A DNA stretch of 64,000 nucleotides from Eutreptiella sp. 'Long Island Sound 2002' (taxonomy: Eukaryota; Protista; Euglenida), in assembly GCA_964036045.1 (NCBI GenBank), contig OZ038378.1:22506001-22570000 (forward strand), read 5' to 3'. Positions 1-64,000 of the stretch are shown in pieces. Under the pieces are notes generated by a model. It made no database searches, was not told the origin of the DNA, and worked only from the letters and a program-made list of their open reading frames with translations. The position numbers and the translations under genes are program-made. Each line of letters begins with the position of its first letter. Position 1 is the first letter of the stretch.

Positions 1-935
1 TTTGATATTCTGATCACCTTAAATGACCATTCAAGGTATTTAGAGCATGTTTCATTCCGTATGTATGTGCTTTTCACCCTAGTTGGGTATTGGGCGTGCG
101 CACGGGGGGGGGGGGGGGGGCTCCCAAGGGACTGGTACACAACCTGCTTATGCAGTTTTTCACCCTGGGCAGCTCAAAAATCGAACTTCCTGAAACTTAT
201 TTTTTTGATACCGCGATCACCTAAAATGACCATCCAAGCATGTTTTACCCCGTATTTATGTAGTTTTTACCCTATTTTGGGTGTGTGTTGCTTGGGGTTG
301 ATTCTTTGCGAGGTGGACTTGCCGAAGGCAATAGAATATGCTATGTAAAGCTTGTTCTAGCCCCTCTATATATGTTTTTCACCCTTTTTTGGTGTTGGGG
401 GGGGGTCCCATCGGGGCTAGGGCACAACCTGCTTATGCAGTTTTCCAGCCTTAGTAGCTCAAAAATGGAAATTTCCGAAACTTATTTTTTTGATATTCCG
501 ACCATCCATGATGATGAAATATCCCTATTTCAAGCATGGTTGCACCCCCTCTTTATGTGTTTTTCACGCTATTTGGGTGTTGGGGTGGGGGGGGCTCCCA
601 GGAGGGCTGGGGCGCAACTTGCTCATGCACTTTTACAGCCTCAGCAGCTCAAAAATGCAAATTTCCGAAAGTGATTTTTTTGACACTATGACCATCCACA
701 ATGATGAAATATCCTATTTAAAGTAGGTTTAAGCCCCTCTCTATGTGTTTCTCACCCTATTTGGGTGTGTGGGGGGGGTCCCAAGAGGGCTGGGGCACAA
801 CCTGCTTATGCACTTTTACAGCCTCGGCAGCTCAAAAATGGAACTCTCCGAAACTGATTTTTTTGATACTCTAACCATCCAATATGATGGAATGTCCTAT
901 TCAAAGCATATTTCAACCCCTCTTAATGTGTGTTC
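1..935. repeat. Diverged ~185-bp tandem repeat array (left part)
   Basis: The unit (gggctggggcacaacctgcttatgcacttttacagcctcggcagctcaaaaatggaaatttccgaaactgattttttgat...) recurs; the cagctcaaaaa core is near 170, 457, 647 and 828. Confidence 0.9.
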
Positions 936-950
936 CAGGCTCTTGTTGTG

Positions 951-3900
951 CACCTACAAGTGGTGAGGCTGTCTGAGCCGAGCCACAACCCCCATTTTTT
1001 TGCCCTGGGGGGCCCCTCGCGAAGGGGAGCTCCCCGTGCCGTAAGCCGCTACCTCTGCGGCTATGACGATCCCCGCGGCGGGTGGGTACTACTGGGGGGC
1101 AGCCGGGACGGCTGCTCTCCATATATGCAGCCGAACGGGGCATCCCGGGCAACGGTTCCGTGGCCTTCGTTCGCCCGGGTGTGGACCCTCCGGGCCTTCG
1201 GCGCCTCCGCACACCCGACTTGACTACTTCGACTACATTGATGACATGGACCAGGTCGATGACTCCGACATCAAGGACAACGCGGCGGTGGCACCATCGC
1301 CGGCACCGGGCTTCCGATCGGGAGCGTCAGGAAGCCCTGGACGCCCACTGGCATTCCCTGCCCCTCGCAACGGCGGCCGTTCCGGCGGCATTAGAGATGT
1401 TGGCGGCCGCGAACCGCCGCCAACGCCGCGCAGCAGCGGCCTTACACTGCAACGCCCCCAGGGTAGCGGCCGCACTAGCTGCCGAGTTCTCGGGCAGCCA
1501 GCAGGGGACATTTGGGGTGCCGCGGACTGGAGGGGGCGCGTCCCTCAGCACTTTGGCCCCACAGGCTCGGCTCGGCATGGAGTCATGGGCCGACCGCATG
1601 GACGCCAACGATGCGGCAGCAGAGACGGCCGTGGGGAGGGGCGGTGTCGCCCCCAGCCGCCCCGGGCTGGACATTGTTGACTTTTGGGGCGGCCATCGGG
1701 CAGCAAATGACGCCGTCGCCAGCGCTCCTAGGGCACCTGTGGCTGGAGGGGATGCCATCCCCCAGCCCCCGAGGCGCCGTCCTGAGTTTCTGGGGCAGCT
1801 GTCAGGCTGCAAGTGGCTTTGTTGGGGCGCCCGGGGCTGGAGGGGATGCATCCCCCAGCCCCCAGGGCGCCATCCGCGACACTTTCCGCAGCTATCGGGC
1901 TGCATGTGGTGCCGTTGCCGGCGCCTCTCGGGTGCTTGGGGTTGGAGGGGACACGTCCGCCACCCCCCCAAGGCGCCATCCTTGATATCTAGGGCAGCTG
2001 TCATGCTGCTAGTGGCGCCGTTGGGGCGCCTGGGACTGGAGGGGACACATCCCCCCGCCCCCAAGGCGCCGTCCAAGACACTTTGCGCAGCTATCAAGCT
2101 ATGTGTGGCACCTGGGACTAGAGGGGAAAAGTCCGCCAGCCCTCAGGGTACCTCCCTTGATCCCTAGGGCAGCTACCAAGCTACAAGTGGCGCCGTTGGG
2201 GCACTTGGGGCTGGAGGGTCCACATCCCTCCGCCCCCAGGGCTCCGTCCGTGACACTTTGCGCAGCTATCGGGCTACGTGTGGCGCCGTTGCCGGCGCAT
2301 CTGGGGCACCTGGTGGAGGAGGCGACGCGTCCGCAAGCCCCCAAGGCGCCATCCTTGATCTCTGGGCAGCCATGAAGTGCAAGTGGCGCCGTTGGGGCGC
2401 CTGGGGCTGAAGGGGGCGCATCCCCCCGCCCCAAGGGCTCCGTCCGTGACACTTTGTGCAGCTATCGGGCTGCGTGTGGCGCCGTTGCCGGCGCCTCTCG
2501 GGTGCTTGGGGTTGGAGGGGACACGTCCGCCACCCCCCCAAGGCGCCATCCTTGATATCTAGGGCAGCTGTCATGCTGCTAGTGGCGCCGTTGGGGCGCC
2601 TGGGACTGGAGGGGACACATCCCCCTGCCCCCAAGGCGCCGTCCAAGACACTTTGCGCAGCTATCAAGCTATGTGTGGCACCTGGGACTAGAGGGGAAAA
2701 GTCCGCCAGCCCTCAGGGTACCTCCCTTGATCCCTAGGGCAGCTACCAAGCTACAAGTGGCGCCGTTGGGGCACTTGGGGCTGGAGGGTCCACATCCCTC
2801 CGCCCCCAGGGCTCCGTCCGTGACACTTTGCGCAGCTATCGGGCTACGTGTGGCGCCGTTGCCGGCGCATCTGGGGCACCTGGTGGAGGAGGCGGCACGT
2901 CCGCAAGCCCCCAAGGCACCATCCTTGATCTCTGGGCAGCCATGAAGTGCAAGTGGCGCCGTTGGGGCGCCTGGGGCTGAAGGGGGCGCATCCCCCCGCC
3001 CCAAGGGCTCCGTCCGTGACACTTTGTGCAGCTATCGGGCTGCGTGTGGCGGCGCCGTTGCCGGCGCTTCTGGGGCACCTAGGGCTGGAGGGGACACATT
3101 CCCCCAGCTTCGAGGGCACCGTTTCTGTGCGTGCGGGGCGCCCATCAGCCTATAAACGCCCCTCGGGGCGCCCGGTGGCCGACCTACCCCCCCACCCGGA
3201 GGGTGTCTACACGCCCATAGCCCAGAGCATAGCCATGCGGGGCACTATGGGGGGGCGCGATGCACCAAGGTGCACCGGGGAGCACGGGGCGTCCCGGCCT
3301 GAGGTGCGACAGCACTGCACCTTGGCCGGGGGCCAGGAGGACTCCCTGGCATTTCCTTGCCTTATTTGCATGCCCCCCCCCCCCCCCTCCTCGGTGCAGG
3401 GGTTGGAGGGGCAGGCCATGGAGGCCATCGCGCTGGCGGAGGACAGTGCATCCGGCAGTGCTGAGCGACATGGCTCGAGCTGGAACTGCAGCGGCTGAGC
3501 CGCTTGCAGGCGGCCTCGTGTGCCGGCTCTGACGCCAGTCCGCTAACCGGATCCCGGGGGGAGGTGGAGACCGCAGAGGGCTCGGCCCTACTGACTTGCC
3601 TAGAGCCTCCAAGCCTGCCCCCCCCCCCCCGCCCGCGAGGGCAGGGGAGAGGCGATGGCGTGCCGCCGCTGCTAGTGCTGACGAGTGGCCCATCGTTGAG
3701 GCTCAATGGAGGAGCGTCCCCCCCCCCCCCCCCCGAGGGGGCCATCAGGATTGGGATTCCTCAAATGGGAGGAGGGGGACCGACATCACCCCGTCCCTGA
3801 AGAGGCGTCGGCTGGAGCGGTGGTATGGGGGGAGGGGGGCCACCGTCACCCCACCCCTGGGGATGCATCAGAGGGAGCAATGATGATGTTGTATGTGCAG

Positions 3901-4291
3901 GGGGCGGCCCCAGAGTCAATGGGGGCGGCGCAGGGCCTCCGCCCACGGCCGGCCCAGGGTGAGCATGCAGAGGACGGCCCCAGAAGGAAAGCAGGGCGTG
4001 CAGGGAGTAGGCCCAATGTGGGGGGGGGGGGGGGGCACAACCACCCCATCCCCGCTTTGGGAGGGTTGGGGGGGCACAAACCCCCCCTCGGGGAAGACCA
4101 CAATTTCCTCCTACCAGAGACAGGTGACCCACGCGGGGGTCGGTTTCGGCCCAAGGTGGGTTACAACCACCCCCTCCCCGCATGCGAGGCAGAGTCCGTG
4201 GGAGCGGTGCAGGGCCTTGGCCTATTGCCAGCCCAGGCTGGGTAGATGCACGCGCCGCATGCAAGGGCGGCCAGTAAGCCACTTGTAGGTG
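951..4291. mobile_element. GC-rich putative DNA transposon or non-autonomous element bounded by a 13-bp inverted repeat
   Basis: cacctacaagtgg at 951-963 has its exact reverse complement ccacttgtaggtg at 4279-4291. The interval interrupts the 185-bp array. No TSD and no transposase motif were found. Confidence 0.45.
1790..3100. repeat. ~95-bp minisatellite organised as a 570-bp higher-order repeat
   Basis: Subunits (gcagct...gtggcgccgttggggcgcctggggctggagggg...ccccaaggcgcc) occur every ~82-105 bp. gcgcctctcgggtgcttggg lies at 1921 and 2491, giving a 570-bp period. Confidence 0.92.
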
Positions 4292-4514
4292 AAGAAGGGC
4301 CGGTAGAGGAGGCTAGGGTGGGGTGGAGGGCACCCGGCAAGGTGCACGGCAGGGCAAGCATGGAAGAAACTTAGTCCCCTCCAGCTCGTCCCTCTTGGCT
4401 GCCGTGCAGGCACAGGCGGGGGGCCTGTAGGGGAGGACATGGGCGCCTGAACTTGACTCGGCCCACCTCCCCGCCCCTCGACCTCTATACATATACCCGT
4501 GGATGCTAAAAGAC

Positions 4515-4815
4515 GAATGCCCTCTGTATGTGTTTTTCACCCTATTCGGGTGTGGGCTTGGGGGGGGGGGGGGGGGCTCCCAAGAGGGCTGGGGCACAAC
4601 CTGCTTATGCACTTTTACAGCCTCGGCAGCTCAAAAATGGAAATTTCCGAAACTGATTTTTTTGATGCTCCGACCATCTACAATGATAAAATATCCTAAT
4701 TAAAGCATGTTTTAGCCCCTCTTTATGTGTTTTTCACCCTATTTGGGTGTTGGGGTGGGGGGGCTCCCAAGAGGGCTGGGGCACAACTTGCTTATGCACT
4801 TTTCCAGCCTCGGCA
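4515..4815. repeat. ~185-bp tandem repeat array (right part)
   Basis: Same unit as 1-935, with the cagctcaaaaa core near 4627 and a partial further copy. Confidence 0.88.
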
Positions 4816-5218
4816 TCTGAACAATGGTCGTCCGTCTCCTCTCTTTGAGGTGCCTTGCCGAAGGCAATAGAATTTTGTTTATGGCGGAGTGCGTTCAACA
4901 TGTTGCCAAAATGATAGAATGCATGATTATCCCCAGGGTAAGTGCATACAAGCCTCCCACCATTTGAGCCTTTTTTAGGGCAGGTGGGTGGGGGGGGGAG
5001 GGCCAGCTAGGGCGCTCCCACGACCCTCCACTGTGAGATTGGAGACCTGCCCACCCATGGAACAGCTTTTGACATGACTGGGCTTTCAGCAGATGCCCGA
5101 GGTCCCGATCCCGAAAGGTTAGGCTGGGGGGGGCGGTCACGTAAAATGGTCCACAAGTGTGTCCAAATCTTCGCACACATCTCACATCCACAAATGGGTC
5201 TCCGTCATCAATAGTACA

Positions 5219-6692
5219 AGGCTGCTGCCCTCAGCAATAGCACATAGGATGGCGTCATGGACGGTGCGGGGGTTAAGTCCGACGCCCAGCACCCAACCTC
5301 CTTCGAGGCGGCGCTCACCACAGAGGGAATGGTCCTGCGATGGGTCCCCAGTCTTGTCAGACCCAGGGGCAGGGAAGAGTGTGAGCGCATGCCCATGGAG
5401 CCGATGCTATCGCTAATCGCCCTTTATTGGTCACTGGGCTTGGCGCGGGCGGTCAATGTCAGGGGTCTTGCCACCAGGGCAGTCAGCCTCGTGGTAAGCA
5501 TGGCTGGCGCGGGAGTGGGGCACACAGCCGGGGGCGGTGTACCGCTAGCTGCAGGATGACGCCTTTGCCCCCCAGTCGTGTTCCTAGCCAGGCCGGACGG
5601 CGAACGTCCGCGAAATGGACGGGCTGTTGTGGGAGGCCCGGGGCCCCATCAACCTCAAGTATGCGGAGGCCCCAGAGCTGTGCCCGGAGGCATTCATGGC
5701 CAAATACGGGCGCCACTTGGTCCTCATGCTTGCCTCCAAGTTCACATCGGAGCTTCTGCGCAAGCGCGTGAAGGCCATGTCGCCCTCCTCCATGGGGCTG
5801 GACACATGGGGTCTGCAGGACCTTCGCTGCCGGACCGGGCCCTGGACTAGCTGGCCCAGCTGCTAGAGCAGCTGGTGGGGGAGGCGGGCCAGTGGCCGGG
5901 CTCGTGCGCCGAAGGATGCACGTCCCTCATGCCGAAACCCGGGGAAGCGGGCCCCTTGCCCGCTGACGGTCCTGTCCATGGTCTACCGGCTTTGGGACGT
6001 CTTGCTTTGGTAGGAGGCGTGGGTCCACGCCAAGGCCTATGGCTTCTGCCCGTGCCGGGGAGCCATCGACGGGGCGGGGGTCATGGCCGTCCTGTTGGAG
6101 CTGGCACTGCTAAAGGGGTGGAATTTGGCCGGCCTCAGCCTGGATTCTGCCAAATGTTTTGACATAATCCCACATGTTGTGGTCCCGAGGGAGGACTAGT
6201 GCGTGGGCATGGACTAGGGCACGCTGCGAGCCTTGGCGGCCGTGTACTCGCAGGCAGCCTGGGCAAGTGGTGGTGGGCCCCCGCGTGCAAGTCGTACCGG
6301 CGGCATAGGGGGGTGCGGCATTGGTGCTCCTGGCACCACGAGGGGCATCCTCAGGTGGTACCAGCAGCGGGGGGTGCGCAACAATGCACGCTCTTCAAGA
6401 TGGGAGGCGTGTGCGCCCTCCCCACCCCCCAAGGGGGGGGGGGGCGACGATGAGGTGGCAGCCTTGTAGAGGTCGGGCGCCGACTCGGTGTCCATAGGGC
6501 GCTTTGGGAGCCCGAGTCAGGGCCATGGGAGGGCACCGGGGGAAGATACCTGACCTTGGGGCCTCAGTCCTTCCGTTGTGCCGCGACCCTGGGTAGGGGA
6601 TGGGGGGGGGGGGCGGCGCGGCCAGCCCGTGACCCATAACCCCCTTGTTTAACCTGTCGCACAGCGTCCAGGACTTTAATCGGTCTTTGCCC
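5219..6692 (+). mobile_element. Decayed, truncated non-LTR (LINE-like) retrotransposon with reverse-transcriptase remnant
   Basis: Frameshifted RT motifs: LMPKPGEAGPL/PLTVLSMVYRLW (~5925-5995), GLSLDSAKCFDIIPH (~6130-6175, motif A) and TRGIL(Q)G-like (~6340, motif B). Flanked by the 14-bp direct repeat tcatcaatagtaca at 5205-5218 and 6693-6706. Confidence 0.85.
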
Positions 6693-7912
6693 TCATCAAT
6701 AGTACAGAGTCTCCCCCCACCCACACATCACATTTGGATTTAGCATCGCCACTGTTTAGTGTGGCGGTGCTGGGTTTGCCCACAGCTGCAGGTCGTACGG
6801 CACTGGCTGCTAGCCTAGAAGTTTGTAGCCAGCCTCGAAGTGTGCAGGGGGCAGGTCACCGTTTAATGGCGGAAATTACCTCTACCAGGGGGTCAGAGAG
6901 TGGGTGAGTGGGTTGGCCATCAATTAGTTGGAGCCAAAATCGTTGCCCCTCTTGACCTCCCCACTGGGGGTGTGGGTTTGGGTTAGGCTTGGTTCTACTG
7001 TGAGTTGAGGCTATGTTTGTGTGAGTGGAAAGGCCACAGTTCTTTTTTTTTTTTGCACAGTGGTTGTTGTTGTGAAATGTAATATATCATTGTAAAATGT
7101 AGCTGTGCTTGTGGTGCCATGGTCAGCCGTGCTGCCAATGCTCACCAGGAGCATGACAAGTCACAAGCTCATTCCCGAGCCTTGCAGCAGTAGCGGCGGC
7201 GGAACCACATGATGTTGAAGTTTACAACACTGAACATATGACGGTTCTGTGCAGCAGCAGCAGTGTTCTCGCACCTCCTATGGCTGGGAATGTTGCAAGT
7301 CCAGCCTTGGATGGTGCCCTTGAGGCCTCCCCTATTGCTGATGCAGATGTATCCATGTTCAGCGTGATAATAGTGCTGCTTCCCTTGCTGTTGCTGTTTG
7401 TGTTCTTGGCACCCCCAACCACAACAATTGGACATTTGGGGACATTGGTCCGGTACACCTCACATCAATAAAAGACTGATCACTGGTGGTTTTTCGGCAA
7501 GTCTGAAGTGCTCCTATTCTTTGTGTTCCGGTTTGTGCGTCTTATGAGTGGGTCAACCCCTCACCACCACGGGGGGGGGGGGGGGGGGCTGGCTGACTTG
7601 GTGGGCGAGTCAGGCGGAGGAGCCAGGCAGCCATCCCCCCCCGCCCCCGGTAACGGCAAGCTGTGGCCTGCCAGGGGCTTTGGCATCCCCTCGGCCACAC
7701 AGTCAGACACACATGTCAAGCAATGAGAGCATGAAGGAGACATGCTGAGAAATGCTACTGGCAAGCGCCAAAAAACACAGTCAAAATGCCCATGCAGTGA
7801 GTAACACTTGTATCTTGTATATGCAATGCAGTGCTGTGTCGCATGCTCAGAAGCAGCTGATGCTGTGTTGTTGCATAGAGGTCTGATGGATTTCTGTTGA
7901 CTATGGTTAGAA

Positions 7913-8100
7913 TGTGTTGTGTTGTGTTGTGTTGTGTTGTGTTGTGTTGTGTTGTGTTGTGTTGTGATGTGTTGTGTTGTGTTGTGTTGTGTTGTGTTGT
8001 GTTGTGTTGTGTTGTGTTGTGTTGTGTTGTGTTGTGTTGTGTTGTGTTGTGTTGTGTTGTGTTGTGTTGTGTTGTGTTGTGTTGTGTTGTGTTGTGTTGT
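7913..8100. repeat. (TTGTG)n microsatellite
   Basis: Nearly perfect pentamer run of ~37 copies. Confidence 0.98.
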
Positions 8101-8557
8101 ATTGAGGCAGTAGGCATGATGTGTGTAAATGTGTAGCCAGGATATGAGTTGTGATTCTGGTATAATTGAAAGTGGCCCTGACATCTATTGGACAGATGCG
8201 TGTGCCTGGCCACCCAGATGCAGGTGACCTGTCACTGAGAGATACGCTCCAAGACTGGTCTGTTAGTACGCCTGGTCCTCCTCCAAATCGGTGACAGGTT
8301 GACACTGTGATGACCCTGAAGTGCTGTGATTGCTGACCCCCTGCCCCTTGCCACATCGTAGTACCAAGGTACCAGTAGGCCCTCAGGGAGAACACGGCTT
8401 GCATCTCACACAACAGGGGGCACATCCGCAGAGGGTCCGCCTTCTCCAAAGGTGCCTGGGCCATGCGTTTGTCTTCCAGCCCATGCATTGTGGCCTGACA
8501 AGTTGTTTGCTTCCTTGATCCTGCCTTTGCCTGCAGGGTGTTGGTGTTGGGTAATCG

Positions 8558-8559
<2 letters not shown>

Positions 8560-8624
<65 letters not shown>
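8560..8624. repeat. (TG)n microsatellite
   Basis: Perfect dinucleotide run. Confidence 0.98.
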
Positions 8625-8625
<1 letters not shown>

Positions 8626-8729
8626 CTGTGTGTGTGCATGACCACGGATGTCTGCAGAAGGATGCCGTTATGGCTTGTGGGGGGCTTTGCCATTTGCCAG
8701 TTGCTTTCCATTGCTTCTTTTATTTCCAG

Positions 8730-21165
<12,436 letters not shown>

Positions 21166-23979
21166 TGCGTCGTTCGCCATCGCCATGGGGCGGGAAATCG
21201 CCATCCCGCACATCATCAGCAACGCCGTCACCAGCATAACGGACTCCCATTGCCGCCCCCATAGATGCAAGCTGCACTATGCATCCTCATGCAGGCCTGA
21301 GTGGCTCCGGGCAACCATCCACAAGAGTCCCTATTTTTATGCACGCAGGCATAGTCAGACCTTGAGTCCCGCTTGGGATGAGACAGGGATGGCCGAGGGA
21401 AGGGCGGGGTGGGGGGCGCAGAGAGATGGGGCAGCATGTGAGGACGGGGGACCAGTATGTTGTTCGCTCATGCTGTGTTCTCACATCAGCCAGAGGATGT
21501 ACAATGTTGGGGTAGCAGGGTAGCAGCACAAAGGATCATTCATTCCGAGGAAGGTGGCATTCAGCAGCGGCATGCAACTGGATGGGGTATGTTGGTAGGG
21601 CCTCCTTGGCTGGAGCAAGGAGCAGGAACCAGAACCAGGAACAGGGGCAGAGGTAGGGGGCAGGTGCAGCAACAGGAGCAACAGTACTAGACGTGTGCAC
21701 AAGGAGCCGGAACCGGAACAGTACCGCCGGCTCCGTAGCTTGCAGGGCCTACCGCACAAGCTAGCACCACTGGAACCCGCACACGCCCACTGTCTGCACC
21801 TATGATTGCTGGTAGATGTTAATTTTGATGGCCATCACCATCGGTATATACGCCTTTGCCTGGTCCCATGTGCCCCTTGGCTGCCGACCATGCTTGTCTG
21901 CAGATAATAAGATAAATAAGTGACCAGCATCTGGGCAGGAAACCTTGTACAGTATTCCGATTGCTGACCTCCCTTCAGTCTCCAGTGGATTGCAGCTGCA
22001 ACAAATGCACATGCCACAACAGCGCCACGCTGTCACTCCTGTCTGAAATTGATTAGGATTAGCATTCCGAGTCGCTGCACAAGGTTGCAAAGGATTAATA
22101 GCACCGACGGTGGGAACGGGATGGGGGCGAGGGGCACGAAAGTGTTCCAAATGGGGAGCGAAATGGCAGCATCATCAATGGTAATTGGGATGTATTTGCG
22201 AACCTGCGCAAGTGCGGAAGGAGCCCCCATTTGATGGTCGCTTCCGCATCGGACCCAAGCATCACAAGGCAGCCGGAGAGCTGACTCCGCTCCTCCCTCA
22301 CCGTCCTTCTGGTGCGCTTGAACACACAGAAAGACTTAAGGCTTGGTGGTGCTGCTATTGCTTCAAGGCTTCCTATGGGCCCAAATGGGTCAAGACAGGC
22401 TTAGAATGGCTCAAATACAGCTCAATATGGCCCAAGCAAATGGGTCGAAGGTGACTCAAAACACTTTTACTGGACGTTCTTCCTGCATCTCTTGAAGTGC
22501 AGAAACGAGCCCGTTTTGGCTTGTTCTGGCCCACCTGAGGCCCTAAATGCCTCCCAAATGGCCCATTTTGGGAGGGATGCAGGGGCCAAACTGGGTCCAA
22601 AACGCATTCTTCAAAAGTACCCCCAGACCGCTTGGGATCCTCGAACTCTTATTTGTTGCCTGTCATGAGACCACAGTAGCCCCTCTCGAAGTTTCATCGT
22701 TCATCTGGTCCCACCGCCAGCGGACACTGGAGGCCTAACCTTTAACTGTGCTGAATGCCCTGGGTGTGCCCTGAATCTCATCCAGAGAGGCAGCCGGACG
22801 TGGGCTCGCTTTTTCATGCCAAGCGCGGAAAAGGCATCCAAAATTCTGCCCCACACAGAATCCATACGTCCGTCTTCAAAGAATTCGTAATGAGGCACCC
22901 AGCCTTTGGCTGAACCTGGTTGAATTTCGACAGGGGAGGGGCGACATGCCCAAAGAAAGCAGCTGTCCCAGAGGGTTCAAACTGCCTCCAGGTGGTCAGC
23001 AAGCGTCAAGCGTCGCTGGTTAGTCACAAGTCTGGTACATGCACAGGCTGGCCGCACGCACATTGAGAATTACATCCTTTGTTCCCCAAGTGAACACCGC
23101 ACCAGCACGCCGATACCCAGTGGTCTTCATGTCGGCATCTGCACACTGCATCAGAAGATTGGCAAATTATTGCAGTCCACTGCAAAAGCTCCAAACCGCT
23201 GACCCGGTGCTGACAGAAAAGAATTGAAAAGGTGATGCACAATCTCCACAGGGGGTGCTGAGACATATGAAGAATGTGCGACCCGAACGCAGTGTCCTTC
23301 TGTTGATTGCTTGCAAAAACGTACGATGGATAGTGGGCACCTCTGCCCGGTTTGGTTCCTAGATTGTCTTTCAGGGCGTTGTCAGTCCACATGTTGTCAA
23401 GCTCTTCTGAGCATGTGCGTGGGCACATCTACAGGCTGACTGGTCTGTGATTTGGAGCCTACTGCAGGGGGTCTTCTGAGAGCAGGCAATCGCGAAGTAT
23501 TTGCACGCCTGTTGCATGGGGCTGGTGCAATCTTGGAGCATTTTGCAGGCACTCCTGCTCTTGTTGTGGAATGGTGAAGGTCTTTCCTATATGTTGTGCA
23601 CCACAGGCGGTGTGGTGGAGAATTTGAGATGAGAGGGATGTACACTCGTTATGACAGAGACGCAGCGGCTGAGTCATGTCTCGGAGGCTTGTGTCAACAT
23701 CGAGCAGGAATGCGCATGGTGCTGCTGCACCTTCTTGTGACTCATTTGGTGTACCCTCTTCTGGAGGTCCGGTGTCGGTCTTGGCACATTGTGGCTTGTA
23801 CTCCTGGTGTCAGGTGTATCGAAGCACAGGATCCCTGTCCGGCTGTTATTCTTGTGTGCGGTGCCCATGCTTCGCGCAGAAGGGTAGCTTATTGCTGCTG
23901 CTGCTGTGACAGCCCGAGTCGTCAGGACTAGAATAGAAGATACTGTGACGATAGAAGTGCGCCAGCTGGTGTTTTCCCG

Positions 23980-24100
23980 ATCCCGGGGCCACACGCCCAA
24001 CCTTGCCTTTTTTAAGCGGTGGGGCGGGTGGTCCGACACGCCCACCGCCATGCGCTATGCGACGGCCTTCAGGAACGGAGAGGTCCTCGCCCCCCTGTAG
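23980..24100 (+). pseudogene. C-terminal fragment of a tyrosine recombinase (YR retroelement)
   Basis: GHTPNLAFFKRWGGWSDTPTAMRYATAF resembles the YR C-terminal box ending in the catalytic Tyr (GxW.S....Y). The upstream part of the domain is missing. Confidence 0.6.
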
Positions 24101-25247
24101 CTCCCTAGGCCTGAGTCCGAGAATGAGGATGGGTAGTTGTGCAATTGCATTGCCGTGTGGGGAACGGCCATGTGCAGTGTGGAGGCCGTCCTGGGAGACG
24201 ATTGGTTTTTGGGTCCGGTCCATCTACCTCCTTGTCTGGCTGAGCTTCGCCCGTTTGCTGGCGTGGGTGAGCCGGGTGCGAGCAACCATGGCCCCCGGAC
24301 TGTTGGGGATGAGCAAACCGATTTTGCTTCCACCTCCGAGAGCGAGGCCAGCATTGGATCCTCCAGCTCAGGGGCCGAAGTCATCAAGCCTCCTGCTGCC
24401 GGGGCGGCCGCAACTGGCGCCCGGGCCGCCTTTACCGTCTAGTCGGGAGGGGAACCCGGGGTCCGTTAGTGCAAGCGGGCTAGACTCCCTGTGGAGGTTG
24501 GCGGCCCACATCTCATGCGCCCGGGACCGAAGCGGGTTGTTCCCTCGGGCGTCCCTGGTGCTAGCATAAGGGAGGGGGCAGCATAGCTTGGCGGTGGGAG
24601 TGGAGAGTGAGGCCGCTGCACCATCCCCCACACCCCAATGTTGTTTTGTGCGCACCCGCCCCCGACCGGCTAAAGGCGGGGCAGGACCACCCACTAAACG
24701 CCACCGTGCCGGGCAGGCTCCGTCCAAGAACCATGCAGCTCCGGCGGCGGGGCCTTCGGCGAAGTTCCAGGGCAAGGAGCGCCAAGCCTCCTGAGCCCAC
24801 CTTCCATCTGTATGTTTCTAATGAGTGTAGTCCGTCTTCAGCGGGGCACCCCCCCCCCCCCCCCACCTGAGGCGATCAGTTGGAATCCCCGTTGGGGGCC
24901 GGCCGAGACGGGACCCAGTCGGCTGCTCGGCGACCCAGGCGTGCCAGTGGGGAGTGCCTCCACATTCTTTGCCCACAGAGGCACCCACGACCGCAGGGGT
25001 TGCTGAGCGCCGCCGTGGACCGGCGAGTGAGGTTCCCATCCCACCGGAGCCCCCCCCCCCCCTTGCCCAGTTCATGCTGGCGTTGGCGCCTCATGTCCAA
25101 TGCCTGGCGAGGTGGTTGGCTTGCTCCCAGCAGCTCCTCTTGCGGTGCCGTGCTAGTCTTGCGCCTTGTTTCCACGGCGGAGGATTGGCGGTTGCAGTTG
25201 GCGATGGGGGTGTGGGTGTCCGGGTTGGGCGAGTTGCGTGAGGAGGT

Positions 25248-26330
25248 GTGGGACTCCCTGCTGCATCTGACTACCTCCACGGTATCGGTATTGATGCGTA
25301 CGGACCCGGACCTTGCGGCCCGAGGCTTTGCACTCTTGGCACATACCAGATGCCGGAGGGGCTTTGGGATCAAGTCATGCCTCCCAATTTTATCGAGGTT
25401 GTGCGAAATTATGATATGGAGAGTGATCCCAATGGCGGAGCGGGGCGCATTGGGCCGGGAGTTGACGCTGTTGCCGAGACCTTGCGGCAGGCGGGTGTCT
25501 TGAGACGAAAACATATTTGACGAATCGACATGTGTGGCATGGTACCGAGTACCGAGCGCAGCGTGCGCCAAGAAACGGGCTATCTTTTCCCAAGAAGGCA
25601 ACTCAAAACTCGGCGGATTGCCGTTCAAGTCATTCATGCCGATGCACGACCACATGAGGCTTACGTTGGCGCCAAAGCCCAGGGGTCCTTGTGTTTTAGG
25701 ACACAGGGGGGCGGCTGCCCTTCTTCTTTCGAATGTTTGCCGTTCGGCTGGAAGTCCTCTCTGGTGCTCTATCGGTTCGCGTTGTCGGAGATTGTTTCCA
25801 CCTTGATACCTGAGGGAGTTGTCTTGTTACACTACTTGGAGGTTTTCCTATTGGTTAGTGCCGATGTGAGCCTGCTGCAAGCTATGACCGCGTGCATGGC
25901 GGAGGAGTCAACGCGGTGTGGTTTCATAGCCAGCCCCAAGTCCACTTTGAGCCCGGTGACTCGCATTTTCTATTTGGGTAAGTGGCTAGATTTGGAAGAG
26001 CGCACCATCACATGGCACCCCAGGGCTTTTCTCCAAATGTTGGCGGCTTGGCTGCGGGTGGCGGTGCGTACGTCCAAAAATAGTCGGCTCACAGGCAAAC
26101 TAGTGGGTTTCTTGCAGTGGCATGTGCGACCCAAGCTGGGTATGTGGCCGTTGTTTGCAGGGGCTTATTGCTAGATGCGGTGGGGTCTGCATGACTAGGC
26201 TATCCCATTGTGTGTCCTGCATGCGTTGGCCACCGCCATGGCCATGTCAGCTAAGGCGTGGACACCACTTGCGGCCCCCGCCTGCTGCATGTGGCCCGTC
26301 TGCCAAAGCGTTCAGTCAGCCAGAATCTTG
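25248..26330 (+). pseudogene. DIRS-type reverse transcriptase pseudogene
   Basis: FECLPFGWKSS (motif B), LLHYLEVFLLV (eroded YLDD), GFIASPKSTLSPVTRIFYLGKWLDL (thumb-proximal DIRS signature) and LVGFLQW; contains frameshifts and stops. Confidence 0.85.
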
Positions 26331-26359
26331 GTGCTTTGTTCGCTGTGGGTAAACAGGGG

Positions 26360-29020
26360 CCAATGAGGTAATGAGTAGCCAATTCAAAGCCTATGAGGAG
26401 CCAATGAGGACCTAATGAGGAGCCAATGAGGATCCAATGAGGAGCTAATGAGGAGCCAATGAGGAGCTAACGAAGAGCTAACGAAAAGCCTCCTCATTAG
26501 CTCCTCATTTGGCTCTTCGTTGGCTGCTCATTAGCTCTTTATTGGCTTCTCATTTCGTTCTTCTAATTAGCTCCCCAATAACTCCTCATTTGGGACCCCA
26601 TTTGGTCCATAATAGCTCCTCATTGGCTCCTCCTTAGCTCCTCATTGGCTCCCCATTCGTTTCTCATCGGCACTTCATTGGCTCCTCATTAGCTCCTCAT
26701 TAGCTCCTCATTAGGTCCTCATTGGCTCCTCATGGGCACCTCATTGCCTCTGCATTAGGTCCTCATCGGCTCCTTATTGGCTCTTCATTTGGTTCTTCTA
26801 ATTAGCTCCCCATTAACTCCTCATTTGGGATCTCATTGGCTCCGTCATAGCTCCTCATTGGCCCCTCCTTGGCTCCTCATTGGCTCCTCATTGGCTCCTC
26901 ATTCGTTCCTCGTTGTCTCTTCATTGCCTCCTCATTGCCTCCTCATGGGCTCCTCATTGCCTCTGCATTGGGTCTTATTGGCTGCTCATTGGCTCGTCAT
27001 TAGCTCCGTATGTGGGGGACTTTATTTGCTCCTCATTGCCAATGAGGAGCTCATGAGCCGCCAATGAGGAGCCAACAAGGAGCCAGTGAGGAGTTGTTGT
27101 GGAGCTAATGAGGAGCTAATGAGGAGCTATTGAGAAGAACCAAATGAGGAGCTAATATAGAGCCAATGAGGAGCCCATGAGGAGCTAATGAGGAGCCAAT
27201 GAGGTAGTAATGAGCAACCAATTCGTAGCCAATGAGGAACCAATGACAGAATGAGGACCTAATGAGGACCTAATGAGGAGCCACTAAGGAGCCACTGAGG
27301 AGCCAATGAGGAGCTAACGAGGAACCAATAAGGAGCTAAAGAGGAGCTAATGAGGTCTAGAATGAGGAGCCAATGCGGAGCTTATCATGAGCCAATGAGG
27401 AGCTACCACGGAGCTAATCGAGGAACCAATGAGGAGCTAATGAGGAGCTAATAAGGAGCCAACGAGGAGCAAATGACCTAATGGATACCTAATGAGTAGC
27501 TAATGAGGATGTGATGAGGAGCTACCGAGGAGCGAATGAAGATCTAAGGAGGAGCTAATGAGGAGCCAATGAGGAGCTAATGAGGTCTAAAATGAGGAGC
27601 CAATGAGGAGCCAATGAGGAGCTAATGCACAGGCAATGAGGAGCCCATGAGGAGCCGATGAACACCTAATGAGGACCTAATGAGGAGCCAAGGAGGTGCC
27701 AATGAGGAGCTAAGGAGGACCTAAGGAGGACCTAATGAGAAGAACCAAATGAGGAGCCAATAAGGAGCTAATGAGGGCCCAATGAAGAGCCAATGAGGAG
27801 CCGATGAGGAGCCAACGAAGAGCCCATGAGGAGCCCATAAGGAGCCAGTGAGGTAGTAATGAGCAGCCAATGAGGAGCCCATGAGGAGCCAATGAGGACC
27901 TAATGAGGACCTAATGAGGAGCTAAGGAGAAGCTAACGAGGAGCCAACGAGGAGCTAACGAGGTCTAGAATGAGCAGCTAATGAGGTGCCTATGAGGAGC
28001 TAATGACGACCGAATGACGACCTAATGAGGACCTAAGAGGAGCCAAGGAGGAGCTCATGGGAGGAGCCCATGCGGAGCTAATGAGGATCTAACGAGGAGC
28101 CAATGAGGAGGTAATGAGGAGGTCATGAGGAGTTACTACAAAGCCAATAGGTATGGAATGAGGTGCTAATGACGAGCCTACGAGTAGCCAATGAGGTGCC
28201 AATGAGGACCCGGTGAGGAGCCAATGAGGACCTACTGAGGAGCCAATGAGGAGCCTACGGGGAGCTCATGAGGAGCCAATGAGTAGCTAAGGAGGAGCTA
28301 ACGAGGAGCCAATGAGGAGCTAAGGAGGTCTAGAACGAGGACCTAATGAAGTGCCAATGAGGAGCTAATGACGACCTAATGACAACCTAACCTAATGACA
28401 ATGTAGGATATCACGGGGCCGCACAGATAAATGTGTAGTATAGCTAGAGTAGGCCATGAATGTGTCAAGCTCGAGCACCTGTGATTGTGCATACAGGTGG
28501 CCGTGCACTCTTAAGCTCTGAACCTAGCTTGAGGGGCGCCGGGGAGCGTTGAAAACCACATGTAAGAACAATGAGGAGCTAATGAGGAGCCAATGAGGGG
28601 CCAATGATGGGCTAATGAGAGCTAATGAGGAGCCAATGAGGAGCTAATGAGGAGCCAATCATGCGCTGATTAGGAGCTAACAACGAGCCAATGAGGAGCT
28701 AATGTGGAGCCAATGAGGAGCTAATGTGGAGCTACTGTGGAGCTAATGAGGAGCCAATGAGGAGCTAATGAGGAGCCAATGAGGAGCTAACGAGGAGCCA
28801 ATCATGCGCTGATTAGGAGCTAACAACGAGCCAATGAGGAGCCAATGTGGAGCCAATGAGGAGCTAATGTGGAGCTACTGTCAAGCTAATGAGGAGCCAA
28901 TGAGGAGCCAATGAGGAGCAAATGAGGAGCCAATGAGGAGCCAATGAGGGGCCAATGACGAGTTGATGAGGAGCTAATGAGGAGCTAATGAGGAGCCAAT
29001 GAGGAGCTATTGAGGAGCTA
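26360..29020. repeat. 11-bp satellite (aatgaggagc[c/t])n with internal inversions
   Basis: Blocks: + orientation 26360-26488, inverted (gctcctcatt) ~26489-27038, + orientation 27039-28395, unique spacer ~28396-28569, + orientation 28570-29020. Confidence 0.97.
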
Positions 29021-30933
29021 CTGCTGCATTGGAAACCTTTGTTCACTAGGAATGTTATCAAGATGCGGTGCAGGTGGTGAATGGACAGTTTAAGATTGAC
29101 TCTATCTCCTTTGCCATTCCAACTTCCAATTCACCACCTCACTGCTCACCGGGCCCGTAATCTCGATCTGGTGGGTGGATTTCAGGGTCACGGGAAGGTC
29201 CCTTATGATTGGGCGCTGTGCGGGAGCTGTGCAGAACCACCCCTACATTGTATGCAACCAGGTTGGGGTGCCTCTCAAAGACTTTGGTGGTGTGGTGCTC
29301 TAGATTTACCCTGCATTGCCGTGTTGCCAGGCCTTGGGCCAATTGAAGGACAATGAGTCAGCGCATTGCAGGACATGAGCACAAGAGCAGATGGAACATG
29401 ACGAAAGAAAGATTGCATACAGCAAGCCCTTTCCGATGCCCCCGGACCTTGTTTAAATTGGAGAATTTGCACGACTATTTTTTTTGGTCTGTCCTTGTCT
29501 GTCCCCGTCAATTTTTTCTTGCAATCAAAGCGTCGGTTCCCCACCTGCACCACAAAACGTGGTTCATGTGTCAGCAGCCCCTCTCAGGCATTTTGGACAC
29601 TGGGGTACCACAAGTGACAGGTTGATACGCGTCAGCTGCCTCCGCAAGGCATGCAGGGAGAACCCATGAAACGTCCCAGCCACAACATCTCATTCTGTGT
29701 AGACTGTCATGTTAGAGCCATGAGACTGCTATGCTGTGGTAGGAGGGACAACGCAGTGCACCAGGCATGCCCCTGCCTCGATCTGTCTTTGTTGCCAGCA
29801 TATGCAGGGCCAGGGGGCTGCTTGTATGGGGGAGACCATGCAATTACATGGACAGTCTGATACTATCGGAGAGCTATGGGCCTGCTGGCGGGGGGGGGGG
29901 TGTTGACATAAATGCTGAGTAGGAAGCAGGTGAGGGAGGCTGGCAATGGGTATAATACTGGAAAAAACACTAAGAAAAATGAAGTAAAGGGTGTGTCCAT
30001 CTCACTGCCATCTCTGTAGCCCCAACTTGCAGGGCAGCAAACCCGACTTTCGTGTCACATGGCTGTGGTGGAAGTTGCATTCCGGCAGATCCCTCCAAAC
30101 CAACCACCAGTAGTCTTTCCCCCCTCTGGCCACCCCCACGGACCCCACCTACTGACTCACATACCCCAAGCCGCAGCAAGTGTGACACACCAAAATGTGG
30201 TCCGTAGTTCCGTTGGACTTTGTGTGCAACCTGTGCCATTCCCAGTTCCAATTCGTCGCAAACGTCCGTGTGACTACATGTTTGTGGCTTTGTGTGTATG
30301 TGTGTGTGGGGGTATGTTTGCTGCTGTTTGTTTGATTGCATCCCTGGTTGTGTGTTCCTGTGATTCTAGGCCTGCAATTGTGTGATTGTGTACCCCTCTC
30401 CACCCCCTCCTTGCTCAGCCAACATGTGTGTGTGTGTGTGTGTGTGTGAAATCGTATGTGTGTGCTCGTGTGTAATTGGCTTTAAAGAGCCACGTCATGG
30501 GATGTGCACGTGAAGATGATGTTTCTTGCTTTTGCCCGTCGAGCAGAGAGAGTTGTTGGCAAGGCTTGTCACGCAGCAGGTGCAAGAGAATGTGACTGGG
30601 GGTATTACCTGCGGTACCCGGCGGTGGTATCTTTGGCATCCGCCCCCTGTTGCTACAATTTAAAGATAAAGCCTCTGAGTTAACCTCTGTTCCGCAGCTC
30701 CTGCCTTTTTTCATTGTGGTTCTGTCTGTGCTATGCCAACGCCAACGTACACCTGAAGTTGCATGCACGCATGTACATGCGTATCTGTAGTGTGTGTTTT
30801 GTATTTGTTGTGTGCATCGTGTTGATGACGCAGATACTGGTCCTGAAAGGTCGGTTCCAGAGCTACTTCCCAGCCCCAAATCGTCTGTGTGGATCAAGGC
30901 TGCCTGTCTGTTCTGCAGAGTCCACATATTGCA

Positions 30934-30996
30934 ATGGCCAGTAGTCCCACTGCGAAGCAGAACGCACTGAGCTTCCTCCCTGCGAATGGTTCGGGG
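30934..30996 (+). CDS. Possible first coding exon of the HIT-like gene (MASSPTAKQNALSFLPANGSG)
   Basis: ATG lies 15 nt after a ttctgcag acceptor-like site. Phase-0 donors gtgtgc (30997) or gtcaac (31021) are compatible with exon 32012. No homology support. Confidence 0.3.
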
Positions 30997-32011
30997 GTGT
31001 GCACCCTGCAGCTTGCGCAGGTCAACACACCATTACCCACAGTGGACCAAGTCAGCACCATGGTCTGTTCCCTGCTTTGCCCAGTGTTCAACCCGAACAA
31101 CACAACGAATCTGCGGGGATGCCATAGGGAGATGTGTATATCTCGCCGTGGGTGCGGAGGGGGTGCTACCCACAATCCTGTACCTTCCACCGTTCGTTGG
31201 ACGTCGGTGCATTCATGGCCAAACAACGGCTCGTCCAAGCATCAGGGGGACAAGTTTCCGCAACGTTTCAGAACCGTGGAATGATCCTTTTTCTGATCAT
31301 CATGGTGACCATCAGATTTTGGTGGCAAGTTGTATTTGGCAAGGGATTTGCTGGATGATTCATGCATCCCGGCTTTTCCTGCTCTCCTGGTCCCACAGTC
31401 AGCCCCAAATCCAGCCCGTGTGCTCCTGTACTGTGTGCAAACAATGGCGTGTCCAAACAACAGTGCTGTGTCCGCAGCGGTGGTCCCTTTTTTACCTTAG
31501 GCTTTGGGTCCTGAAGGAAGTGTTCGGAGCAAACGGAGTAACTGGAGCAAGGGGTAAGTGTGGCACATGGTTGAGTAGGGGTACAAGGGATGTAATTCAT
31601 TGGATTGGAACCACATTCTCGAATTGGCATACCTGAAGACGAGGCTTGAGGCGTCGATGAGATAGGAACCAGGCTGAGGCCAAGGTGACCTAGACTGGAA
31701 CGTTTGAAAGCTCCAGTGCAGAGTCCGTTTTTGGTGTTGCTGGGGCATTTGAGGGCTTGGCAAACGTGGATTTGCTTTTTAATGCTCCAGTTCCAGTGGC
31801 ACCTCATCCTCCCTTTCGTGCTGCCGCTGCTCCATTCAATTATACGGTCGAGCTGCGTGCCCTGTGCCGCTTTCATTTATGTGTTTCGAAGTCCACTTTG
31901 TGTCTACGCTTGGCTGCGTCTGCCATGCCGCTTGGCAGGGGTTTGGGAGGAGGCACCCTTTAACCTGAACTCATTCCCTTCCACTTTCATCTGTGTCTCT
32001 TCGACCTGCAG

Positions 32012-32236
32012 GGGAGCGCTAAACTGGGGTTCGAAGGGAATTACGACCAATTTTTGGCCCAGTCCAAATCGCAGGACAGGCTCAAAGTCCAAATGAAGAA
32101 CAAGGTCAAGAAGTGTTCATGTGGCAAACCCTGTGCATTCACACTGACGGAATGCAATTCGTGTGGTGCGAGCCTCGTTGACCTGGAAATCACATACACT
32201 AACAACGTCTTCATGGGCTTCATCTATGGTCTGCAG
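32012..32236 (+). CDS. HIT-like gene exon with Cys cluster: GSAKLGFEGNYDQFLAQSKSQDRLKVQMKNKVKKCSCGKPCAFTLTECNSCGASLVDLEITYTNNVFMGFIYGLQ
   Basis: Acceptor acctgcag, donor gtgtgc; coding-like composition. Confidence 0.85.
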
Positions 32237-35200
32237 GTGTGCCCCCCTTTGTGCCACCATTGCTCCATTCTCCTGCTTTCCCTTCAGGCAGTACTTGCAG
32301 GGTACTCCGCACCTGCGCTTGCAAAACTCCGCGGCCTTCAATGGATTGTGTGCTCACGTGTTGTTGTAGGGATGCATCTGATTGTTGCCATTCATTACGG
32401 TTGCAATATGTGAGGGATGTGTTTTGAAGTGTGTCTGTGGCAGTCCGCATGATGCCTTTTACACCTTTCGACCTAGGATGTGAATGATGGCCACATAATC
32501 CAAACGGAGCCTGAAGCTGTGGTCAGTTCGATTTACGCTGGAACAAATGAATCTAGTCCGCGAACAGCAACAGCTGCATCATGGAACGTACCCGCCCACC
32601 CCTGTTCGAAAGAAGCATTCATTCACAAAGAAACACACAACTGTAACACACCGAAAACACAAACAGCAACAGGAGTATTGGGCAGCTGGAGATAAAGGGT
32701 GCACACATCTCCTTCGATTGGCTTTCATGCCAGTCAGACCATAAGCACGGTGACTTTGCTCAATGCATCATGCGTCATGCCCTGCCTGGCAATGGCATCG
32801 CATGTAATGTGGTCCTGTATCTGTGGCTGTGGTGTTGTATGCAGGAGAGCTCGGCAACGGAGAGCGTGCCAACTTTTGAAGCTGTCCCAAGACGACTGTA
32901 TTGACAAATAGTGTGTCCCGTTGGACAGGTGAGCAATTTCTTCAAATGTTGACGATTGGCCGGACGAGTGCATGTACGCCCCCCCTCCCCCCCCTGAATA
33001 GCAACCGCCCTTGAATAGTAATCCAGGGAGGGGGGGGGGGGGGGCGAGGGAACCGTCACTTTCAGTTTTCCAAATTTACTTTATTGAGCTTCTCCTGTGT
33101 GTTTGCTGGTTGGAAAAGGTGGTATTACTGGAGCATTGCTGTGGACTTCAATTTTCTTTCATCCACCCTGTATCATACGAACACTTAGTTTTTCGCAAGT
33201 TCAGCCATGGATGTCCATTCCAGTGGCCCCTGTTGAGCATGTGCAGCTCTTCAAAGTCAAATACTCACAAAAAAAGTGGCACACAGAGCCTGTCTCTCAG
33301 TAGAGCTGAACATGCATCCCAACAGGCAGTTTCCGGGTCTTTTCGTGGTTCATATGCCCTCATGTTTGCATGTTTTCCTTCATGCCACGCGTCCTTTGTG
33401 TTCCCTCGGGGGGCGACAGAATCGTCATTTTGGGTACGTTCCCCCAGGTGTGAAGATACCATCGCGCGCAGGTGGTTACTATTTCAAGGGGGGAGAGGGT
33501 ACAGCGGTGGGTGCAGTAATGGTACCACGCCGGTGAACAGGAAATCGGCAAAAAGGGAATCATGTCATTCCCATGCACAGCTGTTGCCCATCACCTCTGT
33601 GAACCTGTCACACAGCATGATGTATTTGCCTGTCCTCCAGAATGTGTCTCCATCTACCAGGCGTGCACTCCTTCACCCATGGGACGACCTGCTTCCGCAA
33701 CCTGGTCCCGGATTTTTCTTCGGGCACAGGGTGCTTAGGGTGTTTCATGTGCAGTTCTGGTGGGTCGTTGTGGTTTTGCCGAATTTTGCGGTGTACCAGC
33801 TGGTGCGTGGCAAGTGGGCATGACAGGGCCCTGCAGACACATTGCAAAGACAACCAATGCCTCCTCCCCCCATACGTGGTGTGACAGAAGTCCCCGAAAA
33901 CTACTCCTCAAAACGGGATTTTGAGCGTGCCGTTGCATCATTTATGGGTCGAACCCCTCAGAATGGAGTAATACTGCACCAGCCATGCCATGCACTGCCG
34001 GGCTTCAGCCGCTTCTGTGTTGTTTTTGCATTAAGTTGGCTTTTGGGGGGGGGGGGGGGGGCACTGCACAGCATTTCGCAGTCATCTGTCTCTGCCACAA
34101 CATACCGACATAATGGGGCACTGTGCCTTTGCGTTATCCAATTTGTCATTTCAGGGGATGACCGTTTCACTGCGGTATGAATCGGAGTCCTATTTGTGCT
34201 TCGACGATCTCTTGCAGCTCTCAGTGGCTCACCTCAATTGCATTCCCACATCCATTTACTGCCCTGACTGGCGGCTACTGCTGAAAAACCCAAAGGAAGG
34301 TACAACCTGTTGTTCCCAACGACCATGGGAAATCTTCTGTAAAGACGTGCTGTTTGTGTGTTTCCGTGTGTGGGTGTGTGTGTGTGTGTGCAATGTGTGT
34401 TGTGTGTTGTGTGTTGTGTGTTGACATGCCAGAGTGTTCGTTTGGCAGTTGTGGTCTGGTGGGGTCTCCCCAAGGAAGGCAGTATATGTGAAGGTGTGGA
34501 TTGCTGGCACCAACTGCGAAATGTCGCAAGCAGGCTTCCATAGTATGTACCCCTCTGCTGTTCCCATCAGCCTGGGTTGGTAGACCACACCACGGTTCCC
34601 AACGTGCTGTGCTGTTGTTTGTTACCGAGTTTTAGGTCTGCAGCCTTTGAGCTATGTACTGTAGCCCCCCCCCCCCCCCTATGTCAAATGCCGTGTCCAA
34701 CAAACACTTCCGTTCGGACCGTATTTTTTGAGGACATAATTAATTACGTACTTAATTATATGCCAGGCTTCAGAATCGAGGTTTCAGGCTAAAGGATTAG
34801 GGAAATGAGGGGTTGTGGTGAGTAACTGTGGGTAAATTTGTAAAGCAGGATGTCCCTCAACTACAGGACCTCTATTGCCACCATGACTGATTCTCTGCTT
34901 GCACCTGGCCAGGAGGTGCTACACAAGCGGTCTCCGCCCCAAAGGTCCCTAAGCTAGATCAGGCTGCCACTTATGCCTGTGCCAAGAACAACGAGGGCCC
35001 CAAGCCTGGGGAGCATGTTCAGCTTTTCCGCATGAAATGGGACCACAACAAGGGCTTCTACACTGATAAGTGCTAATGGGAGGCCTCCATTGCTTTGTAC
35101 TTTGAATGGGCTGGGTGTCTTGTGCCTAGGGATGTGTTACCGCCGTTTCGCAATATTGTCGCGCGCACCGAATGACGTGTGAAACGAACACTCCCGCTCG

Positions 35201-38200
35201 GACCGTATTTTTTGAGGACGAAATTGTTTGTTGGAGGGGGGGGGGGGGGTTACTGTGTGTGCTTGGCATTGTGCTGTCCTGGATGGGCTATGGCGCAGGC
35301 TTCCAGGTACTTTGTGAGTGGTGAGATGGCTCATTGCAAGAAGAGCAAAAATCTGGGCCACTGAGGTTGTATTCTGTGCATGCGCGACGACTGCAGCTGT
35401 GAGGTGCCGCTAACAATTTTGCACGGAGGAGACCCTGGTCAGCGATGGCCTCAAGGGCCCACTCGGGGCTCGAAAGGCTTTCTGTGTTTCTAGTTTGCAT
35501 GGTTGCTGCGGCAGGTGGTATCTCCACAAGTGTGTACGCATGCGTGCACCGGTCAGCTGGTTACGCCCACCACCATTGCTGTACTACTACAGTATAGTTG
35601 TCTGCCTATTTCTACTGCGACTGGACCCTTGGTGCAGCAGCTTGCCCCTTTGTGATGTTGGCGATGTCAGTGAGAAGTCGTCCTTGCACCAGGGTGCTTC
35701 GTAAACTGAAAGGGATGATTTGGTGATACCAAATGGTAGCAAGCACAGAACACCAGTCGCCTACCACTTTACCACTGTTGTTTTATGCGTCCACCTCATT
35801 GTTCTTCTCAGCGTCCAATACGTACTTATCGTTGTGCCAACCACAGGGTGTATTTGGGTGTTGGCATTCTCGCATTGTGCGTGCCCGTATGTGCGTGATT
35901 GCATGCGTGCGTGTGTGCGTGTGTGCGTGCGCGTGTGTCTGATTGTCTGCCTCGCTCAACAGATGAACGGCACTCACACCAGTCTTGTTCCTCCACAACC
36001 CCGACCCCAACCCCTATCCTGCACATGTCTATGGATGTAGAAGGTTGGATTTGTGTTTGTATGTATGCGCGCGCATGTGTGTATGCAAGGGTGAGTGTGG
36101 GCATGTGTGTGTGTCTGTGTACGTCTTTGTCGAGATGCTTGTTTCTGTTTTCTGCGCAAGTGTGTATGTGTGTATGTCTTTTTTGTAGGGTGGATGTGTA
36201 TTTGTGTGTTTCTGTGTTTGTGCGTGTGTGGGAGGCCGCAGGGTGGCTTTCCTTTCCACTTTTGGTGTCATCAAGCTGGCTACCATCTGTCAATCTGCCG
36301 GGCTGCGGCGGTACTGACTGCTGCTGTCCTGGGTCTCTGGCTGGGGTCGGTGTGTCTTGGAGTTGGGGAGCTCCGGTGTGTGCGCCACCCTACCCATACA
36401 GTGCAGGATGTCGCACAGCTCCTCGGGACGGCGCTCCCTAATATGAAGAGGCACACGTGTGTGTGCCCCTTTATGTATGTGTGCATGTGTGTGTGTGTGT
36501 GTGTGTGTGTGTTGCCAGTGTGTTGTGAGTGTCTATTTTTAGTGTGAGCGTCAGTGTCAGTACTTTGCGCTGGTGCCTGTTGTGGTGTGAGTCCCTCATG
36601 CAGGAGCCTTCAGGCCTTTGCTGCTTCCATCTTCTTTCGTTCCGTCAGTACCCTGTCCAAGACAACGATCAGCTGCAGGCAAGGGCCTTGCGCTTTGCAC
36701 ATTGAGAAAACAGTCTGCCATGTTTCGCCTGTCACAGAAAGGCGTGCCATGGCTTTGTTGTTGTTGCGGCCTGACGAGACAAATCCACACTCAGACAACC
36801 GTTTTCTTACTCACTCTGTCAAACCCGCGCGCATGTGTGGCAGCCATCAGTAAAGATCAGTGGCCATTACGTGCCAACCAGCTGTTGGTCCCCCACTGTG
36901 CTCCAAGGGTTCCTGTCCCCGGACGGTTGCTTTTGTCGCGTCCTGTGTCCCACTGCCCACCCCTGTACACCCGTTTCAGGGCTCAAGATTGTCAACGAGC
37001 TGTTCGACACATGTTGGGAGGCTTTCGTCAAACAGTTCTATGGTAACGATGCCTGGCGCACACGAATGCTGAAGGGCTCACCCAGCCCGGAAGCCCTCAA
37101 GAAGCACGTGATTGCTGGGTTCAACTACCCCCCATCGCAGTACCAGCTCCACCTGCAGTTCATCGTCCCCCCGATGGTGCCATTTCATTACTTTCAGTAC
37201 AAGAACGGGATCCACTACACCCCCAAGCGCTTCTTCCCAATCGAGTACGTCCGCAAGGTTTCCCACCCACGTGCGTCCAGTGCTGGATCTTTCATGGACC
37301 CCCGCTCGTTCCCTGCTGCAACCTGTTCACATAATGGCCCATCAGACTGGCTTGTGTTCACGTGCATGTTCATGTTTCGCCTGTCACAGAAAGGCGTGCC
37401 ATGGCTTTGTTGTTGTTGCGGCCTGACGAGACAAATCCACACTCAGACAACCGCTTTCTTACTCACTCTGTCAAACCCGCGCGCATGTGTGGCAGCCATC
37501 AGTAAAGAGTCAGTGGCCATTACGTGCCAACCAGCTGTTGGTCCCCCACTGTGCTCCAAGGGTTCCTGTCCCCGGACAGTTGCTTTTGTCGCGTCACTGG
37601 GCCTGTCGAATCCGAAACCTCTTCCACTCTTGGGATGTTGTTCTTGCCTAGGGTCACCTTTGCCCTATCGCATGTGAGTCACAGGGTTCAGGCCTCTTCG
37701 CCTTGCCCGATGCGCGAGTACTAAGTGTGTTTTGATGCGCACATACATGACCTGGAATGCAGCGAAGGAAACGAAAGGCAGACGCTTAGAACAAGTGATG
37801 GGTCTGGCCCCATCACTAGTCACTTGGTCACCGCCTGTGCTGCAGCCAGACTGCAATTAACAAAAGCACTGCAAGTGTGTGCTGTGAGTGCCACAAGTTG
37901 CAGGCACAACATAGTCCTGTGTGGAGCTTGGAGCTTGAGTTTGATGCCTAAATCAAGATCTTTCTGCGCTGGGGAATGGAGTCCCTATTGTGCACATGGG
38001 TGGGCAAGATTCCTCGAAGCATCCAGTAACCCACCCACTCACTGGACAAGCACTGAGTGGATGGTTGGGATTGTTCAACTCAGCGGCGTAATCTGCCAGC
38101 TGCAGCTGCTGGCGGCCCTCATAACACAAATCTACAGAAGCACGGCGCATGCCCCGGACCTTTCACGAAGGTCATCAACAAAGCATCGTGATGATCACAG

Positions 38201-41200
38201 CACAAAGAGGCCATAATCACGTTAATACCAAGAATATGACAAAGGCAATCTACCAGGAATTACGGCCCGTCTAATTGTTACCCTCAGGACATTGCTTCCC
38301 TGTACTGTTGATTATATTTGTGGCAAGCCGTGTAGATTGTGAGGGTGGCTGCTTGAACATTGGCGTTTAAACGAATAGCTAGATCCAATTGCATAGCACG
38401 CACAGACGGTGGCACAACCAAATTATTGTTGCGCAGCAATAATGTTGTTGGGTCACCGTCCATGCTACCTGATTCGGCAAAAGAACCAGGAACAAAGGAA
38501 GAAAAATCGAGGGCGAACGTGCCAATGATACCACAGTGTGTCTCTCTGCACAATTAGTCTCTCAGACAGCCTGCCTTTGAGTCGGAGACACAGCAACAGG
38601 GGGACACAGATTGTTATGGAAACTTTCCTCCCCAAAAAATTCTATTGCATTTGGCAAGTCCACCTCGCAGAGAATCTACCCCAAGAAACACACACCCAAA
38701 ATTGGATAAAAACTACATATAAAGGTATGTACATATATGGGCGTTTTTACCGGGGGGGGGGGGGGGTCAGTTCTGGGGTTTTAACGCAAAGTGGGAGGTT
38801 TTTTTGCCGTTTTTGGATTTTCGGCCAGAGATCGGTATGGACTTTGCCCAAAAGTTGGTCCCCCCCTATTTTAGACATGGAGAATTCAAAAATCAAGGTT
38901 TCGTGGCCCAACAAAACGGTGACGGGGCTATCCGAGGTCCCGAACACGCGCGATTTTCAGGGAATTTGCTGCTACTGGTCTGGCGTACGTACAGGGTTTT
39001 CACGGTGCTTGGCCCGGTGCTCAAACATATTGACACTATGGCAAAAAAAAAAGTAGCACGGGGTCACTGAGGTCGCAAAAAGCGCCAACATAGCGAAAAT
39101 GGCTGAAAACTGCATAAGCTGCAAAAGCGCTCGTCCCACTCCGCTGCATACAACCCCCATGGAGTTAGGACCTGGGAACATTTTTTTGTCTCAAAAATCA
39201 AAAAATTGAAAAAACACCAAAAGATTCATGATTTTCAACCCAAATAAAGGGGGCGTCATTTTTTGACCCCCCCCCCCTCCCCCCCACCTCCCTCAAAAGC
39301 TCCAAAAATTGAATGGATGGATGGATGGAGAGGAAGCATTCCGGGGGCCGCATCCCGAGGCCATGGGGGCCGCATCCCGAGGCCATGATCCCCAAACTAA
39401 GGGCCCATGTCTATGATCGCTTCACTGTCCTAGAGAATGCTTTTCCTGCGGCGCCTGCGGCGCGCCCTACAGCGCGCAGTTTGGGAAACCTGCCTAATTT
39501 GTGGATTTTTTTAGATTCCACCTTGTTGTGCTCCCCGCGGGGCTTGGGGCCCGGTTTTACCATATAGTATGGCCCTTTTATGTAGCCATATTGATCTCTC
39601 CCAACCATGGGGACCTTGAGAAGGCACAAGTTTTGTTACGGGGTGTCCACCCGGGGGCAGGGGTTAGGTAGCCACTATGGCCACATGTGGGCCATTTCTG
39701 ATTTTGTCCCTGTGCTGAGCATTGGGAGCCATTGATTTCTCCCCACTAGCGGGGGACACTTGTTAAATGCAATCGTCAGCCCACGGACAAGGGGCCCCTG
39801 GCACGGGCCGCCGCCACCCACATCGAGCATTGTGTCCGATCCATCTACTCTCCAGGAGGAACCGCTAGCCTTGCTACGCTAGCGGTGCCCCACTCAACAA
39901 TGAGTGTGGGCGAAGCGTGGAGTCGCGTGACCACCAGCGTTTGGTGGCCGTGTGGGATCCCGGGAGTGGAATTGCGGTACACGATGTGAAATGTGGGTTG
40001 CTCCACTTGTTTGTTTGTTTGTTTCACAACCCCATATTGGTGAGTATCGTTGCGCAAGGCAGGCTTGTGACCGTCGGCGTAACCGTTGCGTTGCGCTGTG
40101 TGGAATGGTGAATCTTTGTCCCGTGTTTTGGTGATTTCAGATTTGGTCACGTTTCATCTATCATGTCTTCCATACTTGGGGAGATAGACCAAACAAGGGT
40201 AACATTGTTGTTCCATTCTCCCTGCCCGCAGCTCGCTTTTCATAGATGTGCAGCATAATTTCCTGTGTCTCTCCTCCTACGCCCCTCCTTCTTAACCACA
40301 GTAGAAGGGTGAAACTTCCCTACCACGCTTTACACGTTGAGCCGGAGCCGTAGTCTTCACATTCATGGAGCGATGGTGTCAAAAGATCACCGTGTGCTAT
40401 CCTTGGTACCTGTATGAAAGGTAGTTTTGTTCATCATAAATCATTTTATGAAATATGAACGCAATTTGCTCTTGATGGGGTACCCATGGGCCATTTTGTA
40501 CAAAACTTGGGGGGTTGGGTCAACACCCTCGAGGTGAGTTTTTTTTTTGTGGACCGGGGCTTTTGGAAAAATTGCCATTTTTGCCAGTTTATACAAATTA
40601 TGAAAACATCCTCCCCTGTTCATAATTCCATTCATAATTCCATTCATAATTCAGAACTCGTTTTATGAACGCGCCGATTGTTTTATGAACGCGTTTTATG
40701 AACGCGTTTTATGGTCAAATGCACAGGCACACAAAAGTTGCTCAATTTTCAATCTGTCCTGTACATGTACTTCACTGCTTTTCTTTGTCCCTTGTCCTTG
40801 CTTGTTCTTGCTGCCCTAAACCTCAGGGCTGGGGCCTGTCGGGTCCTCCCAAAGGGGGGCCGTGGCCTGGGTTTCGCCCCCATCCGGGGCCTGGGCATGG
40901 GTTTGGGCAGGTGGTTGGGCTGCGGGTTTGGCCGAGGGTTGCGCCGGGGCATCCACCTCCATGGGGGCGGCCTCAGGGGCAGCTTTGGGCTGGGGCTGAG
41001 GGGCCTGCTTAGCCTCAAGCTTGGGTTTCAGGCTTAGCTGGCTTTGGGGCCGGCTCGGCCGGCGGGTCAGCGTCCGGTTTGGGGTTAGGCTTCTTTTTGG
41101 CCTTGGCGGCCTTCTTACCTGCAGCTGCAGCCTTCTACTGCTCCCAATGGGTCACTGTTGCAGCATGAGAGGCATACAACAGATGCCTCTCAACCCAAAA

Positions 41201-44200
41201 CATCTCCTTTTCCCCTTGGTGTTCCACCCACACTCTCCCCCCCGCCCCCTCCCACAACCGAGGTTACAACCCCCGGGTAGACACCATCGGTGTAGCATAA
41301 ACCTGTTCACCTGTTCACCTGTTCAACCGGGTCAGGTGACTCATCCCCCTCCAAAGAGGGGGGTTCCTCACGCCGCTTTTGCTGCTGCGGCTGCTTCCCC
41401 TTCACCGCCTTCCCATGTGCACGGGGGAGTGCCTGGTCCGACGATGAGCTGCTGCGCGATTCGAAGGACTTGCGCTTCTGCGTGGGGGGCTTTTTGGGTT
41501 GGGTGGGTTTTGGGGGGGGGGGGGGGGGGGGCAGGGCAGGGGGTTTGGGTTTCTCGGCGGGGGGGGGGGGGCTTTGCTGGGGAGGTGCTGCGGGGGCTAG
41601 GGGGGTTCAACCCACAACTGGACAACAGGATCTCCTCGTCAGGAGAGTCCTCCCACCCCAACTCACCAGGCTAGCCCAGCACGGCGTATTCGCCGCCCAA
41701 GTGTCCGTTGGGCGGCGGTACCGTTCCCACTCCCGCAACCCGGACAGGATAGAGCACCCCCGTTGCGGGTTGAGGAGCAGCAGCTGGTACAAGGCGGACA
41801 GGGCGATGCTGAACTCGGCGGTGCCCAGCCGGTAGCGGATGCGGACCCCCGCGACGTTCGCCGGGTTCAGTTCCATGTCCATGACCTGTGATAGTGCCAT
41901 TCATAAAATGCGTTCATAAAACGCGTTCATGGTTCATAAACGGGCAGTGCAGGGTCGCTGAATTATGAACGCCGAATTATGAACGAATTATGAACGAATT
42001 ATGAACGCAGATACCTCGAAATCGGGCTCTGGTCCGACGGTGCCCATGGCGCCCAGGGCGGTCCGGAAATGCGCAGCTGCGCTGGGAGGGGTGCCCTGGG
42101 GGGCGCCCGTAGGGGCCGTGGTGCTGCTGGTGGCCGGGGCTGCCCGGCCAAGGGGCTTGATGGGGCGGGTGATGGTGAGGCCCCCCACGGTCCCCTCGTA
42201 CGAGGCCTCCTGCCCCGGGTCATACACCCCCCCCCCCCAATGGATTCCCACTGGGGGATGCACTCCAACTTGCGCCCGGAGCGCTGCAGCTTCACCCACC
42301 CCCTTCCCTCCCAGTGTAGGAAACACAGTTCCCAATGGGACCCCCGCATCAAGGCCCCCCGCGGAGCGGCATACTCTCCCACGCATGCGGTTGCACAATC
42401 TGCCATATTCTGCTATAGTAGTGGTTTCCCGCCACACAGGCACACATGCAAGTGCATAATCTGCCATGCAGGCATGCACGCACGGCACTATCTACCACAC
42501 AGGCATGCATGTAGTGGCATAATCGGCCACACAGGCACCACATTATCTGCCACACACACCCTCACACACGCAATGGCATCATCCGCCACACGGGCTTGCA
42601 AGCAGTTGCTTGCGGTGACATTTGCCGCCACACAAGCTGTATCTGCCACACAAGCATGCATGCAGGTGCAAAATCCGCCACACAGCCATGCACACACAAC
42701 ATTAGCGGCGACAGTGGCACACATGGAAGAGCATACTCTGCCACACATGCGGTTGCACAATCTGCCATATTCCGCTATACTAGTGGTTTCTGCCACCCAG
42801 GCACGCATGCAGTTGCATAATTGGCCACACAAGGAGGCATGCAGGTGCATACTCTGCCATGCAGGCATGCACGCACTACACTATCTGCCACACAGGCATG
42901 CATGTAGTGGCATAATTGGCCACACAGGCACCGCATGATGTGCCACACACACCCTCACGCACGCAGTGGCATCATCCGCCACACGGGCTTGCACGTAGTT
43001 GCCTGCGGTCACCTTTGCCGCTACACAAGCTGTATCTGGCACACACGCATGCATGCAAGCGCAAAATCTGCCACACAGGCATGCGCGCACAGCATTAGCT
43101 GCAACACTGGCACGCATGCAGCAGCATACTTTGCCACACATGCGGTTGCACAATCTGCCATATTCTGATGTATTAGTGGTTTCTGCCACACAAGCATGCA
43201 TGTTGTTGCATAACCTGTCACACATGCATGCATGTAGGTGCCATGCCACACATGCATGCATGCAGGTGCCATGCAGGCATGCACGCACTGCACTATGTGC
43301 CACACAAGCATGCATACAACCGCATAATCTGCCATGCAGGCGCGCATGCAGGTGCAGAATTTGCCATGCCATCTGCCACACAGGCATGAACACACTCGCA
43401 TAATCTGTCACACATCTATGCATGCAGGCGCATAGTTTGCTACACAAGCTATATCTGCTACACAAGCATGCATGCAATGCATAGTCTGGCACTCAGGCAT
43501 GCACACACCGCATTATCTGCCACACAGGCACGCATGCAGCGGCATAATCCGCTATACATGCGGTTGCACTATCTGCCACATTCAGCCATACTAGTTGTAT
43601 CCGCCACACAGGCATGCATGCGGTTGCATAACCTGCCACATAGGCATGCATGCAGTTGCTGCATCCGCCACACAGGGACAAATACATGTGCATCACAGGT
43701 ATGCATGTCGTTGCATAGCCTGCTACACAAGCTGTGTGTGCCACAGCGGCATCAATATTTTGGCCTAAATCGTCACACAGATATGCAAGTAGTCGCATAT
43801 TCCGCCACACAGGCTGTATCTGCCACGCACGCATGAATGCACTCGCAGTTTCTGTCACACAAGTATGCACATCGTCGCTTACTCTACTGAGCAAGGTGTA
43901 CCTGCCACATAGGCATGCATGCAGTGGTATTATCTGTGCCACATGCATGCATAAGGTTGCATTATGTGCCACATATGCATGCATACCATTGCATAACTGT
44001 CACGCAGGCATGCATGCACGTGTATGATCTGCCACAAGGACACTCATGTAGCTGCACAATGTACCACACAGGCACACATGTAGTGGCCGAATCCGCCACA
44101 CATCCGTGCAAGCATGGGCACATCCTTCACACACCCTATCCTGTACTCGAGAGACCCGAGGGCACGTAAAACACAAAACAAGCCAGGAGCCGCCTGCGGG

Positions 44201-46597
44201 GATGCACGCCGGTGCAACATCGTGATGAACCACCTTGTCCAGCCAGCAACCCGCAAGGGAAGCTCAATATCCAACTGCCGGAGTAAAGCACAAAGCGGAA
44301 AGTGGCGGTTCCCTCGCCCCCCCCACATACTCTGCACAAGTGAGGACTAGGCACAAGGGGTGGTGTATGAGAGCAAGTACAGCATGGTCCACACGCCCAC
44401 ACCGAGTACAAGATTGCCCAAACCCATGCTGCGAGCATCGGGGCAGATCCCAAGAGGGGCCCGAGCACCGCCGTCACATGGGCTGTGTCTGCAGCTGGGT
44501 CCCTGAACTCTTCTCGGCGGGGCATGCATGCACCTCCCAACTTGTACTCTAGCTAGGCCGCTCCCGGCGGCCAACGCCCCGCTCATGGCGGGGCCTGGGC
44601 CCCTCTCCCTAGTACACACCGGGGGCAGGTCAGGTAGGGAGGGGCACGGGCTAGGGGGCAGGGTAGGGCGGGTCAAGAGGGAGCACGAACACAAACCGGA
44701 AGCGAGGCAGAGGAACCAATGGAGGAGGGAACGACAGGGTGTGGGGCGCTCAGTAATCACAATGTGGTGGCAAGTGCGTTGTTCTAGACACGCTCCCCCA
44801 CAAACAGTGGAGTTCGCCCCACCACCTCCACTTGCCACTGTGGGGCAAGTGGAGGGCAGGCTGACGGTGTACCGCAGCTAACAAACTAAGCGAGACGCAG
44901 ACCACAACGAGCCATTCGCCTCACCCGCCGGGACCACCAGTCTCCCAAAAGTTGGTTTCAAGTGGGGGGGGGCTTGGGGGGTCCGGACCAAAAACTCATT
45001 GGGGGATGCGTTTGTTGGACAAAACAATGATTTTACAAGGGGTTAAACTAACAATTCAACCCCTTGGGGTAGGGTACGCGAATAGGCCCAAAATGCGGGG
45101 GGGGGGGGGGGGTATGTGGTGTTTCCCCCTATGTACGCCTGCCTGGCTTTGATCTAACAACCTCTGCGAGGTGATTTGGGTCTGGCGAAATTTAATGCAG
45201 CTGATTGTCCAGCACCAACATTTGGGTTGTGTCCAAACTTCCCGTGCCGAAATTATCCCCAGACGAACTCTCCCCCCCCTGTATGTTTTAGGAGGCGCCA
45301 GCTGGGTGGTGTGCCCTCACGGCCCCCTGAAGCCAACGGGGCTGTAGTGCCGCATTCCGGGAGTCTTTCCTGGCAGGTCCCTTCCTACTGCCTAAGGCAT
45401 GTCCAAGCCGATTGGCAGCACCACCTGTCCTGAGGCATGTCCAAGCCGATTGGCAGCACCACCTGTGCCTTATGGCAGTCAAGGAGTGTGGGTCCTCCCC
45501 AGTTGTGCCACACGTGAGGGCTGCCCTCGCGGGGCAGCTTGCTAGCATGCATCTGTGCCTTCGAGGCCACGTTCCACCCTGATGGGCTCAGTGTAAGGCT
45601 CCCCTAGCCTCCCCCACCGGGGTCTGGAGCACCGGTCCTAACCCAACCCAAGCCCCACTGTACCCCCCCGCCCCTTTGTCCACCCCCCCCCTTTTGTCCA
45701 TCCCCCCCCCCCTGGTCACTTGGCCCATGAACAATCAGAAATCAATAGGGAATCACCGGCGCCAAGGTGCTGAACAAAATTTTTAATTGGGTATACTAGA
45801 ATTTAGGTTATTGTTGTGTGGTGTCCGTCCCCCCCGGGGGTGGGGGGGAACCGTCGTCCCTGGGGGGGGGGGATGGACGGGATATATCTTTAAGAGGGCA
45901 GATGTTTGTCTTTTGAATTTGGGTCTTGTTGTGTTCGGATGTTCCGGGGTTTGATGTGCTTTTATCGCTTCATGTATTGTTCTGTGGTATGCTATTGCGC
46001 CACTGGCGGCCCCAGATTCCTGTCCCTACGCCTGTCCCTGCTCTGGGGCAGGAGCATGTACATACACGAGTGCTGAATCTGGCTGCAACCACAGATTCCC
46101 ATTAGTAGCATGAATTTCTGTTGCATCCATCAGGGAGGGGGGCATTACACCCGTCCCCAACACAGCCGGGTCAGGGCGGCGTTTCCATTGGCAACAGAGC
46201 TTCTCCATCCCCTGCCCCATGTGCCTTCTCCAAGGTGCTGGAGCTGAACCATGCAGTCCCCGACGTGGAAAGCAAGGGCGCTGATGACATCATCCAGTTG
46301 TTCAATGGGAAGGGCGTCGAGTACGACAGCATCCACTCACATTGCTACGCGCGCTATGACGTGAGCCACAACGAACTTGCCAATTGGAACAAGAGCGATT
46401 TCTCGGCAGTGGTGGTGGACGGCGTGGCGGTGTACGACATCAAAACCGGATCGCTCATCCCGGACTGTGACACCAAGAGCCTGCAGGCCACGGACAAGCA
46501 TGCCCTGCAGAGCTATGGGCGTCCCTATGACGCCAACAACAAGCCCAGTACCAAGTACTACTCGCATCCACGTAAGGAGGCGTTGACGGCCCTGTGA
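32012..46597 (+). CDS. Uncharacterised zinc-ribbon + HIT-superfamily (DcpS/aprataxin-like) protein; join(32012-32236,34155-34299,36980-37257,46235-46597), 5'-incomplete
   Basis: Four GT-AG exons join in frame (1011 nt, 336 aa + stop). Motifs: KKCSCGKPCAFTLTECNSCG; YLCFDDLLQLSVAHLNCIPT (HIT N-terminal F.D...A..H.L.IP-like); VIAGFNYPPSQYQLHLQF (DcpS-like YLHY.PSYYHLHVHF). Confidence 0.85.
34155..34299 (+). CDS. HIT-like gene exon: GMTVSLRYESESYLCFDDLLQLSVAHLNCIPTSIYCPDWRLLLKNPKE
   Basis: Acceptor catttcag, donor gtacaa; phases match neighbouring exons. Confidence 0.87.
36719..36942. repeat. 224-bp direct repeat, copy 1 (upstream of the catalytic exon)
   Basis: Near-identical to 37371-37595. 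Confidence 0.95.
36980..37257 (+). CDS. HIT-like gene catalytic exon: (G)LKIVNELFDTCWEAFVKQFYGNDAWRTRMLKGSPSPEALKKHVIAGFNYPPSQYQLHLQFIVPPMVPFHYFQYKNGIHYTPKRFFPIEYVRK
   Basis: Acceptor cgtttcag, donor gtttcc; HIT-like motif. Confidence 0.9.
37371..37595. repeat. 225-bp direct repeat, copy 2 (downstream of the catalytic exon)
   Basis: Differs from 36719-36942 by about two substitutions and one inserted base. Confidence 0.95.
40618..40713 (+). repeat. ~100-bp self-complementary element: (gttcataattc-like)x3 followed by (ttttatgaacgc)x3
   Basis: GTTCATAA and TTATGAAC halves are reverse complements. An inverted copy lies at 41886-42014. Confidence 0.85.
41886..42014 (-). other. 129-nt hairpin-forming GT-AG intron, phase 0
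   Basis: Minus strand reads ttcgag|gtatct...ctatcacag|gtcatg. Removing it joins ORF 41988-42488 and ORF 41607-41900 in frame. The body is gttcataa repeats followed by ttatgaac repeats. Confidence 0.6.
42370..44110. repeat. Degenerate satellite of ctgccacaca/gcatgcatgc units with a ~360-420-bp higher-order period
   Basis: catact..ccacacatgcggttgcacaatctgccatattc recurs near 42370, 42732, 43125 and 43544. Confidence 0.9.
46235..46597 (+). CDS. HIT-like gene last exon: VLELNHAVPDVESKGADDIIQLFNGKGVEYDSIHSHCYARYDVSHNELANW...DKHALQSYGRPYDANNKPSTKYYSHPRKEALTAL*
   Basis: Acceptor ttctccaag, phase 0, GC3-rich coding composition, TGA stop. Confidence 0.85.
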   Translation: MLELNHAVPDVESKGADDIIQLFNGKGVEYDSIHSHCYARYDVSHNELANWNKSDFSAVVVDGVAVYDIKTGSLIPDCDTKSLQATDKHALQSYGRPYDANNKPSTKYYSHPRKEALTAL

Positions 46598-47214
46598 GAC
46601 ACCAGGAGTATTTCTGCCAGGGCAGACTTGCCCACGCCCTCGCCGGCAGAGGCATCTCCAATCCGTATGCAAAGCCCCACGCCTGCCTCCAGCAGTAGCC
46701 TCAGCAACTACGGCATGACCCCTGTATCCTGAAGGAAGCAGGGGGGGTCAAGTGGCCCAGGCCCAGCGCATTCTCTTGAGTTTGTCCTTATTGTTGGGTA
46801 AGGCACGCCCAGTCCGGCAGTTGCATGCAACCGCCGGCGGTTACTGGCCAGCCAACCATCGTCAGTGTCGGTTGACTGAAGTACAGGCCGTTTCCCTATG
46901 GTTCTTGGCCGGTCCTCTGGTGCTCGCCCGCCCTGCCGCTCTGCAGCTGTCTGGCCGCGTCTCCCTCAAGGGCAAGACCAGCAGTCTCTTGGTGCATTTC
47001 ACTGCCCATAACTCCTGTCAAGCCGTCCACAAGGCCATCAGAGCTCGGGGGCAGGGTCAGCCGTGCCCAGGAAGTTTCAACTCTTGCCAGGGGAACGCAA
47101 GGACGGCCAGGAAAAGCATGGAAGGCGTAGGTGTCCCTGCTAAACCACATGGTGGGCAAACTCTCCACGCACACGACGTGCACAGCAGGTCCATAAGGGT
47201 TGTATGTACATTTG

Positions 47215-47252
<38 letters not shown>

Positions 47253-48227
47253 CACGCGCTCCGAGTTTGCTGCCACCCACCTCCATTATCACCGTGACGC
47301 GAATGAGGCGTCGTATTGTTGTGGTTTCTTGCAGATCCGTGTCCCCCCTGATGCAGGGCAAGCCCCATGTTGCCACACAGCATGCATAGTGCGACGATTT
47401 CACAGGACCACCTTTGAGGGTTCAGTGTTCGATGTTGTATGGGACGAGTGTCTGAAAGCAGCCCAACTGCTGCACAAGGTGCAGTGCATGGAATGAAAGA
47501 AAATCGCATTGGAGGGCTGGAGGAATTCGTGGTGGATGTGTAATCAGTGTTTGATTTCTGTGATAGTTGATGTCCCAATGGGCTCTGGCATGGTTTACAT
47601 GGAATCTGCAGTAGTCCCAGAAAGCCCTTTGCCAGTATTTCACCCTCAGTCGGCCCGACTCCAAGCTTCGTCACACACATAGAGATAGAGATGTGCGCCA
47701 AAGACGAGAAGGTTTTCACGTCAGCACCTTGGCGACTGTGTATCAGTCATTCATGCCTTTTGTGTCCAATCCACTCATATTGCGGCCACAGAAGTGCAGC
47801 CGACGCGTGTCATCGCGGCTGGGTGTGGTGTGATGACGGACCCCTCATGGGGGCAGCGAAAATTTCGCAGCGGTTCTGACGTATCCTGCTGGTGATGACC
47901 TGCTCTGAAAGGTTTGTGCGGCACATATCCACCAGTGTGTTGACTGGGCATTGGTGCCGCAGTGGTTCGCACGAGGAGGCTGGGGCATGGATTGCTTTGT
48001 ACATTCAGGCGCTCCGATTTGGTGCATCGGCACATTAGGGGGGTTACGGTCTGCACAGTGCACGCGCAGTCGGCGCAGTGCGCGCGCAATGTATGTGCAT
48101 TCCATAGTAGGATAGTTTTGAGCAGCCAATGGAAAGACGTCATAGTTTTTCGACGTTATCGCAAGAGGTGGTCACGGAGTGGTGTTGGTCGTATTGGTTG
48201 TATTGGTTGTGTGCATGGGTGCCTCGA

Positions 48228-48616
48228 ACTTGATTATGGGGGGAGGGGGGCGGGGAATCCCATCCCGGACCCTTACAGGAGGGTGGGTCCCCGCACAGAG
48301 GAGGAAGGGGGCTTGGGGTGGGGCGGGATGGGTGTGGGTTGAGGTTGGGTGGCTGAAATCCCAGTGCCAACGCCCCGGAAAAAAGTTCCCCACCCCACAA
48401 TATGTACCTTAAATTGACCAGCGCAATGCACTCATCAATTTGAGGTGTATACTGCGGGGGTGAGTACAATTTGTCCGGCGCCTATGGGGCTCGGTTTTCA
48501 GCCGCCCAACCTCAACACATCCAGTCCCGCCCCATTAAATGGGGGGGGAGGGGTCCTTTTACAGGGGAAGGGAGTTTTGGGCAGGACGGGATCCCCCTCC
48601 TCCCCCATAATCAAGT
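48228..48616. mobile_element. ~390-bp foldback/MITE-like element
   Basis: acttgattatggggg at the left end matches cccccataatcaagt at the right end. Internal arms (gttgaggttgggtggctgaaa / tttcagccgcccaacctcaac and taccttaaattga / tcaatttgaggtg) are symmetric about ~48425. Confidence 0.75.
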
Positions 48617-50769
48617 CGGAGCTTGCCCCTGGAAGTTTTAGGATGGACATCTTTCCAAGGGGGCTGAATGTGGGGATGTCGACGTGTTTTACTCAAACAG
48701 GTTTGCGCAGTGCAGGTGTAGGGCGCGCACACTGCTGCACCCCCCCCCCCCCCCCGGGAGCCACCCGTAATGGATACGCTAAACATCTGTACACCGGGGG
48801 ATTTACCTCCTCCTCATGCCGCCACACGCTCTGCATGAGCTGTCGTTCCTTTATGGCACTCAGGGAACCAAGCAGGCTAAATACCAGCCTGTCACACACC
48901 CTTGGGGGTGGGTTCAGGGGCTAGGGATACTCTTGACAGGGTTTTGCTGGAAACATCTGAATGTTGCCGGAGGTGCAGATTGGTATGTCTGCTGGAGCAG
49001 AAGTCCTTGCCGGCTTCTGCAAATGTCGTATGCATCAGATGTGCTCCGTGGATCAGATCGTCCGCGATCTGGGGTTTTTGATAGACGTCGTGGACTTTCT
49101 TGAGGTTTGGGACGAGTCAATTTGTGGATGGAGTGACAGTCGGCTCATTGATCAGCTCAGTGCCATCAGGCTCCATGGCTTCGTGTGGAGGTCAATGCCA
49201 CACTGTTATTGTACATTTACCGGATCTGTCGACATTCTCAAAATACCCTGCAGCATGCGACCGTCTGCCGTGTTTTGCAAGGGGCACTGCGCGCACAGCG
49301 CTTTTCGGGGCGGGAGACACCCTGAACCGCAAATCTGCCAACCTCTGGGGTGCAGGGCAGCAGGCCAGGAGGATGGTGCTGCATGGAGTGGATGGGGTTG
49401 CAGGCTATGGAAAGGAGATGGATGGTGCGCAACGATGGAGTATGGCAACGGTGTGCGCCAGGGACAAGGTACAAGGAGAGGTACACGCATCCTGTGGAGT
49501 GTACCACCGAAAAGGGAGACGATACTCGGGGTGTGGACCAGGACTCTGACAGGCCTCACAAGGACCACCTCCCTCCCACCACCACTTCGTCCACGTTGCC
49601 GAGAGCTGATGAGACCGTCCGTTTGGCAACTGTGGATTGTAAAGACTGTAAGATAAGATTGTAAGGACAACCTTTGATGTCACCAGTGCAGGAAAGCAAC
49701 CATTAAATAGTTCATTGAAGCGCATGTGCAACTGCCATCTCGCATTTCACACGTACCTCTGTGTGTCTGAGCTCCACCCCCTGGCATATGCACATGTGAA
49801 CTGCAGGTTCCTTAATTTTGGTGCCAAGGGAGTTGCTTGCCCCTGGGAAAGGGAAACAAGCGAGCAGCGCATGCAGTCAAAGCACAGAATCCACTGATGC
49901 ACAACAGGGATTGGGATGGGAGGGTTGGAGGTGGTTTCGGGATTGATTGCAGGTGCTTTGGAGGTCGATTGGGGATGGATTGGATTTATACTGGTGCATT
50001 GGAGTCAGAGTGGTGGCAAACTGGGGGTGACTTGGCAAAGGGTTTGGAGGTGGTTTGGAGGTGGATTGATGGTGGATCGGAGACGGAATGGAGGTGGAGG
50101 TGGTGACTTGATGGTGTTGGATGACAAGTAATTTTCAGAAAGGCAAAGTGACAGAGGAGGGCGGTGTTGGAAGGACTGGGCATCTAGGTCCTAGGTCCCA
50201 TCGGTCGATGCTTGCCAAAACGCTGGCTAGCAAGGGCAATTCAACGTTCTTTGGCATATGCAATTTGGAAGGCTTTTTTTACTGAAGGAACAAAGAGGGA
50301 AAAGTACAGCAAATGCCATCTGGCGTATGAACTGGATGGCAGAAGTAATGACTAGTACATATTGCTAAGCCTCTTTGCATTTCTGATGCTTTGTTAACTT
50401 CATGTGAAGTCCTATGACCATTGCTATGGTGTCCTCTATTTCCAAATAGACATGCCAAATTTTCACATCTATGATGGCAAGCTTGTTTGTCCACCTACAC
50501 GTCAGGTCCATCATGGAGGCAAAATGCCTACCACAGGCAAAATGCCTTGACCAACGCCTTTGGCTGACCCAATGCCGTGCACGCAGTGCGCACACGGTGC
50601 GTAGTTTTGGATGTCGGCAAATACTCCGACCCTACTTTTGGCCCCTTTTGATAAGTTTTTGGTTCCATATTGAGGTTTTTTTTCGCTTCCTATGCATTGG
50701 GATGTGGCACATTTGAATTGTCATCCTTTTTTGCCCATTTTCACCCAGTTTTACCCATTTTCCATCCTG

Positions 50770-50893
50770 CATATTGAACTCCCCCCACTATGGGGACCCC
50801 GAGAAGGCAGGGGTGATGTAGCCATATTGATTTCTCCCCACTATGGGGACCCCGAGAAGGCCGGGGTGATGTAGCCATATTGAACTCTCCCCA
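50770..50893. repeat. 53-bp tandem repeat, array 1
   Basis: tatggggaccccgagaaggcaggggtgatgtagccatattgatttctccccac starts at 50789 and 50842. Confidence 0.92.
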
Positions 50894-51537
50894 CTGCTCT
50901 GTACCATAGTAGAGAAGCAGCGCTGCTTATTTGGAATCAGACCTGGTTCCGGGCCGAGTGTTGCTTAAAATGTATCGATGCGCGCGCGACAATTTAGCGT
51001 TGCTTACTTTTTTTTTTTGGTGGGTGTGCCTATTCCACTATCATTGCTTGGTTCTGGCATATTTTTTCAACTTCGCTTGGCATGAGTGTGGTACCCCAAG
51101 TGCCAAGTTTTCCGGTAATACCTCCCATGTCTTCACAAGGCTTGCAGCTGCTAGTGTCCTAGTTGGGCAATTTTTCGAGTCATTATTGAGTACGAGGTGA
51201 TGATACAATGTGCTTTGTGTTGCGCCATTGTTTAGGGAAACCTATGGGGACATGCATTATGTGTTGATGTTGAAAAAAAGTGGGAAAAAACGAGAGTAAA
51301 AAAATAGAACATACAAAAAATAGAACAAAATGGAAAAGAAAAGAGAAAATGGTGAAAAATGGTCCAATTTCACGGTTAGATGACTCAGCATCAACTCGGT
51401 AAGAATTGCCAACTCGTTAGGAATGGAGGTGCTATTGTGTCAACTGGCACGGCTTATGTCACCACCTGCCCTGAAGAATTTTAGGTGCTGCTTATAATAT
51501 CCACGTCGGAGCACTGCTTCTCTACCGTGGTATGGAG

Positions 51538-51777
51538 TATGGGGACCCCGAGAAGGCACGGGTGATGTAGCCATATTGATCTCTCCCCACTAAGGGGACC
51601 CGAGAAGGCAGGGGTGATGTAGCCATATTGAACTCTCCCCACGATGGGGACCCCGAGAAGGCACGGGTGATGTAGCCATATTGATTTCTCCCCACTATGG
51701 GGACCCCGAGAAGGCAGGGGTGATGTAGCCATTCCGCCCACAAGTGGGCACCCGAGATGGCAGGGGTGATGTAGCCA
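51538..51777. repeat. 53-bp tandem repeat, array 2 (~4.5 copies)
   Basis: Same unit as 50770-50893; abuts the transposase remnant. Confidence 0.92.
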
Positions 51778-51782
51778 TGCTG

Positions 51783-53622
51783 AGTGACGAAGGAAGCCAG
51801 AGCATCTACGTTGATCGCTTCTGGGGGCAAGTGCCGAGGAATTACCTTCAGGGAACCCAAGGCCGCCCTGAGCTCTGCTTCGCTGGTTTCAGTACCTACG
51901 GGGAACCTAGCCGTGGTGTTGATTGTGTTACAGCGGAGGAGTTCTACATGAAGTATGGCGCGGAAGGTTTGTTGTCCCGCGAAGATTTGTTCCAATACTT
52001 GTACGGTCTCCGACAAAGCCCCTGTTGGGACAATTGTGCTTATCAATCTCATTTCGATTGTTCGGATGACGTGTATATGTGAAATGTTTCTCGTGTCCGA
52101 ACCTTGTTGAATTCCGTGGTGGATGAGATATGGTGGGAGGAGAGAATTTCTCCGTACGACCACAATCCCCTCTTCCCGTATTTCGTGACACATTTTACCG
52201 ACAACATGCCCATATGCTCAGTGGGTAGATATTTGTCGAATGTCCTTTTCAACCCCAAGTACACAGGCCATGGTTATAAGATAACCGTGGCTGTGGACAA
52301 TCTTGGGAATACACTATGGATATGTGACCTTATGCCGGGAATCTCCGAGGATGTTATGATTTGAGATCAACGTGGTCCTTCGCGAACACATGGGCAGTTT
52401 TTCAATTTTGAAATAGGTGCACATGACGGCGCCTACAAGGGGGCGCCTTAAGCGCAGTGCGTGTGCAGTGCGCGCGCAGTGCGCGCACAGTGCAACTATT
52501 TGGGCGTCTGGCCGTAGTAGAAACCCATACTTTGTGGTACTTTGGGCATCATGGTTGTTTGGTAGTAGGTTTTGATGCATTGGGGATGTGGCATTTTTGG
52601 ATGTTCACCCTGTTTCACCCATTTCTACTTTTTTGCACACAATTTTTGCCCATTTCCACCACATCTACTCTTTTTCTCGGTTGATTGATATGGTGATACA
52701 CTTTGAGGGTGCCTGCTGCAGGACATCATACTTCCTCCCTCATTTCTCAGGCCCATTTTCTCCATGGATCTCAGTATTGGGGATAGGGTGTTCTACACCC
52801 GCTCCAATGGCCTGCGACCTCCTGCCACGGTGGTTGGGACGGCTAAAGACGGACTCCTCCACTTGGAATACTACCAAGATGGGTTGAGAGTGGTGAATCG
52901 GCAATGCAAGATGGAGTCCATCTCCTTTGCCATCCCAAGTTCACACTCGCCACTTGATTGCCCTCCATCTCCGCTGCCCAACACACAGTCAAGTTCCCCC
53001 CCAAAGGCCCCTGGTCCTTCACCACTGCCACAAGAACCGGGAAGGTCCCCCTCAAGGTCCCCTCCAGTCCAATTTGGGTCGCCTAATTCTCAGGGTATTT
53101 CCAAGGGGCGTGCCTAGGGGCTCTTCGGGGGGAACATAGTCTAAAAGTAGCGCGCAGTGTGCGCGCAGTGCAAGGATTCCCCCTGAGGGCCGCTTGCACG
53201 CCGTTGTACCTTCTATTGGTCGGAAAACTTTGAGTGAAAACCAACAAGAGTATAACGATGTCCATGGCTTCTATCGTGCAAGGGTGGAGCATCTCCTTGT
53301 ACGGTTGTGGCAATGGAGGATTGTCCACAATGTTTGGTCACATTGTGCAACGGAGCTGCATGGCCATGTGCGTATATTTGTCCACCTTACTCAGTTTTGT
53401 ATTCGCATGCAGACTAGGTATCAACCCTATGGACTTTGGCCTCATGTGCCTAAGTCTGTGTGGGCAGAGGAGGAGGCAACCATTGAGGAGGAGGAAAACG
53501 ATGATGGTGTTTGTTGCCAATTGCGTGGCCACCGTCCTGGAGATATATCCGAGTGTGGCACTTGCCACTTGAACATGTGTGCATCTTGCATGCCCTTGTA
53601 TAGTTGTACCTTACAAGGCTGA
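51783..53622 (+). pseudogene. DDE transposase pseudogene (DDE_Tnp_4 / PIF-Harbinger / ISL2EU-like), split by an insertion at ~52442-53189
   Basis: One frame 51744-52451 with two in-frame TGA: VTHFTDNMPI (D1), FNPKYTGHGYKITVAVDNLG..LWICDLMPG...D, AHDGAYKG (D2). The C-terminal part from 53194 has YNDVHGFYRARVEHL (E) and a terminal Cys-rich segment. Confidence 0.8.
52764..53117 (+). CDS. Short ORF with a Tudor/SH3-like N-terminus and Pro/Ser-rich tail, inside the transposase insertion
   Basis: MDLSIGDRVFYTRSNGLRPPATVVGTAKDGLLHLEYYQDG fits a Tudor/KOW-type beta-barrel pattern (judged by eye). Probably TE-derived. Confidence 0.4.
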   Translation: MDLSIGDRVFYTRSNGLRPPATVVGTAKDGLLHLEYYQDGLRVVNRQCKMESISFAIPSSHSPLDCPPSPLPNTQSSSPPKAPGPSPLPQEPGRSPSRSPPVQFGSPNSQGISKGRA

Positions 53623-55813
53623 GTGGTTTGTTCATAGGGACAGTGGGGTACCAAGTTGAAGGCAGTTTCGTTGTTCTCATGTGGGCTTTGCTGCTTCGCT
53701 GTGCTACCAGACAGGTGACAGGTATTCTTGGGTGAGTATCCCGGCCTCTGCGTGCGCAGTATGCACGCAGTGCAACAACTTGGCCAAAGTCCCCCCTTGC
53801 ACAGCAACGTGACGGCAAGACAAATTTGGCCCTTCCCCAACCACTAAGGGCATGCCCCTAGGGTTTTGGAAGAACTCTAGTCAGAGATAAAAAATTTCAT
53901 TACTGTGGGCATCACTTCGAAAAAACGGGGGTTTGTGTCGTAAAATGACCTAACCCCCCCCCCCCCCAACCACCAAGTGCAGCAAGAAAACAAAACACTG
54001 AACTATGTGGTGATGACCATGCGCCTGTGACACAGGGGCGTATGCGAGCCCAGTATCCGTTGCCTCATGGCCCCCCAACCACCAAGGCCTTGTGCCAACC
54101 CCCCCCCCCCCCCAACCACACACACAGACAGAGCAGTTTTCAAAAGGGGTGGGCGGCTGGAGAACTCTCTCATGATATCTGGTTTCTCAGGAAACTTCCC
54201 CACTGTGTGAACAATTGGAACAAGGCACTTGGTGAGGCAATGGGCCTTGTTGGGGATGTGGGGTCTTGATAGTTGGACATTGGGCACCCTAACCAAGAAG
54301 GGGACACTGCGGCAAAGAATCTGAACTAAGGGCTTAAACTGTCCATGGTGGGGACAGGGTTTTTCTTAAATACACCGGGGGCGGGGGGGGGGGGGGGCAG
54401 GGGTGATTACAGGGACCTACCCACCCAGATTTGGCAAACCCATAGACCCACAAATGTCCCAACCCCACAGGGGAGGGGGGGCTATTGAACACCCACCCAG
54501 GGCTCGAATGCCGCAATCTGATGTTGCTCCGCTCTTGGCACTTCAAGCTTCACCGTGTTGACGGTGAAGCCCTTGGGGGTACAAGCTGTAGTTAAATGGG
54601 CCAAGCTAGCCAGTAGCTTAAGGAAATGAGCTAGTGGTGAAAAAAAAACAGACCTTCCGGCTTCTGACCCATCCAGCTTCTGATCCATCCACGTTCAGGC
54701 ATTTGCACAGGGCATTTGCACAGGGCGTGCAACACTAGCCATTTTGCCTGTGCAGGCTGGGACACATTGTGGAGTGACCTTGGCATGAACCCATCTTCCA
54801 TCTTGTTCATTGCCCGCAACCCCACCCGACGTTTTGGATGTAGTGCTGAGCTTTGAAAGCGCCTTGGAGATGTTGGGCGATAAGGCCACATTTTCTCCCC
54901 TGTAGTGTGTCCTACCCTACAGGGGGTTGGGTGGGTGGGTAGGCATGTCAGCATTTCTTGGTGGGTGGGTTTCCAACCCCTCCCTCCCCCCGTGGGGTAG
55001 GCCGTTGTGGCACTGTTGAATTCTTCCCAATCCCCCCGATTATACCCGCGCGCAGCCAAAAACCCCCCTTAAACCCCCGCCCCCCAACAACCCCCCCCCC
55101 CCCTCTCTTTTTTTAGATTTTTTGTCTGGAGGGGTTGTTAATCATGTTACCCGATTTCTGAGAACCCCCTTGGTTCACATCTTGTATGCCCAACCTGCCC
55201 CATTGTCTCATCTCACCAAGTGGTTCTACAATGTGGATCTCCCCAACCAGGGCCCTTGCCTCGCCAAGTGCCCCCTAGTCCAACTGTTCAGACCCTATAT
55301 CCTACATCCAAACAGGCCCATTGCCTCACCAAGTGACCTCAGTCCTAGCTGTAAAGGAGTAAAGGAGTTTGAGTGACTAGTTGGCATGGTTGGGTTGCAG
55401 TGTTCAGAGATGAAACGAAATGAGAGGACGGATGCAAGCCAGATGTAGGGCCTAGTAGAGGGAGTGTCAGGGGCCTGCATGCGCTTTGGTCGTAAGGAGT
55501 GGTGGTGGTGCTGAATTCTAAGTACATTTTCAAAGGTATAGTAGAATGGTCAGCTAAATTGCGACAGGTGCGCACGCATGCATGAGAGACCTTTTTCGAG
55601 GTACAAGAGGACAAGGCCGAGAGGGAGGGGACTACAAAATATTGCAGAATGAGAATATCCCTGAGCCTGGCTTGTGGCAATGGGGATCTTAACAGGGAGA
55701 ATAAGGACTGGAAACTGCCTGCTTTGGCGACCAGTTTTTGTGGCCTCAGCCCCCATCCAGAGTCCACCACCTGCAATCCTCAAGTCATCTTCACGACTGT
55801 CTGCAGGTTTCCG

Positions 55814-56497
55814 ATGGCCCTCCAATTGTCTGCTGATGAGTTGCGGTGCATTTCTGACTTCTTGGGGTCCTCCGTCCTGAGCTATGTCTGCCAGAAGACA
55901 TGGTACACCCTGCGAAGGCGGCACCTGTCGTTGGTGGCCGACTTCAGCAACGTCTCACGAATGATGCGGTGGCTGAAGCATGACGATGGCATCTGCACCA
56001 TCGCCATCAAGTGCAAGTACATCACCCAAGGCAGTATGCAGGACCTGGCCAAGCTCAAGGACGCCCCTTCCCTGACCAACCTCACCTTGGCCCTCATTGG
56101 CAACCGAATTGGCGATGGAGGTGCTCAAGCAGTGGCAGCGTTGAAGGATGCACAGTCACTGACCTCCCTGACCCTGGACCTGATGGGCAATCACATTGGG
56201 GACACAGGGGCACAGGCGCTTGCGGCGCTGAAGGAGGCCCCTGCCCTGAAATCGCTCACGTTGAACCTATGTAGCAACCACATTGGCGACAACGGGGCGC
56301 AGGCCCTCGCTGCATTGAAGGAGGCTCCCGTGCTGAATGTGTTGACTTTGAATTTGTGGGACAACCAAATCGGGGATTCAGGAGCTCAGGCGCTTTCGAC
56401 GCTGAAGGAAGCCCCTGCACTAAGAGAGCTCGACTTGGACGTGTGGAGTAACCAGATCGGGCATATTGGGGCACGAGCACTGGGAATGGTGCATTAG
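55814..56497 (+). CDS. F-box-like / RNI-type leucine-rich-repeat protein (227 aa, intronless as read)
   Basis: ATG follows ctgcag. N-terminus LQLSADELRCISDFLGSSVLSYVCQKTW is F-box-like. Five 29-aa repeats LK(D/E)APxLxxLTLxLxxNxIGDxGAQAxAx; TAG stop. Confidence 0.85.
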   Translation: MALQLSADELRCISDFLGSSVLSYVCQKTWYTLRRRHLSLVADFSNVSRMMRWLKHDDGICTIAIKCKYITQGSMQDLAKLKDAPSLTNLTLALIGNRIGDGGAQAVAALKDAQSLTSLTLDLMGNHIGDTGAQALAALKEAPALKSLTLNLCSNHIGDNGAQALAALKEAPVLNVLTLNLWDNQIGDSGAQALSTLKEAPALRELDLDVWSNQIGHIGARALGMVH

Positions 56498-59400
56498 CGC
56501 GTGGGGCGTTCGGATTACAGGGCTGAAGTCAGGCCCTGAAATCCACAAATGTCAGTCTGGTGGTCGAGCACATCAGGCTGCACTACGATCAGCGGCTTCT
56601 CTCACTGCTGCGATCTGAGTGTCAACTTGGCGGGCGAGTGTTTAGGGCCTCACCCGGAGGCACCCCGCAATGCCCCTCTATGTTTCGGCCAAGGCACAGC
56701 AGCAGCCTTCACTGCAGCCTGTGGAGCGAGAGCCTCCAGGTGTGAGGGCAGGCGAGGCCCAGTCAGTGCCTGCCGAGTCCGAGGCCCCCGGTGCGGTAGC
56801 CAGCTGTGCATTCACATGCACACAGCAGTGAAGACCTGGGCACGGAGTCGCCTCTCATCTTCATGGACATCCCTACTCCCTGTTGTATGTTGGTCACCTG
56901 TTTCGTCCTGGTTGCAGCGGAATTTACCCTCCGTTTTGGTGCGTCACACCACATGCACCATTGCACGGTTGTGCACTGTCAGCTTGGTCTGAAGGGCACG
57001 GGGTCAGCAGAGCTTCACAGCTGATGCTTCCATGAGGTCTGGGCGGAGCCGCTGGGATGCGCTTTGCATGTACATCAAGGGGCCCTGTTGCGCAGCGTCC
57101 CAGTTCCTGCCTTTGTTATTCTTTTCTTTTTTTTTTGAGCGGCCAGCGTTGGTTGAAAAGCAACGCACCATTGTGCATTTGTAAGCTGCAGCAGGCCTGT
57201 GTTGAGATTTGGGCACGGTTGCAAGTTGATGTTGATGTTGTACCGAAAGGTTGTGCTGAAGAGTCCTGCAGGCTGTGGTTGCCAATTTTTGATAAGCTCT
57301 GGGGCTGTGACCCAAGACAATAATTTTTGTAATTATTTATTGCTAATTTGATCCCGTGTACAGTGTTTTTCTTGTTTGAGGTGACCGGCAGGGGTTTTGC
57401 GGGTGGGCTGTGGCATGCCTGATGCAGCAGTCGTCTGCCTGGTGCAGTGCCTTCCCGAGACAGGACGTCAATAGATATTGCGCAATATCGTACCTTCCAG
57501 GGCTGTGATAAATGAGGGTGTTCTCCCGCACGATACAGCACTGCGACAGGACTTCAGACGTCTCCTGTTCTGAGGACAGGAAATCAAGGGACACGGCTGA
57601 CCAATGTGAGGCTTTGCACACTCAGGTGTGCGGAACACATCACTGCTTTCGCCCCATATCATCTGCACCGAAACTGCTTTGGGCCCGGGCTACTTGGTGC
57701 ACCAGGAGGGGGACTTAGTCTCTCCCCCGCCCTCTCGTGAGCGCAGGAGGAATCGACTGAGATGTACAATAAACAATGCACATGCACCGGTCTGGGTCCA
57801 TTGCAAAACGAGCAGCTGACCTCCCCCTCAGAATCTCCAGGGGCAGGGGACAGGACTGTGCAGAAGTGAAATCGCGATCTCCCATCCGCTTGTCAATGTG
57901 TGTCAGGCAGGACGCGGGAGCTGTCGGTGGGGGGCTTGTGTGTAGGTCCTGTGGTGCTCACAGCCTGTCCAGCAAACGCGTGCGCCACTGCATTTAGACA
58001 TGCGGTTGCGGGCCCCGTATCCACGAAACGCAGTGTGTCAGGCACGTGCGAATGAAAGGGTGAAAAAAGAGAAACGCAAATTCAAGCGTCAGCAGACACC
58101 GAATTCTAACATTGGGATAAGAAATGGGGGATGGTTTATGAAGGTCCATGCGGTGCTTTGCCTGCTTGCACAAAACGAAGAAATGACATGGTACATACGA
58201 GTGGGTGGGTGGTGTGAGCAGGCGACAGCCCAACGGATGCCAGGGTGCATGTGCCCCACCGCATCATTGCATGAACCGCAGTCATAGACGGCCTCTCTGT
58301 GTTGTGGTATCACTTGCTCACCAGCTTTGCGGGGGGTGAGGGGGGCGCGGGGTCCCTGCCTCCCTGGTCAATGTATAGTACCCCCTTGGCGCATGGCAGA
58401 TTGTATGTCAAGACTTTCTGGGGCCTCAAAACTGGCCTATGCGTCCCTTTTTTTTCATGTAGATAGCAGTCGTTTATTCGCCTTGTCACAGCGTGACGTT
58501 CCCTGCGGAACGTGAACAGCAAGTTGCTGGATACATCCACATTATTCTATGAGTTGCGTTGATGCCCACGGTCAAAATGGATGTCGCTTGACATGTTTTG
58601 CGAAACGACCAGCACCATATTGCTGGCAGTTGGGCCATTGCTTGGTGATGGCGATGCCCCCACCCTCCAGGGGAAAAGGGGGGGGGGGGCATTTAACCGT
58701 CTGGTCGTAAAGCCAATTGGTCACTGAAGTGCGTCACGCTGCAAAGCCCGTGGGCCATGAACCACAAGCATGACCCCTGCGTCCTTGTTGTCAGCGCAGT
58801 GGTAAACGCACGCCCGTTCTTACACACGTGGCCACAGCCCCACTGAGCTTCGTGGCATCGTCCCAGATGGCTCTGTTATCTGGTCCTCCAGGTTGTTGGG
58901 GCTTCCGTGCATTGTTCTCAGCAGCGCCACGAGCAATCAGTAAAACGGTTTTGGGACGCGGACGCGTCCCTGCAATGGGGTCCCTGCAATGGGGTCCCTG
59001 CGATGGGGTACGTAATCCCTTCCCTCCCTCCCTTGCTCCTGGTCTCACGTGATCAGCCGTTTGCACAGGCGGTGAAAACGCGAGGCCGTCGGGTCTGGCA
59101 TGGCGTACGCTTCATGGCATGCACCACACCCCGTGCCATGTACGTCGCTCTGCATGGACTGGTGTTATGATTTCCCCGTCGTGTCCTCTCTGTTACCCCC
59201 GCCGTGTAAATCTCCTGAGCGATTTACGGGTTGGGGGTCCACGGGGGTTTGCACGTTCCCTTCCCTCACTAACTCAAGGTGCCTGAGGTCCGGTGGTGCG
59301 GGCCGACCATTGCAGACCTGCTGAATACTTATTGATGTCGTCCCCACAGTTCACCCGTCCGTCATACTGCTTTTGACCGAAAGGTGCCTATGGTTGCCGT

Positions 59401-61399
59401 TGGCCACTCACGAGCTACTTTCTTCTGTGTCATGATTTGCTGCTGATTCGTGCCTGCCTGACTCAACACAGTCTTCCTTCAGGGGTCGAAGATTGAGTTT
59501 TGGTGGTTTAGGTTTCATTTCTGTCTTTTGGGAAAATTATGCCACCCACCCCCCCTTCGCAAGTGCAAGCCCCCCGAATTGGGCCCGCTTTCACCAATTT
59601 CCACCACGATTTGTTAGCCCAATTCTGTGGGTTGCAGGATTGAACATCAGAAATAGGCATTCCACTCTGCTGGGCGGGAGGGCGGTGATGCAACAGGGGT
59701 GTATGAATTTGTTTTATTTGTTTACAGATTAGCAGTGATTTCTGATGGCAAAGTGTGCTGTTTGGTTGAGCAAGGGGTCAGAGGTGACAATAGTCACCGA
59801 CCTTGGTGGACCTGGGCAGGCACTATTTGCAGTATGACACCATCACCTTTCAACGGAGGACAAGTTGTGTACGCTGTGTGTGCATGACTTAGAACTGTCC
59901 CTTTTCTTTGCCACAAAACACCAAGAACAACATTGGCTGCAACACCAGCCTCCCAATCAACCACTGGTGTTACTCCTGCCAAGAGAGCGAAACCTTGACA
60001 GCCTGGAACCTGCAACAATGTTGCAAAGAACGCGACGGTTGACAACCACATTAGCAAATGGGGCAAGTACGGGCTGTGCAACAACAATGGGCACACAGCT
60101 GACATTTTATGATGAACTGCGGATATTTGATCCAAGGCAACGTGACAGCATGTCAAGTGATATTAAGAAACATTCCACTCTTTTCGCATCAGGTGAAATG
60201 GGTGTGTTGTGTGCATCTGGGGAGTGGAATTTGTATGGGAAGCAAAGGGTTGTTGATAGCCCTGATTTTGCTGGGGTGGTGGGAGACGGCATGCAACCAC
60301 ATGGGTTTTGGCAACCCCGGGGAACATAGCTGTGAATCTCCTTACCTACCCAGTGACTATGTTGCTGAGGGTTCATTTCATATCCCCCGCCCGTCTAAGC
60401 TACACAAAAGTATGGATTTGATACGGCTACTGTCGCTTCGACAAGGCCGTAGCTTGCATGCGACACATGCAACTACCGGCACACACGCCACCACCAAGAG
60501 AGGGGAAGATAATGCACAAATATCCCCAAAATCAGAGCTCTGTGGGTTCAAGTGGGCAAACAATCACAAAAACAAATGTGTCCATGACTCCATGCAATTG
60601 GCAGATTTGTCACCAAAACCATGTCTTAAGCGGTTGCACAACATAACACACTGAACTAAATTACCGTAGGTACAGAATTAAATGCAATCCCTACGCCCGC
60701 TGTAGCTTAGACAAGGCCGTAGCTGAGACAGGGGGGGGGGGGGTTGAAAGCATTGTTGACCCCTGATCGGCGTTCCATGTCTCATGATTCACAGATTGAG
60801 GTATTTGCTCACAACGATCAATGGTGATGTGAACAAGCGTAGTCCCTCTGGGACAGACAATTTTGTGGGCAATAGTTTCCCCAGCTTTCACACTTCTGCT
60901 TCATTGTTTGCATGAGACCGCACCCAAGGGACCCTCACAGGATCCAAGACCTAACACTCCACCTTCAGCCCCCTAAATTGGGTCCATTTTCTTCAAATTG
61001 TGCCCCCCGATTCATTGGCCCAATTCAGAGAACATTTTCTGGCGATTCAGGGGGCGGTGCAATTGTTATGGACCTTGCGGTCCGAGCAGCATTTGAATGA
61101 GATCATGGCCCAGGTTACTCAATGGGTGGATGGGTGTGATGGCCAAAACTTGTGGCGGGGCCAAAATGACCCGTCGACACCTGGGCTGGGAATGTGCTCT
61201 TATCTGCAAGCCGGACATCATGGTCCTAAGGGTTAGCAATGGTTCAAAAGTGCCTGGCTTGCAGTGTTGCATGAGAAACAATGGTTGGAAACACTTTTGC
61301 ATGAGGAAAATTACTTCCTCCAAGCTGCATGCAATGCCGCTTTGGCTTGATCGGCACTATCATGGTGTCGCACACGGGGAATGCAAACAGCCCTGTTTG

Positions 61400-62320
61400 C
61401 CTCTTTCCCTTCGCTTCAACCATCTGTACATGTATCATCTTCATCTATGTCCAAATATGCCCAATCCTGCAATCCCCGACATATATTATTGTCACTGGGC
61501 TCTTCCATCTCTTCGAGGCCTAAATCATTCCTCATGTTCCTGACCTCCCTATCACGGAGTATTGCTCGATACGCCTCTGCGGACTGGGAAGAGAGGAGCA
61601 CCAGCCATGCAAAAAATGTTTTCACACGCTTGGGCTTCTACTGTCTGGTGTTCCACTGTGGGGGAGCCCTGGGAGAAGCACAAGCTTGCGCTTTATGCAC
61701 TCCACGGAGCATGCCTTCGGTTTTCAAGTTTGGTGACCGTGGCAGAGGTACAGCCTATTGCTGTAAAGCAAGTGAGATCTCTCAAAGAGCCAAAAGCTTT
61801 TAGGAAGAAACAAGAACAAGTTGCGGTTTAGGTTGCCTAACTCCGCCTTGTTATGGAGGACAGTTTTGTACCCATATACACTGACGCCTTGTCTATGACC
61901 TCAAGGCAAGGACCCGTCGCAGGTTTTGGTGTGTACTAAAAGACCTGTGGGCTACGTGCCCATGGGTGAGCCTCAAACAGACAACCATGTAGGAGTCTAT
62001 GCGCATTTGCAAGCCATACAGTGAGCTAGAGGAAAAGTGGTCATTGTAATGGATTCCGAATATGTTTAAAAAAGTTTCACACCCGCATGCATTGCTTTTT
62101 TGTTGGGATGAAACACACTAGGTGTCACGGTCCGGACCGGCACCGCATGCAGATCTTTGGAAGGTTGTGCTACGAGCGTGGCCTTGTTCACAAGCCCCAT
62201 TAGGTTCCAAGTTCTAGGAAGCCCCAAAAGTACCATTGCCATTAACTTGAGGGTAAAGCTCATGTGGGAGTTTGTAGCACCTGGCCTGCTTCATCATTTG
62301 CGGGTCCCACCTTCATTCTT
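61400..62320. repeat. ~0.9-kb dispersed repeat, copy 1 (probable TE fragment)
   Basis: Highly similar to 63020-63932; offset is 1621 bp at the left end. Confidence 0.92.
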
Positions 62321-63019
62321 TGAGGCTGCGGTTTTTTTTAGGATGAAAACCTCTTCTTGCCCGCCCTGTTTTATTTGACCAAGTACGTGTCCCAAAGTAG
62401 GACGACATTTTGCCCCATTATATAGAACCACAACAAATCAAATTACTGACAATGAAGGATTTGCTTGAGAAGGCTCGAAAGCAAAACACCAGACAAAAAC
62501 GACAGTAGGTGATGCAGCCATTTTTGTATCCACACTCCTGAGTGTAGAACCAAGGGAGCGCACATATACCTGTAATTAGTACCTTACGTCCTCCTTGTAA
62601 TGCCCCCCCAACGTCGGGACGGTTCCCCCCCACAAACCATGAAGCAAGCGATACTCAGCTAAAGAAGGCCCCGCTGTCACGGGCGACTGATCATAGCTCG
62701 CAATCGTTTTGCTGCACTGCAGCACTTCCAAACCAATATTGAATGTTGCCTTGAGTTCGCCCACGGGCTATCGAATGTCTCTTAGGTTGGTTTCGGTCAA
62801 CTCCCTCATCTCCCTGGAGCCCGGCATGGTCAAAAACCAGTGGTGGGTCGTGACAGCACACACGCCTACGTTTCAGCCGTGACAACACACAACTTGTGCA
62901 TGCCATGTTAGTCGTGGCAACACACGCTAGCTTGGGTCAACTCAACCCCCTCCCCAAAAAACCGGGTTAGGGGTCATTTACACACCGGTGACCCCATGGA
63001 TTCCTGGCTACTGCTAGTG

Positions 63020-63932
63020 TCCTCTTCCCGTTCGCTTGAACGATCAGTACATGTATCATCTTCATCTATGTCCAACTATGCCCAATCCTGCAATCCCCCA
63101 CTCATATTATTGTCGCTGGGCTCTTCCATCTCTTCGAGGCCTAAATCATTCCTCATGTCCCTGACCTCCCTATCACGAAGTGCTGCTCGATACGCCTATG
63201 CGGACTGGGAAGAGAGGAGCGCCAGTCATGAAAAGAAATTTTCACACGCTTGGGCTTCTACTGTTTGGAGTTCCACTGTGGGGGAGCCCTGGGGGAAGCA
63301 CAAGCCTGCACTTTGTGCACTCCACGGAGCATGCCTTCGGTTTTCAAGTTTGGTGACCGTGGCAGAGGTACAGCCTATTGCTGTAAAGCAAGTGAGATCT
63401 CTCAAAGAGCCAAAAGCTTTTAGGAAGAAACAAGAAAAAGTTATGGCTTAGGTTGCCCAACTCCGCCTTGTTATGAAGGACAGTTTTGTACCCATATACA
63501 CTGACGCCTTGTCTATCACCTCAAGGCAAGGACCCGTCGCAGGTTTTGGTGTGCACTAAAAGACCTGTGGGCTACGTGCCCAGGGATGAGCTTTAAACAC
63601 ACAACCATGTAGGACTCTATACGCATTTGCAAGCCATACAGCGAGCTAGACATAAAGTGGTCATTATAATCGATTCCACATACATTTACAACGGTTTGAC
63701 GGGTCGCATGCATCGGTGGGATGAAACACGCTAGGTGTCGCGGTCTAGTGTGGTACGGCATGCGGATCTTTGGAAGGGTGTGCTACGAGCGTGGCCTTGT
63801 CAACAAGCCCCATTAGATTCCAAGTTCTACGAAGCACCCGGAGTACCATTGCCATTAACTTGAGGGTAAAGCTCATGTGGGAGTTTGTAGCGGTTGGGAT
63901 GCTTTGTCATTTGCGGGTCCCACCTTCATTCT
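63020..63932. repeat. ~0.9-kb dispersed repeat, copy 2
   Basis: Direct copy of 61400-62320 with substitutions and small indels. Confidence 0.92.
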
Positions 63933-64000
63933 CTCCCAACAGCGTGGAGGGGCTCATGAAGCATGGACGGGCCTCACGTGAGGCAACCTAAAGGACGGAG

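What the first reader, a model, noticed from the sequence alone, without database searches (positions are those of the whole stretch)
32012..46597. Uncharacterised zinc-ribbon + HIT-fold enzyme with a QxHxQ triad
Seen: four exons splice in frame to a 336-aa product with CxCGKPC...CxxC, FDDLLQLSVAHLNCIP and GFNYPPSQYQLHLQF. Established: HIT hydrolases (Hint, aprataxin, scavenger decapping enzyme DcpS) carry HxHxH with the middle His as nucleophile. DcpS reads roughly YLHY.PSYYHLHVHF, and the GalT branch uses HxHxQ. Inference: this protein keeps the nucleophilic His but has Gln at both flanking positions and Asn for the upstream His. That suggests a distinct nucleotidyl hydrolase/transferase branch, for example acting on caps or cap-like dinucleotides, nucleotide sugars or adenylated substrates. 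I do not recognise a named family with this architecture.
Basis: partly seen in the sequence, partly recalled or inferred. Interest (0 to 1): 0.78.

Follow-up and report, generated by a model that had tools for sequence, protein, structure and literature searches.

The report
Uncharacterised HIT-fold enzyme with QxHxQ
A real, expressed euglenid gene encodes a member of a widespread but unstudied protist branch of the histidine-triad (HIT) nucleotide-enzyme superfamily that keeps only the catalytic histidine of the triad, so its substrate and chemistry are open.

Summary
The model is incomplete. A further coding exon (start codon 30934, ends 31062) and a spliced-leader-capped 5'UTR exon (29703-29764) lie upstream, so the protein has 379 aa, not 336.

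The protein belongs to a large eukaryote-only family: 612 clusters at 50% identity, all unnamed or "hypothetical" (Eutreptiella, Pelomyxa, dinoflagellates and others). An AlphaFold model (pLDDT 87.6) matches aprataxin (Z 11.4), DcpS (Z 10.7) and HINT (Z 9.0). Pfam DcpS_C matches 24 of 30 relatives, but this protein scores below the cut-off.

The signature N-x-PPSQ-x-Q-x-H-x-Q is close to invariant. Alignment to S. pombe aprataxin puts His232 on the nucleophile His147, Gln234 on His149, Asn223 on His138 and Asp144 on the ribose-binding Asp63. A four-Cys zinc ribbon precedes the HIT core. A 125-residue C-terminal extension with a conserved DK..LQNYGRPY motif has no known fold.

Most likely it is an active nucleotidyl transferase or hydrolase that works through a His232-NMP intermediate. 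Substrate and activity are untested. I rate it a new variant of a known kind, of moderate interest.

The parts
29703..29764 (+). 5'UTR exon. It is preceded by an AG acceptor (29701-29702), where the transcript instead carries the spliced-leader tail TTTTTTTTCG. It contains an upstream ATG (29720) in frame with the CDS.
   Evidence: L001 vs window blastn; genomic sequence
30919..31062 (+). The upstream border is ambiguous by 3 nt because CAG is repeated.
   Evidence: tblastn of P0002 residues 3-51 at 100%; blastn; sequence; homologue P0003 starts at the equivalent Met
32012..32236 (+). Coding exon (P0002 residues 52-126). It contains the four-Cys zinc ribbon C86, C88, C99, C102 at 32114-32164 and the first HIT strand and helix.
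   Evidence: Cys conservation; Zn_ribbon_3 hits in 6 of 30 relatives
34155..34299 (+). Coding exon (residues 127-175, phase 1 at its end). It holds invariant R133, D143, D144 (34203-34208) and H152 (34230-34232).
   Evidence: alignment to HIT protein 4egu and to Hnt3 Asp63
36980..37257 (+). Coding exon (residues 175-267). It holds the HIT-motif strand: N223 (37123-37125), S227, Q230 (37144-37146), H232 (37150-37152), Q234 (37156-37158), then H253 and R258.
46235..46597 (+). Last coding exon (residues 268-387 plus TGA at 46595-46597). This is the family-specific C-terminal extension with the DK..LQ.YGRPY motif at 46493-46528 and Y376.
   Evidence: no fold match when modelled alone
46598..47242 (+). 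3'UTR, at least as far as the end of the transcript contig.
   Evidence: L001 877-1888 aligns to 46231-47242

Best explanation
The gene (29703-47242, + strand; six exons, five of them coding; SL trans-spliced) encodes a 379-aa protein with three parts: an N-terminal four-Cys zinc ribbon, a HIT-fold catalytic core of the aprataxin/DcpS type, and a family-specific C-terminal extension. It belongs to a large, eukaryote-only, uncharacterised family defined by N-x-PPSQ-x-Q-x-H-x-Q in place of the histidine triad. Most likely mechanism (inferred): the protein binds a ribonucleoside 5'-phosphate joined to its partner by a phosphoanhydride bond. Asp144 holds the ribose hydroxyls. His232 attacks the alpha-phosphorus to form a covalent enzyme-NMP intermediate. 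Ser227, Gln234 and Asn223 hydrogen-bond the phosphoryl oxygens where aprataxin uses His149 and His138. With no imidazole available as a general acid or base, the leaving group should be a good one (phosphate or pyrophosphate). The second step may be transfer to phosphate or another acceptor, as in the HxHxQ enzymes (GalT, Apa1/2, GDP-L-galactose phosphorylase), rather than simple hydrolysis. Conserved basic and aromatic residues outside the core (R133, H253, R258, K355, R363, Y361, Y365, Y376) probably shape the leaving-group site. Shown here: gene structure, expression, fold, family and residue conservation. Inferred: catalysis, substrate class and the roles of the zinc ribbon and C-terminal motif. 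The confidence given is for the mechanism as a whole; that this is a real, expressed gene for a HIT-fold protein of this family I hold at about 0.95.
For: Splicing and expression. Spliced-leader tail absent from the genome. Family: 31 word-search hits, 355 clusters at 90% identity, 612 representatives at 50% identity with 261 at E<=1e-30. HIT fold: model pLDDT 87.6, pTM 0.87; Foldseek top hits Hnt3/aprataxin at E 2.6e-5 and DcpS at 8e-4; VIA-align aprataxin Z 11.4, DcpS Z 10.7/10.2/9.7, HINT2 Z 9.0; Atlas neighbours are all HIT/DcpS_C/aprataxin clusters. Pfam DcpS_C matches 24 of 30 members at E<=0.01, best 5e-9; P0003, P0029 and P0168 exceed the gathering score. Residue equivalences from profile-to-PDB alignments: D144 = Hnt3 Asp63, L145 = Met64, N223 = His138, Q230 = Asn145, H232 = His147, Q234 = His149. 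Roles of those aprataxin residues are taken from PMC4499129. Conservation over 173 sequences: H232 165/167, S227 167, D144 158, H152 162, N223 166, Q230 158, Q234 157. In a minority His replaces Gln at either flank (8 with His at +2 [9 counting the HQxHxH form] and 6 with His at -2, of 149) and these are scattered on the tree, as expected if both residues serve as hydrogen-bond donors to phosphate. Gln at +2 is the hallmark of HIT-superfamily transferases and phosphorylases (PMC7705103; PMC10069634).
Against: No biochemical data exist for any member. His149Ala abolishes aprataxin activity (PMC4499129), so loss of that His could mean loss of catalysis rather than a change of chemistry. This protein itself scores only 16.2 bits against DcpS_C, below the 24-bit cut-off. 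No domain fusion or gene-neighbourhood clue to a substrate was found. The GalT/Apa2 folds themselves match only weakly (Z 3.3-3.8), so the transferase analogy rests on one residue.
Confidence: 0.6

Rival explanations
1. It is a pseudoenzyme or nucleotide (cap) reader. The HIT pocket still binds a nucleotide, but without the flanking histidines it does not turn over. The protein would act as a sensor, scaffold or sequestering factor, with the zinc ribbon and C-terminal extension mediating partner binding.
For: Three of the four histidines around the phosphate in aprataxin/DcpS-type enzymes are replaced by amides. His149Ala kills aprataxin. No activity is known for any member.
Against: The nucleophile His, the Ser five residues before it and the ribose-binding Asp are retained in about 99% of members across very deep eukaryotic divergence. 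Only 2 of 149 sequences have lost the His. Gln at +2 is compatible with full catalysis in GalT-branch enzymes. Asn already sits at the -2 position in active S. pombe aprataxin.
Confidence: 0.2
2. It is simply the euglenid and protist orthologue of aprataxin (a nucleic-acid 5'-adenylate or 3'-cap removing repair enzyme) or of DcpS (scavenger decapping), diverged in sequence but doing the canonical job. The N-terminal zinc ribbon would stand in for aprataxin's C-terminal zinc finger.
For: Aprataxin and DcpS are the best structural matches. Similarity to aprataxin continues past the HIT motif (the G-x-H-F/Y-T segment aligns with S-A-H-Y-I-S of Hnt3). A zinc module is present.
Against: No C2HE zinc finger and no DcpS N-terminal domain is detected. 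The catalytic His138 and His149 equivalents are absent. The conserved 125-residue C-terminal extension has no counterpart. Median family pI is about 6.6, not what a DNA-end binder would suggest, though this is weak evidence. Sequence similarity to aprataxin is marginal (E 0.5-0.9).
Confidence: 0.1
3. The gene model is an artefact: chance ORFs, a pseudogene or a mis-assembly.
For: None beyond the very long (9 kb) repeat-rich fourth coding intron.
Against: A spliced transcript at 100% identity is found in two studies. There are full-length homologues at up to 59% identity and hundreds more. The structure prediction is confident.
Confidence: 0.01

Closest known systems
Aprataxin / S. pombe Hnt3 (HIT-ZnF DNA/RNA 5'-deadenylase and 3'-decapping enzyme)
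   Same: Best fold match (VIA Z 11.4; Foldseek E 2.6e-5). Shared features: G-F-x-x-x-P-S-x-x-x-L-H-L strand, ribose-binding Asp, nucleophile His, a conserved His-aromatic segment after the HIT strand, and a zinc-binding module in the same polypeptide.
   Different: The zinc module is an N-terminal four-Cys ribbon, not a C-terminal C2HE finger. His138 is Asn and His149 is Gln. There is an extra conserved C-terminal extension of about 125 residues. Sequence similarity is only marginal (E about 0.5-0.9).
DcpS scavenger decapping enzyme (C-terminal HIT domain, Pfam PF11969)
   Same: Fold match Z 9.7-10.7. This is the only Pfam family hit (24 of 30 relatives).
   Different: No DcpS N-terminal domain-swapped dimerisation domain. 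QxHxQ instead of HxHxH. This protein is below the Pfam cut-off (16.2 vs 24 bits).
HINT-type HIT hydrolases (e.g. HINT2 6yi0, C. difficile 4egu)
   Same: Core alpha/beta fold (Z 8-9). The F-x-D-x-x-P-x-x-x-x-H-x-L-x-x-P nucleotide-binding segment aligns (best sequence hit in the PDB, E 0.005-0.014).
   Different: About three times larger, with N- and C-terminal additions and a long helical insert as in aprataxin/DcpS. The triad is reduced to a single His.
GalT / Apa1-Apa2 / GDP-L-galactose phosphorylase branch (HxHxQ nucleotidyl transferases and phosphorylases)
   Same: Gln two residues after the nucleophile His. This is the precedent that such an active site is catalytic and favours transfer or phosphorolysis.
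   Different: Weak structural match (Z 3.3-3.8). Those enzymes have duplicated half-barrel HIT domains and keep His at -2. There is no sequence relationship beyond the superfamily.

Membership tests
HIT superfamily | HIT alpha/beta fold | tested here: met
   AF2 model pLDDT 87.6. Top 50 Foldseek hits are all HIT proteins. VIA-align Z 11.4, 10.7 and 9.0 to aprataxin, DcpS and HINT2. Atlas neighbours are HIT/DcpS_C clusters.
HIT superfamily | Nucleophilic His in the hydrophobic-His-hydrophobic strand, preceded by the conserved Ser | tested here: met
   H232 aligns to Hnt3 His147. It is conserved in 165/167 sequences and S227 in 167.
HIT superfamily | Full histidine triad H-x-H-x-H | tested here: not met
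   Q-x-H-x-Q in 128 of 149 well-aligned members. His appears at a flank in only 8 (+2; 9 counting the HQxHxH form) and 6 (-2). The GalT branch and S. pombe aprataxin show that the full triad is not obligatory for membership.
HIT superfamily | Nucleoside-binding segment with the ribose-contacting Asp and the upstream His | tested here: met
   D144 aligns to Hnt3 Asp63 and H152 to the conserved His of 4egu. Both are invariant.
HIT superfamily | Nucleotidyl-transfer activity through a covalent His-NMP intermediate | not testable with these tools
   Requires biochemistry.
Pfam DcpS_C (PF11969) | Score at or above the gathering cut-off (24 bits) | tested here: inconclusive
   This protein scores 16.2 bits, E 0.015. 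Relatives P0003 (24.1), P0029 (25.3) and P0168 (32.5 bits) pass. 24 of 30 match at E<=0.01.
Aprataxin | C-terminal C2HE zinc finger packed on the HIT domain | tested here: not met
   No zf-C2HE hit in any of 30 members. The zinc ribbon is N-terminal.
Aprataxin | Catalytic His138/His147/His149 trio (S. pombe numbering) | tested here: not met
   Only His147 is kept; Asn and Gln take the other two positions.
DcpS | N-terminal DcpS domain (PF05652) plus a C-terminal HIT domain with HxHxH | tested here: not met
   No PF05652 hit. The motif is QxHxQ.
GalT / Apa1 branch | HxHxQ motif in a GalT-type duplicated HIT fold | tested here: not met
   Gln at +2 is present, but -2 is Gln and the fold match to GalT and Apa2 is weak (Z 3.3-3.8).

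The most novel reading that the evidence does not exclude
This family is a further, so far unrecognised functional branch of the HIT superfamily. It would be a zinc-ribbon-bearing enzyme with a His/Gln/Gln/Asn active site and a novel C-terminal substrate module. It would catalyse a nucleotidyl transfer or phosphorolysis on a substrate that known HIT branches do not handle, for example a cap-like or dinucleotide polyphosphate species, a nucleotide sugar or a nucleotidylated macromolecule. It is present across protist supergroups, and no animal, plant or fungal member was seen among the named hits.
Probability: 0.35. Interest if true: 0.65.

Novelty: new variant of a known kind. Interest (0 to 1): 0.5.

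Why it matters
HIT enzymes control nucleotide-linked signals and damage: caps, ApnA alarmones, adenylated DNA ends, nucleotide sugars and phosphoramidates. Here is a deeply conserved family (hundreds of clusters in Discoba, Amoebozoa, Alveolata, Rhizaria and probably Holozoa) with a distinct active-site signature and two unique appended modules. No source gives it a name and no paper was found on it. Defining its substrate would add a branch to a well-studied superfamily. It would also test how far the histidine triad can be reduced while keeping catalysis. And it could reveal a nucleotide-metabolic or RNA/DNA-end-processing step found in protists that is missing from the standard model organisms.

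Tried and rejected
- Pfam and PDB sequence searches exon by exon gave only sub-threshold hits. DcpS_C scored E 0.07 on exon 3, and the prostaglandin synthase hit is chance.
- All whole-protein steps used the database protein P0002, which is identical to the spliced product.
- Long family members (10 proteins of 539-928 aa) were scanned for informative domain fusions. None was found; one is a tandem duplication.
- Gene neighbourhoods of two intronless metagenomic homologues gave no functional link.
- The C-terminal extension was modelled alone (pLDDT 84). It has no fold match: Foldseek E>=1.8, VIA best Z 3.4. The sequence profile gave only a chance hit.
- The scan of 185,579 prokaryotic species genomes found one hit. 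It is an intron-split gene on a 7.3-kb contig of a "Gammaproteobacteria" MAG, which I read as eukaryotic contamination. The viral contig scan found none. Both scans used only exact conserved peptide patterns.
- Literature searches for QxHxQ, for HIT plus zinc ribbon, and for HIT/DcpS in Euglena found nothing relevant.
- A PDB search with the HIT region of P0168, meant to print a DcpS alignment, found nothing. The DcpS motif comparison therefore rests on memory.
- Rfam found no RNA gene in the window.
- Model coordinates are not exposed by the tools, so residue-to-residue distances around His232 could not be measured.
Full report
**1. Observation**

- 32012-32236: 75 codons
- 34155-34299: 48 codons plus 1 nt
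- 36980-37257: 2 nt plus 92 codons
- 46235-46597: 120 codons plus TGA

The quoted motifs are present. I searched the exons one by one by reference. Pfam gave only a weak DcpS_C hit on exon 3 (E 0.071, on the HIT-motif part of the model). The PDB sequence search gave nothing meaningful.

A word search used the uninterrupted ORF 36835-37677, restricted to the exon-3 residues. It returned 30 other proteins. One of them, P0002 (387 aa, from an assembled public run), is 100% identical over the exon.

**2. Gene structure and expression**

The contig encoding P0002 (L001, 1888 nt) aligns to the window at 100% identity in six blocks. Trimmed of the 1-3 bases that overlap at each junction, the exon spans are:

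- 29703-29764
- 30919-31062
- 32012-32236
- 34155-34299
- 36980-37257
- 46235-47242

L001 starts with sequencing adapter followed by TTTTTTTTCG. The genome at that point reads ...gtgtag. A T-run ending in CG spliced onto an AG acceptor matches the tail of the euglenid spliced leader as I know it (background knowledge). Together with the closest homologue being from Eutreptiella (59% identity), this points to a Euglena-type euglenid.

The conserved start is the ATG at 30934 (MASSPTAK...), which gives 379 aa. The first eight residues of P0002 come from a GTG start call inside the 5'UTR. An upstream ATG at 29720 is also in frame, so the true N-terminus is not settled.

Read laying on 31040-37039 shows one contig in X1 (2015 study) and one in X4 (2022 metatranscriptome). 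Each lies on the three exon pieces consecutively in its own coordinates. X8 and X12 cover the introns contiguously as genomic DNA.

I sent no self-joined sequence to any tool. P0002 served as the reference for the whole protein.

**3. Family**

- A profile of 30 homologues found 355 clusters at 90% identity.
- The exhaustive search found 612 representatives at 50% identity with E<=0.001, of which 261 have E<=1e-30.
- Every name given by a source is "hypothetical", "uncharacterized" or "unnamed".
- Named organisms are Eutreptiella gymnastica, Pelomyxa schiedti (two paralogues), Polarella glacialis, Prorocentrum cordatum and a chlorarachniophyte MMETSP entry. One identifier looks like Creolimax; this is my reading of the prefix.
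- None of the named hits among the best 120 is an animal, land plant or fungus.
- The Atlas cluster is 100% Eukaryota.
- The only "prokaryotic" locus is an intron-split copy on a short MAG contig, which I read as contamination.
- No viral contig encodes a relative.

**4. Fold**

AlphaFold2 with the 30-sequence alignment gives mean pLDDT 87.6 and pTM 0.87. Only residues 1-17 are disordered.

| Search | Result |
|---|---|
| Foldseek vs PDB | Hnt3/aprataxin first (E 2.6e-5), then human aprataxin, DcpS (8e-4) and small HIT proteins |
| VIA-align vs 48,161 representative chains | aprataxin Z 11.4; DcpS Z 10.7, 10.2, 9.7; HINT2 Z 9.0; GalT and Apa2 only Z 3.3-3.8 |
| Atlas shape search | only HIT/DcpS_C/aprataxin clusters |

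Pfam DcpS_C matches 24 of 30 members at E<=0.01 (best 5e-9), and three relatives pass the gathering score. The window's own protein scores 16.2 bits against a 24-bit cut-off.

The N-terminal CxxC...CxxC is conserved in essentially all full-length members. In euglenids and a few others the first pair is CxC. It hits zinc-ribbon models in some members.

The C-terminal 125 residues carry the second most conserved motif of the family: D354, K355, L358, Q359, Y361, G362, R363, P364, Y365, and then Y376. Modelled alone they have no recognisable fold.

**5. Active site**

Profile-to-PDB alignments put the family's strand ...G-F-N-Y-P-P-S-Q-Y-Q-L-H-L-Q-F on Hnt3's G-F-H-A-G-P-S-M-N-N-L-H-L-H-I, and D-D-L-L on R-D-M-F. 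With the 28-residue offset of the crystallised construct, the equivalences are:

| This protein | S. pombe aprataxin (Hnt3) |
|---|---|
| D144 | Asp63 |
| L145 | Met64 |
| N223 | His138 |
| Q230 | Asn145 |
| H232 | His147 |
| Q234 | His149 |

According to PMC4499129:

- His147 is the nucleophile that forms the covalent enzyme-NMP intermediate.
- His149 coordinates a non-bridging oxygen of the transition state, and His149Ala is inactive.
- His138 flanks the phosphate.
- Asp63 binds the ribose hydroxyls.
- Met64 stacks on the base.

Over 173 aligned family members, the nucleophile His, the Ser, the Asp and the upstream His152 are essentially invariant. So are Asn223, Gln230 and Gln234. Among 149 well-covered sequences:

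- 128 are N/Q-x-H-x-Q.
- 8 have His at +2 (N/QxHxH; one further sequence is HQxHxH) and 6 have His at -2, scattered on a midpoint-rooted tree.
- Only 2 lack the nucleophile.

Gln at +2 is the signature of the GalT/Apa1/GDP-L-galactose phosphorylase transferases. Asn at -2 in active S. pombe aprataxin shows that position need not be His.

**6. Interpretation**

Shown:

- The gene is real, expressed and SL-trans-spliced.
- The protein has a HIT fold closest to aprataxin/DcpS.
- The nucleotide-binding and nucleophile residues are intact.
- The auxiliary histidines are systematically replaced by amides.
- There is a zinc ribbon and a novel conserved C-terminal module.
- The family is uncharacterised and eukaryote-wide.

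Inferred: the protein is an active nucleotidyl-transfer enzyme acting on a ribonucleotide phosphoanhydride through a His232-NMP intermediate. It possibly works as a transferase or phosphorylase, and the C-terminal motif and conserved Arg/Lys/Tyr residues form the leaving-group site.

Small HIT chains align in the model up to residue 363-364. This hints that the Y-G-R strand occupies the position of the HIT C-terminal tail next to the active site, but without coordinates this stays a hint.

The median family pI of about 6.6 mildly favours a soluble metabolic enzyme over a dedicated nucleic-acid binder.

The main rival is a catalytically silent nucleotide or cap reader. Simple orthology to aprataxin or DcpS is unlikely given the missing defining domains and residues.

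**7. Novelty and verdict**

I found no paper on a QxHxQ HIT protein or on this architecture, and no database name. The superfamily and fold are known and Pfam partly captures the domain. The altered motif and the two flanking modules make it a new variant of a known kind. Interest is moderate: it would add a branch to a classic enzyme superfamily, but nothing here overturns current understanding, and the function still needs bench work.

Noticed in passing
window 29701-29764: The mRNA is trans-spliced. The transcript contig carries TTTTTTTTCG (a spliced-leader tail) directly before 29703, where the genome has an AG acceptor. The 5'UTR holds a 4-codon uORF (ATG 29709), an ATG in frame with the CDS (29720) and another short uORF, so the real N-terminus and the translational control are open.
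   Followed up: partly
window 29765-30918: The 5'UTR intron seems to begin with GC rather than GT (GC-AG). Alternatively its borders shift by up to 3 nt, because CAG is repeated at both ends. All four coding introns are GT-AG.
   Followed up: no
window 36719-36942 and 37371-37595: A direct repeat of about 225 nt at 99% identity (652-653 nt spacing) brackets exon 3 (36980-37257). It looks like a recent partial tandem duplication in the introns on either side of the catalytic-motif exon.
   Followed up: partly
window 42431-44000: A degenerate satellite of about 32 nt (higher-order period 393 nt, rich in GCATGCA/CACACAGGC) fills about 1.6 kb of the 9-kb fourth coding intron. It produces long spurious His/Cys/Ala-rich ORFs on both strands.
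   Followed up: partly
window 33040-33440 and 34640-35240: Intron segments with 300- to 500-fold higher contig depth than their surroundings in the genomic run X8 (about 10,000-15,000 vs about 30), and with many aberrant joints. These are high-copy dispersed repeats inside introns 2 and 3 of the coding region.
   Followed up: no
L002 2346-3751 (contig CAZYYU010000167.1): A 7.3-kb contig binned as an uncultured gammaproteobacterial MAG carries an intron-split homologue of this eukaryotic family (34% identity) and has no long ORFs. It is probably eukaryotic contamination of the bin.
   Followed up: partly
P0040 (886 aa) and other long family members: P0040 contains two tandem copies of the whole family unit. 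One copy has a deviant motif (S at the Asn position, and an E-Y-Q-L-H-L-H variant was seen by regular expression). P0242 carries EF-hand domains in the precomputed Pfam list.
   Followed up: no
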